A stretch of DNA of 64,000 nt from an uncultured Candidatus Saccharibacteria bacterium (GCA_964552375.1 CAZKFX010000001.1:3929-67928), one strand, 5' to 3'; shown: positions 1 through 64,000, counted from the stretch's first letter. The notes: generated from the letters alone by a model not told the origin. Made by a program: numbers and translations.

Positions 1-59
1 CTTTTGCCAGTAGAATTTTTCCATCATCAGATAAAATAAGACACTTTTTTCCTAAATTT

Positions 60-2183
60 TTGCATTGGGATGGTTGGTGGAATGAATTTTTAACCTGGTG
101 TACTATTGGTTTTTTTGGAGCTTTCTTTTTAATGCAAGCTAACACTCTTTTTAGACTTCATATTACCGGAAGTTCAATCACAGGAGATGCAGGAATTTTA
201 GGAGATATCATTCTCTACTTTTTGCCTATTTTATTTTTATTAATTGGATTTTTCCTTGCTCTTCAAACCGCCCAGGCAGTAGCAGCTGTAGCAATGTTAG
301 CAGGAGGAGCATTAATGGCAGGAATGGCATTAAAATCATTTGGAAAAAAAATGGCATTGAGGTCAAGTGCAAAAAAGAAAAAATTAGAACAAAAAATGGC
401 AAGAGGAGAATCACTATCAACAAAAGAAAAAGCAGAATTAGCCTTGGCTAAAGTTGGGGAGGCTCCTGCGGTCTTTTATTATGGAATAAGAAAGAGGATA
501 CCCTTTATGAAAAAAGAGACCTGGGGGGATGTAGAAAAAGCACATAGAATGGAAACGAGAAAAGAATTAGAAGGAAAATCTATGGAGAATTTAGCAGAAA
601 CTTATAAAGATAAAACTCAAAGTGAAACTAGAAGACAAGAAGCTGCTTTACATTTAATGAAAAGAGGACGGAAAGGAATTGAAAAATTAAAGGGGGCCGG
701 AGCCACAGATGAAGAAATAGCAAGTTATATGCAAATGGCAGCCAGTGAAGGAAGATGGGAAGACGCTCAATGGTTTGGAACTTTCTTAATAGAAAAGCAT
801 AAAGGAAAGATTGAGGAAGTTAATAAATACTTTGAAGGAATTTTTGATAAAGAAGATAAAGAAAAAATAGCAGCGAGGCTTTCTACTCAAGAAGGAAAAG
901 AAGGAGAGAGGTTAAGAAAATTGGAAGAACACTACAACAACAAAGAAATTGGGGAAGAAGAATACAAAAAGAAAAAAGAAGAAATAGTGAATGAGTATTT
1001 AAAAGAGCATGCTAGTGAGGAATTTTTAGGAATTCTTTCGCCAGAAATATTGGCTTCTGGAATTACTATAACTACTGCCCAACAAAAGGAATTAGCTGAA
1101 GCTCTGGCTAAAATAGATTCTCCTTTGCATGTCCAGGCTCTTGCTAGTCAATTTGGAACCGCATTTACTCATAATTTGCAACAGTATTTAGAAGAACACG
1201 TTGATGAAGTTGGAAAAAATCTAAATACTTATCTTAGAAGCACTCCTGCCCAAGCCTTAGGTTTAAGGCTACCTCAAAAACTTCAAGAATTAGAAGCTTC
1301 AATTGATATGCGATTAGAAAGAGCAATAGAAGAAAAAGAAAATGCTTTACAAGCATTAGTCGTTACAAAAAGAGAGTTATCTTCAATCCAAGATCCGGCA
1401 AGAAAAAGAGAACTTCAAGCTAAAATAAAAGAGCTTGAAAAAACTTATGGCACCGAAGAAGAGATTCAAAAACAGATAAAAGCATTAACTGCTACTCGAG
1501 TCAATTTACACAAAATGAGCGGAAGAGAACTAATAGATTTAGGAAAGTTGCACGGTGTAGAAATAGAATTACCAAAAGAGGAAGAAGAAAAAGTAACAAT
1601 AAAAGGAGGAGAGGAAACAAAAAGACAACCTTCTTCAACTTCTTTCACTCCAACTCCTCCAGTTTCTCCTCCGCCTTCATCTGAAGAAAGAACACCTCCT
1701 CCAACTAAACCGGCACCAAGACCAACTACTACTCAAAGAATTAAAGAAATAGAAAAAGAGATAAAAGAGTTAGAAAGGGTAAAAAGCCAAATTAAAAGAT
1801 TACAAGACGAAAAAGAGGCTGTTTTAAGAGCTCCTCACATTTCACCTGAAGATAAGAAAAAAAGAAAAATGAAATTGGATGCTCAGATTTCTAAAATTTT
1901 AAAACCAACTGGAATTGAAAAACCAGAAGATTTGGAGGGAAAAATAAAAGAAATGGAAGAAAAAAGACAAAAGCTGATTGAGAGGGAAATAGAAATAAGA
2001 AATAAAATAAAGGAAATGAAAGATTTATCTTCATTAGATATCCAAAAAGAAATAGACAAAATAGAAAAAGAGCTAAGTGAAACATCAGAAAGAGAAATTG
2101 AAAAAAGAGAAAGATTAAAAGAGTTAAAAGAGAGATTAAAAGAACTAAAAGAAAGAAAAGAAAGAGTAGAAAGGCAAGCTTAA
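60..2183 (+). CDS. Membrane-anchored coiled-coil protein (2-3 N-terminal TM helices, long K/E-rich coiled coil, Pro/Thr-rich linker). TTG start as called by the ORF track; frame stays open to the window edge, so may be 5'-partial
   Basis: Hydrophobic N-terminus (ILYFLPILFLLIGFFLAL, AAVAMLAGGALMAGMAL); heptad-like K/E-rich body; PTPPVSPPPSSEERTPPPTKPAPRPTTT linker; no in-frame stop between nt 3 and 60. Confidence 0.5.
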   Translation: MHWDGWWNEFLTWCTIGFFGAFFLMQANTLFRLHITGSSITGDAGILGDIILYFLPILFLLIGFFLALQTAQAVAAVAMLAGGALMAGMALKSFGKKMALRSSAKKKKLEQKMARGESLSTKEKAELALAKVGEAPAVFYYGIRKRIPFMKKETWGDVEKAHRMETRKELEGKSMENLAETYKDKTQSETRRQEAALHLMKRGRKGIEKLKGAGATDEEIASYMQMAASEGRWEDAQWFGTFLIEKHKGKIEEVNKYFEGIFDKEDKEKIAARLSTQEGKEGERLRKLEEHYNNKEIGEEEYKKKKEEIVNEYLKEHASEEFLGILSPEILASGITITTAQQKELAEALAKIDSPLHVQALASQFGTAFTHNLQQYLEEHVDEVGKNLNTYLRSTPAQALGLRLPQKLQELEASIDMRLERAIEEKENALQALVVTKRELSSIQDPARKRELQAKIKELEKTYGTEEEIQKQIKALTATRVNLHKMSGRELIDLGKLHGVEIELPKEEEEKVTIKGGEETKRQPSSTSFTPTPPVSPPPSSEERTPPPTKPAPRPTTTQRIKEIEKEIKELERVKSQIKRLQDEKEAVLRAPHISPEDKKKRKMKLDAQISKILKPTGIEKPEDLEGKIKEMEEKRQKLIEREIEIRNKIKEMKDLSSLDIQKEIDKIEKELSETSEREIEKRERLKELKERLKELKERKERVERQA

Positions 2184-2244
2184 AAGTTTAAAAAAAATTG
2201 GTGAGATTTGATTTTTTCTCTAAAAAAAGCTATTTTTATATAGT

Positions 2245-2634
2245 ATGAGAAAATATACGCCAGAAGATGCCTGGAGAGCTTATGAACAATTGCCCCAAGA
2301 GATAAAGAAAGTAATTTTTTCGGTAGATACCTCCGAGACAATTGAAAAAATTTGTGTTAGAAATAATATAAAAAGAGAAAAAAGCTCTTTGTTAGCAGAA
2401 CAAATAGGATATGTCTTGTTGGGGCTTTTTCCACCAGAGGAATTTAAAGAATGGCTTTATGAAGAATTTGGAAAAGAAAAGGGAAAGTTAATTTCACATG
2501 ATATTTTTAGGTTTATTTTTTTCCCGATAAAAAATGAACTAGAGGAAATTTATAAAACAGAAGTAATTAGTTTGCCAAAAGCTAAAATTTCTCCTCCCCC
2601 AAAAAGAGATATTTATAGAGAACCGATAGAATAA
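2245..2634 (+). CDS. Hypothetical protein
   Basis: Intact ORF in operon context upstream of T4SS-like genes; no recognisable motif. Confidence 0.3.
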   Translation: MRKYTPEDAWRAYEQLPQEIKKVIFSVDTSETIEKICVRNNIKREKSSLLAEQIGYVLLGLFPPEEFKEWLYEEFGKEKGKLISHDIFRFIFFPIKNELEEIYKTEVISLPKAKISPPPKRDIYREPIE

Positions 2635-2636
2635 AA

Positions 2637-3053
2637 ATGCCCTTTATTGTTCCTAAGTTTATTGAAAAAGAAGCAAAAATTGTAGGTCCTTTGACTTTCA
2701 GACAATTTGGCTTTTTCCTTTTTGCGGGTGTCATTGCTTTTTTCTTGTATTTTACAATTGGCAAAAAAAATCTTCCTTTGTTTTTGATAATTATAGGACC
2801 AGTAATAGCTATAGCAATGATTTTTGCATTTGGAAAGGTAGAAGGGAGAGATTTTCCAGTTTTTTTAAAAAATTTTTTGTCCCACCAACAATCTCCAAAA
2901 ATGTTTTATTTTCAAAAAAAGACAATAGCTCCTGAAATTTTGCATTTTAAAATTAAAAAAGGAGAAGAAGAAAAAAAAGAAATGGAGCCTGCAAAAGGTT
3001 TTACAAAAACAAGTTTGCAAAAAATGTTTGTTGAAATTGAAACCAAAAAATAG
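2637..3053 (+). CDS. VirB3/PrgI-like small two-TM protein (T4SS inner-membrane component candidate)
   Basis: N-terminal ...KIVGPLTFRQFGFFLFAGVIAFFLYF.. plus a second TM helix; sits immediately upstream of the VirB4 homologue, as in Gram-positive type-IV systems. Confidence 0.45.
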   Translation: MPFIVPKFIEKEAKIVGPLTFRQFGFFLFAGVIAFFLYFTIGKKNLPLFLIIIGPVIAIAMIFAFGKVEGRDFPVFLKNFLSHQQSPKMFYFQKKTIAPEILHFKIKKGEEEKKEMEPAKGFTKTSLQKMFVEIETKK

Positions 3054-3059
3054 CATTTT

Positions 3060-3689
3060 ATGGCAAAAGCTCCCAGTCAGCAATTTTTAGAGATAAAACA
3101 AATTAGAGATGGAGTGATGATATTGAAAGACGGAAGTTTAAGAAAGATTTTGGCTGTTTCTTCTTTAAATTTGGCAGTGAAGTCTAAAGAAGAACAAGAA
3201 GCCATTTTTTATCAATTTCAAAATTTCTTAAATTCTTTAGATTTTTTCTGTCAAATAATTGTTCAATCTCAAAGATTAAATATTACAGGATATCTAGAAG
3301 AATTAGAAAAATTAGAACAAAAACAACCAAATGAACTTTTAAAATTCCAAACTAGAAATTATCGCCAGTTTATCCAAAAATTAGTAGCTACAGGAACGAT
3401 TATGAATAAAAATTTCTTTTTGGTAGTTCCCTTTTATATGTCAGAACTTAAAGAAGTAATTCCCTCAAAAAAGGCAGGCAAAGGAGAGATGGCAGAACTT
3501 AAATTTCAATTGGCAAAAAATCAACTTGAACAAAGAGCTGAATTTTTAATATTAGGTTTAAGGAGGTGTGGTTTAAATGCAGCTCCCCTAAATAGTGAGC
3601 AATTAATTGAGCTTTTGTGGAATTTTTATCATCCAAAAGAAGCAGAAATGGGATATTATCCTTCTATTCCTTCTGAAATAATAAAATAA
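3060..3689 (+). CDS. VirB4/TraC-family protein, N-terminal domain (separate ORF)
   Basis: IRDGVMILKDGSLRKILAVSSLNLAVKSKEEQEAIFYQFQNFLNSL resembles the N-terminal region of PrgJ/TcpF/VirB4 proteins; ends TAA at 3687-3689, 1 nt before the ATG of the ATPase ORF. Confidence 0.5.
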   Translation: MAKAPSQQFLEIKQIRDGVMILKDGSLRKILAVSSLNLAVKSKEEQEAIFYQFQNFLNSLDFFCQIIVQSQRLNITGYLEELEKLEQKQPNELLKFQTRNYRQFIQKLVATGTIMNKNFFLVVPFYMSELKEVIPSKKAGKGEMAELKFQLAKNQLEQRAEFLILGLRRCGLNAAPLNSEQLIELLWNFYHPKEAEMGYYPSIPSEIIK

Positions 3690-3690
3690 A

Positions 3691-5538
3691 ATGAAGCTTC
3701 AAATTGCTAAAATTTTAAATAAATTTTTAAAAAGGAAAAAGCAAGCAAAAAAGTTAACTCTTCCTGTAGGAAAAGAGGAAGAATTAAAATTAGCAGATTT
3801 TATTGCCCCTCCCTCAGTTAAAATATTCCCAAATTATATCCAATTAGGAGAAAGATTAGCTAAAAGTTATTTTGTCTTTTCTTATCCTCGTTATTTAACT
3901 GCTGCCTGGGTCGCTCCTGTTATAAATTTAGATGTTCCTCTTTTAATGTCTTTTTTTATTCATCCTACCGATACAGGCTATATTTTAAAGAAACTCCAAA
4001 AAAGACTTACTGAAGTTCAGGCAGAAATTGCAGAAAGAGAAGAAAAAGGATTAATTAGAGATCCAACTTTGGAGACAGCTTATAAAGACATTGAGGAATT
4101 AAGAGATAAACTTCAGACAGGGCAAGAGAGAATGTTTAGATTTGGTCTTTATTTGACTGCTTTTGGAGATAGTGAAAGAGAATTAAAAGAGGTTGAAACT
4201 ACTTTAAGATCAATCTTGGAAGCAAAATTAGTCTACATTAAACCTTGTCTTTATCAGCAAAAACAAGGACTTCACTCTTGTTTTCCTTACGGTTTAGATC
4301 AATTAATGACTCATCATTTAATGAATACTTCTACCCTTTCAAGTATTTTTCCTTTTGTCTCTTTTGATTTAAGTGCAAATGAAGGAATTCTCTATGGGAT
4401 TAATCAACACAACAAATCTTTGGTTTTATTCAATAGATTTAGTTTAGAAAATGCTAATATGGTTGTCTTTGCAAAATCAGGTTCTGGTAAAAGTTATGCT
4501 GTCAAATTAGAAACCTTAAGACTGTTAATGACTGGTGTAGAAGTAATTATTATTGATCCTGAAAATGAATATAAACCCTTAGCAGAAGCTGTTGGAGGTT
4601 CTTTTATTAATATTTCTCTAAGTTCTCCCCATCATATTAATCCTTTTGATTTGCCAGAAAAATTAAGGCCAGATGAAAACCCAGAAGATGTTTTGCGTTC
4701 AAATATTATTAATCTGGTAGGTTTGATGCGTTTAATGTTAGGTGGATTAACCCCTGAAGAAGATGCAATAATGGATAGGGCTTTAACTGAGACTTATGCT
4801 GCAAAAGATATTACTCCAGAAACCAATCCTTCAACCTGGAAAGATAATACTCCCTTAATGGAGGATTTAGAAAGTGTTTTAGAAGGAATGGAGGGGGCAG
4901 AATCAATTTTGAAAAGATTGAGAAAATTCACCAAAGGAACTTATGCTCAATTTTTCAACCAACCTACTAATGTATCTTTGGATAAACCATTAATAGTCTT
5001 TGGAATTAGAGATTTAGAAGATGAATTAAGACCAATGGCAATGTTTATAATTATGAGATACATTTGGAATAAAGTAAGATCAGAACTTAAAAAAAGAATT
5101 TTGGTAGTAGATGAAGCCTGGTGGTTAATGCAATACGAAGACTCAGCTTCATTTTTGTTTGGATTGTGTAAAAGAGGAAGAAAATATGGACTGGGTGTCA
5201 CCACCATTACCCAAGATGTTAATGATTTTATGAAATCTACTTATGGCCAACCAATTATTACTAACTCAGCCTTGCAATTTTTAATGAAACAATCTCCAGC
5301 AACTATTGATGTAGTTCAAAAAGTTTTCAATCTAACTGAAGAAGAAAAGCATTTGCTTTTGGGAGCAGCAGTTGGAGAAGGTCTCTTTTTTGCAGGACCA
5401 AAACATGTTTTTTTAAGAGTAGAGGCTTCCTATGCAGAACATCAAATTATTACAACTTCTCCTGAAGAACTCAAAAAAATTAGAGAGAGAAAAGAAAAAA
5501 TGGAAAAATTAAAAAAAGAAGGAGAGAGAGAAATTTAA
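3691..5538 (+). CDS. virB4: VirB4/TraC/TrbE-family conjugal-transfer-type ATPase (ATPase domain)
   Basis: Walker A FAKSGSGKSYAVK; IIDPENEY; Walker B VVDEAWW; overall VirB4 layout. Confidence 0.8.
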   Translation: MKLQIAKILNKFLKRKKQAKKLTLPVGKEEELKLADFIAPPSVKIFPNYIQLGERLAKSYFVFSYPRYLTAAWVAPVINLDVPLLMSFFIHPTDTGYILKKLQKRLTEVQAEIAEREEKGLIRDPTLETAYKDIEELRDKLQTGQERMFRFGLYLTAFGDSERELKEVETTLRSILEAKLVYIKPCLYQQKQGLHSCFPYGLDQLMTHHLMNTSTLSSIFPFVSFDLSANEGILYGINQHNKSLVLFNRFSLENANMVVFAKSGSGKSYAVKLETLRLLMTGVEVIIIDPENEYKPLAEAVGGSFINISLSSPHHINPFDLPEKLRPDENPEDVLRSNIINLVGLMRLMLGGLTPEEDAIMDRALTETYAAKDITPETNPSTWKDNTPLMEDLESVLEGMEGAESILKRLRKFTKGTYAQFFNQPTNVSLDKPLIVFGIRDLEDELRPMAMFIIMRYIWNKVRSELKKRILVVDEAWWLMQYEDSASFLFGLCKRGRKYGLGVTTITQDVNDFMKSTYGQPIITNSALQFLMKQSPATIDVVQKVFNLTEEEKHLLLGAAVGEGLFFAGPKHVFLRVEASYAEHQIITTSPEELKKIRERKEKMEKLKKEGEREI

Positions 5539-6251
5539 TTTGTTTTGAAAATCAATTTTTGTTGAAAAATAGAAAAAAGAGTGCTTGATAACCAATACAA
5601 AGAAAGGGCGCAAGGCAGTTTTAGTAAAACTAAAAGAGTAAAAAGAGGAAAAAGAATAATCATTTCTTTTTGAAAAATATCTAAAATTTTACTCATTTGA
5701 TCTTTCTTTTGTTGAGAAAAAGAAAAAGGCTGCATTTTAAATTGAATAAACTGAAAAGCAGTTGCCAAAAAAGCTAAAAAGAAAGCTGGCCAATAATATT
5801 GTATTGTCTGAGGGTCTTTTTGAATAAAAAATGAAAGTGAAAGATTTATTTTTCCTAAAAATAATGGCTCAAAATCAAAAGATTGAACTCCTTCCCAAAA
5901 CAATCTAAACAAAGCTAAAAAAATAGGAATTTGCAAAATAGAAAAAAGACAACCTGAAAAAGGATTAAATTTTTCTTTTTTGTAAAGCTCTAAAATAGCT
6001 TTCATTTGTTTTTCTTTGTCTTCTTTGTGTTTTTCTTGAATTTCTTTTACTTTAGATTGAATTTGAGATAAACTCTTTTGAGATTTTATTGCCTTAAAAG
6101 AAAGAGGGGAAAGAATTAATTTAATTAAAATTGTAAAAATTAAAAGAGCTATTCCGAAATCTTTAATGGGGAGAATTTGATAAAGAAAAATTAAGGCCTT
6201 TAAAAGAGGAAAATAGAAAAAATCAATGATGGGATTGTGTAAAAAATTCAT
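5535..6251 (-). CDS. yidC: Membrane protein insertase YidC (short form)
   Basis: KEKFNPFSGCLFSILQIPIFLALF matches the YidC NP..GCLP.L.Q.PIF.AL signature; downstream of yidD-rnpA-rpmH. Confidence 0.85.
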   Translation of the reverse strand: MNFLHNPIIDFFYFPLLKALIFLYQILPIKDFGIALLIFTILIKLILSPLSFKAIKSQKSLSQIQSKVKEIQEKHKEDKEKQMKAILELYKKEKFNPFSGCLFSILQIPIFLALFRLFWEGVQSFDFEPLFLGKINLSLSFFIQKDPQTIQYYWPAFFLAFLATAFQFIQFKMQPFSFSQQKKDQMSKILDIFQKEMIILFPLFTLLVLLKLPCALSLYWLSSTLFSIFQQKLIFKTN

Positions 6252-6257
6252 AAAATT

Positions 6258-6467
6258 TTAAGGAAAATCTATTCCTCCAGGATGCCACAAAAAACATTTT
6301 TTTATTCTTTTTATAGTCTTTAAAACTCCTTTTAAAACCCCGTATTTTTTAATAGCTAAAAAAGAATATTCTGAACAAGAAGGAAAAAATCTACAGTTTT
6401 TCCCCAAAAAAGGAGAAATAAAAATTTGATAAAATCTAATTGCCTTCAAAATTAATTCTTGAAGCAT
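6258..6467 (-). CDS. yidD: Membrane protein insertion efficiency factor YidD
   Basis: CRFFPSCSEY ... HPGGIDFP signature. Confidence 0.85.
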   Translation of the reverse strand: MLQELILKAIRFYQIFISPFLGKNCRFFPSCSEYSFLAIKKYGVLKGVLKTIKRIKKCFLWHPGGIDFP

Positions 6468-6796
6468 TTTGTTTTTTGAAAGAGTTTTTGAATTGTCTTT
6501 TCAATCTCTCTAAATTTTAATTTTTCAATCCCAGGTAAAGCTATAAAAATTCCTTTCAGGCCTGGTTTTAATAAATCAAGTTTTAATCTTACTATCTCTG
6601 CCATTTGTCTTTTTAGTCTATTCCTTATTGTCGCTTTTTTTGAAACTTTTTTTGAAATTAAAAAAGCAAATTGACAAATACTATTTTTTGTTTCCAAAAA
6701 CCTAAAAAATAAAAAATCTTCTTTGGCCTTTTTTCCTTCTTTAAATATTCTCTCAAAATCTTTCCTCTTTGAGAGCCGGTTTTTTTTAGCCAACAT
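6452..6796 (-). CDS. rnpA: RNase P protein component
   Basis: N-terminal KKNRLSKRKDFERIFKEGKK; sits between rpmH and yidD. Confidence 0.8.
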   Translation of the reverse strand: MLAKKNRLSKRKDFERIFKEGKKAKEDFLFFRFLETKNSICQFAFLISKKVSKKATIRNRLKRQMAEIVRLKLDLLKPGLKGIFIALPGIEKLKFREIEKTIQKLFQKTKCFKN

Positions 6797-6802
6797 TAAA
6801 AT

Positions 6803-6937
6803 TTATACTGTAAGTCTCCATCTTCCCTTTGCTCTCCTCCTAGCCAAAATTCTCCTTCCAGCCTTTGTTTTCATTCTCTTTCTAAAACCATGGGTCCTCT
6901 TTCTCTTTTTTACTTTTGGACGATATGTGATTGACAT
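6803..6937 (-). CDS. rpmH: 50S ribosomal protein L34 (ORF-track start trimmed to the internal Met)
   Basis: [44 protein letters not shown] matches the L34 consensus; ATG at 6937-6935 (minus strand). Confidence 0.85.
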
Positions 6938-6960
6938 ATGTGAGATTATAACAAAAAAAG

Positions 6961-7001
6961 TTTTCCCCAACAATCCCCAAGTTTTCCCCAAAATATCCAC
7001 A
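6961..7001. promoter_or_regulatory. Cluster of DnaA-box-like 9-mers in the rpmH/dnaA divergent intergenic region (oriC/dnaA-promoter candidate)
   Basis: ATATCCACA at 6993-7001 (1 mismatch to TTATCCACA); TTTTCCCCA at 6961-6969 and 6982-6990. Confidence 0.3.
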
Positions 7002-7080
7002 AAAATAAAGAGGTAGGGGAGTTGTAGAGTTTTAAAATTAAAAGTATAATAGAAATTGAGATTTAAAATTACCTCTCATT

Positions 7081-8427
7081 ATGAATGAAAAAGAGCTCTG
7101 GGAAGCAGTTTTGGCCCAAATTCAATTGCAAATTTCCCAGGCCAATTTTACTACTTGGTTCAAAGGGACAAGAATTATTGCTAAAAAAGAAAATGAAGTT
7201 TTAATTTCTACTCCTAACACCTTTGTTAAAGAATGGTTAGAACAAAAATATAAACATCTCATTTTCAAAATCATAAGTGGTTTTGAGCCTAAAATAAAAG
7301 AAATTAAATTTTTAATTGGAAAACAAAATTTAAAACCCAGCTTTTGGCAAGAAAGAGAAGAACAAAAACAACAATTAGAATTTGAACAACTAAAGGTAGA
7401 TAGTGAAACAAATCTTAATCCAAGATACACTTTTAAAAACTTTGTAGTAGGTAGCTTTAATGAATTAGCTTTTGCAGCAAGTCAGGCGGTAATAAAAAAT
7501 CCAGGAGTTCTTTACAATCCATTATTCATTTATGGAGGCGTAGGATTAGGAAAAACTCATCTTTTAGAAGCAACAGGTAATGAAATTGTTAAATTGTATC
7601 CTAAAAAGAAGGTAAAATATGTTCCTGCTGAAAGATTCATTAGAGAAGTTGTTGAGGGAATTAAAAATCAAAAAATAGAAGATTTCAAATTAAAATATCA
7701 AAAAGTTGATGTCTTAATTATTGATGATGTTCAATTTTTAGCAGGGAAAGAAAAAACCCAAGAAGAATTTTTCCATTTGTTCAATAGTTTGTACCAAAAA
7801 AACAAACAAATTATTCTTTCCTCTGATAGACCTCCTAAAATAATTCCTTCTTTGACAGAAAGATTAAGATCAAGATTTGAAGGAGGAATGATTGGAGATA
7901 TTTCTTTACCAGATTTTGAAACAAGGGTAGCTATTTTAAAAGTGAAAGCTCAAGAAAAAAATGTAGAGTTTTCAGAAGAAGTTTACAATTTTATTGCTCA
8001 ATCCTTTAAAAGAAATATTAGAGATTTAGAAGGAGCTTTAAACAGATTAATTGTTTATTATAAATTAAACAACAAAGTTCCTGATTTATCTATTACAAAA
8101 AAACTTTTAAAGAAAGTAATTTTGGGAGCTAATCAATGGACTACCCCTAACAAAATTATCTCTACTGTTGCCGAGTTTTATGACCTAACCCAAAAAGATT
8201 TGTTAAGCTCTTCTAGAAAAAAAGAAATCACAAAACCTCGCCAAATCGCAATGTATCTTTTAAAAACCGAATTGAAGAGTTCTTATTTATCTATTGCTAG
8301 GAAATTGGGAGGAAAAGATCATTCAACAGTAATTTATGCTTGTGAAAAAATTGCAAAACAATTGGAAAAAGATAAAAAATTAGAAGAGGAAATTGAGTTG
8401 ATAAAACAAAGAATATATAGTGGATAA
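7081..8427 (+). CDS. dnaA: Chromosomal replication initiator DnaA
   Basis: AAA+ GGVGLGKTHLL; DnaA domain IV; divergent from rpmH-rnpA. Confidence 0.95.
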   Translation: MNEKELWEAVLAQIQLQISQANFTTWFKGTRIIAKKENEVLISTPNTFVKEWLEQKYKHLIFKIISGFEPKIKEIKFLIGKQNLKPSFWQEREEQKQQLEFEQLKVDSETNLNPRYTFKNFVVGSFNELAFAASQAVIKNPGVLYNPLFIYGGVGLGKTHLLEATGNEIVKLYPKKKVKYVPAERFIREVVEGIKNQKIEDFKLKYQKVDVLIIDDVQFLAGKEKTQEEFFHLFNSLYQKNKQIILSSDRPPKIIPSLTERLRSRFEGGMIGDISLPDFETRVAILKVKAQEKNVEFSEEVYNFIAQSFKRNIRDLEGALNRLIVYYKLNNKVPDLSITKKLLKKVILGANQWTTPNKIISTVAEFYDLTQKDLLSSSRKKEITKPRQIAMYLLKTELKSSYLSIARKLGGKDHSTVIYACEKIAKQLEKDKKLEEEIELIKQRIYSG

Positions 8428-8576
8428 ATTGAAGAAAATTTTTCTTTTTAAAAAATAATAAAGTTTTTTTAACACTTTTTTACAACTTTTCCTTTAATTT
8501 TCCACAAATTTTAAATTCAAAAAGATGATAAAATATATAATAACAATAAAATTTTTAAATTAAATTACAATTAAAC
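8428..8576. promoter_or_regulatory. AT-rich dnaA-downstream intergenic region with one DnaA-box-like motif (alternative oriC/DUE candidate)
   Basis: TTTTCCACA at 8498-8506; extremely AT-rich run aaatttttaaattaaattacaattaaac. Confidence 0.25.
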
Positions 8577-9002
8577 ATGGGGGGTGAAACTATTTTTCAA
8601 TTATTTTTAGCTACTATTTTAGGAGCTTTAATCGGTTTAGAAAGAGAATGGAAAAAGAAAGAAGCTGGAATTCAAACTTACAGTTTAGTAACTTTAGGAG
8701 CTTGTTTGTTTACTGTTTTGGTTTTTTCTTTTTCTTTAAATAATCCTTTAATAAAGGTTGATATTTCCAGAGTAATCCAGGCTGTGGCTGTTGGAATGGG
8801 TTTTATTGGAGCTGGAACTATTATTTTTTACCAAGATAAGATAAAAGGTTTAACTACGGCTGCAGGATTATGGACAAGTTCAGGAATTGGAATTAGTATT
8901 GGAGCAAAATACTATTTATTAGGAATTGTAAGTACAGGTATAGTTTTGTTAATTTTTACTGTTTTTGGAGTTTTAGAAAGAAAAATAGTAAAAAGTGAAT
9001 AG
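8577..9002 (+). CDS. MgtC/SapB-family membrane protein
   Basis: ILGALIGLEREWKKKEAGIQTYSLVTLGACLF is the MgtC-family signature. Confidence 0.7.
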   Translation: MGGETIFQLFLATILGALIGLEREWKKKEAGIQTYSLVTLGACLFTVLVFSFSLNNPLIKVDISRVIQAVAVGMGFIGAGTIIFYQDKIKGLTTAAGLWTSSGIGISIGAKYYLLGIVSTGIVLLIFTVFGVLERKIVKSE

Positions 9003-18540: not shown

Positions 18541-18861
18541 ATGAAAATTAAAAAAGGAGACAAAGTAGTAGTTATTGCAGGAAAATACCGGGCAAAGACT
18601 GGAAAGGTAATAAAAGTTATCCCCAAAGAGAAAAAAGTGATAGTTGAGGGAGTAAATTTAGTAAAAAAACATATAAAACCAAAAAGAGAAGGAGAAAAGG
18701 GCCAAATTATTCAAACACCAGCTCCTATTGATGTGTCTAATGTAAAATTGCTTTGTCCAAAATGTGGAAAGGCTACAAGGGTAGGATATAAAATTGTTTT
18801 TGATGAAAATAAAAAAAGACAAAAAATTCGGATTTGTAAAAAATGCAAATCAGAGATATGA
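18541..18861 (+). CDS. rplX: 50S ribosomal protein L24 with C-terminal C4 zinc-ribbon extension
   Basis: KIKKGDKVVVIAGKYRAKTGKV KOW motif; C-terminal CPKCG..x17..CKKC. Confidence 0.85.
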   Translation: MKIKKGDKVVVIAGKYRAKTGKVIKVIPKEKKVIVEGVNLVKKHIKPKREGEKGQIIQTPAPIDVSNVKLLCPKCGKATRVGYKIVFDENKKRQKIRICKKCKSEI

Positions 18862-19415
18862 TGAAACTGAAAGAAAAATATCAAAAAGAAGTAATTCCAA
18901 AGATGATGGAAAAATTTGGCTACAAAAATAAAATGGCAGTGCCAAAGATTGAAAAAGTAGTCGTAAATGTGGGTTTTGGAAAATTGGTTTCAGATAAAAT
19001 CCCTAAAGAAAAAGAAAAAATTTATCAGCAAATTTTGGAAGATTTAGCCTTAATTTGTGGTCAAAGACCTATTTTAACTAAAGCAAAAAAATCAATTTCA
19101 GGATTTAAATTAAGGAAAGGAGAATCCATTGGGGCTAAGGTTACCTTGAGAAAAGATAGAATGTATGATTTTTTAGAAAGGTTAATTCATATTGCTTTGC
19201 CCAGAACAAGAGATTTTAAGGGAATTTCACCAAAATCTTTTGATAAAAATGGTAATTTAACTATTGGAATAAAAGAACATATTGTTTTTCCGGAAATTTC
19301 TCCAGAAAAGGTAAAGGAAATTTTTGGTTTAGAAATTACTATTTGCACTACTGCTAAAGAAAGAGAAGAAGGAATACATCTTTTAAAATTTTTGGGTTTT
19401 CCTATAAAAATGTAG
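18843..19415 (+). CDS. rplE: 50S ribosomal protein L5
   Basis: VPKIEKVVVNVGFGK; L5 family. Confidence 0.9.
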   Translation: MQIRDMMKLKEKYQKEVIPKMMEKFGYKNKMAVPKIEKVVVNVGFGKLVSDKIPKEKEKIYQQILEDLALICGQRPILTKAKKSISGFKLRKGESIGAKVTLRKDRMYDFLERLIHIALPRTRDFKGISPKSFDKNGNLTIGIKEHIVFPEISPEKVKEIFGLEITICTTAKEREEGIHLLKFLGFPIKM

Positions 19416-19422
19416 TATAATA
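19392..19422 (+). promoter_or_regulatory. Putative sigma70-like promoter for tRNA-His (TTGGGT-19nt-TATAAT)
   Basis: TATAAT at 19417-19422, about 10 nt upstream of the tRNA 5' end; weak -35. Confidence 0.25.
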
Positions 19423-19431
19423 TTTAAAAAT

Positions 19432-19507
19432 GGCGGTCGTAGCTTAATTGGCTAAAGCGCCTCGCTGTGGCCGAGGAGATCTGCGGGTTCGAGTCCCGCC
19501 GACCGCC
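19432..19507 (+). tRNA. tRNA-His (anticodon GUG) with genomically encoded G-1 and C73 discriminator, no encoded CCA
   Basis: G-1 + GCGGTCG/CGACCGC acceptor stem; anticodon loop CTGTGGC; GGTTCGAGTCC T-arm. Confidence 0.85.
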
Positions 19508-19513
19508 CAAAAT

Positions 19514-20068
19514 CTACCATCTTGCATTGTGAATTTTGAGCCAAAAACCTATTCTGTTTACTATTACGTGTAAAAAGAAAGTTGCTACTAAAATAAAAAG
19601 CCAAATTTTGATTTCTAATTTTAGCCAAGGTTGCAAGAAAATAAAAGCTCCAATTACATAATTTATCTGATCAAAAGGTAAAAATTTTGCTCCAGGTTTC
19701 AAATTTAATCTTCTTTTAATAAAGGCAAATAAAAGATCACCAAAGATTGCTCCCCCCGAAATTAAAAAGCCAAAAAAGAAAAGATTGATTGTTTCATAAT
19801 TTAAAATTGAAATTTTTTTAAAAAAAGAAAATTGATAAAGAAAAAACTGAATTAAAACCACGATTTCACCAACCAAAATTCCCAAAATTGCTCCTCGCCA
19901 GGTTTTATGAGAGCCAAAAATTGGCTTTCCTAAAAATTTTTTTTTAAAATCTATTTGTTTGGCTAAAAAATTAAAAAGATTAAATTTCTTTGCCAAAGGA
20001 GGAGTCATATTAGTAAAATAAGCTGGTAAAAAAAAGTAAAGACAAGATAAAATAAATTCAAAAGTCAT
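19514..20068 (-). CDS. CDP-archaeol synthase (CarS/DUF46)-like polytopic membrane protein
   Basis: FLPAYFTN and GSHKTWRGAILG resemble the CarS LLPAYFAN / GDGKTWRG motifs; 5-6 TM helices. Confidence 0.55.
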   Translation of the reverse strand: MTFEFILSCLYFFLPAYFTNMTPPLAKKFNLFNFLAKQIDFKKKFLGKPIFGSHKTWRGAILGILVGEIVVLIQFFLYQFSFFKKISILNYETINLFFFGFLISGGAIFGDLLFAFIKRRLNLKPGAKFLPFDQINYVIGAFIFLQPWLKLEIKIWLFILVATFFLHVIVNRIGFWLKIHNARW

Positions 20069-20071
20069 AAT

Positions 20072-20452
20072 TTAAGAAATAGCATTTTCAAAATGGTAAA
20101 TTTTAAATTTTTTGTTTTCAAAAATTATAGAAATAATATCAATTTGCCATTTACAATTTAGAGGAAATTTATTTTTTATTAGCCAACCCTCAGCACTTTG
20201 AATTAACCTTTTCTTTTTTTCAGAATTTACCTTTGCTTCGGGAAAAATAAAAAATTTTTTCTTTTTATTAATAGATTTTACCTCCACAAAACAAATTACA
20301 TCTTTCTTTTTTGCCACAATATCAATTTCTCCCCTTTTGCCAAAACGAGCAATTTTGAAAACAAAATTTCTATCCAATATTTTGTAGCCCTTTTCTATCA
20401 AGTAATTTTTAGCAATTTCCTCTCCTAATTTGCCACAATTTTTGGTATTCAC
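20072..20452 (-). CDS. yraN: YraN/UPF0102-family endonuclease-like protein
   Basis: GEEIAKNYLIEKGYKILDRN..GEIDIVAKKKDVICFVEVK. Confidence 0.75.
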   Translation of the reverse strand: MNTKNCGKLGEEIAKNYLIEKGYKILDRNFVFKIARFGKRGEIDIVAKKKDVICFVEVKSINKKKKFFIFPEAKVNSEKKKRLIQSAEGWLIKNKFPLNCKWQIDIISIIFENKKFKIYHFENAIS

Positions 20453-20489
20453 GAATTTTAGATTTTAAAAAAAGTTAGAGTAATTTTTG

Positions 20490-20563
20490 TGGACCTGGTG
20501 GGACTTGAACCCACATCAAGGCAATGCGAATGCCTCGTTTTTTCCAAATTAAACTACAGGCCC
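20490..20563 (-). tRNA. tRNA-Ala (anticodon CGC), no encoded CCA
   Basis: Reverse complement GGGCCTG...CAGGTCC with G3:U70; anticodon loop TTCGCAT; GGTTCAAGTCC T-arm. Confidence 0.8.
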
Positions 20564-20564
20564 T

Positions 20565-22145
20565 CTAATAAATATAGTATAAACAAATTGAAATCACAAT
20601 CAAAATAATAGGCAAGACAAGAGACCAGAAAAATGGATAGCTTTTTATTTTTTCTCTTTCAGTTTCTAAATATTTTAAAGAAATAGAAGCACCAATTCCT
20701 CGATAAAACCAGCCAACAGCTTGAGAGGGAACTCCAAACAATTTTTTAACTTTATTGATAGCAAAAAAGAGATCACCAATAAAACCAAATAGAGAGGTAT
20801 AATTTAGAAAAATTATTCCGGTAGAATCTTGGTACATCATGTCTTCGCTGAAAATAAATCCTGGAATACCTTTTCCTATTACCTTTCCAGAAAGAATAAC
20901 CGGTTTTCCTCTTAAGGGTGAAGCATAAGGATTTCTCATTTGTTCAAGTACTGTAGTTTTAATAGGGGAACTAATTGGAAATTTATACAAAGTTTGCAAA
21001 ATTAAACCAATACCAAAAGCTGCAGGCAAAAGAGCCAGTGGGAGAAAAAAGAAGGCACATAAAGTAAGAAGATAAGGCAACACCAAAATTAATAATCCAA
21101 AAAAGAAATTTTTATATAGTTTGAATTTATCAACCTTCATTCTTTTAATTGCCAAATCTATATCCAAATGAAAGGGTTTGCCTTCTTTTTTTGCAATTTT
21201 GTTTAAAAAACTTATTCTTTTTCCGGTTAAGGGATGGCTACTATTGAGTTCTACTAATTTTGCCCAAGGACTTATGATATCAAAAGCCATTACCTCAGTA
21301 ATAATTTTCTCGTCTTTTAAATCCAAAAAAGAACTAACCATGTACTTTGCATTTTTTACATCAATAATTCCCAAATGTCTTGTGCTTTGTAAAAGATGTT
21401 GAGCCTTATCAGTATCTTTTACTTTCACAATCCCGTAAGCAATTTTAAAAAGAGCACTAGAAAGATCTTTGGGATCGGTAAGTTTTGCAGAAAAAGCATC
21501 AGCCAAATATTCTCTTATCCTGCTCAAATAAAGTAGTAAATAAATTCCGATAAAGTATAAAATATAAGCAAAAACTGCAATAAATAATGTTACACTTGAT
21601 CTTTTTTCTCTGGATCTTGAGCGAATGAGAAAAGAATAAATTTCATATAATATTTGGACCAAAGTGCTCCCTATCATCATTATAATAAAATCGCGATTAA
21701 CGATATGTCCTAATTCATGAGCTATTACCGCTTTTTGTTCTCTTTCGTTGAGAAAATGAAAAATCCCTTCAGTAATAATAATTCTTGCATTGAATCTGCC
21801 AGAACCATAAGTAAAAGCAGTGGGATTTTTATCGGGAATAATTCCCACCTTGGGAAACTTAAATTTATATTTTTGAGAAACCCTTTCAATAATTTGTTCA
21901 ATTTGGGGATATTCTTTTTCAAGTTCTTTTTTTGAAAGAAATCTTACTCTGTAACACCATTTATTAATAAGATCAGTAATTGCAGGTCCCACTAACCATG
22001 AAATAAAATTAATAGTGATAGTCAATCCAATAGCAAACCAGAGGTTTATTTTTCCAAAATACAGCATTATTAAAATTATTACCGCACAGACAAAAGAAAA
22101 TAATATAAAAAGAGTAAAAAGTGAAGCAAAAAATAGTCTATTCAT
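20565..22145 (-). CDS. M48-family (HtpX/Ste24-like) zinc metalloprotease, polytopic membrane
   Basis: AVIAHELGHIVNRD HExxH motif; multiple TM helices. Confidence 0.75.
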   Translation of the reverse strand: MNRLFFASLFTLFILFSFVCAVIILIMLYFGKINLWFAIGLTITINFISWLVGPAITDLINKWCYRVRFLSKKELEKEYPQIEQIIERVSQKYKFKFPKVGIIPDKNPTAFTYGSGRFNARIIITEGIFHFLNEREQKAVIAHELGHIVNRDFIIMMIGSTLVQILYEIYSFLIRSRSREKRSSVTLFIAVFAYILYFIGIYLLLYLSRIREYLADAFSAKLTDPKDLSSALFKIAYGIVKVKDTDKAQHLLQSTRHLGIIDVKNAKYMVSSFLDLKDEKIITEVMAFDIISPWAKLVELNSSHPLTGKRISFLNKIAKKEGKPFHLDIDLAIKRMKVDKFKLYKNFFFGLLILVLPYLLTLCAFFFLPLALLPAAFGIGLILQTLYKFPISSPIKTTVLEQMRNPYASPLRGKPVILSGKVIGKGIPGFIFSEDMMYQDSTGIIFLNYTSLFGFIGDLFFAINKVKKLFGVPSQAVGWFYRGIGASISLKYLETEREKIKSYPFFWSLVLPIILIVISICLYYIY

Positions 22146-22158
22146 AAAAAATTTTTAG

Positions 22159-22229
22159 TCGGAGAGCCGAGAATCGAACTCGGGCCCCAGCCTCCCGAAG
22201 GCTGTGTACTACCATTATACTACTCTCCG
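22159..22229 (-). tRNA. tRNA-Pro (anticodon CGG), no encoded CCA
   Basis: Reverse complement CGGAGAG...CTCTCCG acceptor; anticodon loop TTCGGGA; GTTCGATTC T-loop. Confidence 0.8.
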
Positions 22230-22288
22230 TCTTTTAAAATTTTACAATTTATATTTTTTTCTTTCAATATCACTGCTTTACCCAGCCG

Positions 22289-22315
22289 TTGCTTACCCAG
22301 GGTAAGCAATTTTTG
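22289..22315 (+). terminator. Perfect 9-bp stem / 3-nt loop hairpin followed by a T-run (terminator- or attenuator-like) upstream of rsmA
   Basis: TTGCTTACC-CAG-GGTAAGCAA then TTTTTG; preceded by a TACCCAG direct repeat. Confidence 0.35.
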
Positions 22316-22358
22316 ATTGATGGCAAAAAAGTAAAAAAATTTATATAAAAATTTTAGA

Positions 22359-23159
22359 ATGAAAAAATATCTTTTTTTCAAAAAATATCAATTTTTACCT
22401 TTAAAAAAATTGGGTCAGCATTTTTTGATTAATGAAGCAATTTTGGAGAAAATTGTAAAAGTAGCCAAAATTAGTTCAAAAGATGTAGTTTTAGAAATTG
22501 GAGCAGGTTTTGGAAATTTGACAAGAAAAATTGCAATAAAATCAAAAAAAGTAATTGCCATAGAAAAAGACCCAAGAATAATTCCTCTTTTAAAAGAAAA
22601 TCTCAAAGAATATTCCAATGTAAAAATTGTTAAAGGAGATGTTTTAAAAATAGATTTTAATTTGTCTGAAGATTACAAAATAGTTGCCAATTTGCCCTAT
22701 TATATTACCTCACCGGTTTTGGAGCTTTTTTTGGAAAAAGTTAAAAAAAAGCCAAAGGCTTTGTTTTTGACTCTTCAAAAAGAAATGGCTCAAAGAATAT
22801 GTGCTAACCCTCCAAAAATGAATTCTTTGGCTATTTTTGTTAAATTTTATGCAAGACCAAAAATTATTTTTTATATTTCTAAAAATCACTTTTGGCCAAA
22901 GCCAAAAGTTGACTCTGCTTTAGTGAAAATTGTTCCTTTGTGTTCAATTCCTTTTGAAGATCCTAAAAAGTTTTTCAAAATTGTAAAGGCTGGCTTTTCT
23001 CATCCAAGAAAACAATTGATCAATAACCTTTCTGAAAAATTAAAATTGTCAAAAGAAAAGGCAAAAAATTGGCTTTTGAAAGCCAAAATTCCTCCCTCAA
23101 AAAGAGCTGAAAATTTAAAAATCAAAGATTGGATAAAATTGGCCAAATTAGATTGTTGA
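22359..23159 (+). CDS. rsmA: 16S rRNA (adenine1518/1519-N6)-dimethyltransferase
   Basis: LGQHFLINEAILEKIV, LEIGAGFGNLT, NLPYYITSP. Confidence 0.85.
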   Translation: MKKYLFFKKYQFLPLKKLGQHFLINEAILEKIVKVAKISSKDVVLEIGAGFGNLTRKIAIKSKKVIAIEKDPRIIPLLKENLKEYSNVKIVKGDVLKIDFNLSEDYKIVANLPYYITSPVLELFLEKVKKKPKALFLTLQKEMAQRICANPPKMNSLAIFVKFYARPKIIFYISKNHFWPKPKVDSALVKIVPLCSIPFEDPKKFFKIVKAGFSHPRKQLINNLSEKLKLSKEKAKNWLLKAKIPPSKRAENLKIKDWIKLAKLDC

Positions 23160-23192
23160 AATTTATTTTTTAATAAAATAAAATTAAAAAGT

Positions 23193-23747
23193 ATGAGAAA
23201 AATTTTTCTCTTTCTCTTTATTTTGAAAATTTTATTTTTTCCTTTAATTTGTCAGGGAAAATTGAGGTATTATGAGGCATGTGAGAGTGTCTCAAGTGGA
23301 GTTTGTATGACTCCTACTTATACCGTTTGTTATGATGGTTTGGTGCCATGCGGAAAAGATGTTTGGTATGCTCAAGGATCTCATCCAGATTGTCCTACTT
23401 CCTCGCTTCCAATGAGTGTTACTACTACTCATTGTCAGCTTTGTCATTTTTTTATTATGTTTAATGGCGCAGTTGATTTTCTCATTTGGGAAATTGTTTT
23501 ACCTTTGGCGGTTTTAATGCTAATTGTAGGAGGAATTTTATATATTTTAGCAATTTTAGAGTTTGTTCCTGGAGGACCCCAGACTGTAAATCAGGCAAAA
23601 CAAGTAATTAGTGCTGTTTTCATTGGTTTATTTATTGTCTTTTCTGCCTGGTTTTTGGTCAATTTATTTTTCACCTTAATTGGAGTAGCTGATTGGACAG
23701 GATTAAAAGAAGGCTGGTTTAAAATTGATTGTCCAGTAGAACTATGA
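23193..23747 (+). CDS. Secreted Cys-rich domain with C-terminal 2-TM 'GG..V..AK..I' hairpin module (paralogue of 47592 and 48642 proteins)
   Basis: Signal-like N-terminus; about 12 Cys; LMLIVGGILYILAILEFVPGGPQTVNQAKQVISAVFIGLFIVF. Confidence 0.4.
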   Translation: MRKIFLFLFILKILFFPLICQGKLRYYEACESVSSGVCMTPTYTVCYDGLVPCGKDVWYAQGSHPDCPTSSLPMSVTTTHCQLCHFFIMFNGAVDFLIWEIVLPLAVLMLIVGGILYILAILEFVPGGPQTVNQAKQVISAVFIGLFIVFSAWFLVNLFFTLIGVADWTGLKEGWFKIDCPVEL

Positions 23748-24706
23748 AATGTTATCTTGGCATAGATGTTGGTTCATTAACTTGTAAATTTGTTTTAATT
23801 AATGAAAAAACAGAGGTTTTGTATTGGAAATATTTTAGGACAGAAGGCAATGTGATTTTGGCAATTCAAAAAGGATTGAAAGAGTTAAAAGATTGGATTG
23901 ATAATTCAAATTTGAAAATTGAAATTGGAGGAGTATCCGCTACAGGTTCTGCAAGATATTTAGTAGGAGCCATTGTTGGAGCAGATTTGATTAAAAATGA
24001 AGTTACCGCTCATGCTAAAGGAGCTCTTCATTTTGTTCCCAATGTAAGAACAATCATTGAAATTGGGGGTCAAGATTCAAAAATTATTATTTTAGAAAAC
24101 GGAGTAGTAGTAGATTTTGGTTTAAATTTAGTGTGTGCTGCAGGATGTGGTAGTTTTTTAGATGCTCAGGCATTTAGATTGAAAATTCCAGTTGAAGAAT
24201 TTGGAAAATTGGCTTTAAAGTCTAAAAATCCAACAATTATAGCTTCAAGATGCACAGTCTTTGCTGAATCTGATATGATTCACAAACAACAGATGGGACA
24301 TAAAATTGAAGATATTATTGCTGGCCTTTGTGAGGGCCTGGCAAGAAACTATTTAGCTGGAGTAGCCAAAGGAAAAAAAATTTTACCTCCTATTGTATTT
24401 TTGGGTGGTGTTTCTCAAAATGTGGGAATGAGATGGGCTTTTGAAAAAAATTTGGGTCAAAAATTGATAGTTCCCCCTTACAATACCGTAATGGGGGCTT
24501 TTGGTGTTGCTCTTTTGGTAAAAGAAAAACCTCCTTTAAAGACAAAGTTTCGGGGTTTTGAAATTTATCAAAAAAATATTCAATGTAGTTCTTTTAGATG
24601 TAAAGGCTGTCCCAACCAATGTGAAGTAGTTGAAGCAAAAATAGATGGAAAGGTAATAGGAAGATGGGGAGATAGATGTGGAAGATGGTCAAATCTTATT
24701 TATTAG
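23729..24706 (+). CDS. BadF/BadG/BcrA/BcrD-type ATPase (CoA-substrate-specific enzyme activase-like) with Cys-rich C-terminal tail
   Basis: LGIDVGSLTCK; EIGGQDSKII; CAAGCGSFLD; C-terminal CSSFRCKGCPNQCEV. Confidence 0.65.
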   Translation: MSSRTMKCYLGIDVGSLTCKFVLINEKTEVLYWKYFRTEGNVILAIQKGLKELKDWIDNSNLKIEIGGVSATGSARYLVGAIVGADLIKNEVTAHAKGALHFVPNVRTIIEIGGQDSKIIILENGVVVDFGLNLVCAAGCGSFLDAQAFRLKIPVEEFGKLALKSKNPTIIASRCTVFAESDMIHKQQMGHKIEDIIAGLCEGLARNYLAGVAKGKKILPPIVFLGGVSQNVGMRWAFEKNLGQKLIVPPYNTVMGAFGVALLVKEKPPLKTKFRGFEIYQKNIQCSSFRCKGCPNQCEVVEAKIDGKVIGRWGDRCGRWSNLIY

Positions 24707-25228
24707 ATGGCAAATTTTAAAATTTTTAATAAAACTTATTTTTTACCAAAGCTTTTAAGGAAAGAATTAAAAAAGCCTTTTGGGAGGCCTATTTTTGGCA
24801 CAAAAAAGGAAGTTTTGAGAGAATTTCAAAAAATTATTAAAGAAAAAAAATATAAAAAAATAATTACAGTAGGAGATTATTGCTCTTTAAATTTACCCTC
24901 TGATATTAGAATTTTTGATGGGAAAATAAAAAGAAAAAAAGTTAATTCCCGTTTGTTAAAAGATAAAAACCTTTTAAAATGTAAAAATCCGCCGGGAACA
25001 ATTCAAAAAGAAGTTTGGCAAAAGATTAAAAAGGCTTTAAAAGAAAACAAAAATATTTTTGTTGAGGGAGAAGAAGATCTTTTGGTTATTCCTACAGTTA
25101 TTTTGGCTGAAAGAAATTCTCTTGTTGTTTATGGATTTCCTCAAAAAGGGATTTGCTTGATTGAGGTTTCTTTTAAAACAAAAAAAATCTTTAGAGAAAT
25201 TTTAGAAGAATTTGAAAGCTCAAGCTAA
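24707..25228 (+). CDS. Hypothetical protein, possibly DUF359-like (archaeal GTP-dependent dephospho-CoA kinase-like pattern)
   Basis: ITVGDYCSLNLPSDIRIFDGKIKRK loosely matches the VGDVV...PD..I.DGKTKR pattern; size about 170 aa. Confidence 0.3.
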   Translation: MANFKIFNKTYFLPKLLRKELKKPFGRPIFGTKKEVLREFQKIIKEKKYKKIITVGDYCSLNLPSDIRIFDGKIKRKKVNSRLLKDKNLLKCKNPPGTIQKEVWQKIKKALKENKNIFVEGEEDLLVIPTVILAERNSLVVYGFPQKGICLIEVSFKTKKIFREILEEFESSS

Positions 25229-25233
25229 TTTTT

Positions 25234-26364
25234 ATGAGAAAAAATTTATTTTTGTTTTCTCTGGTTGGTATAGGATTTTTTTTGTTCATTTTCTTTTGGG
25301 AAATAAAAAAAAGCTGGCATTTTAATGAAAATTTTTTAAATTCAAATTTACCAAAAAAAGAATTAAAAGCAAAAAGTCTTTCAAAAACTAAACCTCCTCT
25401 TTCCTTAAAAGTAGTAAAAGTTTTGGAGGTTTTGGGTCAACCAGAATTTGTTTTTGTTAAAGATAATCTTGCTTTTTTAGCAAGTGGATATTCTGGAATT
25501 CAAATTTTTGATGTTACAGAGCCTCAAAATGCAAAGTTAGTTGGCAGTTTTGATACTCCAGGTTATGCAGAAGGTATTTTTGTTTTAAAAAATTTTGCTT
25601 ATGTTGCCGATAAAGACGGAGGATTTTTGATTTTAGATGTTTCTAATCCTAAATTTCCCAAATTAATAAATAGAAACAAAAAAATTTCAGCTGAAGGGGT
25701 TTTTGTTAAAGATGGATTGGCTTTTTTGGCATATGCCTGGTGGGGAATAAAAATATTTGATGTTTCCAATCCCGCTTTACCAAAATTAATTTTAGAGAAA
25801 GATTTACCAGATGAGTCAGAGGCGGTTTTTGTTGATAGAAATTATCTTTTTGTAGCTAAAGCTAACTGGACCAAAAAAGATGGAAAAGCAAAAAAAGGAG
25901 ATCTTCAAATTTTTGATATTTCAGACCCCAAAAATCCAAATCTTGTTTTTACCCACTTTCCTTCAGTAGGATACGCTGAGAGTGTTTTTGTCAAAGATAA
26001 TTTACTTTTTTTAGCGGTTGATAAGGCAGGATTTTTAATATTTGATATCTCAAATCCCCAAAAACCTGTTTTGCTTTCCAATTTTAAAACTTCTGGTTCT
26101 GTAGAAAGTATTTTTGTTTTTGAAAAATATGCCTTTTTAGCCAGTGGAAAATCTGGTCTAAAAATAATTGATGTTTCTCAACCTGAAAATCCAAAATTGA
26201 TTTCTACTCTTTCAATTTCTGGCTTTTGTGAGAGAATTTTTGTTTCTAAAAATTATATTTATTTAGCAGTAAAAGAAACCCCCTCATTGGCTAATATAAA
26301 CACCAAAAAGCAAAAAGGCTATCTTTATATTATTAAATTTTCTCCAAATCATGAAAAAGATTGA
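25234..26364 (+). CDS. LVIVD-repeat beta-propeller protein, N-terminal membrane anchor/signal
   Basis: At least 6 repeats of A.G..(I/V)FV.....A(Y/F)...GG..I.D(V/I)SNP..P.L. Confidence 0.65.
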   Translation: MRKNLFLFSLVGIGFFLFIFFWEIKKSWHFNENFLNSNLPKKELKAKSLSKTKPPLSLKVVKVLEVLGQPEFVFVKDNLAFLASGYSGIQIFDVTEPQNAKLVGSFDTPGYAEGIFVLKNFAYVADKDGGFLILDVSNPKFPKLINRNKKISAEGVFVKDGLAFLAYAWWGIKIFDVSNPALPKLILEKDLPDESEAVFVDRNYLFVAKANWTKKDGKAKKGDLQIFDISDPKNPNLVFTHFPSVGYAESVFVKDNLLFLAVDKAGFLIFDISNPQKPVLLSNFKTSGSVESIFVFEKYAFLASGKSGLKIIDVSQPENPKLISTLSISGFCERIFVSKNYIYLAVKETPSLANINTKKQKGYLYIIKFSPNHEKD

Positions 26365-27449
26365 TTTTAAAAAGGGGGTATGCTAAAATTATTTTTATGA
26401 TGAAATTTGATTTTGAAAAAATTAAAAAAGAAGGAAAAGAAAAGATAAAAAAAGCAAAAAATTTAGAGCAATTAAAAGAAATTTTTGATTTTTATTTTGG
26501 GAAAGAGGGAAAAATAAGTTTAATCTTCAAATCCTTAAAAGAAATGGGAGGAAAAGAGAAAAAGAAAATAGGACAAATAGCAAATGAATTAAAGAACTTT
26601 TTAAAAAGAGAGATAGAGAAAAAAGAAAATGAATTAAAAGAAAAACTTAAAAAAGAAATAGAAGAAAGGGAATGGTTAGATATTAGTTTGCCAGGTAAAA
26701 AACCTGAATTGGGTCATTTACATCCTTTAACTTTAATTACCAGAAAAATTGTTTCAATTTTTCAATCAATGGGTTTTTCAGTTGTTGAAGGTCCCGAAAT
26801 TGAAAACGAATGGTACAATTTTGATGCCTTAAATATCCCTAAAGAGCATCCAGCCAGGGATTTGTGGGACACTTTATATTTAAAAAATAATTTTAAAAGT
26901 GAAAATAAAAAAAATGGGAAATTTTTATTAAGAACCCACACCTCACCGGTTCAAATTCGTTATTTAGAAAAACACCAACCTCCTTTCAAAATTATAGCTC
27001 CAGGAAGAGTTTTTAGACATGAAGCCACAGATAGCAAGCATGAGATTAATTTTCACCAAATAGAAGGATTAATGGTGGCTGAAAAAGTTTCGGTTCCCCA
27101 TTTTAAGGCTATTATTTCCCATTTTTTAAATGAATTTTTTCAAAAAAAAGTCAAAATGAGATTGAGGCCTTCTTTTTTTCCTTTTACTGAGCCTTCTTTT
27201 GAAATAGATATTTTGTGTGTCATTTGTCAGGGAAAAGGTTGTTCAACCTGTTTGGGTTCTGGATATTTAGAAATAATGGGAGCTGGAATGGTTCATCCCA
27301 ATGTTTTTAAAAATTCGGGTTTAAATCCAAAGTTTTGGAAGGGTTTTGCTTTTGGTTTGGGTCTTGAAAGAATGGCAATGCTAAAATATAAAATTGATGA
27401 TATTAGACTATTTTTTAGTGGGGATTTAAGATTTTTAAAGCAATTTTGA
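26361..27449 (+). CDS. pheS: Phenylalanine--tRNA ligase alpha subunit
   Basis: IPKEHPARD, RTHTSPVQIRY, FRHEATDSKHEINFHQIEGL; class II motifs. Confidence 0.9.
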   Translation: MILKRGYAKIIFMMKFDFEKIKKEGKEKIKKAKNLEQLKEIFDFYFGKEGKISLIFKSLKEMGGKEKKKIGQIANELKNFLKREIEKKENELKEKLKKEIEEREWLDISLPGKKPELGHLHPLTLITRKIVSIFQSMGFSVVEGPEIENEWYNFDALNIPKEHPARDLWDTLYLKNNFKSENKKNGKFLLRTHTSPVQIRYLEKHQPPFKIIAPGRVFRHEATDSKHEINFHQIEGLMVAEKVSVPHFKAIISHFLNEFFQKKVKMRLRPSFFPFTEPSFEIDILCVICQGKGCSTCLGSGYLEIMGAGMVHPNVFKNSGLNPKFWKGFAFGLGLERMAMLKYKIDDIRLFFSGDLRFLKQF

Positions 27450-28021
27450 AAATTTTTATGAGAGAGAAGTTAACTTTTGAAAGAAGCGAAGAAAAGAAGA
27501 AAGAGACAGGTGAGGAAAAGAGTGAAAAAGAGAGAAAATTATCAGAAAGAGACCTGGCAAAGGTAGAATATATAAAAAGAAATACTCATTTGGGAAGGAT
27601 AGTGAAAGCACTTTTAGATAGTGAAAATGGGGAACGTCCTATGGATAAGGTAAGAAAAGAAATAAGAGCAGGACGCAAACCCGGCGGTCTTACCTTTCCT
27701 GCTGGGAGAGAATTGAAAATTTTTGAAATAGATGGTGGTACAATAAGACTAAAAGCGAGAGATGAGGAATTAAATCAAAAACTATTAGAATATTGGAGGA
27801 GAGCTGATGAGTTAGGTCTAGTGAGAGATATTTTAGAGATTGTTGAAGAAAAAGGAAGAATACCTCTTTCAGAAATAACAAATCGGTTTAGTTCTCTTTC
27901 TTCTCGTGATACTATTATTGAGAAGGTAAAAAAATTAGAAGAAGCGGGTTTAATTCAATCTTCAAAAGAGGGAAAAAGGAGAATTTTAATAAAAAAAGAA
28001 TTTAAAGAAAAAAAAGAATAA
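27446..28021 (+). CDS. K/E/R-rich winged-helix protein (paralogue of 30062 protein); true start probably MREKL at 27458
   Basis: C-terminal wHTH-like RIPLSEITNRFSSLSSRDTIIEKVKKLEEAGLIQ; N-terminus MREKL shared with the 30062 ORF. Confidence 0.4.
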   Translation: MKIFMREKLTFERSEEKKKETGEEKSEKERKLSERDLAKVEYIKRNTHLGRIVKALLDSENGERPMDKVRKEIRAGRKPGGLTFPAGRELKIFEIDGGTIRLKARDEELNQKLLEYWRRADELGLVRDILEIVEEKGRIPLSEITNRFSSLSSRDTIIEKVKKLEEAGLIQSSKEGKRRILIKKEFKEKKE

Positions 28022-28024
28022 AAT

Positions 28025-30055
28025 ATGCTTTTTTCTTTCCAATTTTTACAATCTTTTTTTGATAAAAAGCTTCCCCCTCCAAAAAAGTTGGCAGAGATTT
28101 TAACCAATCATATTTTTGAGGTGGAAAATGTAGAAAAAAAAGATAAAGATTATGTTTTAGATATTGATATTTTGCCAAACAGAGGAGATTGCCTTTCTCA
28201 TTTAGGATTGGCAAGAGAAATTTCAGCTATTTTAAATTTAAAATTAAAAGCACCAAAAATAAAAATTAAAGAATCAAAAGAAAAAATTGAAAAATATGTT
28301 TCTTTGGAGGTTAAAGATAAAACTTGCAAAAGATATACTGCCAGATTAATAAGAGGTATAAAAGTTTCTCAGTCTCCTTTGTGGTTAAAAAAGAGATTAG
28401 AAATTTGTGGCCTAAATTCTATAAATAATGTTGTTGATATTTTAAATTATGTAATGCTTGAATTTGGTCAACCCTTACATGCTTTTGATTTTGATAAAAT
28501 TTCTTTGCCCAAAAAAATAATTGTCAGAAATGCAAAAGAAGGAGAAGAAATAGTTAGTTTAGATGGGAAAAAATATAAATTAGACAGAGAGATATTATTA
28601 ATTGCTGATTCAAAAAAGCCCTTAGCAATAGCTGGAATTAAAGGAGGAAAGGAAGCTGAAATTAAAAAAGAGACAAAAAATATTTTAATTGAAAGTGCTA
28701 ATTTTGAGGGACCAAAAATTAGAAAGGCCTGCCGGAAATTAAAATTATTTACCGAAGCCTCAAAGAGATTTGAACATCGAATAGACCCCAATTTAACTGA
28801 GATTGCTCTAGAAAGAGCTTGCCAATTAATTCAACAAATTTGTGGAGGTGAGATTTTAAAAGGAAAATTGGATTTTTATTTAGAAAAAGAATCTCCAAGG
28901 ATTGTGGCTTTGGACTTTAAAAATTTAAGAGAAATTTTAGGGATTCATATTTCTCAAAAAGAAGTTAAAAGAATTTTGAATTCTCTTGGGTTCAAAACCA
29001 AAAAAGAGAAAGAAAAGTTAATAGTTAAAATCCCCACATTTAGAAGAGATATTTTTTTGCCAGAAGATTTAATTGAAGAAGTGGGAAGAATTGTAGGTTA
29101 TGAGAAGATTCCAATTGAGTTTCCAAAGGTATTTTTAGTACCTCCAAAAAGGAATTTGGAAATTTTCTGGCAAGAAATGACAAGAGATATTTTAAAAGAA
29201 ATGGGATTTTGTGAGGTTTATAATTATTCTTTTTTGAGCAAAAGAGAAATTGAAATTTTTGATTTTTTGCCAAATGAAGTAATAGAAATTGAAAATCCAA
29301 CTAGTGAAAAATTCCAATTTTTAAGACCAAGTTTAATTCCTAATTTGTTAAAAAACATTAAAAAGAATTTGCCCTATTTTAAAGAAATAAAAATTTTTGA
29401 GATAGGAAAAATTTTTAAAAAGGAAAATTCTCAAAAGATTTTAGAGAAAAAAATGCTTAGTGGAGCTCTTTTTGGAGAGAAGTTTTTTGAAGCTAAAGGA
29501 ACAGTAGAGGTTTTGCTAAATAAATTGGGTATAGCAAATGTTTGGTTTGATGAATATCAAGCTGTCCCCACTCAAACCAAAATTTCTATTTGGCATCCTA
29601 AAAGGTGTGCTGAAATTAAAATTAATCAAGAAAAAATAGGATTTTTAGGAGAAATTTGTGGTGATATTTTAGAAAAATATGAAATCTCTGGAAAGGTAAC
29701 TTTTTTTGATATTGATTTTGAAAAGTTCTCAAAATTGGCTTCAGAGGAACACGAATATCAACCCATTTCTCCCTATCCAGCGATAATAAGAGATATTGCT
29801 ATTTTGGTACCTAAAAAAGTAAAAGTTGTACAAATTTTAAATGTGATAAATTCTGTTGGCAAAGGATTAATTAGAGATGTTGATTTATTTGATATTTATG
29901 AAGATAAAGAGTTTTCAGAAGGAAAAAAGAGTTTAGCTTTTAGAATTGTTTATCAAGCAAAAGATAGGGCCTTGAGTCCAGAAGAGGTAGAAAAAGTTCA
30001 AGAAAATATTATTGAGGCTTTAGAAAAAAATCCTGACTGGAAAGTAAGAAGGTAA
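28025..30055 (+). CDS. pheT: Phenylalanine--tRNA ligase beta subunit (short form without N-terminal tRNA-binding domain)
   Basis: B3/B4 domain (ADSKKPLAIAGIKGG), B5 domain, C-terminal FDXB domain (FDIYED); 676 aa. Confidence 0.9.
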   Translation: MLFSFQFLQSFFDKKLPPPKKLAEILTNHIFEVENVEKKDKDYVLDIDILPNRGDCLSHLGLAREISAILNLKLKAPKIKIKESKEKIEKYVSLEVKDKTCKRYTARLIRGIKVSQSPLWLKKRLEICGLNSINNVVDILNYVMLEFGQPLHAFDFDKISLPKKIIVRNAKEGEEIVSLDGKKYKLDREILLIADSKKPLAIAGIKGGKEAEIKKETKNILIESANFEGPKIRKACRKLKLFTEASKRFEHRIDPNLTEIALERACQLIQQICGGEILKGKLDFYLEKESPRIVALDFKNLREILGIHISQKEVKRILNSLGFKTKKEKEKLIVKIPTFRRDIFLPEDLIEEVGRIVGYEKIPIEFPKVFLVPPKRNLEIFWQEMTRDILKEMGFCEVYNYSFLSKREIEIFDFLPNEVIEIENPTSEKFQFLRPSLIPNLLKNIKKNLPYFKEIKIFEIGKIFKKENSQKILEKKMLSGALFGEKFFEAKGTVEVLLNKLGIANVWFDEYQAVPTQTKISIWHPKRCAEIKINQEKIGFLGEICGDILEKYEISGKVTFFDIDFEKFSKLASEEHEYQPISPYPAIIRDIAILVPKKVKVVQILNVINSVGKGLIRDVDLFDIYEDKEFSEGKKSLAFRIVYQAKDRALSPEEVEKVQENIIEALEKNPDWKVRR

Positions 30056-30061
30056 ATTTTT

Positions 30062-30643
30062 ATGAGAGAAAAGCTTAGAATTAGAGAAAGCAGAAAAGAA
30101 AATGCAAGAGAAAACGAAAAAGCGGGGAATGAAATTGATAAGCTAAAAAACCTCTTGGGTTTATTTGAAGAAGGAAAAATTTTAAATTTAGTTCAAGAGA
30201 TTATCACAGAACAGCCAGAACTTTCCTTTTTTAAGGTAGCAGAGGAAATTCAAAAAATTACAGGAAAGTCTTCCAAGTCTGTTTACACAACACTCACATT
30301 ATTAGAAAGACAAGGCATAATACAAAAAGGAGAAAGAGAAGATAAAATAAAAATTGAAAATATTAATTGGGAAAAAGCAAGAGATTTGTGGGATGAAAGT
30401 GACCATAAAAAAATTTTAGAGTTTATTAATGAGAAAGGTAATGTTACCATAAAAGAAATTCAAGAAAATTTTAGGTTTTCTTCTTCTAAGGTTAGAAAAA
30501 TAGTGAGACAATTAAAAGAAAAAAAATTAATAAAGGTTATAAATTTTGGGATTCCTCATATAATTTGTTCTATAGATAAATTAAATGAGACTTCAAATCT
30601 TAAAGAATTATTTGAAATAAAAAACAAAAAGAAAAAACAATGA
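30062..30643 (+). CDS. K/E-rich protein with two winged-helix-like modules (paralogue of 27446 protein)
   Basis: MREKL N-terminus; wHTH-like GNVTIKEIQENFRFSSSKVRKIVRQLKEKKLIKV and KSSKSVYTTLTLLERQGIIQ. Confidence 0.4.
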   Translation: MREKLRIRESRKENARENEKAGNEIDKLKNLLGLFEEGKILNLVQEIITEQPELSFFKVAEEIQKITGKSSKSVYTTLTLLERQGIIQKGEREDKIKIENINWEKARDLWDESDHKKILEFINEKGNVTIKEIQENFRFSSSKVRKIVRQLKEKKLIKVINFGIPHIICSIDKLNETSNLKELFEIKNKKKKQ

Positions 30644-32556
30644 AAGAGAATGAAAAGAAAATAGATTATAGTGCTAAAGATATTCAGGTGCTTGAAGGTT
30701 TAGAACCTGTAAGGAAGAGGCCAGGGATGTATATTGGTTCTACTGATACTGAGGGCTTGCATCATCTTCTTGTTGAAGTAGTTGCTAATGCGGTAGATGA
30801 GGCGATAATGGGTTATTGTTCAGAGATTAAAGTTTTCCTTTTGCCAAAAAACGGAATTGAAGTCCAAGATAATGGAAGAGGAATTCCTGTAGATATTCAT
30901 CCCAAGACAAAAAAATCAGCTTTAGAAACGGTAATGACATATTTGCATGCGGGAGCAAAATTTGGAGGAAAAATTTATCTCTCTACAGGAGGACTGCATG
31001 GAGTGGGAATTTCTGCAGTTTGTGCCCTTTCTTCTTATTTGAAAGCAGAAGTTTGTAGAGGAGGAGAGAGATATTGTCAAGAATATTCAAGAGGAAAGGC
31101 CATTTCTCCTTTAAAGAAAATAGGAAAATGCTCAAATAGCGGAACCTCAATTTATTTTGAGCCAGATCCTCAAATTTTCAAAACAATTAAATGGAATTTC
31201 AAAAAAATTTTAAATCATTTAAGACAACAAGCTTATTTGACAAAAAAACTAAAAATTACCCTCTTTGATAAAAGAAAAAAACCCTTTACTTCTTATACTC
31301 TTTATTTTGAAGGGGGTTTGCCTTCTTATATAAAATATCTCACCAGAGGAGCAGAACCCTTGCATCAAAACATTTATTATGGATTTGGCGAAAAAGAAGG
31401 AACAATTGTAGAAGCTTCTTTTTTGTATACAAAAGAGATGGAATGCTATGAAGAAAGCTTTGCTAATAATGTATTTACACCAGGGGGAGGTACTCATTTG
31501 ACCGGCTTTAGAAGTGCCCTAACTAGAACTCTTAATGATTTTGCCAGAAAAAATGGATTTTTAAAGGAAAAAGATGAAAATTTAAGTGGAGAAGATATCA
31601 GGGAAGGATTGACAGCGGTGGTTTCAATTAAAATTAGAGATCCTCAATTTGAAGGTCAGACAAAGGCAAAATTAGGAAATTCAGAAGCAAAGGCGATAGT
31701 AGAACAAATAGTTGCACAAACTCTTTCTGAATTTTTAGAAAGACATCCCCAAGATGCCAAAGCTATTATTGAAAAATGTATTTTAGCCCAAAAAGCAAGA
31801 AAAGCGGCAAAGGCAGCAAGAGAGACAGTGCTAAAAAAAGGAATTCTAAGAGGTTTGGCTTTACCCGGGAAACTGGCAGATTGTGTTTCAAGAAAACCTC
31901 AAGAAAGTGAATTGTTTATTGTAGAAGGAGAGTCAGCAGGGGGAAGTTCCAGACAGGCAAGAGATCGTCATTTTCAGGCAATTTTACCTTTAAAAGGAAA
32001 AATTTTAAATGTAGAAAGGGCGAGATTAAATAAGATTTTGGCCTCCAAAGAGATAAAAAATTTAATAATTGCTTTAGGTACTGCCATTGGTGAAGATTTC
32101 AATCCAGACAAAGCGAGATATCATCGGATAATAATAATGTGTGATGCTGATAGTGATGGCAATCACATTAAAACCTTACTTTTAACTCTTTTTTACAGAT
32201 ATTTTAAACCACTAATTGAGAGGGGATATTTATATATTGCTCAACCCCCTCTCTACAAAATTCAAATTGGAAAAGAAGTAAAATATGCTTATAGTGAACA
32301 AGAAAAAGAAAAAATTTTAAAGAAAATTAAAAACAAAGCGGTTTCCATTCAAAGATATAAAGGATTGGGAGAAATGAATAGCCAAGAATTATGGGAGACT
32401 ACAATGAATCCTAAAAATAGGGTTTTGCTTAAAGTGACCATTGAAGATGCCAAAGAAGCAGATAGAATTTTTGATATTTTAATGGGAAATGAAGTATTAC
32501 CTCGGAAAAAGTTTATTCAAAATTACGCCAAATCTGTTAAAAATTTAGACATTTAA
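30640..32556 (+). CDS. gyrB: DNA gyrase subunit B
   Basis: GLEPVRKRPGMYIGST, LHHLLVEVVANAVDEA, EGESAGG, Toprim PLKGKILNVE. Confidence 0.9.
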   Translation: MKENEKKIDYSAKDIQVLEGLEPVRKRPGMYIGSTDTEGLHHLLVEVVANAVDEAIMGYCSEIKVFLLPKNGIEVQDNGRGIPVDIHPKTKKSALETVMTYLHAGAKFGGKIYLSTGGLHGVGISAVCALSSYLKAEVCRGGERYCQEYSRGKAISPLKKIGKCSNSGTSIYFEPDPQIFKTIKWNFKKILNHLRQQAYLTKKLKITLFDKRKKPFTSYTLYFEGGLPSYIKYLTRGAEPLHQNIYYGFGEKEGTIVEASFLYTKEMECYEESFANNVFTPGGGTHLTGFRSALTRTLNDFARKNGFLKEKDENLSGEDIREGLTAVVSIKIRDPQFEGQTKAKLGNSEAKAIVEQIVAQTLSEFLERHPQDAKAIIEKCILAQKARKAAKAARETVLKKGILRGLALPGKLADCVSRKPQESELFIVEGESAGGSSRQARDRHFQAILPLKGKILNVERARLNKILASKEIKNLIIALGTAIGEDFNPDKARYHRIIIMCDADSDGNHIKTLLLTLFYRYFKPLIERGYLYIAQPPLYKIQIGKEVKYAYSEQEKEKILKKIKNKAVSIQRYKGLGEMNSQELWETTMNPKNRVLLKVTIEDAKEADRIFDILMGNEVLPRKKFIQNYAKSVKNLDI

Positions 32557-32560
32557 AAAT

Positions 32561-33295
32561 GTGATAATTAAAAAAGTAAAGACAAGGGTTTTTTTACCTC
32601 CAAAAGATGATTTATTTTCTTTAATCAAAGAATCTCTGACTAATTTAAAAGAAAATTCAGTGATTGTTTTTACTTCAAAAATTGTGTCTATTTGGGAAGG
32701 GAGATGTATAAGAAAAAGTTTAGTTAAAAATAGAGAAGAATTAATTAAAAAAGAGGCAAAATTTTATATTAAAGAAAATAATTCTTTTTTAACCATTAAA
32801 CACAATAGCATTTTACCTTCAGCAGGTATTGATGAATCAAACGGAGATGAATATTACATTCTTTTACCAAAACACCCCTTTTTAAGTGCCAAAAAAATTT
32901 ATTATTTTATCAAAACTACTTACAAATTAAAAAAATTTGGTATAATTATCTCTGATAGCCATACAATTCCCCTAAGAAAAGGAACAATAGGAATTTCTTT
33001 GGCATATTGGGGAATAAAGCCCTTAAGAGATTATAGAGGAAAGAAAGATATTTTTGGAAGAAAATTGAAAGTTACTCAATTAAACATTGTAGATTCATTA
33101 GCTGCAATAGCTAATTTAGCAATGGGAGAAGGCAAAGAAAGGACACCAATTGTGATAATTGAAAATTTAAAAGAAGTAGAATTTGAAGAAAAAGCAGGAA
33201 AAATTAATTACTTAAAAATAAATAGAGAAAGAGATATTTATAAACCTTTGCTTTCAGTATTTAAAAATGGAAAAAGTAAACATAAGGAAAAGTAA
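32561..33295 (+). CDS. F420-0:gamma-glutamyl ligase (CofE)-family protein
   Basis: VIVFTSKIVSIWEGR; SAGIDESN; GIIISDSH..PLRKGTIGISL; KDIFGRKLKVTQLNIVDSLAAIANLAMGEG matches the CofE-family architecture. Confidence 0.6.
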   Translation: MIIKKVKTRVFLPPKDDLFSLIKESLTNLKENSVIVFTSKIVSIWEGRCIRKSLVKNREELIKKEAKFYIKENNSFLTIKHNSILPSAGIDESNGDEYYILLPKHPFLSAKKIYYFIKTTYKLKKFGIIISDSHTIPLRKGTIGISLAYWGIKPLRDYRGKKDIFGRKLKVTQLNIVDSLAAIANLAMGEGKERTPIVIIENLKEVEFEEKAGKINYLKINRERDIYKPLLSVFKNGKSKHKEK

Positions 33296-33542
33296 AAATT
33301 TAATTTATCAAAACTTTTCTATTTTGGCAGATGGTTCGGGTGTAAGAAATCCTCCATCAAAATCTATTTTGCAAAAATTTGAATATTACGAAAATAAAAT
33401 AATTTTGCATTTTAAAAATTTTTATATTGCTGAAATTAAAGCCAAAAATTTAGATGGCGAAAGAGAACTTTATAAAATAGCCCAAAGATTACCCGAATTT
33501 GTTGGAAAAAGCTACGAAGAGATTTTAAATTTTAACTTTTAA
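33267..33542 (+). CDS. Hypothetical small protein
   Basis: ORF overlapping the end of the CofE-like gene; no motif. Confidence 0.25.
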   Translation: MEKVNIRKSKNLIYQNFSILADGSGVRNPPSKSILQKFEYYENKIILHFKNFYIAEIKAKNLDGERELYKIAQRLPEFVGKSYEEILNFNF

Positions 33543-33550
33543 TTTAATTT

Positions 33551-33979
33551 ATGATAGAAATAAACAATTTGACCGGAAGAGAAATTAATGATGGTCTTTT
33601 AAAAAAAATATCAGAAAGTGTTTTAAAAGAAGAAGGAAAAGAGAAAGAAAATTTATCAATTGCTTTTGTGGGTCCAAATAGAATTAGAAGATTAAACAGA
33701 GAATTTAAGGGTAAAAATAGGGTGACAGAAATTTTGGTTTTTCCAAATAAAAAAGTTCAATTTGGACCCTACAAGTCAGGAGATTTAAGAGAAATGGAAG
33801 GGATAGGAGAAATAGTAATTTGTCCGAGAGAAATAAAGAAAAAAGTGAAAAGGCAAGGAGGTGATTTTGAAAAGGAATTAGTTAAAAGTTTAATTTTTGG
33901 AATTTTGCTTTTGACTAGAGAGAAAAAAGAAGAAATTGAACAAAAAAAAGAATATTATTTTTCAAAATATTTAAAATAA
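33551..33979 (+). CDS. ybeY: YbeY-like protein with degenerate metal-binding site
   Basis: LSIAFVGPNRIRRLNREFKGKNRVTEILVFP matches the YbeY N-terminal core; the HG.LHL.G.DH triad position reads FGILLLTREKK, with all three His replaced. Confidence 0.5.
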   Translation: MIEINNLTGREINDGLLKKISESVLKEEGKEKENLSIAFVGPNRIRRLNREFKGKNRVTEILVFPNKKVQFGPYKSGDLREMEGIGEIVICPREIKKKVKRQGGDFEKELVKSLIFGILLLTREKKEEIEQKKEYYFSKYLK

Positions 33980-33986
33980 AATTTTC

Positions 33987-35207
33987 ATGGCAAAAAAAAT
34001 TTTTTTGAGTGCCATTGATATTGGCTCTTCAAAAATTAAATTAGCTATAGCTAGAGAAGGAAAAGAAGGAATTGAGATTTTAAGTAATTTACAAATTCCT
34101 TCTTTCGGAGTGAGAAGGGGGGTGGTGATAAACCCAGAAAAGACCGCTGAGAAAATTGATTTTTTAATTGAAAAAGCTCAAGAAGAAACCGGAGGAAAAA
34201 TTAGAGAAGTTATCGTTAATATTGGTGGTGCCCATCTTTTTTCCAAAAATTCTCGGGGATTAGTTTCTGTATCCAGGGCGGATCAGAAAATTTCTCAACA
34301 AGATATTAACCGAGTTTTGGAAGCTTCAAAGACAGTTTCTTTGGGTTCCAATCAAGAAATTTTAGATATTTTTCCTAAAGAATTTATTGTTGATGGACAA
34401 CGAGGAATTAAAAACCCCCTTGATTTAAATGGGGTGAGATTAGAAGTAGAGGCAGTGGTTGTAGGAGGTTTTTCGCCTTATATTAGAAATTGTCGCGAAA
34501 CTATTTCTCTTTGTGATCTTTCTTTGATAGATTTGGTGCCCACTCCTTTGGCTAGTGCCTTGGGAGTTTTAAGGTCTAGAGAGAAAGAATTAGGAGTGGC
34601 GGTTGTAGATATCGGAGCTGGAACCACAAATTTATGTGTTTTTGAAGAACAAAATTTAATTCATTTAGCTGTCTTTCCAATGGGATCTGCAAATATTACT
34701 AATGATATTGCTATTTGTCTAAAAATAGATATTGATTTAGCAGAAAGAATAAAAATTAAATATGGAAGTTGCCTTAAAGAAAAAGCAGAAAAGAGATTAC
34801 ATAAAAATGAGAAAATAAAAATAGAAACCAAAGAAATCTTTTCTTTCAGTAAAAAATTGTTAGCTCAAATAATTGAAGCAAGAATTGTGGAGATTTTTAA
34901 AGAAGTTCAAAAGGAATTAAAGAAAATTGGCAAAGACCAAAAACTTCCTGCAGGAGTAGTTTTAACTGGAGGAGGTGCCAAACTTCCCTATTTAAAAGAG
35001 TTGGCTAAAAAATATTTGAGATTGCCCTGTAGAATAGGATATCCAATAGGTTTTCCTTCTCAATTTAATGATCTTTCTTTTTCTGTTTTGGCAGGTTTGA
35101 TTTTAAGAACTGTTGAAAGAGAGGACTTTTTCCCTGAAGAGAAGGTTTTAAATGGAAAAAAAATATTTGAGCATATTAAAAAAATTTTTAAGTTTTTTTT
35201 ACCTTAA
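33987..35207 (+). CDS. ftsA: Cell division protein FtsA
   Basis: Actin-like ATPase IFLSAIDIGSSKIKLAIA ... VVDIGAGTTN; followed by ftsZ. Confidence 0.85.
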   Translation: MAKKIFLSAIDIGSSKIKLAIAREGKEGIEILSNLQIPSFGVRRGVVINPEKTAEKIDFLIEKAQEETGGKIREVIVNIGGAHLFSKNSRGLVSVSRADQKISQQDINRVLEASKTVSLGSNQEILDIFPKEFIVDGQRGIKNPLDLNGVRLEVEAVVVGGFSPYIRNCRETISLCDLSLIDLVPTPLASALGVLRSREKELGVAVVDIGAGTTNLCVFEEQNLIHLAVFPMGSANITNDIAICLKIDIDLAERIKIKYGSCLKEKAEKRLHKNEKIKIETKEIFSFSKKLLAQIIEARIVEIFKEVQKELKKIGKDQKLPAGVVLTGGGAKLPYLKELAKKYLRLPCRIGYPIGFPSQFNDLSFSVLAGLILRTVEREDFFPEEKVLNGKKIFEHIKKIFKFFLP

Positions 35208-35213
35208 AAATCT

Positions 35214-36152
35214 ATGAGGTATCAACCCAAAATTAAAGTAATAGGAATTGGAGGGGCTGGAGGAAATACGATTTCCAGATTAAAAAAACTTAAAGCTGAA
35301 GGGGTAGAATTAATAGCTTTAAATACTGATGCTCAAGATTTGAAAAAGACAAAAGCTCATTTGAAAATTAGAATTGGAAAGAAATTAACTCAGGGATTAG
35401 GAACTGGAATGGATTGGCAAACAGGCGAAAGGGCAGTTATGGAACAAAAAGAAGAAATAAAAGAGGTTTTAAAAGATGCAGATTTAGTTTTTATTACTTT
35501 AGGATTAGGAGGAGGAACAGGTTCTGGCGGAGCCCCAGTGATTGCTGAGATTTGTAGAGAACTGAAAATTTTAACTTTGGTTGTAGCAACAATTCCTTTT
35601 TCTTTTGAGGGAGAATTAAGAAAAAAGATAGCCCAAATTACAATAGAAAAATTAAGACAAAAAGTGGATAGTTTAATTTTAATTCCCAATGATAAACTTT
35701 TGGAAAGTTTTGATTTTAAAATTTCTGTTTCTGAGGCTTTTTGGAGGGCTGATGAGATATTGAGAGAGGCAATTTTAGGAATTATAGATTTGGTAAGTGG
35801 CCCTGGTTTAATTAATGTTGATTTTGGCAACCTTAAAACGATTTTAAAAAATTCTGGAAAGGCTTATTTTGGTATTGGAAAAGGTTTTGGCGAAAAGAGA
35901 ATAGAAAAAGCAACAAATTCAGCTCTGTTTTCACCTTTAATAGAAATTTCTCCTAAAAAAGCCAAAGGAGTTTTGTTCAATGTTTCAGGTAGAGAGATTT
36001 CTTTGGGGGAGGTTGAACAAATAGCCCAATTTCTTTCAGAAAAAGTTCATCCCGAAGCTAAAATAATTTTTGGAGCCAAAGAGGATTTAAGCTTGAAGAA
36101 AGGAGAAATAAAAGTAATTTTAATTTTAACTAATTTTAATGACTCTTTTTGA
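35214..36152 (+). CDS. ftsZ: Cell division protein FtsZ (ftsA-linked copy; short, no conserved C-terminal peptide, T7 loop NVDFGN)
   Basis: GIGGAGGN; GLGGGTGSGGAP; T7 loop GLINVDFGNLKTIL; 312 aa ending ..ILTNFNDSF. Confidence 0.85.
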   Translation: MRYQPKIKVIGIGGAGGNTISRLKKLKAEGVELIALNTDAQDLKKTKAHLKIRIGKKLTQGLGTGMDWQTGERAVMEQKEEIKEVLKDADLVFITLGLGGGTGSGGAPVIAEICRELKILTLVVATIPFSFEGELRKKIAQITIEKLRQKVDSLILIPNDKLLESFDFKISVSEAFWRADEILREAILGIIDLVSGPGLINVDFGNLKTILKNSGKAYFGIGKGFGEKRIEKATNSALFSPLIEISPKKAKGVLFNVSGREISLGEVEQIAQFLSEKVHPEAKIIFGAKEDLSLKKGEIKVILILTNFNDSF

Positions 36153-36163
36153 AAGATACAAAA

Positions 36164-36192
36164 TTGACAAGAAGATTATAAAGTGATATAAA
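36164..36192 (+). promoter_or_regulatory. Sigma70-like promoter upstream of ppa (TTGACA-17nt-TATAAA)
   Basis: TTGACA at 36164-36169, TATAAA at 36187-36192, 17-nt spacer, 11 nt before the ppa ATG. Confidence 0.4.
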
Positions 36193-36203
36193 ATCAAAAA
36201 ATC

Positions 36204-36710
36204 ATGAAAAAGAAAGAAAATTTAAAAATTCTTGTCTTTGTAGAAATTCCTAAGGGTTCTTGTCAAAAATACGAATTTGATGAAAATTTGGGAAAAATAA
36301 AGTTAGATAGGACATTATATAGTCCAATGTATTTTCCTTTTGAATATGGATTTATAAAAGACACTAGGGGCGAAGACGGCGATCCTTTAGATTGTGTTTT
36401 AATTACTTCTTTTCCCACTTTTCCTGGATGTTTGGTTGAGGCAAGACCTATTGGGGTTTTGGAAATGGAAGATGAGGCGGGCAAAGACAATAAAATTTTG
36501 GCCCTACCCATAGAAAAAATTGATCCAAGATTGGCTTTTATAAAAGATATTAAAGATTTACCAGAACATTGGAAAAAAGAGATTAAAGAATTTTTTGAAA
36601 ATTATAAAAAGTTAGAACCTGGAAAATGGGTGAAACTTAAAGGATTTAAATCAAAAAAGGAGGCAGAAAAATTAATTTTGAAGGCAAAGGTCAAAAATAA
36701 TAAAAATTAA
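36204..36710 (+). CDS. ppa: Inorganic pyrophosphatase (family I)
   Basis: EDGDPLDCVLI, YGFIKDT, DNKILALP. Confidence 0.85.
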   Translation: MKKKENLKILVFVEIPKGSCQKYEFDENLGKIKLDRTLYSPMYFPFEYGFIKDTRGEDGDPLDCVLITSFPTFPGCLVEARPIGVLEMEDEAGKDNKILALPIEKIDPRLAFIKDIKDLPEHWKKEIKEFFENYKKLEPGKWVKLKGFKSKKEAEKLILKAKVKNNKN

Positions 36711-36747
36711 AAACAAAAGGTCAAAAAAATAATAAAAATTAAAAAAT

Positions 36748-37851
36748 ATGGCAAAAATTACTCTTTCTCTTATTAAAGCAGATATTGGTTCTGTTGGAGG
36801 ACATCTTAAACCAAGTGAAAAATTGTTAGACGCAGTAAAAAAGTATATAAAACAAAAAGGTAAAGATTTTATAATTGATTATTATGTTGGTTTTACTGGC
36901 GATGATGTTGCTATTTTAACAACTCATAGATTAGGAAAAAGAAATCCTAAAGTTCACAAACTTTGCTGGAATGCCTTTTTAGCTGGAACCAAGGTAGCTA
37001 AATCTCAGGGATTATATGGAGCAGGACAAGATTTGTTAGTTTCTGCTTTTTCTGGAAATGTTAAGGGAATGGGGCCCCAAGTAGCTGAAATGGAATTTGA
37101 AGAAAGACCCTCAGAACCATTTTTAATATTCTGCGCTGATAAAACCGAACCCGGAGCCTTTAATTTACCTGTTTATTTAGCTTTTACAGATCCGATGCAT
37201 TGTGCTGGTTTGATTTTATCTCCAAATTTAAAAAAGGGATTTAAATTTGTGATTATGGATGTTAGCTATACTAAAGGAGACAGAATAATTGAATTGGTAA
37301 GCCCAGAAGAAATTTATGATATTGCTTGTTTGTTAAGAGATACGGGGAGATTTGTAATTGAATCTGTTTGGTCAAGAGCAACTGGAGAGCAAGCTGTAAT
37401 AGCAAGCACTACTAGATTGCACAATATTGCTGGAAAATATGTAGGAAAAGACGATCCGGTAATGATTGTAAGAACTCAAAAAGATTTTCCAGCTACTGGT
37501 GAAATTCTTTCTCCATATACAATTGGGCATTTTGTTGCTGGGTTTATGAGAGGATCTCACAATGGACCATTAATGCCAGTAAAGAAGAATTCCCATATTT
37601 CTTTTTTTGATGGTCCTCCAGTGGTTTCTTGTTTGGCTTTTTCTGTAAAAAATGGAAAATTGACAGAACCAGTAGATTGTTTTGACCACCCCTATTGGGA
37701 TTGGGTAAGAGATAGAATTTCTCAAAAAGCTCAAGAAATTAGAAGACAGGGATTTTTTGGCAATGCCATGCTTCCAATGTCAGAATTAGAATATACTGGA
37801 GTAATGGAAAGCTTAAAAAAATTAGAAAAGAAATTCTTCATTAGAAAATAA
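36748..37851 (+). CDS. fbp: Archaeal-type bifunctional fructose-1,6-bisphosphate aldolase/phosphatase (FBPase class V)
   Basis: N-terminal MAKITLSLIKADIGSVGGH matches the class V IKADIGS..GH start; about 367 aa. Confidence 0.75.
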   Translation: MAKITLSLIKADIGSVGGHLKPSEKLLDAVKKYIKQKGKDFIIDYYVGFTGDDVAILTTHRLGKRNPKVHKLCWNAFLAGTKVAKSQGLYGAGQDLLVSAFSGNVKGMGPQVAEMEFEERPSEPFLIFCADKTEPGAFNLPVYLAFTDPMHCAGLILSPNLKKGFKFVIMDVSYTKGDRIIELVSPEEIYDIACLLRDTGRFVIESVWSRATGEQAVIASTTRLHNIAGKYVGKDDPVMIVRTQKDFPATGEILSPYTIGHFVAGFMRGSHNGPLMPVKKNSHISFFDGPPVVSCLAFSVKNGKLTEPVDCFDHPYWDWVRDRISQKAQEIRRQGFFGNAMLPMSELEYTGVMESLKKLEKKFFIRK

Positions 37852-37855
37852 AATC

Positions 37856-38500
37856 ATGCTTTCTCTGAAAGCAAAGATTAGGAAAGAGAGAAAAAAAAGA
37901 GCTTTAAAGAAATTAAGGGAAAAAGGACTAATTCCTGCTATTTTATATGGCTCTAAAATTAAAAATATTTGTTTGACTTTAGACTTAAAAGAATTTGAAA
38001 AAGTATATAAAAAAGCAGGCGAGACAGAGATGATAAAATTGGAGGTTGATGATGGAAAAGAGTATTTGGTTTTAATAAAAGAAGTAGCTCTCCATCCTTT
38101 GACAGACAAACCCCTCCATGTTGATTTTTATCATCCAGAATTAAAAGAAGAAATTGAGGTAGTTTTACCTTTAGTTTTTGAAGGAGAGGCTCCTGCTGTC
38201 AAAGAATTGGGTGGTACTTTAGTGAAAAAACTTTCTGAGATAGAGGTAAGAGGTCTTTTACAAAAACTTCCAAAAGAGATAAAAGTAGACATTAGCTCTC
38301 TCTGCACATTTGATGACCGAATTTTGGTTGGAGATTTAAAATTACCAGAAGGAGTAAAGGTTTTAAGAGATTCAAAAGAAATTTTAGCTTTCGTAGCTCC
38401 TCCAGAAAAAGTAGAAGAGGAGTTGGAAAAACCTCCAAAAGAAGAAATTCAAGAGGTTGAGGTGATAAAGGAAAAGAAAAAAGAAAGTGAAGGCGCCTAA
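37856..38500 (+). CDS. rplY: 50S ribosomal protein L25 / general stress protein Ctc
   Basis: RKKRALKKLREKGLIPAILYG; two-domain Ctc form. Confidence 0.8.
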   Translation: MLSLKAKIRKERKKRALKKLREKGLIPAILYGSKIKNICLTLDLKEFEKVYKKAGETEMIKLEVDDGKEYLVLIKEVALHPLTDKPLHVDFYHPELKEEIEVVLPLVFEGEAPAVKELGGTLVKKLSEIEVRGLLQKLPKEIKVDISSLCTFDDRILVGDLKLPEGVKVLRDSKEILAFVAPPEKVEEELEKPPKEEIQEVEVIKEKKKESEGA

Positions 38501-40004
38501 AAATATGAATTTTTTTAAAAAACTAAAGAGTTTTCTCTCTTTATTTTTTTTGTTTGTTTTTTTGTTTTTAGTCTTAATTTTGCCTTATTTTTTTATCTTT
38601 GCTCAAAATGAAGAACTTTGTGAAAGCAGGACTGAGTGCAAAGAGCTTTTAAAAAAATATGAAGAGAAAATCGCCGAATTAGAAAAAGAAATGCAAAAAG
38701 CAAAAGAAAAGAAAATGACCCTTAAAAATGAACTTTATTTGCTTAACAAAAAACTTAAAAAATTAAAATTAAAAATTGAACAAAATCAGGCTCTTATTAA
38801 AGAATTAAGCCTTGAAATTAAAGATACCGAAGATTCTATTGAAAAGACAATTTTTGAGATTGAAAACTCAAAAGAAAATTTAGCAAAAATTTTAAGAGAA
38901 ATTTACAAAGAAGATCAAAAATCCCCGATAGAGATTTTACTTTCAAGAGGAAGGCTTTCTGATTATTTTACTCATTTAACCGATTTGCAAATTTTAAGTG
39001 CAGAAAATGAAAAGATTTTAAATAACATAAAAGAGGCTAAAAATTTGTTAGAAGAGCAAAAAAGATCTTTAAAAGAAGACAAAATGGCATTGGAAAAAAC
39101 GCTTAAATTTCAGATTTTGCAAAAAAAGCTAAAAGAAGAAGCTCAAGAGGAAAATAATAAACTTTTAAAATTAAGCGAAGCCCAATATCAAAGGCTTAAA
39201 AAAGAAAAAAAGAAAGCAGAAAAGAAAGCAGAGGAAATAAGAAAAAGACTTTTTAGATTAATTGGAGTGAAAAAAATTCCCACCTATCAAGAAGCTTTAA
39301 TGGTGGCTAAAGAAATAGAAGAACTTACTCAAATTAGAGCTCCTTTTTTGTTGGCAATTTTAACCCAAGAATCAAGATTGGGAAAAAATGTTGGCCAATG
39401 TTATTTAAGAGACTTTAAGACGGGGAAAGGAGTAAAAATTGTAAATGGTAAAGAGATTCCTTGGCCAAGGGTAATGAAGCCCAGTTGGATACCTTTATTT
39501 TTAGAAACTACAAAAGATTTAAATTTAGATCCCAAAAATACTCCGGTTTCTTGTTGGATTCCAGCCTGTGCCAATAGGTGGCGGGTTTTTTGGCAAAAAA
39601 AATACGTTGAGGTTTCTCCAGAAGGTGAACCAATTTGTAAATGTAAAAATTGTTATCCTTATGGCTGGGGAGGAGCAATGGGGCCTGCTCAATTAATGCC
39701 TTTCAATTGGATAGGAAGTGATAAATATAAAGAGAGGATAGAATTTATTACTAAAAAGAAAGCTAATCCTTGGGATTTTTTTGATGCAGCCTTAGGAGCT
39801 GCCTTGCACTTGAAAGATTGTTTTGAGTGGGGAGCTAAAAACGAAAAAGAAGCTGCTGCTTGTTATTTTGGAGGACCCAGAAATATGAAAAAATCTTATC
39901 ATTTAAGTGTTTATGCAGAACCTGTAATGGCAATTTCAAAATGCCACCAAGATTTCATTGAGAATGAAAAGATGAGTGAATGGTGTCAGAGAATTATTTT
40001 TTAG
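38487..40004 (+). CDS. Secreted/anchored coiled-coil protein with C-terminal lytic-transglycosylase-like domain
   Basis: N-terminal TM helix; about 230-aa coiled coil; LLAILTQESRLG (E-S catalytic dyad position) and GGAMGPAQLMP resemble the SLT/goose-lysozyme fold. Confidence 0.5.
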   Translation: MKAPKNMNFFKKLKSFLSLFFLFVFLFLVLILPYFFIFAQNEELCESRTECKELLKKYEEKIAELEKEMQKAKEKKMTLKNELYLLNKKLKKLKLKIEQNQALIKELSLEIKDTEDSIEKTIFEIENSKENLAKILREIYKEDQKSPIEILLSRGRLSDYFTHLTDLQILSAENEKILNNIKEAKNLLEEQKRSLKEDKMALEKTLKFQILQKKLKEEAQEENNKLLKLSEAQYQRLKKEKKKAEKKAEEIRKRLFRLIGVKKIPTYQEALMVAKEIEELTQIRAPFLLAILTQESRLGKNVGQCYLRDFKTGKGVKIVNGKEIPWPRVMKPSWIPLFLETTKDLNLDPKNTPVSCWIPACANRWRVFWQKKYVEVSPEGEPICKCKNCYPYGWGGAMGPAQLMPFNWIGSDKYKERIEFITKKKANPWDFFDAALGAALHLKDCFEWGAKNEKEAAACYFGGPRNMKKSYHLSVYAEPVMAISKCHQDFIENEKMSEWCQRIIF

Positions 40005-40489
40005 TCCAAAATTGTCACTGGCAAAATTTTTTTGCCCCATTTTAGCATTTCTTTTTTATCTTTTACCAAAATATCAAAAATTCCATCATATTTGATGTTG
40101 GTTCTGTCTTCGCAAAAATATAATTTCCCCTCAATTATTACCCTAGTTCCAAAAGGATATTTTCTTGGGCAAGCTACAATGTTCTTTTTGGTTTTACAAA
40201 TATTCAAACCAGAAGCAGAAATACAGGGGGTATTATCTGTTTCTTTTTTTGAAGGATAATAGGCGGTAACCACAGCGATTATTGTCTTTGATTTTTTAAT
40301 TTTTGGTTCTTGAAAAGGAAAAGGCAAAAGAGAGTGATTTCTTACCAAAAGAACTCCAGAGATTGAAAAATCTTTTTTTTCTTTAAAATTTTCAGAAGCT
40401 TTTATTAATAAAAAAGAGCTTGAAAGAGAAAATAAGATTAATATGAAAAAAGTAATATTTAAAAAGATTAAAACTTTTATTTTTTTCAT
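40001..40489 (-). CDS. Secreted 3D-domain (MltA/YuiC-like) protein
   Basis: Signal peptide; PFGTRVIIEG ... NIKYDGIFDILV matches the 3D-domain PLGT.V.IEG...D.GGAI.G..IDLF pattern. Confidence 0.55.
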   Translation of the reverse strand: MKKIKVLIFLNITFFILILFSLSSSFLLIKASENFKEKKDFSISGVLLVRNHSLLPFPFQEPKIKKSKTIIAVVTAYYPSKKETDNTPCISASGLNICKTKKNIVACPRKYPFGTRVIIEGKLYFCEDRTNIKYDGIFDILVKDKKEMLKWGKKILPVTILD

Positions 40490-40541
40490 AATAATATTTT
40501 TTATTACATTGATATAATTTTAAAGTCAATAGAACTTAAAA

Positions 40542-41300
40542 ATGTTAGGTTATATCATTTTGGGAATTTTACAAGGAGTATTTGAATGGCTTCCCCTTTC
40601 TAGTGAAGCAATAGTGACTTTGGCAAATGAGTTTTTTTTAAAAAAAGAAATTTCAAACTCAATTGATCTTTCTTTGTTTTTACATTTTGGAACTCTTTTG
40701 GCAGTTTTAATTTATTTTAAAAAAGACTGGAGAGAAATTTTAGAGTTAAAAAATATTAAACTGCTTTATTTTTTAACAATTGCGACAATTACTTCTTTAA
40801 TTTTGGGTTTTCCTTTATATAAATTGGTTAAAAATGTTGCTGTAGGAAATTTTCTCTTGTTAATAACGGGTTTTGGATTATTTTTTACAGGTTTTTTAAG
40901 AAAAAAAGAAAAAAAATTTAAAAATAGGGATTACAATTTTAAATTAGCCTTAATTGCAGGTTTTTTTCAAGGTTTAGCAGTAATTCCAGGAGTTTCCAGG
41001 TCAGGAGTTACTATTTTTGCTCTTTCTTTGGGAGGGTTTTCTTTTCCCGAGATTTTAAAAATTTCTTATATGATGTCTTTGCCGGTTGTTTTTTTGAGCT
41101 CTTTTTATCTTCTTTTAAAAAATCCGATTTTGATTTTTGAGGGTTGGATTTCTTTAATTTTTAGTTTTTTAGTTGGGATTTTTACTTTAGATTTTTTGAT
41201 AAAATTGACAAAAAAAGTAAACTTTTCAAAAATTGCTTTCTTTTTTGGTTTTTTATGTATTCTTTCAGCTTTAATCAATTTTTTTGTGAAATTTTACTAA
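40542..41300 (+). CDS. uppP: Undecaprenyl-diphosphatase (BacA/UppP)
   Basis: GILQGVFEWLPLSSEA and PGVSRSGVTI motifs; 7-8 TM helices. Confidence 0.75.
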   Translation: MLGYIILGILQGVFEWLPLSSEAIVTLANEFFLKKEISNSIDLSLFLHFGTLLAVLIYFKKDWREILELKNIKLLYFLTIATITSLILGFPLYKLVKNVAVGNFLLLITGFGLFFTGFLRKKEKKFKNRDYNFKLALIAGFFQGLAVIPGVSRSGVTIFALSLGGFSFPEILKISYMMSLPVVFLSSFYLLLKNPILIFEGWISLIFSFLVGIFTLDFLIKLTKKVNFSKIAFFFGFLCILSALINFFVKFY

Positions 41301-41301
41301 A

Positions 41302-42288
41302 ATGAAACATTTTTCTTTTTTGGCAAAAATTACCCTAATAATTATTTTCTTTTTTAACTGCTTTTTGGGTTATCAGTTTTATCAAATAAAAACAGAATTT
41401 ACCAGAGAAACAGAGTCAAAAAAGGAAATTTTAAAAGAAAAAGAAAAATTGGAAAATTTAGTAAAAAAATATCAAAAAGAAAATAAACTTTTAAAAGAAA
41501 AAGAGAAAGCTCTAAAAGAAAAAATTGAGGCAATAAAAAATGAAATTGAAGATTTAGAAAAAAAAGTTCAAAAATTGAAGGTTTTAAAAGAAAAAAAGAA
41601 ATTTTATCTGCCAATTTTGGTTTACCATCATATTGAAAAAGTCTCTGATAATACTTCGCCTCTTAAAAGAAAGTTAAGTGTTTCACCTTTAATTTTTGAA
41701 AAACAAATGGAATATTTATTTTTACAAAATTACCATCCTATCACTTTTTGTGATTTAGAAAAATTTATTTTTGAGGGAAAGTCTCTTTCAGAGAGGAGTT
41801 TAATTGTTACTTTTGATGATGGTTGGCTTTCTCAATATAAAAATGCTCTTCCAATTTTAAAAAAATACAAATTTCCTGCTGTATTTTTTATTGTTACAGA
41901 TTATGTTGGAGGCTCTTCTTTTATGAATTGGGAACAATTGGAAAATTTAAAGAAAAATGGAATGGAAATTGGTTCTCATTCAGTTTCTCATCCAGATTTG
42001 ACCTTAATTTCTCCTCCAAAATTGGATTTTCAGATTAAAAATAGCAAGTTAATTTTAGAAAAAAAACTTAATTTGAAAATAAAAGCTTTTGCCTACCCTT
42101 ATGGAAATTACAATTCAAAAGTGATAGCGACATTAAAAAAACATGGATATTTGTTTGGTAGAACCGTTCTTACTTTAAAAGAAAAAAAGATTTTTTGGCA
42201 GAGCTTAGATAATTTATATGCTTTAAAAGCAATTCAAGTGCCAAATTCTTTAAAAGAGTTTAAAAACCTTTTCCCGCCAAAAGAATAA
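41302..42288 (+). CDS. Membrane-anchored polysaccharide deacetylase (NodB homology domain) with coiled-coil linker
   Basis: VTFDDGW, HSVSHPDL, AYPYG NodB motifs. Confidence 0.8.
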   Translation: MKHFSFLAKITLIIIFFFNCFLGYQFYQIKTEFTRETESKKEILKEKEKLENLVKKYQKENKLLKEKEKALKEKIEAIKNEIEDLEKKVQKLKVLKEKKKFYLPILVYHHIEKVSDNTSPLKRKLSVSPLIFEKQMEYLFLQNYHPITFCDLEKFIFEGKSLSERSLIVTFDDGWLSQYKNALPILKKYKFPAVFFIVTDYVGGSSFMNWEQLENLKKNGMEIGSHSVSHPDLTLISPPKLDFQIKNSKLILEKKLNLKIKAFAYPYGNYNSKVIATLKKHGYLFGRTVLTLKEKKIFWQSLDNLYALKAIQVPNSLKEFKNLFPPKE

Positions 42289-42292
42289 ATTT

Positions 42293-43021
42293 TTATAAAT
42301 TAGCTTTTTGAAGAGATTTAATTATTTTATCTAAGTCTCCTTCTAAAACATCTTCTAAATTGTGCCAGCTTTTTTTTATTCTATGGTCAGTAATTCTGTT
42401 TTGGGGGAAATTATAAGTTCTAATTTTTTCAGCCCTTTCTGAAGAACCTATTTGACTTTTTCTCTGTGTTTGAATTTTTTCTAATTCTTCCCTTTTTTGT
42501 TTTTCTAATAATTTAGCCTCCAAAATAGATAGAGCATTTTCTTTGTTTTGAAACAAACTTCTTTCTGTTTGAGAAGTTACTACTATTCCTGTAGGTAAAT
42601 GGGTAATTCTTATAGCGGTCATTCTTTTGTTTACATATTGGCCTCCAGGCCCTGAGGCTTTATAAGTTTCAATTTTTAATTCATTAGGATTAATTTTAAT
42701 TTCTGCTTTTTTTGGTTTTGGTAAAACAACTACCGAAGCAGTAGAAGTATGAATTCTTCCTGATTTTTCTGTAATAGGAATTCTTTGGACTCTATGGACT
42801 CCTCCTTCATATTTTAGCTGTGAAAAAGCATTTTCTCCTTCAACCTCAAAAACAATTTTTTTAATTCCATTCAAATCACTATAGTGACAATCTAAGACTT
42901 TTAGTTTCCAGTTTTTCTTTTGACAAAATTTAGAGTACATTCTAAAAAGATCTCTTGCAAACAGAGAAGCTTCCTCTCCACCGGCCCCCGCTCTTATTTC
43001 TAAAATTACTTTTTCTTTCAT
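42293..43021 (-). CDS. prfA: Peptide chain release factor, RF1-type (PxT motif), lacking N-terminal domain 1
   Basis: GGQ motif [10 protein letters not shown]; codon-recognition PIT tripeptide in [17 protein letters not shown]; starts at the position equivalent to about residue 113 of E. coli RF1; start overlaps the rpmE stop (ATGA). Confidence 0.75.
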
Positions 43022-43239
43022 TTCTCTCTGAGTTTTTTTGATTTGGCTAATTTTTGCTTAAATTTTTCTACTCTTCCCATCGTATCTACAATTTTTTCTT
43101 TTCCAGTATAAAAAGGATGGCAAGCAGAACAAATTTCTACCTTAATAAATTCTTTTGTAGAACCCACAAAAAAAGTATTTCCACACGCACATTCTACCTT
43201 AGCCTTTGGATAATATTTTGGATGAATTCCCTTTTTCAT
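43018..43239 (-). CDS. rpmE: 50S ribosomal protein L31
   Basis: [10 protein letters not shown] ... CACGN ... [10 protein letters not shown]. Confidence 0.9.
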
Positions 43240-43303
43240 ATATTTAAATTTATATAGCTTTTTTCTTGAAAAATCAAGTTTTATATGTTAAAAGAAAATA
43301 TTT

Positions 43304-44014
43304 ATGATGACAGAAATGGAAACCTTAGATTTTAAATTGGAAATAAATGAGATGGCCAAAGCAGGTCTTCATTTTGGCCATTCGGTTTCCAAGGTTCATC
43401 CCAAAATGTTGCCTTATTTGGCTGGAGTAAGAAATGCCATTCATATTATTGATTTAGAAAAAACAAAGGAAAAACTTGAAGAGGCTTTAAAATTTATTTA
43501 TCAATTAGTAAAAGAAAATAAAATTATTCTTTTTGTGGGCACTAAAATTCAAGTTAGAGATTTAGTTAAAGAAATAGCTTTAGCTACTGGTTTTCCTTAT
43601 GTAAATCAAAGATGGTTAGGGGGCACTTTTACAAATTTTGATGTTATAAGAAAAAGAGTGGAATATATGAAAGAGTTGGAGTTAAAATTAAAAGATCCAC
43701 AGATAAGATCAAAATATACAAAAAAAGAAATAAATTTGTTAAAAGAAAAATTAGAAAAACTAAAATTAAAATTTGATGGAATAAGAAATTTAGAAAGAAT
43801 TCCCGATGCTATTTTTGTGATAGATATGGTAAGAGATTATTTAGCAATAAAAGAAGCAAGAAAAAAAGGAGTTAAAGTTGTAGCCATTTCAGATAGTAAT
43901 TCAAATCCAACCTTGGCTGATTATTTCATTCCTGCTAATGATGATGCTATTTTTTCGGTAAAATATATTTTAGATAAAGTAAAAGAAGCAATATTGAAAG
44001 CAAAAGGAAAATAA
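43304..44014 (+). CDS. rpsB: 30S ribosomal protein S2
   Basis: AGLHFGHSVSKVHPKMLPYLAGVRNAIHIIDLEKT. Confidence 0.9.
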   Translation: MMTEMETLDFKLEINEMAKAGLHFGHSVSKVHPKMLPYLAGVRNAIHIIDLEKTKEKLEEALKFIYQLVKENKIILFVGTKIQVRDLVKEIALATGFPYVNQRWLGGTFTNFDVIRKRVEYMKELELKLKDPQIRSKYTKKEINLLKEKLEKLKLKFDGIRNLERIPDAIFVIDMVRDYLAIKEARKKGVKVVAISDSNSNPTLADYFIPANDDAIFSVKYILDKVKEAILKAKGK

Positions 44015-44020
44015 AAAATT

Positions 44021-44467
44021 ATGGTATCAATTGAGAAAATTAAAAAATTAAGAAAAGAAACCCAGCTTTCTCTTTTGGAATGTAAAAACGCTTTAATAAA
44101 AGCCAATGGTGATTTAGAAAAAGCAAAAGAAATTTTAAGAAAATGGGGCAAAGAAATAGCTGACAAAAAAAGAGAAAGAGAAACTAGAGAGGGAATAATT
44201 GAAAGCTATGTTCATGCTAACAAAAAAATTGGTGTTTTGTTAGAATTAAATTGTGAAAGTGATTTTGTTGCCAAAAATTCAGAATTCCAAAGGTTAGCCC
44301 ATGAGTTAGCTTTACAAATTGCAGCTGTTGACCCAAATGAAATTCCTTTGTTAGAACAAAACTGGATAAAAGACGAAAAAAAGAAAATAAAAGAACTAAT
44401 TGAAGAATATATTGCTAAATTGGGTGAAAATATTGTTTTGAGAAGGTTTGTAAGATATGAAATTTGA
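44021..44467 (+). CDS. tsf: Elongation factor Ts (short form)
   Basis: [40 protein letters not shown]-like N-terminus; [26 protein letters not shown]. Confidence 0.85.
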
Positions 44468-44780
44468 GATTTCAGAAATAATTGCTCTTTTTGGATTGAT
44501 TTTTGGTTTTTCAGGAATGGCAATTATAATTTTAAGGAAAATTCCTGTTTTGGTTGAGTTGCCACAAATTCCTTCAAAGAAACCGGTTTTAAAACCAAAG
44601 ATTTCAAAAAAAATTTCTTTTGAGAGGGTTTTAGAAAAAGCATTGAGAAAAATAAGGATTCAGCTTTTAAAGTTAGAAAGAATTCTTTTTTTGAAAATCC
44701 AGCAGATAAAAAGAAATTCAGAAAAAGAAAGAGAAAATATTAAATATTGGGAAAAGATTAAAAGGGAATTGAAAAAATAA
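44457..44780 (+). CDS. Hypothetical single-TM protein
   Basis: One N-terminal TM helix then a K/R-rich tail; overlaps the tsf stop. Confidence 0.3.
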
Positions 44781-44783
44781 AAT

Positions 44784-44856
44784 GCCGTCCTAGCTCAATT
44801 GGCAGAGCAGTGGTTTTGTAAACCACCGGTTCGGGGTTCGAGTCCCCGGGACGGCT
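44784..44856 (+). tRNA. tRNA-Thr (anticodon UGU), no encoded CCA
   Basis: GCCGTCC/GGACGGC acceptor; anticodon loop TTTGTAA; GGTTCGAGTCC T-arm. Confidence 0.85.
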
Positions 44857-44863
44857 CAATTTT

Positions 44864-45706
44864 TTAAGTTTTATTTTTTTGTTTTCTTTTTCTATAAAGA
44901 ACTAAAATCACAAACAAAAGTACAAAAATTAATATTCCCAAAATTATTGCTCCAATTTTCAAAAAAACCATTATTTTTGGTTTTCTTTCTTTTGGCGAAA
45001 GACAATCTAAATCTTCATTTGCAAGACAATCTGGATCACAAATTCCATCTATTGCTCTATCACAATAGTTATCTTTTCCTCCAGAAGGACAATCTTGAGG
45101 GCAATTTTTATAATTTTCTCCTTTTTCACATTTTCCATTAGAGCAAACAGCTACTTTTTGGCAGTCTGGATCTTCTTTCTTAATACAATCTGGATCACAT
45201 ATTCCGTCTTTTACTTTATCACAATATCCATCAGCGCCCCCAGAAGGACAGTCTTTTGGACAGTTTTTATAATTTTCACCCAGGACACATTTTCCGTCTC
45301 CGCAAACTCCTTCTTTTAATTCCAATTGCATTAATTTTGTCACCTCAATTTCTCTGTTGTCAGGCAAAATACAGACAGCACATTTTGGAGAAAGCAAATG
45401 AGCACATTTTTTTCTATCTTTAATGGTTTTCATTTCATAACCCTTTTTTGTACAAAAACTATATTCTTTTCCACACTCTCCCCATAAGAACTTCCAGGCA
45501 ACACAACTTTTTTTATTGGGAAAAACACAAATACCATATTGATTTCCTTTTTCGTCGGTTTTAATTTGATAATCATACCCCAATTTATAACAATAAAGAG
45601 CAGCTGGATTTTTTAGAGCTAAAACTTTAGAGAAAATGAAAATTCCCACAAAAAGGAATAAAAAAATGGAAAAATTTTTTATTTTTTTCATATTCATAAT
45701 ATTCAT
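44864..45706 (-). CDS. Cys-rich tandem-repeat surface protein with C-terminal TM anchor
   Basis: Signal peptide; two about 48-aa repeats CxxGKCxxGENYKNCPxDCPSGGxDxYCDxxxDGICDPDCxxxEDxDC; C-terminal hydrophobic helix + KRKQKNKT. Confidence 0.5.
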   Translation of the reverse strand: MNIMNMKKIKNFSIFLFLFVGIFIFSKVLALKNPAALYCYKLGYDYQIKTDEKGNQYGICVFPNKKSCVAWKFLWGECGKEYSFCTKKGYEMKTIKDRKKCAHLLSPKCAVCILPDNREIEVTKLMQLELKEGVCGDGKCVLGENYKNCPKDCPSGGADGYCDKVKDGICDPDCIKKEDPDCQKVAVCSNGKCEKGENYKNCPQDCPSGGKDNYCDRAIDGICDPDCLANEDLDCLSPKERKPKIMVFLKIGAIILGILIFVLLFVILVLYRKRKQKNKT

Positions 45707-45726
45707 AAAAAATTTAATTTTTTATT

Positions 45727-47595
45727 TTAAGGCGGAGGAATTATTCCTTCTCCATAATCTCCTGACATATGAGTACCCAAAAGACAAGTGTCAAAATCAA
45801 AACTTTCATATCCATCAAAGCAAGGATCACCAGGAATTCCTCCCCAGCTATTTTTTAAAATCCAATATCTTTTAACATTATTATACCCTACCAATACCAT
45901 TGCATGATTGGCACCTGGCAGACATTTGTAAATATCACACCCATCATCATCCAAACTTCCTGTGGTTCCCCCTCCAACACCAACCTTTACATACAAGGGC
46001 CCATATTTAATTAAACCATATTGAAGTTCCCCTCTGTTGTTTAAAATTTTTGGGGTGACACTATCAGTATTGGTTATTTTCCATAGCTCAATTGGACTAG
46101 CATCATCACAAGTTGCTGGACAAGGAGAATCAGTTTGCAAATAACCATAGCAATCTTCTGTTGGCACACCATTTGTCTTAATAAAATTGAAAGCACAATT
46201 TCCACCATTACAATCTCCAATAGGACAACAATCTGAAATTAAATACTGTTCAGACAAATCAGGCGTTAAAGAGCTGTCTCCTTTTTCTATTTTATATTTT
46301 GCTTCCATACTTCCTATAGTTGCAAAAGCCCAACAAGCTCCACAAGCTCCTTGATTTTTTACTGGGGTCATCCAATTTTCTCCATTTACATTTCTCCAGT
46401 CCCAAAATTGAGGAGGAATGTGAATAGTGATAGTGTCTGTAGCTACTACTCCTGAGGCGTCAGTTACCTTTAATGTAATAATATGGTCTATTACTGTTGA
46501 AGTAGCAACTCCAGTTAAATCATTTTTAACAAAACTACTAGAAGCGCCAATAACTCCATCTATATTAGAAGTCCATTCTATAGTATAAGGAAGAGTACCT
46601 CCTGTAATTAAGGCTTGAAAATTTATTGGGTCTCCTTGGGCAAAAGCAGTATCATCAGGAGGAGAGGAAATAGTCGCAGTTAAAAAAGGAGGATTAACCT
46701 TTACCTGAGCAGAAGCAACAGCTGTTTTTCCACAATTGTCAGTTACGCGCAAAAGAGGATGATAAGTGCCAGGAATATTGTAAATATAAGTGGTGATTCC
46801 AGAAATGAAGCTTTGCCAGTCAAAAATACCATCTCCTTCAAAATCCCATTCATATTTCACTATTTGACCTTGTCCTGGGGGTGGATCAAAAGAATAGGTG
46901 CTTCCATCAAAATAAACTGTTTCACCTGCTACTACAACAACACTTAGAGCAGTTGGAGAAGGATTTTTTCCTACTCTTGGTTTGGGGACAGGAGGAAGGT
47001 CTTGAATGCAATCTGTTCCTGTCCAACAATAACCTGAATCACAGGCATAACAATTTTCTCCTGCTCCACAACAAACACCTCCAGTGATATGAGAATTGGA
47101 AGGAGAGAAAGTTAGACATCCTGGTATGGCACTACAGGTTGGAGTGCAACCAGAGGAGGTTATTTTAAAATTAGCCACATTTTCTGTTTCGGTGGCAAAT
47201 CCCAAAATATCTTTTGCTTTAATATCAATATAATAATTACCAACAGGAGCACCACTTGAGTCCCAACTATTTCCATATTTTCCATCATTAGCTAAATCAT
47301 CGTTATGAGATCCATCATCATAAAGCTGAACAGTTGCTATATTTGTTTCGTCTGGATTTTGTAAAAAAGCAACAACTGAACTGACTCCAGAGATATCTGT
47401 TACTTTAGCATTAATAATAAAAGTAGCTCCTTGGTCTGCGCTTGAAGGTGAAACACTTACATCAGAAACTGTTGGATAAGGTTGATTTGCTATTTCCAAA
47501 GAAGGTTTTTGAGAAAAAGAAATTTTTATACAAAAAATTCCAAAAATGATTAAAATTAAAAATAACAAAGGAAAAAATTTACTTTTTTTCATCAT
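45727..47595 (-). CDS. Secreted multidomain papain-like (C1) cysteine peptidase with N-terminal beta-sandwich, Cys-rich and PKD-like domains
   Basis: NQGACGACWAFAT (active-site Cys), NHAMVLVGY (His), ILKNSWG (Asn); PKD-like YEWDFEGDG; signal peptide. Confidence 0.7.
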   Translation of the reverse strand: MMKKSKFFPLLFLILIIFGIFCIKISFSQKPSLEIANQPYPTVSDVSVSPSSADQGATFIINAKVTDISGVSSVVAFLQNPDETNIATVQLYDDGSHNDDLANDGKYGNSWDSSGAPVGNYYIDIKAKDILGFATETENVANFKITSSGCTPTCSAIPGCLTFSPSNSHITGGVCCGAGENCYACDSGYCWTGTDCIQDLPPVPKPRVGKNPSPTALSVVVVAGETVYFDGSTYSFDPPPGQGQIVKYEWDFEGDGIFDWQSFISGITTYIYNIPGTYHPLLRVTDNCGKTAVASAQVKVNPPFLTATISSPPDDTAFAQGDPINFQALITGGTLPYTIEWTSNIDGVIGASSSFVKNDLTGVATSTVIDHIITLKVTDASGVVATDTITIHIPPQFWDWRNVNGENWMTPVKNQGACGACWAFATIGSMEAKYKIEKGDSSLTPDLSEQYLISDCCPIGDCNGGNCAFNFIKTNGVPTEDCYGYLQTDSPCPATCDDASPIELWKITNTDSVTPKILNNRGELQYGLIKYGPLYVKVGVGGGTTGSLDDDGCDIYKCLPGANHAMVLVGYNNVKRYWILKNSWGGIPGDPCFDGYESFDFDTCLLGTHMSGDYGEGIIPPP

Positions 47596-48503
47596 ATATT
47601 ATCTAATTTACTACAATTTCCCCAATTATCACAAGCTTTAATATCTACATAATAGGGGCCTTCAGGAAAAGAAGCAGAATTCCAGACATTTCCAAAAATA
47701 CTGTCAGAACTTGAGACATCACTGTGGAGTCCATCGTCAAACAATTCTATTATTTCAAGAACAGTATTGTCAGGTCTCTGCAAAAGAGCATAAGCAGACG
47801 CAATAGGGTTGGCATCGGTTATTTTGACTCTAATTTCAAACAATGTTCCTTGAGGTGCAGAAATAGGAGTAATGTGAGTATTTGTAATATTAGGAGGAGT
47901 AGTGTCTATAAAACCAAAACCGAGAGCTACAAAACATGCAGGACATCCTACTGCTGACCCACAGTCTACATGGGTTTCTCCACAATCTTTTACACCATCT
48001 GAACAATGGTTACAATTTTGGCAATACAAAGAAGAAGGATTGCTGACATCTTCAAAAATCCAGACACCCCCATTACAATAAAGCTGAAGGGATAAATCAC
48101 AATCTCCAGGAGTACAAGTTAATCCAGCAGTAGTCATTGTGCCAGTAGAAGGAGCGACACCAAACAATTTACCACTTATGTTAATTACTACCTTTATAGA
48201 AGAAACAATAAAAATTCCTATTGTAGCCACCAGTATTAATTCTTTTGCTTTTTCAACTCTTTCTGGATTTCCACCAGACATTAAAAGAAAAAAAGCAGCA
48301 CCAATTAAAAGAAAAGTTCCAACAATTACTCCTACCCAAAACAAAAAATTAGTAAAAGTAGAGACCAATTTTTGCCAAATAGGATAAGCACTTGGCCTTT
48401 TTATTACTATAGAAAAGGCTGAAAGAAAAAAGGGCAAAAATAGTAAAAATAACAAAAAATAAAGAAAAAATCTTTTTGAGAAGGTTTTAAAAATGGAAAG
48501 CAT
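47592..48503 (-). CDS. Membrane protein: N-terminal TM + 2-TM 'GG..V..AK..I' module, C-terminal beta-sandwich domain homologous to the N-terminal domain of the 45727 protease
   Basis: FLLIGAAFFLLMSGGNPERVEKAKELILVATIGIFIV; the C-terminal ISAPQGTLFEIRVKITD...LFDDGLHSD...GNVWNS...YYVDIKACD aligns with the protease's N-terminal domain. Confidence 0.45.
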   Translation of the reverse strand: MLSIFKTFSKRFFLYFLLFLLFLPFFLSAFSIVIKRPSAYPIWQKLVSTFTNFLFWVGVIVGTFLLIGAAFFLLMSGGNPERVEKAKELILVATIGIFIVSSIKVVINISGKLFGVAPSTGTMTTAGLTCTPGDCDLSLQLYCNGGVWIFEDVSNPSSLYCQNCNHCSDGVKDCGETHVDCGSAVGCPACFVALGFGFIDTTPPNITNTHITPISAPQGTLFEIRVKITDANPIASAYALLQRPDNTVLEIIELFDDGLHSDVSSSDSIFGNVWNSASFPEGPYYVDIKACDNWGNCSKLDNI

Positions 48504-48641
48504 AAAATTATTTTTTAAATTTTATCATTATCTTGGAAAGATTGCAAGAATAATTGATGTTGACAAAATTGAAAACATTTTTTATTTTTTAAATATAAAA
48601 AAGGTCGTAGGAAAAGGTCGCAAAATAAAAATTAAAAAGAT

Positions 48642-49172
48642 ATGAAAAAAGGAATTGCTATTTTAGGAACAATTTGTCTTTTGGGAGTTTTAATTTTGCC
48701 AGCAATAAGTGAAGCTGCAAGGACAACGACAAACTGTTGTCAGATTAGAAGGACATTTTCTTTTAATGGAAAGACTTGGTTGTCTGGAAGATGTTATGGA
48801 GAAATAGGAATAGAATATGGTACGACAGCTGTTACTACTACTGCTACAGGATGTGAAACACCAGGAGGAGTTGTACTATGTGAAGCCGCACCAGGACTTG
48901 GAGTGGAGCCAGGTAAAAATGTAGAACAAAGACCTGACTGGGGTGCTGGATGTATGCTAAATAGTGTCTATCGGATTTCAGACTTTATTTTCATGATTTT
49001 GATTGTAGTGGCAGTAATTATTGGTTTGGCAGGAGGTTATAATATTTTGACTGCTGGAGGTGATGCTGAAAAAGTGAACAAAGGAAGAGACTTGATATTG
49101 TATGCTATTATTGGAATGGTAGTAGCTTTCTTTGCAAGAGCTATTCCTTCAATTGTATCTCTGTTGATATAA
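48642..49172 (+). CDS. Secreted Cys/Thr-rich domain with C-terminal 2-TM 'GG..V..AK..I' hairpin module (pilin-like candidate)
   Basis: Signal peptide ..AISEAA; IVVAVIIGLAGGYNILTAGGDAEKVNKGRDLILYAIIGMVVAFF. Confidence 0.4.
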   Translation: MKKGIAILGTICLLGVLILPAISEAARTTTNCCQIRRTFSFNGKTWLSGRCYGEIGIEYGTTAVTTTATGCETPGGVVLCEAAPGLGVEPGKNVEQRPDWGAGCMLNSVYRISDFIFMILIVVAVIIGLAGGYNILTAGGDAEKVNKGRDLILYAIIGMVVAFFARAIPSIVSLLI

Positions 49173-49214
49173 AAGTTAGAAAGAATCGAGGGTGGAAGGG
49201 GTGGGGCTTCCCTT

Positions 49215-50675
49215 TTGATGTTACAAAAGGGAAAAAAAGGTTTTTTTGAATTAAATAAAAATTTGATAATTTTTTTCTTTTTGGGAACATTAGCAGGTTC
49301 CCTTTTTTCTTTTATTTTAATTTCTAAAGCAGAATTTAAAGGGAAAATTGACTATTTTGGAAAAATTGAAATTTTAACTGAAGTTTCACAGTCTATCAAA
49401 TTAGACAATAAAAAATTTAATGAAAAGATTGAGACAAAAACAAAAAAAATTTTTAGTGGCGAAACTGCTTTTTTGGGTGCTCATTATATTAAAAACGAAA
49501 GTGTTCTTCCTAAAAGAATAAAAATAATTACAAATGATAATCCAGAAAATTTAAATTTTTTACCAGTTGAAATGGTTTGGCAGGCAGTTCAAATTACTAC
49601 TGGAAAAACCTACAAAAGAAACCCAAGTGTTTTAAAAGATAGCAGAGGAAATTTGTGGTTATTTTTCTCTCAAGATACATATTTTGGTCAGGAAGGCAAA
49701 GGATGTGATGAAGAGGGCGTCAATTGTGAAAATCATCAATATGAGGGTTATTACATAATTTCTCAAGATCAAGGAATTTCTTTTTCTCAACCTTTCAAAT
49801 TTCCAGAGATTGAAAATTTTCATCCAAAAATAATTTCTCCAATTGAAGATGAAAAGGGAAGAATTTGGGTTTTTCTTTCAGATAGTAAAGGAGAAAAAGG
49901 AATTTATTATTTTATTATCAACAATGGAAAATTCAGTGAGCCAAAAAAATTGGAAATTGTCAAAAATAATGTAGATTTTGTCTCTGTGGCAAAGAAAGAA
50001 AATTTAATTTTTGTAATTTATGAAGATAAAGAAGGTTCAAAAATAGTTTGGACAAAAGATTTTGGTGAAAGCTGGGAAGGGCCTTTTTTAATAGACAAAA
50101 GAGCTTCAAGGGCAAGAGGAATTTTTGCAAAAGATGGAAAATTAAAAATTGTTTGGCAAAACAAAGAAACAAAAAAGGGAATTTATTTGACAGATTGCAA
50201 TTTTGAGAACTCTTTTTTAAATTGTTCCTCCTCTTTGGTTTATCTGGTAGAAGGGTTTGCCACAGAAGATAAAGAGCCCTTTTTATTGCAAGATTCTTTT
50301 TCTAATTTTTGGTTATTTTGGACAGTAAAAGAAGGAAAAGAAAAAGGTAAAATTACTCAATGGATAAATTTTGCTACCTCTTCAGATTTAAAAAAATTTT
50401 CTTTACCAAAAATTTTAATGAAAAGAGAAAATAGATGGAATTTTTCTCCTTTTGCCATAGAAAATAAAAATCAAATCTATCTCTTTTTTGCCTCAGAAAA
50501 CGATAGATATTCCTCTGAAGGAAGGGTAAATTCTAATATTTGGATGGCAAAATTGGGAAAAGAGATTGAAATTGAAATTTTACCAAAAGAGAAAATTGGT
50601 TTTGATGTCGCTTTTATTTTTAGAGAAAATTTAGCACAAAATGATTATTTAACAATTGTTGAAATTAAAAAATAA
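49215..50675 (+). CDS. Membrane-anchored BNR/Asp-box repeat protein (sialidase-like beta-propeller candidate)
   Basis: Asp-boxes SQDQGISF and TKDFGESW; recurring W.F(F/L)S / W.FW strands; N-terminal TM helix. Confidence 0.55.
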   Translation: MMLQKGKKGFFELNKNLIIFFFLGTLAGSLFSFILISKAEFKGKIDYFGKIEILTEVSQSIKLDNKKFNEKIETKTKKIFSGETAFLGAHYIKNESVLPKRIKIITNDNPENLNFLPVEMVWQAVQITTGKTYKRNPSVLKDSRGNLWLFFSQDTYFGQEGKGCDEEGVNCENHQYEGYYIISQDQGISFSQPFKFPEIENFHPKIISPIEDEKGRIWVFLSDSKGEKGIYYFIINNGKFSEPKKLEIVKNNVDFVSVAKKENLIFVIYEDKEGSKIVWTKDFGESWEGPFLIDKRASRARGIFAKDGKLKIVWQNKETKKGIYLTDCNFENSFLNCSSSLVYLVEGFATEDKEPFLLQDSFSNFWLFWTVKEGKEKGKITQWINFATSSDLKKFSLPKILMKRENRWNFSPFAIENKNQIYLFFASENDRYSSEGRVNSNIWMAKLGKEIEIEILPKEKIGFDVAFIFRENLAQNDYLTIVEIKK

Positions 50676-50679
50676 TTTT

Positions 50680-51939
50680 TTAAAAAATTTGATTTTTTAT
50701 TAAATCTTCAAAACTCTCTCTCTTTCTTATTAGCTTTACCTTTCCATTTAAAATTGCAATTTCAGCTGGTCTTAATCTTGAGTTAAATTGAGAAGACATT
50801 GAAAAACCATAAGCTCCGGCATTAAAAATTGCCAGAATATCTCCTTCTTTCAAAACAGGCAATTTTCTTAATTCTTTTTTGCTGGTATTAAAAACATCCC
50901 CTCCTTCACACAAATTTCCTCCGATTAAATACTTTTTAAATTTTTTGGATTTAACTTTCAAAGAAAGTAAAATTTTATGAAAGGCTCCATAAATAAAAGG
51001 TCTAGCAAAAATATTGAATCCTGCATCTAAAATACAAACATCAATTGGTTTTTCTCCTTGACTAAGATGGACTACTTTTGTTAACAGCACCCCAGCATTA
51101 CCAATTATAAATCTTCCAGGCTCAATTCTTGCCTCAAAAACTCCAGCCTCCTTTGTTGCTCTTTTTATTATTTTGGCATAAGAGGTTAATTCTTTTTGAT
51201 TAAAATCTCTTTCTTTAGGAGAATGGGCAATTCCAATTCCTCCACCAAAATCAAGGAAATTTAAATTTGTTATTTTTTTTACTCTTTTGGCAACATCTGT
51301 CATTACTCTGGCAATTTTTTCAAAAACCAAAAGATCTTTTGCTAACCAGTTAGAACCAGCATGGCAATGCAAACCCAAAACCTCCAAACCTTCTTTTTTT
51401 GCCAATTTTACAGCTTCTATTGCTTTCGGGGGAATTATTCCAAATTTACTGTATTTTCCTCCTGTTTTTATATGGGAATGGGCTCCAATTTCAATTAGAG
51501 GATTTATTCTTATTCCAATTTGAAAAATTTTTTTCTTTTTAGAAATCTTTTTAATTTGGGAAAAAGAATCTGCATTAATGAAAATTGATTTTTTTGCTAA
51601 ATAATCCAAATCTTTATCAGTTAAAGCAGGACAAGTTAACATTATTTCTCTTTCTGAAAAACCTGCCTTTAAAGCAGTTTCTACCTCAAAAGGAGAAGCT
51701 GTATCTACTCCATCTACTTTATTTTTTAAAAACTTAAGCAAAGCTAAAGATGAATTTGCTTTTTGGGCATAATAAATTTTAATATTGGCTTTAGCCTTTT
51801 TGATAGCTTTTTTTAACTTTTCAATATTTTGAGCAACCTTCTCAAAGTCATAAACATAAAGAGGAGTCCCAAATTCTTTGGCTAATTCCTCCGCTTTTAT
51901 GTTTCCAAAATATAATTGATTATTTTTAATTTTAATCAT
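50680..51939 (-). CDS. lysA: Diaminopimelate decarboxylase (fold-III PLP decarboxylase)
   Basis: YYAQKANSS (PLP Lys), HCHAGSN, GGGIGIAH, CEGGDVF. Confidence 0.8.
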   Translation of the reverse strand: MIKIKNNQLYFGNIKAEELAKEFGTPLYVYDFEKVAQNIEKLKKAIKKAKANIKIYYAQKANSSLALLKFLKNKVDGVDTASPFEVETALKAGFSEREIMLTCPALTDKDLDYLAKKSIFINADSFSQIKKISKKKKIFQIGIRINPLIEIGAHSHIKTGGKYSKFGIIPPKAIEAVKLAKKEGLEVLGLHCHAGSNWLAKDLLVFEKIARVMTDVAKRVKKITNLNFLDFGGGIGIAHSPKERDFNQKELTSYAKIIKRATKEAGVFEARIEPGRFIIGNAGVLLTKVVHLSQGEKPIDVCILDAGFNIFARPFIYGAFHKILLSLKVKSKKFKKYLIGGNLCEGGDVFNTSKKELRKLPVLKEGDILAIFNAGAYGFSMSSQFNSRLRPAEIAILNGKVKLIRKRESFEDLIKNQIF

Positions 51940-52801
51940 TTTTTAAATGTCTTATTAAAGCCCTTTGGATAGCCTTAATTGGAGCCTTTCTCTTTGTGTA
52001 ATATTCAAATTGAGCAACTCCTTGTTCTAAAAACATTTCAATTCCAGAGACAATTTTTGCTCCTTTTTTTTCTGCTTCTTTTAGCATTTTTGTTTTGAGA
52101 GGAGAATAAATAACATCCATTACAATTTGTTTTTTTGAAAAGACTTCTTTTGGAACTGGAGAAATATTTTGGTAAGGAGGCATTCCCAAAGGAGTGGCAT
52201 TAATAATAATATCAAAATCTTTCAATTCCATTAAGTTAGAAAAGTCTGAATATTCCAGATTAAATTTTTTAGCTAATTTTTTTGCTTCATTTTTGTCTTT
52301 GTTAAAAATTTTTATTTTCCCTCCTTCTTTTTTTAATCCATACACTATTGCTCTTGCTGCTCCCCCAGCTCCAATTATTCCAATTTTTTTTCCTTTGATT
52401 TTTGTTCTTTTTTTAATTGGTTTTAAACCTCCCAACCAGTCAGTATTGTAACCTTTCAAAATTCCATTTTCATTGACTATTGTATTTACCGCTCCAATTT
52501 CTTTTGCTACCTTGTCTATTTCATCTAAATATTTCATTACCTTTACTTTATGAGGCATAGTACAACTTACTCCTCTTATTCCCATTATTCTGATAGCCTT
52601 TATTGCCCACTTTAAATCTTTCAATTTTACTCTTGCTCCCAAAAATACAAATTCGTCTTCAATTCCCAAGACTTTGTAACCTGTATTGTGTAATAAAGGA
52701 GAAAGTGAATGCTCTATTGGATCTCCAATTACCAAACAAATTTTTGTTTTAGCTGAAATCATAATTTTTATAAATTCCAACAATATCTGAAAGAACAGCA
52801 C
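51932..52801 (-). CDS. aroE: Shikimate dehydrogenase
   Basis: IGDPIEHSLSPLLHN, GYNTDW, IIGAGGAARAIVYGL. Confidence 0.85.
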   Translation of the reverse strand: MLFFQILLEFIKIMISAKTKICLVIGDPIEHSLSPLLHNTGYKVLGIEDEFVFLGARVKLKDLKWAIKAIRIMGIRGVSCTMPHKVKVMKYLDEIDKVAKEIGAVNTIVNENGILKGYNTDWLGGLKPIKKRTKIKGKKIGIIGAGGAARAIVYGLKKEGGKIKIFNKDKNEAKKLAKKFNLEYSDFSNLMELKDFDIIINATPLGMPPYQNISPVPKEVFSKKQIVMDVIYSPLKTKMLKEAEKKGAKIVSGIEMFLEQGVAQFEYYTKRKAPIKAIQRALIRHLKND

Positions 52802-53759
52802 TTGCGGTTTCTATAGGGCCTGCTCCTTTTCCTAAAATGGTAATTTCATCTGCCAATTCTGTTTTTATTTTCACTACATTTAAAGTATCATCTACATTTA
52901 AAGGATCATTTTTAGGGATTAATTGAGGTTCTACTTTCAAAAGCCCATCTTTGTTTACCTTTCCTATTAGTTTTACTGCATACCCTGATTTTTCTGCTAA
53001 TCTTAAAAATTCAGAGGTTATTTCTCTAATTCCCTTTATTTTTACATCTTTCAAAGTGGCACAAATCCCAAAAACTGCATTAGCCAAAATGACAAGTTTT
53101 ATTGCGGTATCAATTCCATCAATGTCTTTTGAAGGATCTGTTTCAGCAATTCCCATTTGTTGAGCTTTTTTTAAAGCTTGCTCTAAAGACAATCTTTCTT
53201 TTGTCATTTTGGTCAAAATATAATTAGAGGTGCCATTAAGAATTCCTTTTATAGAAATAATTTCTCTCTCTTGCAACTCATTTTTAGCTAAAGAAATTAT
53301 TGGCAAAGCTCCTCCTACTGTTGCTCCAAATTTTAGCTTTTTTTGTTTTTCTTTTGCTAATTTCATCAATTTCTTGTAAGCCAAAGCTATAGGACCTTTA
53401 TTTGAAGTAACTACATTTTTTCCAGTTTCCAGAGCTGAAATTATATGGCTCAATCCAGGTTCTCCATTCTCAATATTTGTGGGAGTAGCCTCTACCAAAA
53501 CCTCGTAATTTAAACTTTTTATTATTTTCAGGGTATCTTTTTCATCTATTCTTTCTCCTCTTTTGAAAGCTTCTATTTCTTTTGTCGTTAATCCATTTTC
53601 ATTTATTATTAATCCGTTTTTATTTCCAATTCCAACAATTTTTAAAAAAATTCCATATTTTTTATATATTTTTTCTTTTTTCCTCTCTATTACCTCTCTT
53701 GTGCCACTTCCTACATTTCCAAAACCAATTAATAAAATTCTTACTATTTTTTCTTTCAT
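52749..53759 (-). CDS. hom: Homoserine dehydrogenase
   Basis: VRILLIGFGNVGSG; LNGTSNYILT; HSD catalytic domain; 53-nt overlap with aroE. Confidence 0.8.
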   Translation of the reverse strand: MKEKIVRILLIGFGNVGSGTREVIERKKEKIYKKYGIFLKIVGIGNKNGLIINENGLTTKEIEAFKRGERIDEKDTLKIIKSLNYEVLVEATPTNIENGEPGLSHIISALETGKNVVTSNKGPIALAYKKLMKLAKEKQKKLKFGATVGGALPIISLAKNELQEREIISIKGILNGTSNYILTKMTKERLSLEQALKKAQQMGIAETDPSKDIDGIDTAIKLVILANAVFGICATLKDVKIKGIREITSEFLRLAEKSGYAVKLIGKVNKDGLLKVEPQLIPKNDPLNVDDTLNVVKIKTELADEITILGKGAGPIETASAVLSDIVGIYKNYDFS

Positions 53760-53760
53760 T

Positions 53761-54336
53761 TTAGTTTGATTTTAAAATTGAAAGAATTTTTTTTAAAATT
53801 TCTTTTGGGGTTTGATTGGAAATTTCTAAAATAAAATCTGCCCTTTTTTCATAAAGTGGTAGTCTTTGAGAATAAATTTCCATTTCTTTTTCAAGAGAGC
53901 TTTTTTTGCCAGTTAATGGGGGTCTCCATTCTTTGTTATATTTTTCATTTTCTTTTTTTAACCTCTCTTTCAATATTTCTTTTTTCACTTTTAAAAAAAT
54001 TATAATTTTTTCTGGTAGCTTTTTAACTAAATTAAAATTTTTTTCTCCAAAGGTCAAGTTCTTTGAAAATTTTACATCATTTACAAACAATCCTCCTCCC
54101 GTAGCGACCACAATTTTTTCTTTTTTAATTATTTCTTTTAAAACATTGTGTTCCAAAAGACGAAATTTAAACCAGTCTTTACCATCTTGAGTAATTTTAG
54201 CAATTGACTTTTTAGCTTTTTTTACTATCAATTCATCCATTTCTACAAATTCATAATTTAATTTTTTTGCTAAAATTTTTCCCAAGGTTGTTTTTCCAGC
54301 TCCCCTAAATCCAGTTAAAAAAATCTTTTTTTTCAT
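53761..54336 (-). CDS. aroK: Shikimate kinase
   Basis: IFLTGFRGAGKTTLGKILAKKL P-loop, EMDELI, VVATGGGLF. Confidence 0.75.
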   Translation of the reverse strand: MKKKIFLTGFRGAGKTTLGKILAKKLNYEFVEMDELIVKKAKKSIAKITQDGKDWFKFRLLEHNVLKEIIKKEKIVVATGGGLFVNDVKFSKNLTFGEKNFNLVKKLPEKIIIFLKVKKEILKERLKKENEKYNKEWRPPLTGKKSSLEKEMEIYSQRLPLYEKRADFILEISNQTPKEILKKILSILKSN

Positions 54337-54411
54337 TAATTAAAATTTTATAAAATAATAAAGAAATTGACAAAATTTGACAGGAAAATTTAAATTTGCT
54401 AATATCCCTTT

Positions 54412-54618
54412 ATGGAATTTAAAAAATTTGCCAAAAAAATTTCAAGCTTCTTTAAAGAAGCCTTTTTAGAATTGAAAAAGGTAAAATGGTTGAGCAGAAA
54501 AGAAACAATTGAGTATACTTTAGTGGTTATTTTTATTACCTTGGTAGTAGCTATTTTTTTGGGAAGTTTAGATTATTTGTTTTATAAAGCAATCCGCTAT
54601 TTTATATTGAAATATTAA
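54412..54618 (+). CDS. secE: Preprotein translocase subunit SecE
   Basis: FLELKKVKWLSRKETIEYTLVVIFITLVVAIFLGSLDY; immediately upstream of nusG. Confidence 0.8.
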   Translation: MEFKKFAKKISSFFKEAFLELKKVKWLSRKETIEYTLVVIFITLVVAIFLGSLDYLFYKAIRYFILKY

Positions 54619-54619
54619 A

Positions 54620-55165
54620 ATGCCAAAACAAAATTTACCTCAAGAAAGAAATTGGTACGTAATCCATACTTATTCTGGCTACGAAGAGGCAGTAGCTAAG
54701 GCTCTAAAACAAAGAGTAGAAAATTTAGGTTTAAAAGATAAGATTTTTAATGTCATTGTCCCCAAAGAGAAAAAGATTAAAATCAAAAATGGAAAAAGAA
54801 AGGTGGTAGAAGAAAAAATTTATCCAGGTTATGTATTAGTAGAAATGATAGTTACTGATGAGACCTGGTATGTAGTTAGAAACACTCCCAATGTGACAGG
54901 ATTTGTAGGAGCAGGAACAACACCAATTCCTCTTTCAGAAAAAGAAATAGAGATACTCAAAAAGAGAATGAGTCAAAAAGAGCCAGAGCATAAAATTGAT
55001 GTGAAAATTGGAGAAATAGTGAGAATTGTTGATGGTCCTTTTAAAGATTTTGATGGAAAGGTTGCCGAAATTGATGAAAAAAGAGGAAAAGTTAAGGTTT
55101 TGGTTAATTTATTCGGAAGAGATACTCCAGTAGAATTAGATTGTCTTCAAATTAAAAAAATATAA
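54620..55165 (+). CDS. nusG: Transcription termination/antitermination factor NusG
   Basis: NWYVIHTYSGYE NGN domain; C-terminal KOW GEIVRIVDGPFKDFDGKV. Confidence 0.9.
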   Translation: MPKQNLPQERNWYVIHTYSGYEEAVAKALKQRVENLGLKDKIFNVIVPKEKKIKIKNGKRKVVEEKIYPGYVLVEMIVTDETWYVVRNTPNVTGFVGAGTTPIPLSEKEIEILKKRMSQKEPEHKIDVKIGEIVRIVDGPFKDFDGKVAEIDEKRGKVKVLVNLFGRDTPVELDCLQIKKI

Positions 55166-55171
55166 TTTTTT

Positions 55172-55597
55172 ATGGCAAAAAAAATCACAAAAATAATAAA
55201 ACTTCAAATTCCTGCCGGAAAAGCCACTCCCGCTCCTCCAGTAGGACCAGTTTTGGCTCCTCAGGGGATAAATGTGGGAGAGTTTTGTAAAAAGTTTAAT
55301 GATTTAACAAAAGAAAAAGCAGGATTTACCATTCCCGTAGAAATTATTATTTATGAAGACAGAAGTTACGATCTTAAACTAAAACAACCTCCTGCTTCAG
55401 AATTGATTAAAAAAGCAATAGGAATTGAAAAGGGTTCTGGTCAGCCCAATAAAAAAAAGGTAGGAAAACTTACAAAAGCTCAATTAAAAGAAATTGCTAA
55501 ACAAAAACTCCCCGATTTAAATACTGATGATATTGAAAAGGCAATGAAAATAATAGCTGGAACCGCAAAGCAAATGGGAGTGGAAATTGAAGAATAA
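55172..55597 (+). CDS. rplK: 50S ribosomal protein L11
   Basis: [29 protein letters not shown]. Confidence 0.95.
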
Positions 55598-55603
55598 AAA
55601 ATT

Positions 55604-56155
55604 ATGGTTTTGTCAGATAAAGAAATAAAAGAATATGTAAGAAAATATAAAATGATCTCTCCCTTTAAGAGCTCTTTGATTACAAAAAATAAAGTTTCTT
55701 TTGGTTTGTCTTCTTATGGATATGATTTTAGGATAGCTCAAGAATTTAAAATTTTTACCAATGTTAACAACGCAATTGTTGATCCTAAAAATTTTGATTC
55801 TCGTTCTTTTGTTGATTTTCAAGGAAAAGTTTGTATTATTCCTCCAAACTCTTTTGTTTTAGGGAAAAGTATTGAATATTTTAGAATTCCTCGGGATGTT
55901 TTGGGAATTTGTCTGGGAAAGTCAACCTATGCCCGTTGCGGAATAATTGTCAATGTTACTCCTTTAGAACCCGGATGGGAAGGTTATGTGACTGTAGAAA
56001 TTTCAAACACTAGTCCTTTACCAGCAAAAATTTATGCCAAAGAGGGTATTTGCCAAGTGATTTTTATTAAAGGAAGTAAAGAATGTGAAGTTTCTTACGG
56101 AGATAGAAAAGGAAAATATCAAAAACAAAAGGGTTTAACTTTGCCCAAAGTTTGA
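55604..56155 (+). CDS. dcd: dCTP deaminase (dUTPase-fold)
   Basis: [12 protein letters not shown]-terminus; dCTP deaminase family length; sits at the position normally taken by rplA. Confidence 0.8.
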
Positions 56156-56775
56156 AAATGAAAAAAAATAAATTTTCTGGAAGATTTATTGTTTTTGAGG
56201 GATTAGATGGTTCTGGTAAATCTACTCAAGTTAGTCTTTTAGATAAATTTTTAAGAAAGAAAACAAAAAAGGTTCACTGCACAGCAGAACCCACTCAATA
56301 TCTAATTGGAGGATTAATTAAAAGTTGGATTGCTAACGATTGGAAAAGTTCTCCCGATTGTTTGCAACTTTTATTTGCAGCAGATAGAGCCTATCATTTA
56401 GAAAAAGAAATTATCCCTTTATTAAAAAAGGGAGTGACGGTAATTTGTGATAGATATTTGTTTTCCAGTTTGGCTTATGGAAGCTTGGATTTAGATTTTG
56501 GTTGGCTTTTGAAAATTAACGAGAAATTTGTTTTACCTGACATTACTTTTTTTTTAGATGTCTCACCTGAAATTTGTATTGAGAGAATGAGAAAAGAGAG
56601 ATTTTCAATTGAGTTGTTTGAAAAAAAAGAAAAATTAGAAAAAGCAAGAGAAAATTTTCTAAAACTAAAAGAGAAATTTGATAATTTTTATATTATAAAT
56701 GGAGAAAAAAAGATTAAAGAGGTTTTTGAGAAAATAAGAGAAATTTTAGAAAGGTCTCAATTAATAAAAAATTAA
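56152..56775 (+). CDS. tmk: Thymidylate kinase
   Basis: [18 protein letters not shown]-loop, DRY motif region. Confidence 0.85.
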
Positions 56776-56787
56776 TTTAAAAATCTT

Positions 56788-57528
56788 ATGAGAAATAGAG
56801 AAAAATTTCCTCAAAAAAGAGAAATACAACCAGAAAAAATAGAAGAAAAAGAAAAATATTTTGAAAAGATAGCAGAAAAAACAGCAGAGGTGGTAATAAA
56901 ATCAATTAAGATGGAATCTTTTGATTTTTCTGAAGAGGAGATTGAAGATGAGGAAAAGATAATAGAAATAAAATATGAAAATAAGAAAGGGGAAAAAATA
57001 AAAGGAGCAAATCAATTTTTCCTTTCAGAAACTAAAGTGAAAAACGGAAAAATTGAAATTAAAGCAGAAAAAGGAATAAATAGGTTTGATGGTTCAGATA
57101 TAGGAGTAGAAAAAGGAAAAATAGTAGTTGATTCAGTGATAAATTATGGAGATGTTTCTGGAATGAAAGTAAGAGGTAAAGAGAATGAAATACGATTTTT
57201 AAGAGAAATAAATACCATTGATTTGTCTGGTATAAGAGGAGAAGTTAAAAAGGTTAAAGGAAAAAAAGAGAAAATTGGAGAGTTGACGGTAAAAATTGAC
57301 AAAGGAGCAATAAATGGAGATTTTAGTGGGGCTAAAGGGTTAAAAATCTTAAAAGTAGAAGGTATAATGAAAGAAGCTGATTTTAGTGGTATAAATGTAG
57401 ATGCTCTTGACCTTACCAATTTTGAAGCTGAAACCATTAATCTTAGTGATGCTCAATATAAAGAAATCCGCGGAAATTTAGAGAAATTTAATAAAGTGGA
57501 GGGAGTTGAGAGATCAGAGGAAGGTTAA
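56788..57528 (+). CDS. Hypothetical acidic Lys/Glu/Gly-rich repeat protein
   Basis: Low-complexity KGEK / IKGA repeats; no motif. Confidence 0.3.
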   Translation: MRNREKFPQKREIQPEKIEEKEKYFEKIAEKTAEVVIKSIKMESFDFSEEEIEDEEKIIEIKYENKKGEKIKGANQFFLSETKVKNGKIEIKAEKGINRFDGSDIGVEKGKIVVDSVINYGDVSGMKVRGKENEIRFLREINTIDLSGIRGEVKKVKGKKEKIGELTVKIDKGAINGDFSGAKGLKILKVEGIMKEADFSGINVDALDLTNFEAETINLSDAQYKEIRGNLEKFNKVEGVERSEEG

Positions 57529-58192
57529 AATTTTTATGGCGAAAATTTTAAAAAGAACAGGACATCACCGAATTTTGGCTATTTTGGTAGGATTAAATGG
57601 AGAAAACCCTTTAGAATTGATTGAATTGGCAGGAAGGACCTCTTATCAAAGTAGACACAAAATTACCAAAGATTCTGCCAAGAAATTTATAAAAATGCTC
57701 ATAAAAAGAGGACACGAATCAGTTTTGGAACATTCTGCAATGACAGTAGAATTCAACAATGTTTCTCGGGGTTTTACTCACGAAATAGTCCGGCATAGAT
57801 TAGCTTCTTTTACTCAAGAATCTACAAGATATGTAAGCAAAAACAATTTTAAAGTAGTAATACCTCCCGATAAAGATAAAGATGAAAAAATCGTTGATTT
57901 AAAATTGCCAGATGGTAAAAAAATAAAGGTATCTTTTCAAGAATGGATGGATTTAAATGAGAAAATGTATCAGGGATTGAAAAAAGCAGGTTGGAAAACA
58001 GAAGATGCAAGGCAGGTTTTGCCAATTGGAATTGTTTCTCAAATTGTAGTTACCGCTAATTTTAGAGAATGGCGTCACATTTTTAAATTGAGAACCGCCC
58101 CTGATGCTCATTGGGAGATTCGCTTTGTGATGAAAAATTTATTAAAAGAAGTAAAAGAAAAAATTCCTATAATTTTTGATGATTTAAATTAA
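57506..58192 (+). CDS. thyX: Flavin-dependent thymidylate synthase ThyX (start may be the internal Met at 57536)
   Basis: THEIVRHRLASFTQESTRY ThyX RHR...S..S.RY motif. Confidence 0.85.
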   Translation: MRDQRKVKIFMAKILKRTGHHRILAILVGLNGENPLELIELAGRTSYQSRHKITKDSAKKFIKMLIKRGHESVLEHSAMTVEFNNVSRGFTHEIVRHRLASFTQESTRYVSKNNFKVVIPPDKDKDEKIVDLKLPDGKKIKVSFQEWMDLNEKMYQGLKKAGWKTEDARQVLPIGIVSQIVVTANFREWRHIFKLRTAPDAHWEIRFVMKNLLKEVKEKIPIIFDDLN

Positions 58193-58195
58193 ATT

Positions 58196-59674
58196 ATGGA
58201 TTTTTTTGTCAAAATAGGATTAGAAATTCATGTTCAATTGGAGACAAAAACAAAAATGTTTTGTAATTGTCTTAATGATCCTTTAGAAAAGCATCCTAAT
58301 TTAAATATTTGCGAAATTTGCACTGGCCAACCGGGGACTTTGCCCACAATTAACAAAAATGCAGTGGAAAAAGTAATAAAAACAGGCCTTGCTCTTAATT
58401 GTCAAATTTCTCAATATTCCCAATTTGATAGAAAAAATTATTTTTATCCTGATTTGCCAAAGGGTTATCAAATTTCTCAATTTTATTTTCCTCTTTGTAA
58501 AAATGGTTTTTTAGAAATAGAGACTGAGAAAGGAAAGAAAAAAATAAAAATTAGAGAAATTCATTTAGAAGAAGACACAGCAAAATTAATTCACGAAAAA
58601 GATTTTTCTTTAGTAGATTTCAATAGAGCAGGTATTCCTTTAATGGAAATGACAACAGAACCACAAATGACCTCACCAAAGGAAGCTAGAATATTTGCTG
58701 AAAAATTTCATTTACTAATGCATTATTTAAAAGTTTCTGATGCAGATATGGAAAAGGGTCAAATGCGAGTGGAGGCTAACGTTTCGGTAAGCAAAAGCGA
58801 AAAAGAAATTGGCGAAAGGGTAGAAATTAAAAATTTAAATTCTTTTAAAAGTTTAGAAAGGGCTCTTGATTATGAAATTAAAAGACAAATTGAGATTTTA
58901 AAAAAAGGAGGAAAAATATTTCAACAAACCAGAGGATGGGATGAAAAAAGACAAATTACTGTTTTACAAAGAGAGAAAGAAAAAGCCAAAGACTATCGCT
59001 ATTTTCCAGAACCTGATTTACCCCCTCTTTATATTTCACAAGAGATGATAAAGAAGATAAAATTGGAAATTCCAGAGCTTCCTTGGGAAAAGAAAGAAAG
59101 ATTTGAGAAAGAATATCAATTAGACAAAAAGACAATAGAATTTTTTGTTTATCATAAAGAATTGGGACAATTTTATGAAAAAACAATGTCTGAATTGAGA
59201 CAATGGGTTAAAGAAGTTCAAAAAAAAGAAAGGATAAGCGAAGGAGAATTTTATAAATTGAGCAGACTTTGTGCCAATTACATTATTTCTGATTTGCAGG
59301 GTTTGTTAAAAGAGGCAAAAATTGAAAATGAAGATTTTCTTTTAACACCAGAAAATTTTGCTGAATTGATAACTTTAATTTATACGAATAAAATTTCCAG
59401 TAAAATAGCTAAGATGGTTCTCAAAGAAATGTTTGCTACTGGCAAAGATCCTTCTAATATAATTTATGAAAAAAAATTAATTCAAATTACAGATGAAAAA
59501 GAAATAGAAAAAGTAGTAAAATCTGTAATTTCAGAAAACCAAAAAGCAGTTGATGATTACAAAAAAGGGAAAAAGGAAGCCTTGCAATTTTTAATTGGAA
59601 AAGCAATGGCAAAGACAAAAGGAAAAGCAAATCCTCAAACAATTAAAGAGTTGTTAAGTAAATTTCTTTCTTAA
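58196..59674 (+). CDS. gatB: Asp-tRNA(Asn)/Glu-tRNA(Gln) amidotransferase subunit B
   Basis: IGLEIHVQLETKTKMFCNC; GatB/YqeY C-terminal domain. Confidence 0.9.
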   Translation: MDFFVKIGLEIHVQLETKTKMFCNCLNDPLEKHPNLNICEICTGQPGTLPTINKNAVEKVIKTGLALNCQISQYSQFDRKNYFYPDLPKGYQISQFYFPLCKNGFLEIETEKGKKKIKIREIHLEEDTAKLIHEKDFSLVDFNRAGIPLMEMTTEPQMTSPKEARIFAEKFHLLMHYLKVSDADMEKGQMRVEANVSVSKSEKEIGERVEIKNLNSFKSLERALDYEIKRQIEILKKGGKIFQQTRGWDEKRQITVLQREKEKAKDYRYFPEPDLPPLYISQEMIKKIKLEIPELPWEKKERFEKEYQLDKKTIEFFVYHKELGQFYEKTMSELRQWVKEVQKKERISEGEFYKLSRLCANYIISDLQGLLKEAKIENEDFLLTPENFAELITLIYTNKISSKIAKMVLKEMFATGKDPSNIIYEKKLIQITDEKEIEKVVKSVISENQKAVDDYKKGKKEALQFLIGKAMAKTKGKANPQTIKELLSKFLS

Positions 59675-59696
59675 ATTTAAAAATAAAAAAACAAAG

Positions 59697-60779
59697 ATGC
59701 TTTTTAGAGAAGCCTCTAAAATATTTTTTTTATATTTGAGTAAATATTCAGATTTTTTTTTAAATTTTGTCTCTTCTTTTCCTTTTGAAGCTTCTATTAA
59801 ACTGACTGAGAGATGTAATAGTAAATGTATCACTTGTAATGTTTGGAAGAAAAAGCCAAAAAATGAATGGAGCGGGAAAGAAATAATAGAGATTTTTAAA
59901 CAATTAAGGGAAATAAAAATAAAGGCAATTACTCTTACTGGTGGAGAACCATTGTTAAGAGAGGATATTGGAAATTTAATTAAAAAAGCAAAAGAAATAA
60001 CGGGTGCCAAAGTTTATCTTATTACCAATGGACTTTTGTTAAAAAAGAAAGCAAAAATTTTAATAGAAAGTGGAATAGATTATATTAGTGTATCTCTTGA
60101 TGGAGTTGAAGAGATAAATGATAAGATAAGAGGAATTCCTGGACATTTTAAAAAGGCTATTGAGGGGATTAAATTTTTAAAAAAATTATCAAGAGAAAAA
60201 CCTTTAATTAATATTGGGACTACTCTATTAAAATTAAATTTAACTCAAATTCCTCAACTAATAAAAATTTGTCAAGAGTTAAAAGTAAACTGGTCTTTTA
60301 ATCTTTTAGATCAAAGCCTTTATTTTTTTCAAGGAATAGATTTCTCTAATTTAACAATAAAAGATAAAATTTTAATTAAAAAGACAATTGATTATTTAAA
60401 TAAGGTTTCCCAAAAAAACCCTGAAGTGTTTTCTTTTCCTCCGTTTGTTTTAGAATTTTCCAAAAACTATCTCGAAGGTAAAAGACCTTATTTTAAGTGT
60501 AGTTCAGGTTTTTTGAGGGTTTTTATTACTCCTACCTTTGATGTTTATTCTGGTTGTTGGGCTCTTTCTCCAATAGGAAACCTTCGAAAAGAGAAATTAA
60601 AAGATATTTTGAATTCTAAAAGATACAAAAAGAGAATAAAGAAAATGTTCAATTTAAAATGTCCTTATTGTACTTGCGGTTATATTTTTTCTTTAATAAT
60701 TGAAAATTTACCCTCTTTTCTTTTTTGGTTAATAAAAAATAAAAAAATTATTAAAAAGTATTTTCAGCTTTATTTGTAG
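59697..60779 (+). CDS. Radical SAM protein with SPASM-like C-terminal Cys cluster
   Basis: CNSKCITC (Cx3Cx2C); GGEPLL; C-terminal CPYCTCGY. Confidence 0.7.
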   Translation: MLFREASKIFFLYLSKYSDFFLNFVSSFPFEASIKLTERCNSKCITCNVWKKKPKNEWSGKEIIEIFKQLREIKIKAITLTGGEPLLREDIGNLIKKAKEITGAKVYLITNGLLLKKKAKILIESGIDYISVSLDGVEEINDKIRGIPGHFKKAIEGIKFLKKLSREKPLINIGTTLLKLNLTQIPQLIKICQELKVNWSFNLLDQSLYFFQGIDFSNLTIKDKILIKKTIDYLNKVSQKNPEVFSFPPFVLEFSKNYLEGKRPYFKCSSGFLRVFITPTFDVYSGCWALSPIGNLRKEKLKDILNSKRYKKRIKKMFNLKCPYCTCGYIFSLIIENLPSFLFWLIKNKKIIKKYFQLYL

Positions 60780-61168
60780 GTTTAAAAAATGTTATTTTTC
60801 AATGCTCTATCTAATATTACCGATAGGTTTTATTTTAAATTTACTTTATTATAAAGCGCAACGAAAACAAAAACTTATCCATCACTAGCCAGTTAATGAG
60901 AAAAAGTTTAAAGAGAAAGACTTTAAAAAATATCAAATTTGGAAGTAGTGAGACCGATTTTACATTTTAAATTTTCACTAAAATTTTGATAAAATTTTTT
61001 AATACCAAAAAGAAAGGAAATTAATTTTTCAAAAGAAAGATTAAAGGGATTTTTAAAAAGACTAAATTTTTTCAACTTTAACAAAAGGGGCCCTGAAAAA
61101 ATTTTCAAATGTTGGATGTAATTGTGTAGCTTTAGTAATTTAGCTATCCTTTCTCAATATAAAAAGCG

Positions 61169-62125
61169 GTGGCAAAAAATTTTAAAATGTGTGCTAACAA
61201 AATTAAAAAAGTTTTAGTAACAGGTGGAGCTGGATTTATCGGCTCTCATTTAGTTGATGCTTTAATTGAAAGAAATTATCAAGTAGTAGTTATTGATAAT
61301 TTATCTACAGGAAAAAAAGAAAATTTAAACAAAAAAGCCAAATTTTACAAAATTGATATTTGTTCTCAAAAAATCTCTCAAATTTTCAAAAAAGAAAAAC
61401 CAGAAGTTGTTTTTCATTTTGCTTCCCAAGTTGATGTTAGAAAGTCTATTAAAGACCCAATTTTGGAGGCCAAAATTAATATTTTAGGTTCTTTGAATTT
61501 AATTCAAAATTTTATCCAAATTCCTCAGTGTAGAAAATTTATTTTTGCCTCATCAGGTGGGGCTATTTATGGTGAGGCTGACCTTATTCCTACTCCTGAA
61601 ACACATCCAGAAAATCCACAATCTCCTTACGGAATCACTAAATTAACTATTGAAAAATATCTTTATTTTTATAAAAAGATTTATGGATTAAATTATATAT
61701 CTCTACGTCTTGCTAATGTTTATGGACCTCGCCAAAACTCAGAAGGAGAGGCTGGAGTAGTAGCAGTGTTTTGTAATAAAATGATTTTTGGGGGTCAACC
61801 AATTATTAATGGTTCAGGTTATCAAACCCGTGATTTTGTTTATGTAAAAGATGTAATTGAAGCCTGTGTTTTAGCTTTGAAAAAGAATAAAGTGGGGATT
61901 TTTAACATTGGCACTGGTAAAGAAACCACCATTAATACAATTTTTAAAAAATTAAAAAAGTTAACTGGTTCCAATTGTAAAAAAATTCATGGCCCAGAAA
62001 AACCGGGAGAACTAAAAAGAAGTTGTTTAGATTATTCCAAAGCCAAAAAAGAACTCAACTGGGTGCCAAAATATAATTTAGAAGAAGGACTAAAAGAAAC
62101 TATAAAGTGGTTTAAAAAGTTTTAG
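61169..62125 (+). CDS. NAD-dependent nucleoside-diphosphate-sugar epimerase/dehydratase (GalE-like)
   Basis: VLVTGGAGFIGSHL; YGITK (YxxxK); SDR extended family. Confidence 0.8.
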   Translation: MAKNFKMCANKIKKVLVTGGAGFIGSHLVDALIERNYQVVVIDNLSTGKKENLNKKAKFYKIDICSQKISQIFKKEKPEVVFHFASQVDVRKSIKDPILEAKINILGSLNLIQNFIQIPQCRKFIFASSGGAIYGEADLIPTPETHPENPQSPYGITKLTIEKYLYFYKKIYGLNYISLRLANVYGPRQNSEGEAGVVAVFCNKMIFGGQPIINGSGYQTRDFVYVKDVIEACVLALKKNKVGIFNIGTGKETTINTIFKKLKKLTGSNCKKIHGPEKPGELKRSCLDYSKAKKELNWVPKYNLEEGLKETIKWFKKF

Positions 62126-62231
62126 ACTTTAGAATTATTTTCATAAAGAAAATCTCCCAAAAATTTTTGAAGTTGGTTAAAGATTTGGCTGTTTTCTCTT
62201 CTGCTAAAATTAAATTTTCCATTTTTAAAAA

Positions 62232-63371
62232 TCAACGAACCTTTTCCCAAACTGGCTTTTGTTTTCCTAACAAACTTTTAATTATTCCTAACAAAGAAGC
62301 TAAATTTACCAAACAAAAGTAATAAATCAAGTTTAGCAACAAATTAAGTTTTCTTCCTTTTCTTTCAATAAGCCAACCGATTATAGCTAAAACATAAAAG
62401 AGGATTTGAGAAAGAAATAAAATTAAATAAAAAAAATGAGTTTTTATTAAAAAAATATTTATCAGAAAAATAAAAATTAAAAAAAATCCTACTACCCATC
62501 TTAAAATTTTATGAGAAATGAGCTGAAAAATTAGAAAAAATTTAAATTTTTTAAAAGCTTCCTTAAGTAAAATCAAAGCTCCTTTAAAATGCCAGCCGAC
62601 AAATACTACTTTTCTTTTAAAATTAGAAAGAGCTTGACGATACACTTCTTCTTCAGAGATAGCTTCTGGTTCTAATATTACTCCATATCCTTGTAAAATC
62701 ACTTGAATTGGCAAATCAAAATCATCTCCGCGAAACGGAGAAATTGGTTTATAAAGTTCTTTTTTAATTGCATAAATTGAACCGTTAGCTCCTAAAAGTG
62801 AAAAAAACTTGCTTTCTAATTTTTTGATTAATTTTTCGTAATTCCAATAAACTCCTTCTATTTCGCCAACTGATCCCTTAGACAGATTAATATATTTTAG
62901 TTGTCCAGAAACACAACCTATTCTTTTGTCAGCGAAATTACGAACCAATTTCTTTAAAGCTTCTTTTTTGAACATTGCGTTAGCATCTGTTAAGACAATA
63001 ATTTCTCCTTTACATTTTGATAAGGTTCTGTAAATTGTATGTTGTTTGCCTTTCCTTTCTGGAAAAGCAAAAAGCTTCACTCCTTTTTGTTCATACTCTT
63101 TTACTATTTCATTTGTTTTATCATTAGATTCTGAAGCTACAATAATCTCTAATTTTTCTTTTGGGTAATCTAAGGCCAAGCTATTTTCTATTTTCTGCCT
63201 GATTATTTTTTCTTCGTTGTAAACAGGAATTAAAAGAGAAACAGAAGGAAAAAATTCTCTTTTTTCAACTTTCTTTCCAAAGAAAAATCCCAAAATAAAC
63301 AAAATTAAAGGATATCCAACATAACAATATAGAATCAAAAAAATAAAAAACCAAAAAAGAAATTCAAGCAT
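62232..63371 (-). CDS. Family-2 glycosyltransferase, membrane-integrated
   Basis: SLLIPVYNEEK, DAN (DxD-like), multiple TM helices. Confidence 0.75.
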   Translation of the reverse strand: MLEFLFWFFIFLILYCYVGYPLILFILGFFFGKKVEKREFFPSVSLLIPVYNEEKIIRQKIENSLALDYPKEKLEIIVASESNDKTNEIVKEYEQKGVKLFAFPERKGKQHTIYRTLSKCKGEIIVLTDANAMFKKEALKKLVRNFADKRIGCVSGQLKYINLSKGSVGEIEGVYWNYEKLIKKLESKFFSLLGANGSIYAIKKELYKPISPFRGDDFDLPIQVILQGYGVILEPEAISEEEVYRQALSNFKRKVVFVGWHFKGALILLKEAFKKFKFFLIFQLISHKILRWVVGFFLIFIFLINIFLIKTHFFYLILFLSQILFYVLAIIGWLIERKGRKLNLLLNLIYYFCLVNLASLLGIIKSLLGKQKPVWEKVR

Positions 63372-64000
63372 TGATCCTTTTTTTAATCCACTGATAAGTA
63401 ATTTTTAAACCTTCCTCTAAACCAATTTTTGGTTGCCACTTTAATATTTTTTTCATTTTTCTAATATCTGCTTTTCTAGAAAGAGGTCCTACAGGTTTTT
63501 TCAAATCATATATTGGCTTTATTTTTTTTCTTGAGATCTTAATAATTTTTTTAGCGATTTCGTTTATTGAAACAGCTTTGCCAGAACCTATGTTTAAAGT
63601 TAGAGGCGAAACCTTTGAAATCGCTCTTTCCATTTTAATTAAAGCTTCAACGCAATCTGTAACATATATGTAATCTCTACTTTGTTTTCCATTTCCCCAG
63701 ATTGTAAATTTCTTTTTGGGATAAAAAATTGCTTTTTTGATTAAATCAGAAATGGCATGAGATCTTTCATTGAGAGGTTCGTTGATTCCATAAACATTAA
63801 AAATTCTGGCAATTCCAACTTTTATATTTTCCATTAAATTTAATTGAATTTCTGCCAAAAATTTTGACAAACCATAACCTCCATCTGGATTTAAATAAAA
63901 TCTAAATTTAAATTTTTGATTTTTTAAAATTTTCTCCATCTCTAAGTCTTTCTCAGAGAAAATAGCTTCAAAAGAAAATTGCTTGTCTAAAGGATAGATG
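63364..64000 (-). CDS. NAD-dependent epimerase/dehydratase, C-terminal part (5' end beyond the window edge)
   Basis: YGLSKFLAE (YxxxK) and epimerase C-terminal region; no Rossmann N-terminus before the window end. Confidence 0.6.
   Translation of the reverse strand, partial: IYPLDKQFSFEAIFSEKDLEMEKILKNQKFKFRFYLNPDGGYGLSKFLAEIQLNLMENIKVGIARIFNVYGINEPLNERSHAISDLIKKAIFYPKKKFTIWGNGKQSRDYIYVTDCVEALIKMERAISKVSPLTLNIGSGKAVSINEIAKKIIKISRKKIKPIYDLKKPVGPLSRKADIRKMKKILKWQPKIGLEEGLKITYQWIKKRINA

Follow-up and report, generated by a model that had tools for sequence, protein, structure and literature searches.

Three divergent proteins assigned to the Patescibacterial VirB2-like pilin family PF18895, each with a different ectodomain, in a Minisyncoccales/Nealsonbacteria-like genome

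[quoted passage not shown] In Southlakia epibionticum both the T4SS and the pilin array are essential (PMC10633639), and in Minisyncoccus and Microsyncoccus the unknown genes with the highest expression include some for proteins with a pilin domain (PMC10936435). The VirB4 of Patescibacteria is related to the monoderm MPF-FATA class, and the origin of the pilin, by inheritance from monoderms or by borrowing from diderms, has been left open (PMC12102498). PrgF, a monoderm VirB2-like protein, acts like the subunit of a pilus (ter Beek et al., bioRxiv 10.64898/2025.12.18.695078), and in the solved pili the loop between the two helices is directed toward the lumen with both termini pointing outward (bioRxiv 10.64898/2025.12.18.695078).

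The window, that is the whole stretch of 64,000 nucleotides analysed here, encodes a T4SS core of this kind together with its neighbours:

Positions 60-2183, plus strand: membrane protein with a long coiled-coil and a Pro-rich tail in a VirB6-like position; the ORF runs off the window start
Positions 2245-2634, plus strand: conserved 129-aa protein of the T4SS cluster, with homologues in 53 of 80 VirB4 loci
Positions 2637-3053, plus strand: PrgI family protein, a VirB3-like inner-membrane component of the T4SS (PF12666 PrgI, E=1.7e-11)
Positions 3060-3689, plus strand: TrsD-like protein, a separate ORF resembling the N-terminal part of VirB4 (TraC_F_IV profile positions 15-175)
Positions 3691-5538, plus strand: VirB4-family T4SS ATPase (P-loop_TraG, E=4.7e-30; AAA_10; TraC_F_IV positions 295-374)

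The preliminary description had placed a VirB4 system at 2637-5538, and this region does encode PrgI/VirB3, TrsD and VirB4. These genes are followed by yidC, rnpA and dnaA, an arrangement of the T4SS core that has been reported for Paceibacteria (PMC12102498). A frameshift error was considered for the split between 3060-3689 and 3691-5538 and rejected, as a relative (locus L003) has the same split and TrsD is known as a separate component in Patescibacteria (PMC12102498). The protein encoded at 60-2183 received no assignment in a Pfam search and is labelled VirB6-like from its position only; its homologue in another relative (locus L002) has 973 aa and is aligned from its residue 263. The Pfam search of the 129-aa protein likewise returned no match. 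Relatives of VirB4 number 252 in genome contigs, the best 80 of these 252 all being 64-85% identical, and the closest come from Nealsonbacteria, Minisyncoccales and Paceibacterota MAGs and include Minisyncoccus archaeiphilus. The window covers the part of a Minisyncoccales/Nealsonbacteria-like genome near the replication origin, and its T4SS core is the typical Patescibacterial one described in publications of 2023-2025.

Three further proteins of the window, here called A, B and C, have a membrane hairpin in common:

Positions 47592-48503, minus strand: protein A, 303 aa, in which a signal-like N-terminus and a VirB2-like hairpin precede a C-terminal ectodomain that is rich in Cys and ends in a choice-of-anchor-X-like beta domain
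Positions 48165-48383, minus strand: hairpin module of A (residues 41-113), its loop GGNPERVEKAK encoded at 48243-48275
Positions 48642-49172, plus strand: protein B, 176 aa, in which a signal peptide and an N-terminal domain of 80 aa (6 Cys) precede a VirB2-like hairpin at the C-terminus
Positions 48963-49169, plus strand: hairpin of B (residues 108-176), its loop at 49056-49088
Positions 23193-23747, plus strand: protein C, 184 aa, in which a signal peptide is followed by a beta-rich N-terminal domain containing GLVPCG, by the hairpin and by a C-terminal tail
Positions 23439-23681, plus strand: hairpin of C (residues 83-163), its loop at 23571-23600

The coordinates and strands of the three ORFs had been given correctly and the peptides quoted for them are present; B is transcribed divergently from A. 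A 19-residue Kyte-Doolittle scan finds in each protein a signal-like hydrophobic N-terminal segment and two hydrophobic helices on either side of the short, charged loop, which reads GGNPERVEKAK in A (residues 77-87), GGDAEKVNKGR in B (residues 139-149) and GGPQTVNQAK in C (residues 127-136) and conforms to the consensus GG-x-(E/Q)-x-V-x-x-(A/G)-(K/R). AlphaFold2 models C with helices at residues 83-121 and 128-163 (mean pLDDT 86.9) and A with helices at 41-75 and 80-113 (hairpin pLDDT 74-93); the model of A, confident only in the hairpin and with an overall pLDDT of 59, was left out of the fold search. Since the loops of A and B are net neutral and that of C is slightly negative, the positive-inside rule leaves the topology of the hairpin unfixed. 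Outside the signal segment each protein has an even number of Cys, all of them in the parts that flank the hairpin.

The two-helix membrane hairpin common to A, B and C is genuine, with a similarity far above chance. The motif noticed in the preliminary description matches three times as a regular expression among all six-frame ORFs of the window, compared with a mean of 0.02 in 200 residue shuffles. An HMM built from the three modules, a check that the same description had proposed, matches A, B and C only among 500 six-frame ORFs (the next best has E=0.09), and YidC, MgtC, SecE and other membrane proteins of the window give no match to it. The modules are 24-30% identical to one another; A and B align by BLASTP over 53 residues (E=3e-8), and hhalign relates both A (probability 96.2%, E 2.4e-9) and B (96.1%, E 3.2e-9) to the profile of C homologues.

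All three proteins almost certainly belong, as judged from sequence, to PF18895 (T4SS_pilin), the VirB2-like pilin family of the ultra-small Patescibacteria. C (40.8 bits) and B (31.8 bits) score above the gathering cutoff of 26.6, and A reaches 24.3 bits at full length, just under the cutoff, and 27.1 bits as an isolated module. The scores, that of A being the one of its isolated module, go together with the other features that mark members of the family, a signal-like N-terminus followed by the hairpin and a Patescibacterial genome with a VirB4-type T4SS. A word-indexed search for homologues of A returned A itself and a single protein (P0125) that is 82% identical and annotated PF18895, and gave no placement for the ectodomain of A; 19 of the 21 homologues of B carry the same annotation, and some of the 102 homologues of C bear the name 'pilin' or 'type IV secretory pathway VirB2 component' (Patescibacteria, Parcubacteria, Paceibacterota). 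The profile of the three modules matched 16,372 cluster representatives. Of 55 modules taken as a sample from these matches, every one matches PF18895, and at E<=0.01 the TrbC/VirB2 family PF04956 is matched by 24 of the 55 (best E 2.4e-8) and the Mycoplasma ICE pilin-like family NF045849 by 49 (best E 2.7e-13). This is a clear hit to a known family, so that the module is not new: it is already catalogued in Pfam and discussed in several studies (PMC12102498, PMC10633639, PMC12857230, PMC10936435), and as a finding on the window the three additional PF18895 members amount to the annotation of a known family. The underlying idea of the preliminary description, a family-specific membrane-anchoring or polymerising module and possibly a pilin-like unit for the VirB4 system, was right; it is supported by the PF18895 matches, the cross-matches to TrbC/VirB2 and the linkage to virB4 in relatives (below), and from these we infer that a pilus may be formed.

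As had also been proposed, the module is fused to a different domain in each protein, C-terminally in A, N-terminally in B, and in C to a beta-rich N-terminal domain and a tail. The C-terminal extension of A comprises 190 aa with 12 Cys, and its last part leads to the neighbouring gene:

Positions 47595-47858, minus strand: last domain of A (residues 216-303), a paralogue of the domain at the N-terminus of the protease encoded downstream
Positions 45727-47595, minus strand: secreted papain-family (C1) cysteine protease with a PKD domain (Peptidase_C1, E=2.2e-35; PKD)

This domain of A is 42% identical to residues 53-140 of the protease (E=2e-20). NCBIfam NF041940 (choice_anch_X) matches A at residues 252-289 with 24.7 bits (E=1.4e-5, cutoff 25), in a part that AlphaFold2 models with low confidence. 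The start codon of the protease overlaps the stop codon of A by 4 nt (ATGA), and because of this overlap the papain-like protease is probably co-transcribed with A. In C, comparison of the homologues reveals an invariant GLVPCG and CxxCH as well as a conserved Cys in the C-terminal tail (Cys180), and the CQLCH motif of C sits at the start of helix 1. A haem c site is an unlikely reading of CxxCH, whose residues co-vary with two more conserved Cys of an extracytoplasmic segment; a metal site or disulfides would account for them more simply.

The genes of A, B and C lie 18-43 kb from virB4 in the window, and the linkage of hairpin genes to the T4SS is seen in relatives only, not in this genome. 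A hairpin ORF occurs within 10 kb of VirB4 in 54 of 80 related loci, and in 22 of 72 one starts no more than 1 kb downstream of virB4 on the same strand, against an expectation of about 3.8%. C-terminal extensions of 100-1,981 aa are found on 71 of the 94 hairpin ORFs located within 10 kb of VirB4 in these relatives; when the large ORFs with a hairpin were checked, 14 of 17 matched PF18895, 7 of them above the cutoff. The fusion of ectodomains to the hairpin is a general habit of the Minisyncoccales/Nealsonbacteria clade. Public data also contain proteins with 2-8 tandem hairpins. Gene-calling artefacts were considered as their source and rejected, since the sequences run without a break and their repeats are in frame and nearly identical, and these multi-hairpin proteins are probably real.

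On the reading that is considered probable overall, A, B and C represent three paralogues that have diverged within the PF18895 pilin family, and a pilus or conduit model is proposed for them. In this model the proteins would be inserted by Sec/YidC and their signal peptides cleaved, leaving the hairpin in an N-out/C-out orientation with the GG...AK loop in the cytoplasm. The T4SS would then extract subunits from the membrane pool and stack them on the VirB6-like platform, and the resulting pilus or short conduit would point to the host cell with the loop lining its lumen. Both termini would lie outside, as in all solved conjugative pili, and because of this the N-terminal domains of B and C and the C-terminal domain of A could be displayed as variable modules for adhesion or specificity. 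A may in addition position the co-transcribed papain-like protease via the domain common to both. Polymerisation of the three proteins is plausible; a pilus of PF18895 proteins has been seen in no Patescibacterium, and the large fusions may not polymerise, because a VirB2-type filament could hardly accommodate an ectodomain of 100-2,000 aa on each of its subunits.

The last point bears on an unlikely alternative in which the VirB2-derived hairpin would only tether surface proteins such as adhesins and enzymes to the cytoplasmic membrane, and would be neither extracted nor polymerised by the T4SS. By geometric inference the extensions on 71 of 94 hairpin ORFs are too bulky for every subunit of a VirB2-type filament, A has a domain in common with a secreted, co-transcribed protease, and Kuroda et al. 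regard such proteins as membrane-anchored host-adhesion proteins (PMC10936435); a pure anchor is most likely in the case of A and of the very large fusions in relatives. Yet the loop and helices of the module still follow the conserved pattern seen in compact pilins, and a mere anchor would have no need of a conserved GG...AK loop; fusion genes also follow virB4 immediately downstream much more often than expected by chance. The joint essentiality of pilin array and T4SS in S. epibionticum (PMC10633639) also speaks against a pure anchor.

Two further alternatives have next to no probability. Type IV pili do occur in Patescibacteria (PMC10633639), and A, B and C might be type IV (class III signal) or Flp-type pilins cut by prepilin peptidase; this identity is already ruled out at the sequence level. 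In line with the preliminary description, the motif G-F/M-T-L-x-E and the Flp motifs G-A/G-x-x-x-E-Y and G-x-x-x-x-E-Y are absent from the three N-termini, and direct reading of these (MLSIFKTFSKRFF, MKKGIAILGTICLL, MRKIFLFLFILKIL) reveals a prepilin-peptidase motif in none. The plan of a signal peptide followed by a two-helix hairpin differs from the single N-terminal helix with a globular head, and the Pfam families of pilin N-termini gave no matches for A, B or C. Hydrophobic hairpins are common, and searches of the PDB return low-complexity helical matches only, as would suit a generic TM-loop-TM feature that arose without common ancestry. This too has already been refuted, by the enrichment of the motif (3 occurrences against 0.02), by the specificity of the three-module HMM among the membrane proteins of the window, by pairwise and profile E-values of 3e-8 to 2.4e-9 and by the recovery of PF18895 in each of the 55 retrieved modules.

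What the surveys cited here have stressed little is that in the archaea-associated Minisyncoccales/Nealsonbacteria clade the pilin hairpin usually carries extracellular domains as fusions, at either terminus, and its gene often follows virB4 directly. If the T4SS does present these hairpin fusions, they would be candidate host-recognition or host-degrading factors. In a tentative and for now doubtful extension of the pilus or conduit model, the hairpin of Minisyncoccales-type Patescibacteria might be a modular display handle of the T4SS, which would present small pilins and also entire ectodomains, from 100 aa up to about 2,000 aa, fused at either end of the hairpin and located at the host contact site or in minor or tip pilus subunits. 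A would bring the protease there via their common domain, proteins with 2-8 tandem hairpins would be pre-linked pilin oligomers, and the link to the Mycoplasma ICEs would mean that the pilin was inherited with a monoderm MPF-FATA system and not borrowed from diderms.

Among the known systems, TrbC/VirB2 (PF04956; A. tumefaciens VirB2, PDB 8cue/8exh) resembles A, B and C in that a long signal peptide precedes a pair of hydrophobic helices connected through a short loop. It differs in that canonical VirB2 belongs to diderm T4SS and has no ectodomains, whereas the host of A, B and C is a monoderm; for cyclisation or lipid binding the comparison gave no evidence in A, B or C. PF04956 matches C with 15.7 bits (E=0.018, gathering cutoff 27.9) and A and B are without a match, none of the three reaching the cutoff, and the kinship of the PF18895 modules to TrbC/VirB2 is at the superfamily level. 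A profile of the C family ranks VirB2 on top among PDB sequences and aligned in register, but with E=0.47 the match is not significant. VirB2 is absent when the broader profile of 55 modules is used, which picks up de novo designed helical proteins via the 'GDpe..AK' loop; hhalign of this profile with the VirB2 fragment gives a probability of 4.5%, and Foldseek finds nothing at E<=0.001 in the PDB for the model of C, only generic long-helix proteins. As the PDB profile, hhalign and Foldseek comparisons are not significant, homology to the solved VirB2 rests on the Pfam cross-matches.

PrgF(B2), one of the VirB2-like proteins of Gram-positive conjugative plasmids and likened here by description only, is a small two-helix protein of a monoderm MPF-FATA-type T4SS whose charged loop is proposed to line the pilus lumen. 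Unlike the fusions discussed above it is a bare hairpin, and it is plasmid-borne and serves DNA transfer, whereas the Patescibacterial system usually has no relaxase (PMC12102498). The pilin-like conjugal transfer protein Mbov_0395/MMCAP2_0565 of the Mycoplasma ICEs (NF045849) is, like A, B and C, a two-helix protein of a monoderm T4SS. NF045849 matches B (E=0.0042, 16.7 bits) and A (E=0.077, 12.7 bits) and gives no match to C; with scores far below the equivalog cutoff of 40 bits the likeness is confined to the superfamily level.

The PF18895 pilins of other Patescibacteria, known from a six-gene array in Southlakia epibionticum ML1 and from the arrays described by Quinonero-Coronel et al. 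2025, share with A, B and C the plan of a signal peptide plus a hairpin. Their systems have the same type of T4SS (PrgI, TrsD, VirB4) near dnaA as the window, and they too are divergent paralogues, with a mean identity of 25% within arrays (PMC12102498) as compared with 24-30% among A, B and C. In contrast to the arrayed pilins, the three genes of the window are scattered at 18-43 kb from virB4, and all three proteins carry an extra Cys-rich ectodomain, which in A is located on the C-terminal side.

Three proteins of the window, here called A, B and C, each carry an N-terminal hydrophobic signal-like segment and two more hydrophobic helices, one either side of a GG...AK-type loop:

47592-48503 (-), protein A, 303 aa, loop peptide at residues 77-87
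48642-49172 (+), protein B, 176 aa, loop peptide at residues 139-149
23193-23747 (+), protein C, 184 aa, loop peptide at residues 127-136

The ORFs and peptides of the preliminary description are all found at these coordinates, strands and residues, and the hairpin module which it proposed to be common to them is confirmed. Its motif, turned into a regular expression, is found three times among all six-frame ORFs of the window versus 0.02 in shuffles, and an HMM of the three modules matches the A, B and C ORFs only and no other membrane protein of the window. A matches B by BLASTP (E=3e-8), and a profile of C homologues aligns to A and to B with an hhalign probability of 96%. Judged from these sequence comparisons, the likeness is beyond chance. 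AlphaFold2 models C as a helical hairpin (helices 83-121 and 128-163, mean pLDDT 86.9) and A with helices 41-75 and 80-113 (hairpin pLDDT 74-93), the remainder of A being poorly modelled.

The family to which the module belongs has already been named and published, as Pfam PF18895 (Type IV secretion system pilin). Against its cutoff of 26.6 bits, C reaches 40.8 and B 31.8; A stands at 24.3 bits at full length and at 27.1 bits as an isolated module. PF18895 is the annotation of the majority of 102 C homologues, of 19 of the 21 B homologues and of the one protein, 82% identical, that the search with A returns besides A itself. Several of the C homologues, from Patescibacteria, Parcubacteria or Paceibacterota, bear the name "pilin" or "type IV secretory pathway VirB2 component (pilin)". 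B and C are ordinary members and A is an unannotated, borderline-scoring one with a C-terminal ectodomain. A profile of the three modules, run against 1.84 billion cluster representatives as the preliminary description had proposed, matches 16,372 proteins at E<=1e-3, of which 408 reach E<=1e-10. Among 55 diverse modules drawn from these matches, all 55 match PF18895, 24 match TrbC/VirB2 PF04956 (best 2.4e-8; C itself matches TrbC/VirB2 weakly, E=0.018) and 49 match NCBIfam NF045849, the Mycoplasma ICE "pilin-like conjugal transfer protein" (best 2.7e-13). These matches show the module to be specific, as suggested, and place it within a large known family with a superfamily-level link to VirB2-type pilins from diderm and monoderm systems alike. 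The suggestion that it is family-specific and conceivably pilin-like is supported.

Beyond the signal segment the cysteine totals are even (A 12, B 6, C 8) with none inside the hairpin, which would fit disulfide-bonded extracytoplasmic domains. In the C family alignment GLVPCG and CxxCH are invariant immediately before helix 1, and a cysteine near the C-terminus is nearly so; through the four conserved cysteines the N-terminal domain could be linked to the C-terminal tail on the outer face, or a metal could be bound. C-x-x-C-H is also the haem c motif, an unlikely role here. The last 88 residues of A share 42% identity (E=2e-20) with the N-terminal domain of a papain-family protease, also carrying a PKD domain, that is encoded by the next gene; ATGA is the overlap between the two genes. 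This secreted protease (45727-47595, -) is followed by a DUF333-containing protein (44864-45706, -), and together with A, B and a BNR/sialidase-like protein (49215-50675) they form a small island of predicted surface proteins with slightly higher GC (0.36 versus about 0.29).

Fusion of the hairpin to an ectodomain is the rule in the clade. Among the best 80 of 252 VirB4 relatives, 54 encode hairpin ORFs no more than 10 kb from VirB4. Of the 94 such ORFs, 71 are of the A type (hairpin at about residues 50-130, then 100-1,981 more residues) and 17 of the B/C type, in which a large N-terminal part precedes a hairpin at the C-terminus. Of 72 loci, 22 have a hairpin ORF whose start lies at most 1 kb downstream of virB4 and in the same orientation, against 3.8% expected. 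PF18895 is present in 14 of 17 large hairpin ORFs scored, seven above cutoff; no Pfam domain was found in their extensions. In relatives, four proteins (645-858 aa) encoded upstream of virB4 have a C-type module (GLVPCG...CxxCH-hairpin-Cys) at their end, which is recognised both by profile, with E as low as 1e-16, and by BLASTP with C:

L026:1534-4107
L056:285-2735
L030:616-3150
L031:2200-4134

Pfam reports no PF18895 in the three tested (L026, L056 and L030), so the model under-detects the C-type subfamily when fused.

In a VirB2-type pilin, two membrane helices are joined by a short, charged loop on the cytoplasmic side; the T4SS extracts such subunits from the membrane and stacks them on VirB6. 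Every solved pilus has the loop lining its lumen and the two termini pointing outward, and the monoderm protein PrgF behaves likewise (bioRxiv 10.64898/2025.12.18.695078; PMC12857230). By analogy A, B and C would be inserted by Sec/YidC with cleavage of the signal peptide, adopt an N-out/C-out topology and be polymerised by PrgI-TrsD-VirB4, displaying ectodomains on either terminus as variable host-contact modules. Support comes from published work: the pilin array of S. epibionticum is essential (PMC10633639), and in Minisyncoccus and Microsyncoccus the proteins with a T4SS pilin domain rank with the unknown genes of highest expression (PMC10936435). Weak points are that a T4SS pilus has not been observed in Patescibacteria, that the match to solved VirB2 does not reach significance, that the A, B and C loops are not net positive and that very large ectodomains could hardly sit on every pilus subunit. 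The main rival to a pilin role is therefore that the hairpin, in A and the giant fusions at any rate, would be a membrane anchor only.

Outside the window, 116 of the 150 best public matches of the three-module profile carry two to eight tandem pilin hairpins per polypeptide, including P0130 (583 aa, seven copies, some near-identical), P0137 (820 aa, eight copies), P0131 and P0134. Were each unit N-out/C-out, as for a pilin, such tandems would be topologically allowed; no discussion of these 'poly-pilins' was found in the cited literature.

Elsewhere in the window, a release factor (42293-43021, -) of only 242 aa has the PIT (PxT, RF1-type) and GGQ motifs, and matches PCRF profile positions 100-194 and RF-1 from residue 3. 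Since rpmE (43018-43239) ends directly upstream, there is no space for domain 1, and the protein looks like an N-terminally truncated RF1. The product of 19514-20068 (-) matches the CDP-archaeol synthase family (PF01864 CarS-like, E=4.4e-32), a curious match, given that the closest cultured relatives of this bacterium are parasites of methanogenic archaea.

The T4SS core lies at the window start and is followed by yidC, rnpA and dnaA:

60-2183, membrane and coiled-coil protein, running off the window start
2245-2634 (+), conserved 129-aa protein
2637-3053, PrgI/VirB3
3060-3689, TrsD
3691-5538, VirB4

The 129-aa protein, soluble and encoded between the VirB6-position gene and prgI, has no Pfam match; homologues occupy the same position in 53 of the 80 VirB4 loci. 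It is an uncharacterised conserved component of the cluster. The VirB4 N-terminal region is a TrsD-like ORF of its own, one base ahead of the VirB4 start and in a different frame. A sequencing error is ruled out because the relative L003 is split in the same way (9349-9990 / 9992-11824). The VirB4 relatives of 64-85% identity come from MAGs of Nealsonbacteria, Minisyncoccales and Paceibacterota; among them are two cultured parasites of archaea, Minisyncoccus archaeiphilus and Microsyncoccus archaeolyticus. C is immediately preceded by ksgA, and A and B form a divergent pair amid housekeeping genes, with promoter-like consensus matches on both strands of their 138 bp spacer.

The prevalence in this clade of hairpin-ectodomain fusions adjoining virB4, the tandem multi-hairpin proteins, the domain common to A and its adjoining protease and the strength of the cross-match with the pilin-like proteins of Mycoplasma ICEs go somewhat beyond the cited literature. 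The arrangement of the T4SS itself is that described by Quinonero-Coronel et al. 2025 (PMC12102498), an MPF-FATA-like T4SS often adjoining dnaA, rnpA and ksgA, with VirB2-like pilins found via PF18895 in 1,948 assemblies and divergent pilins in arrays of 2-11.
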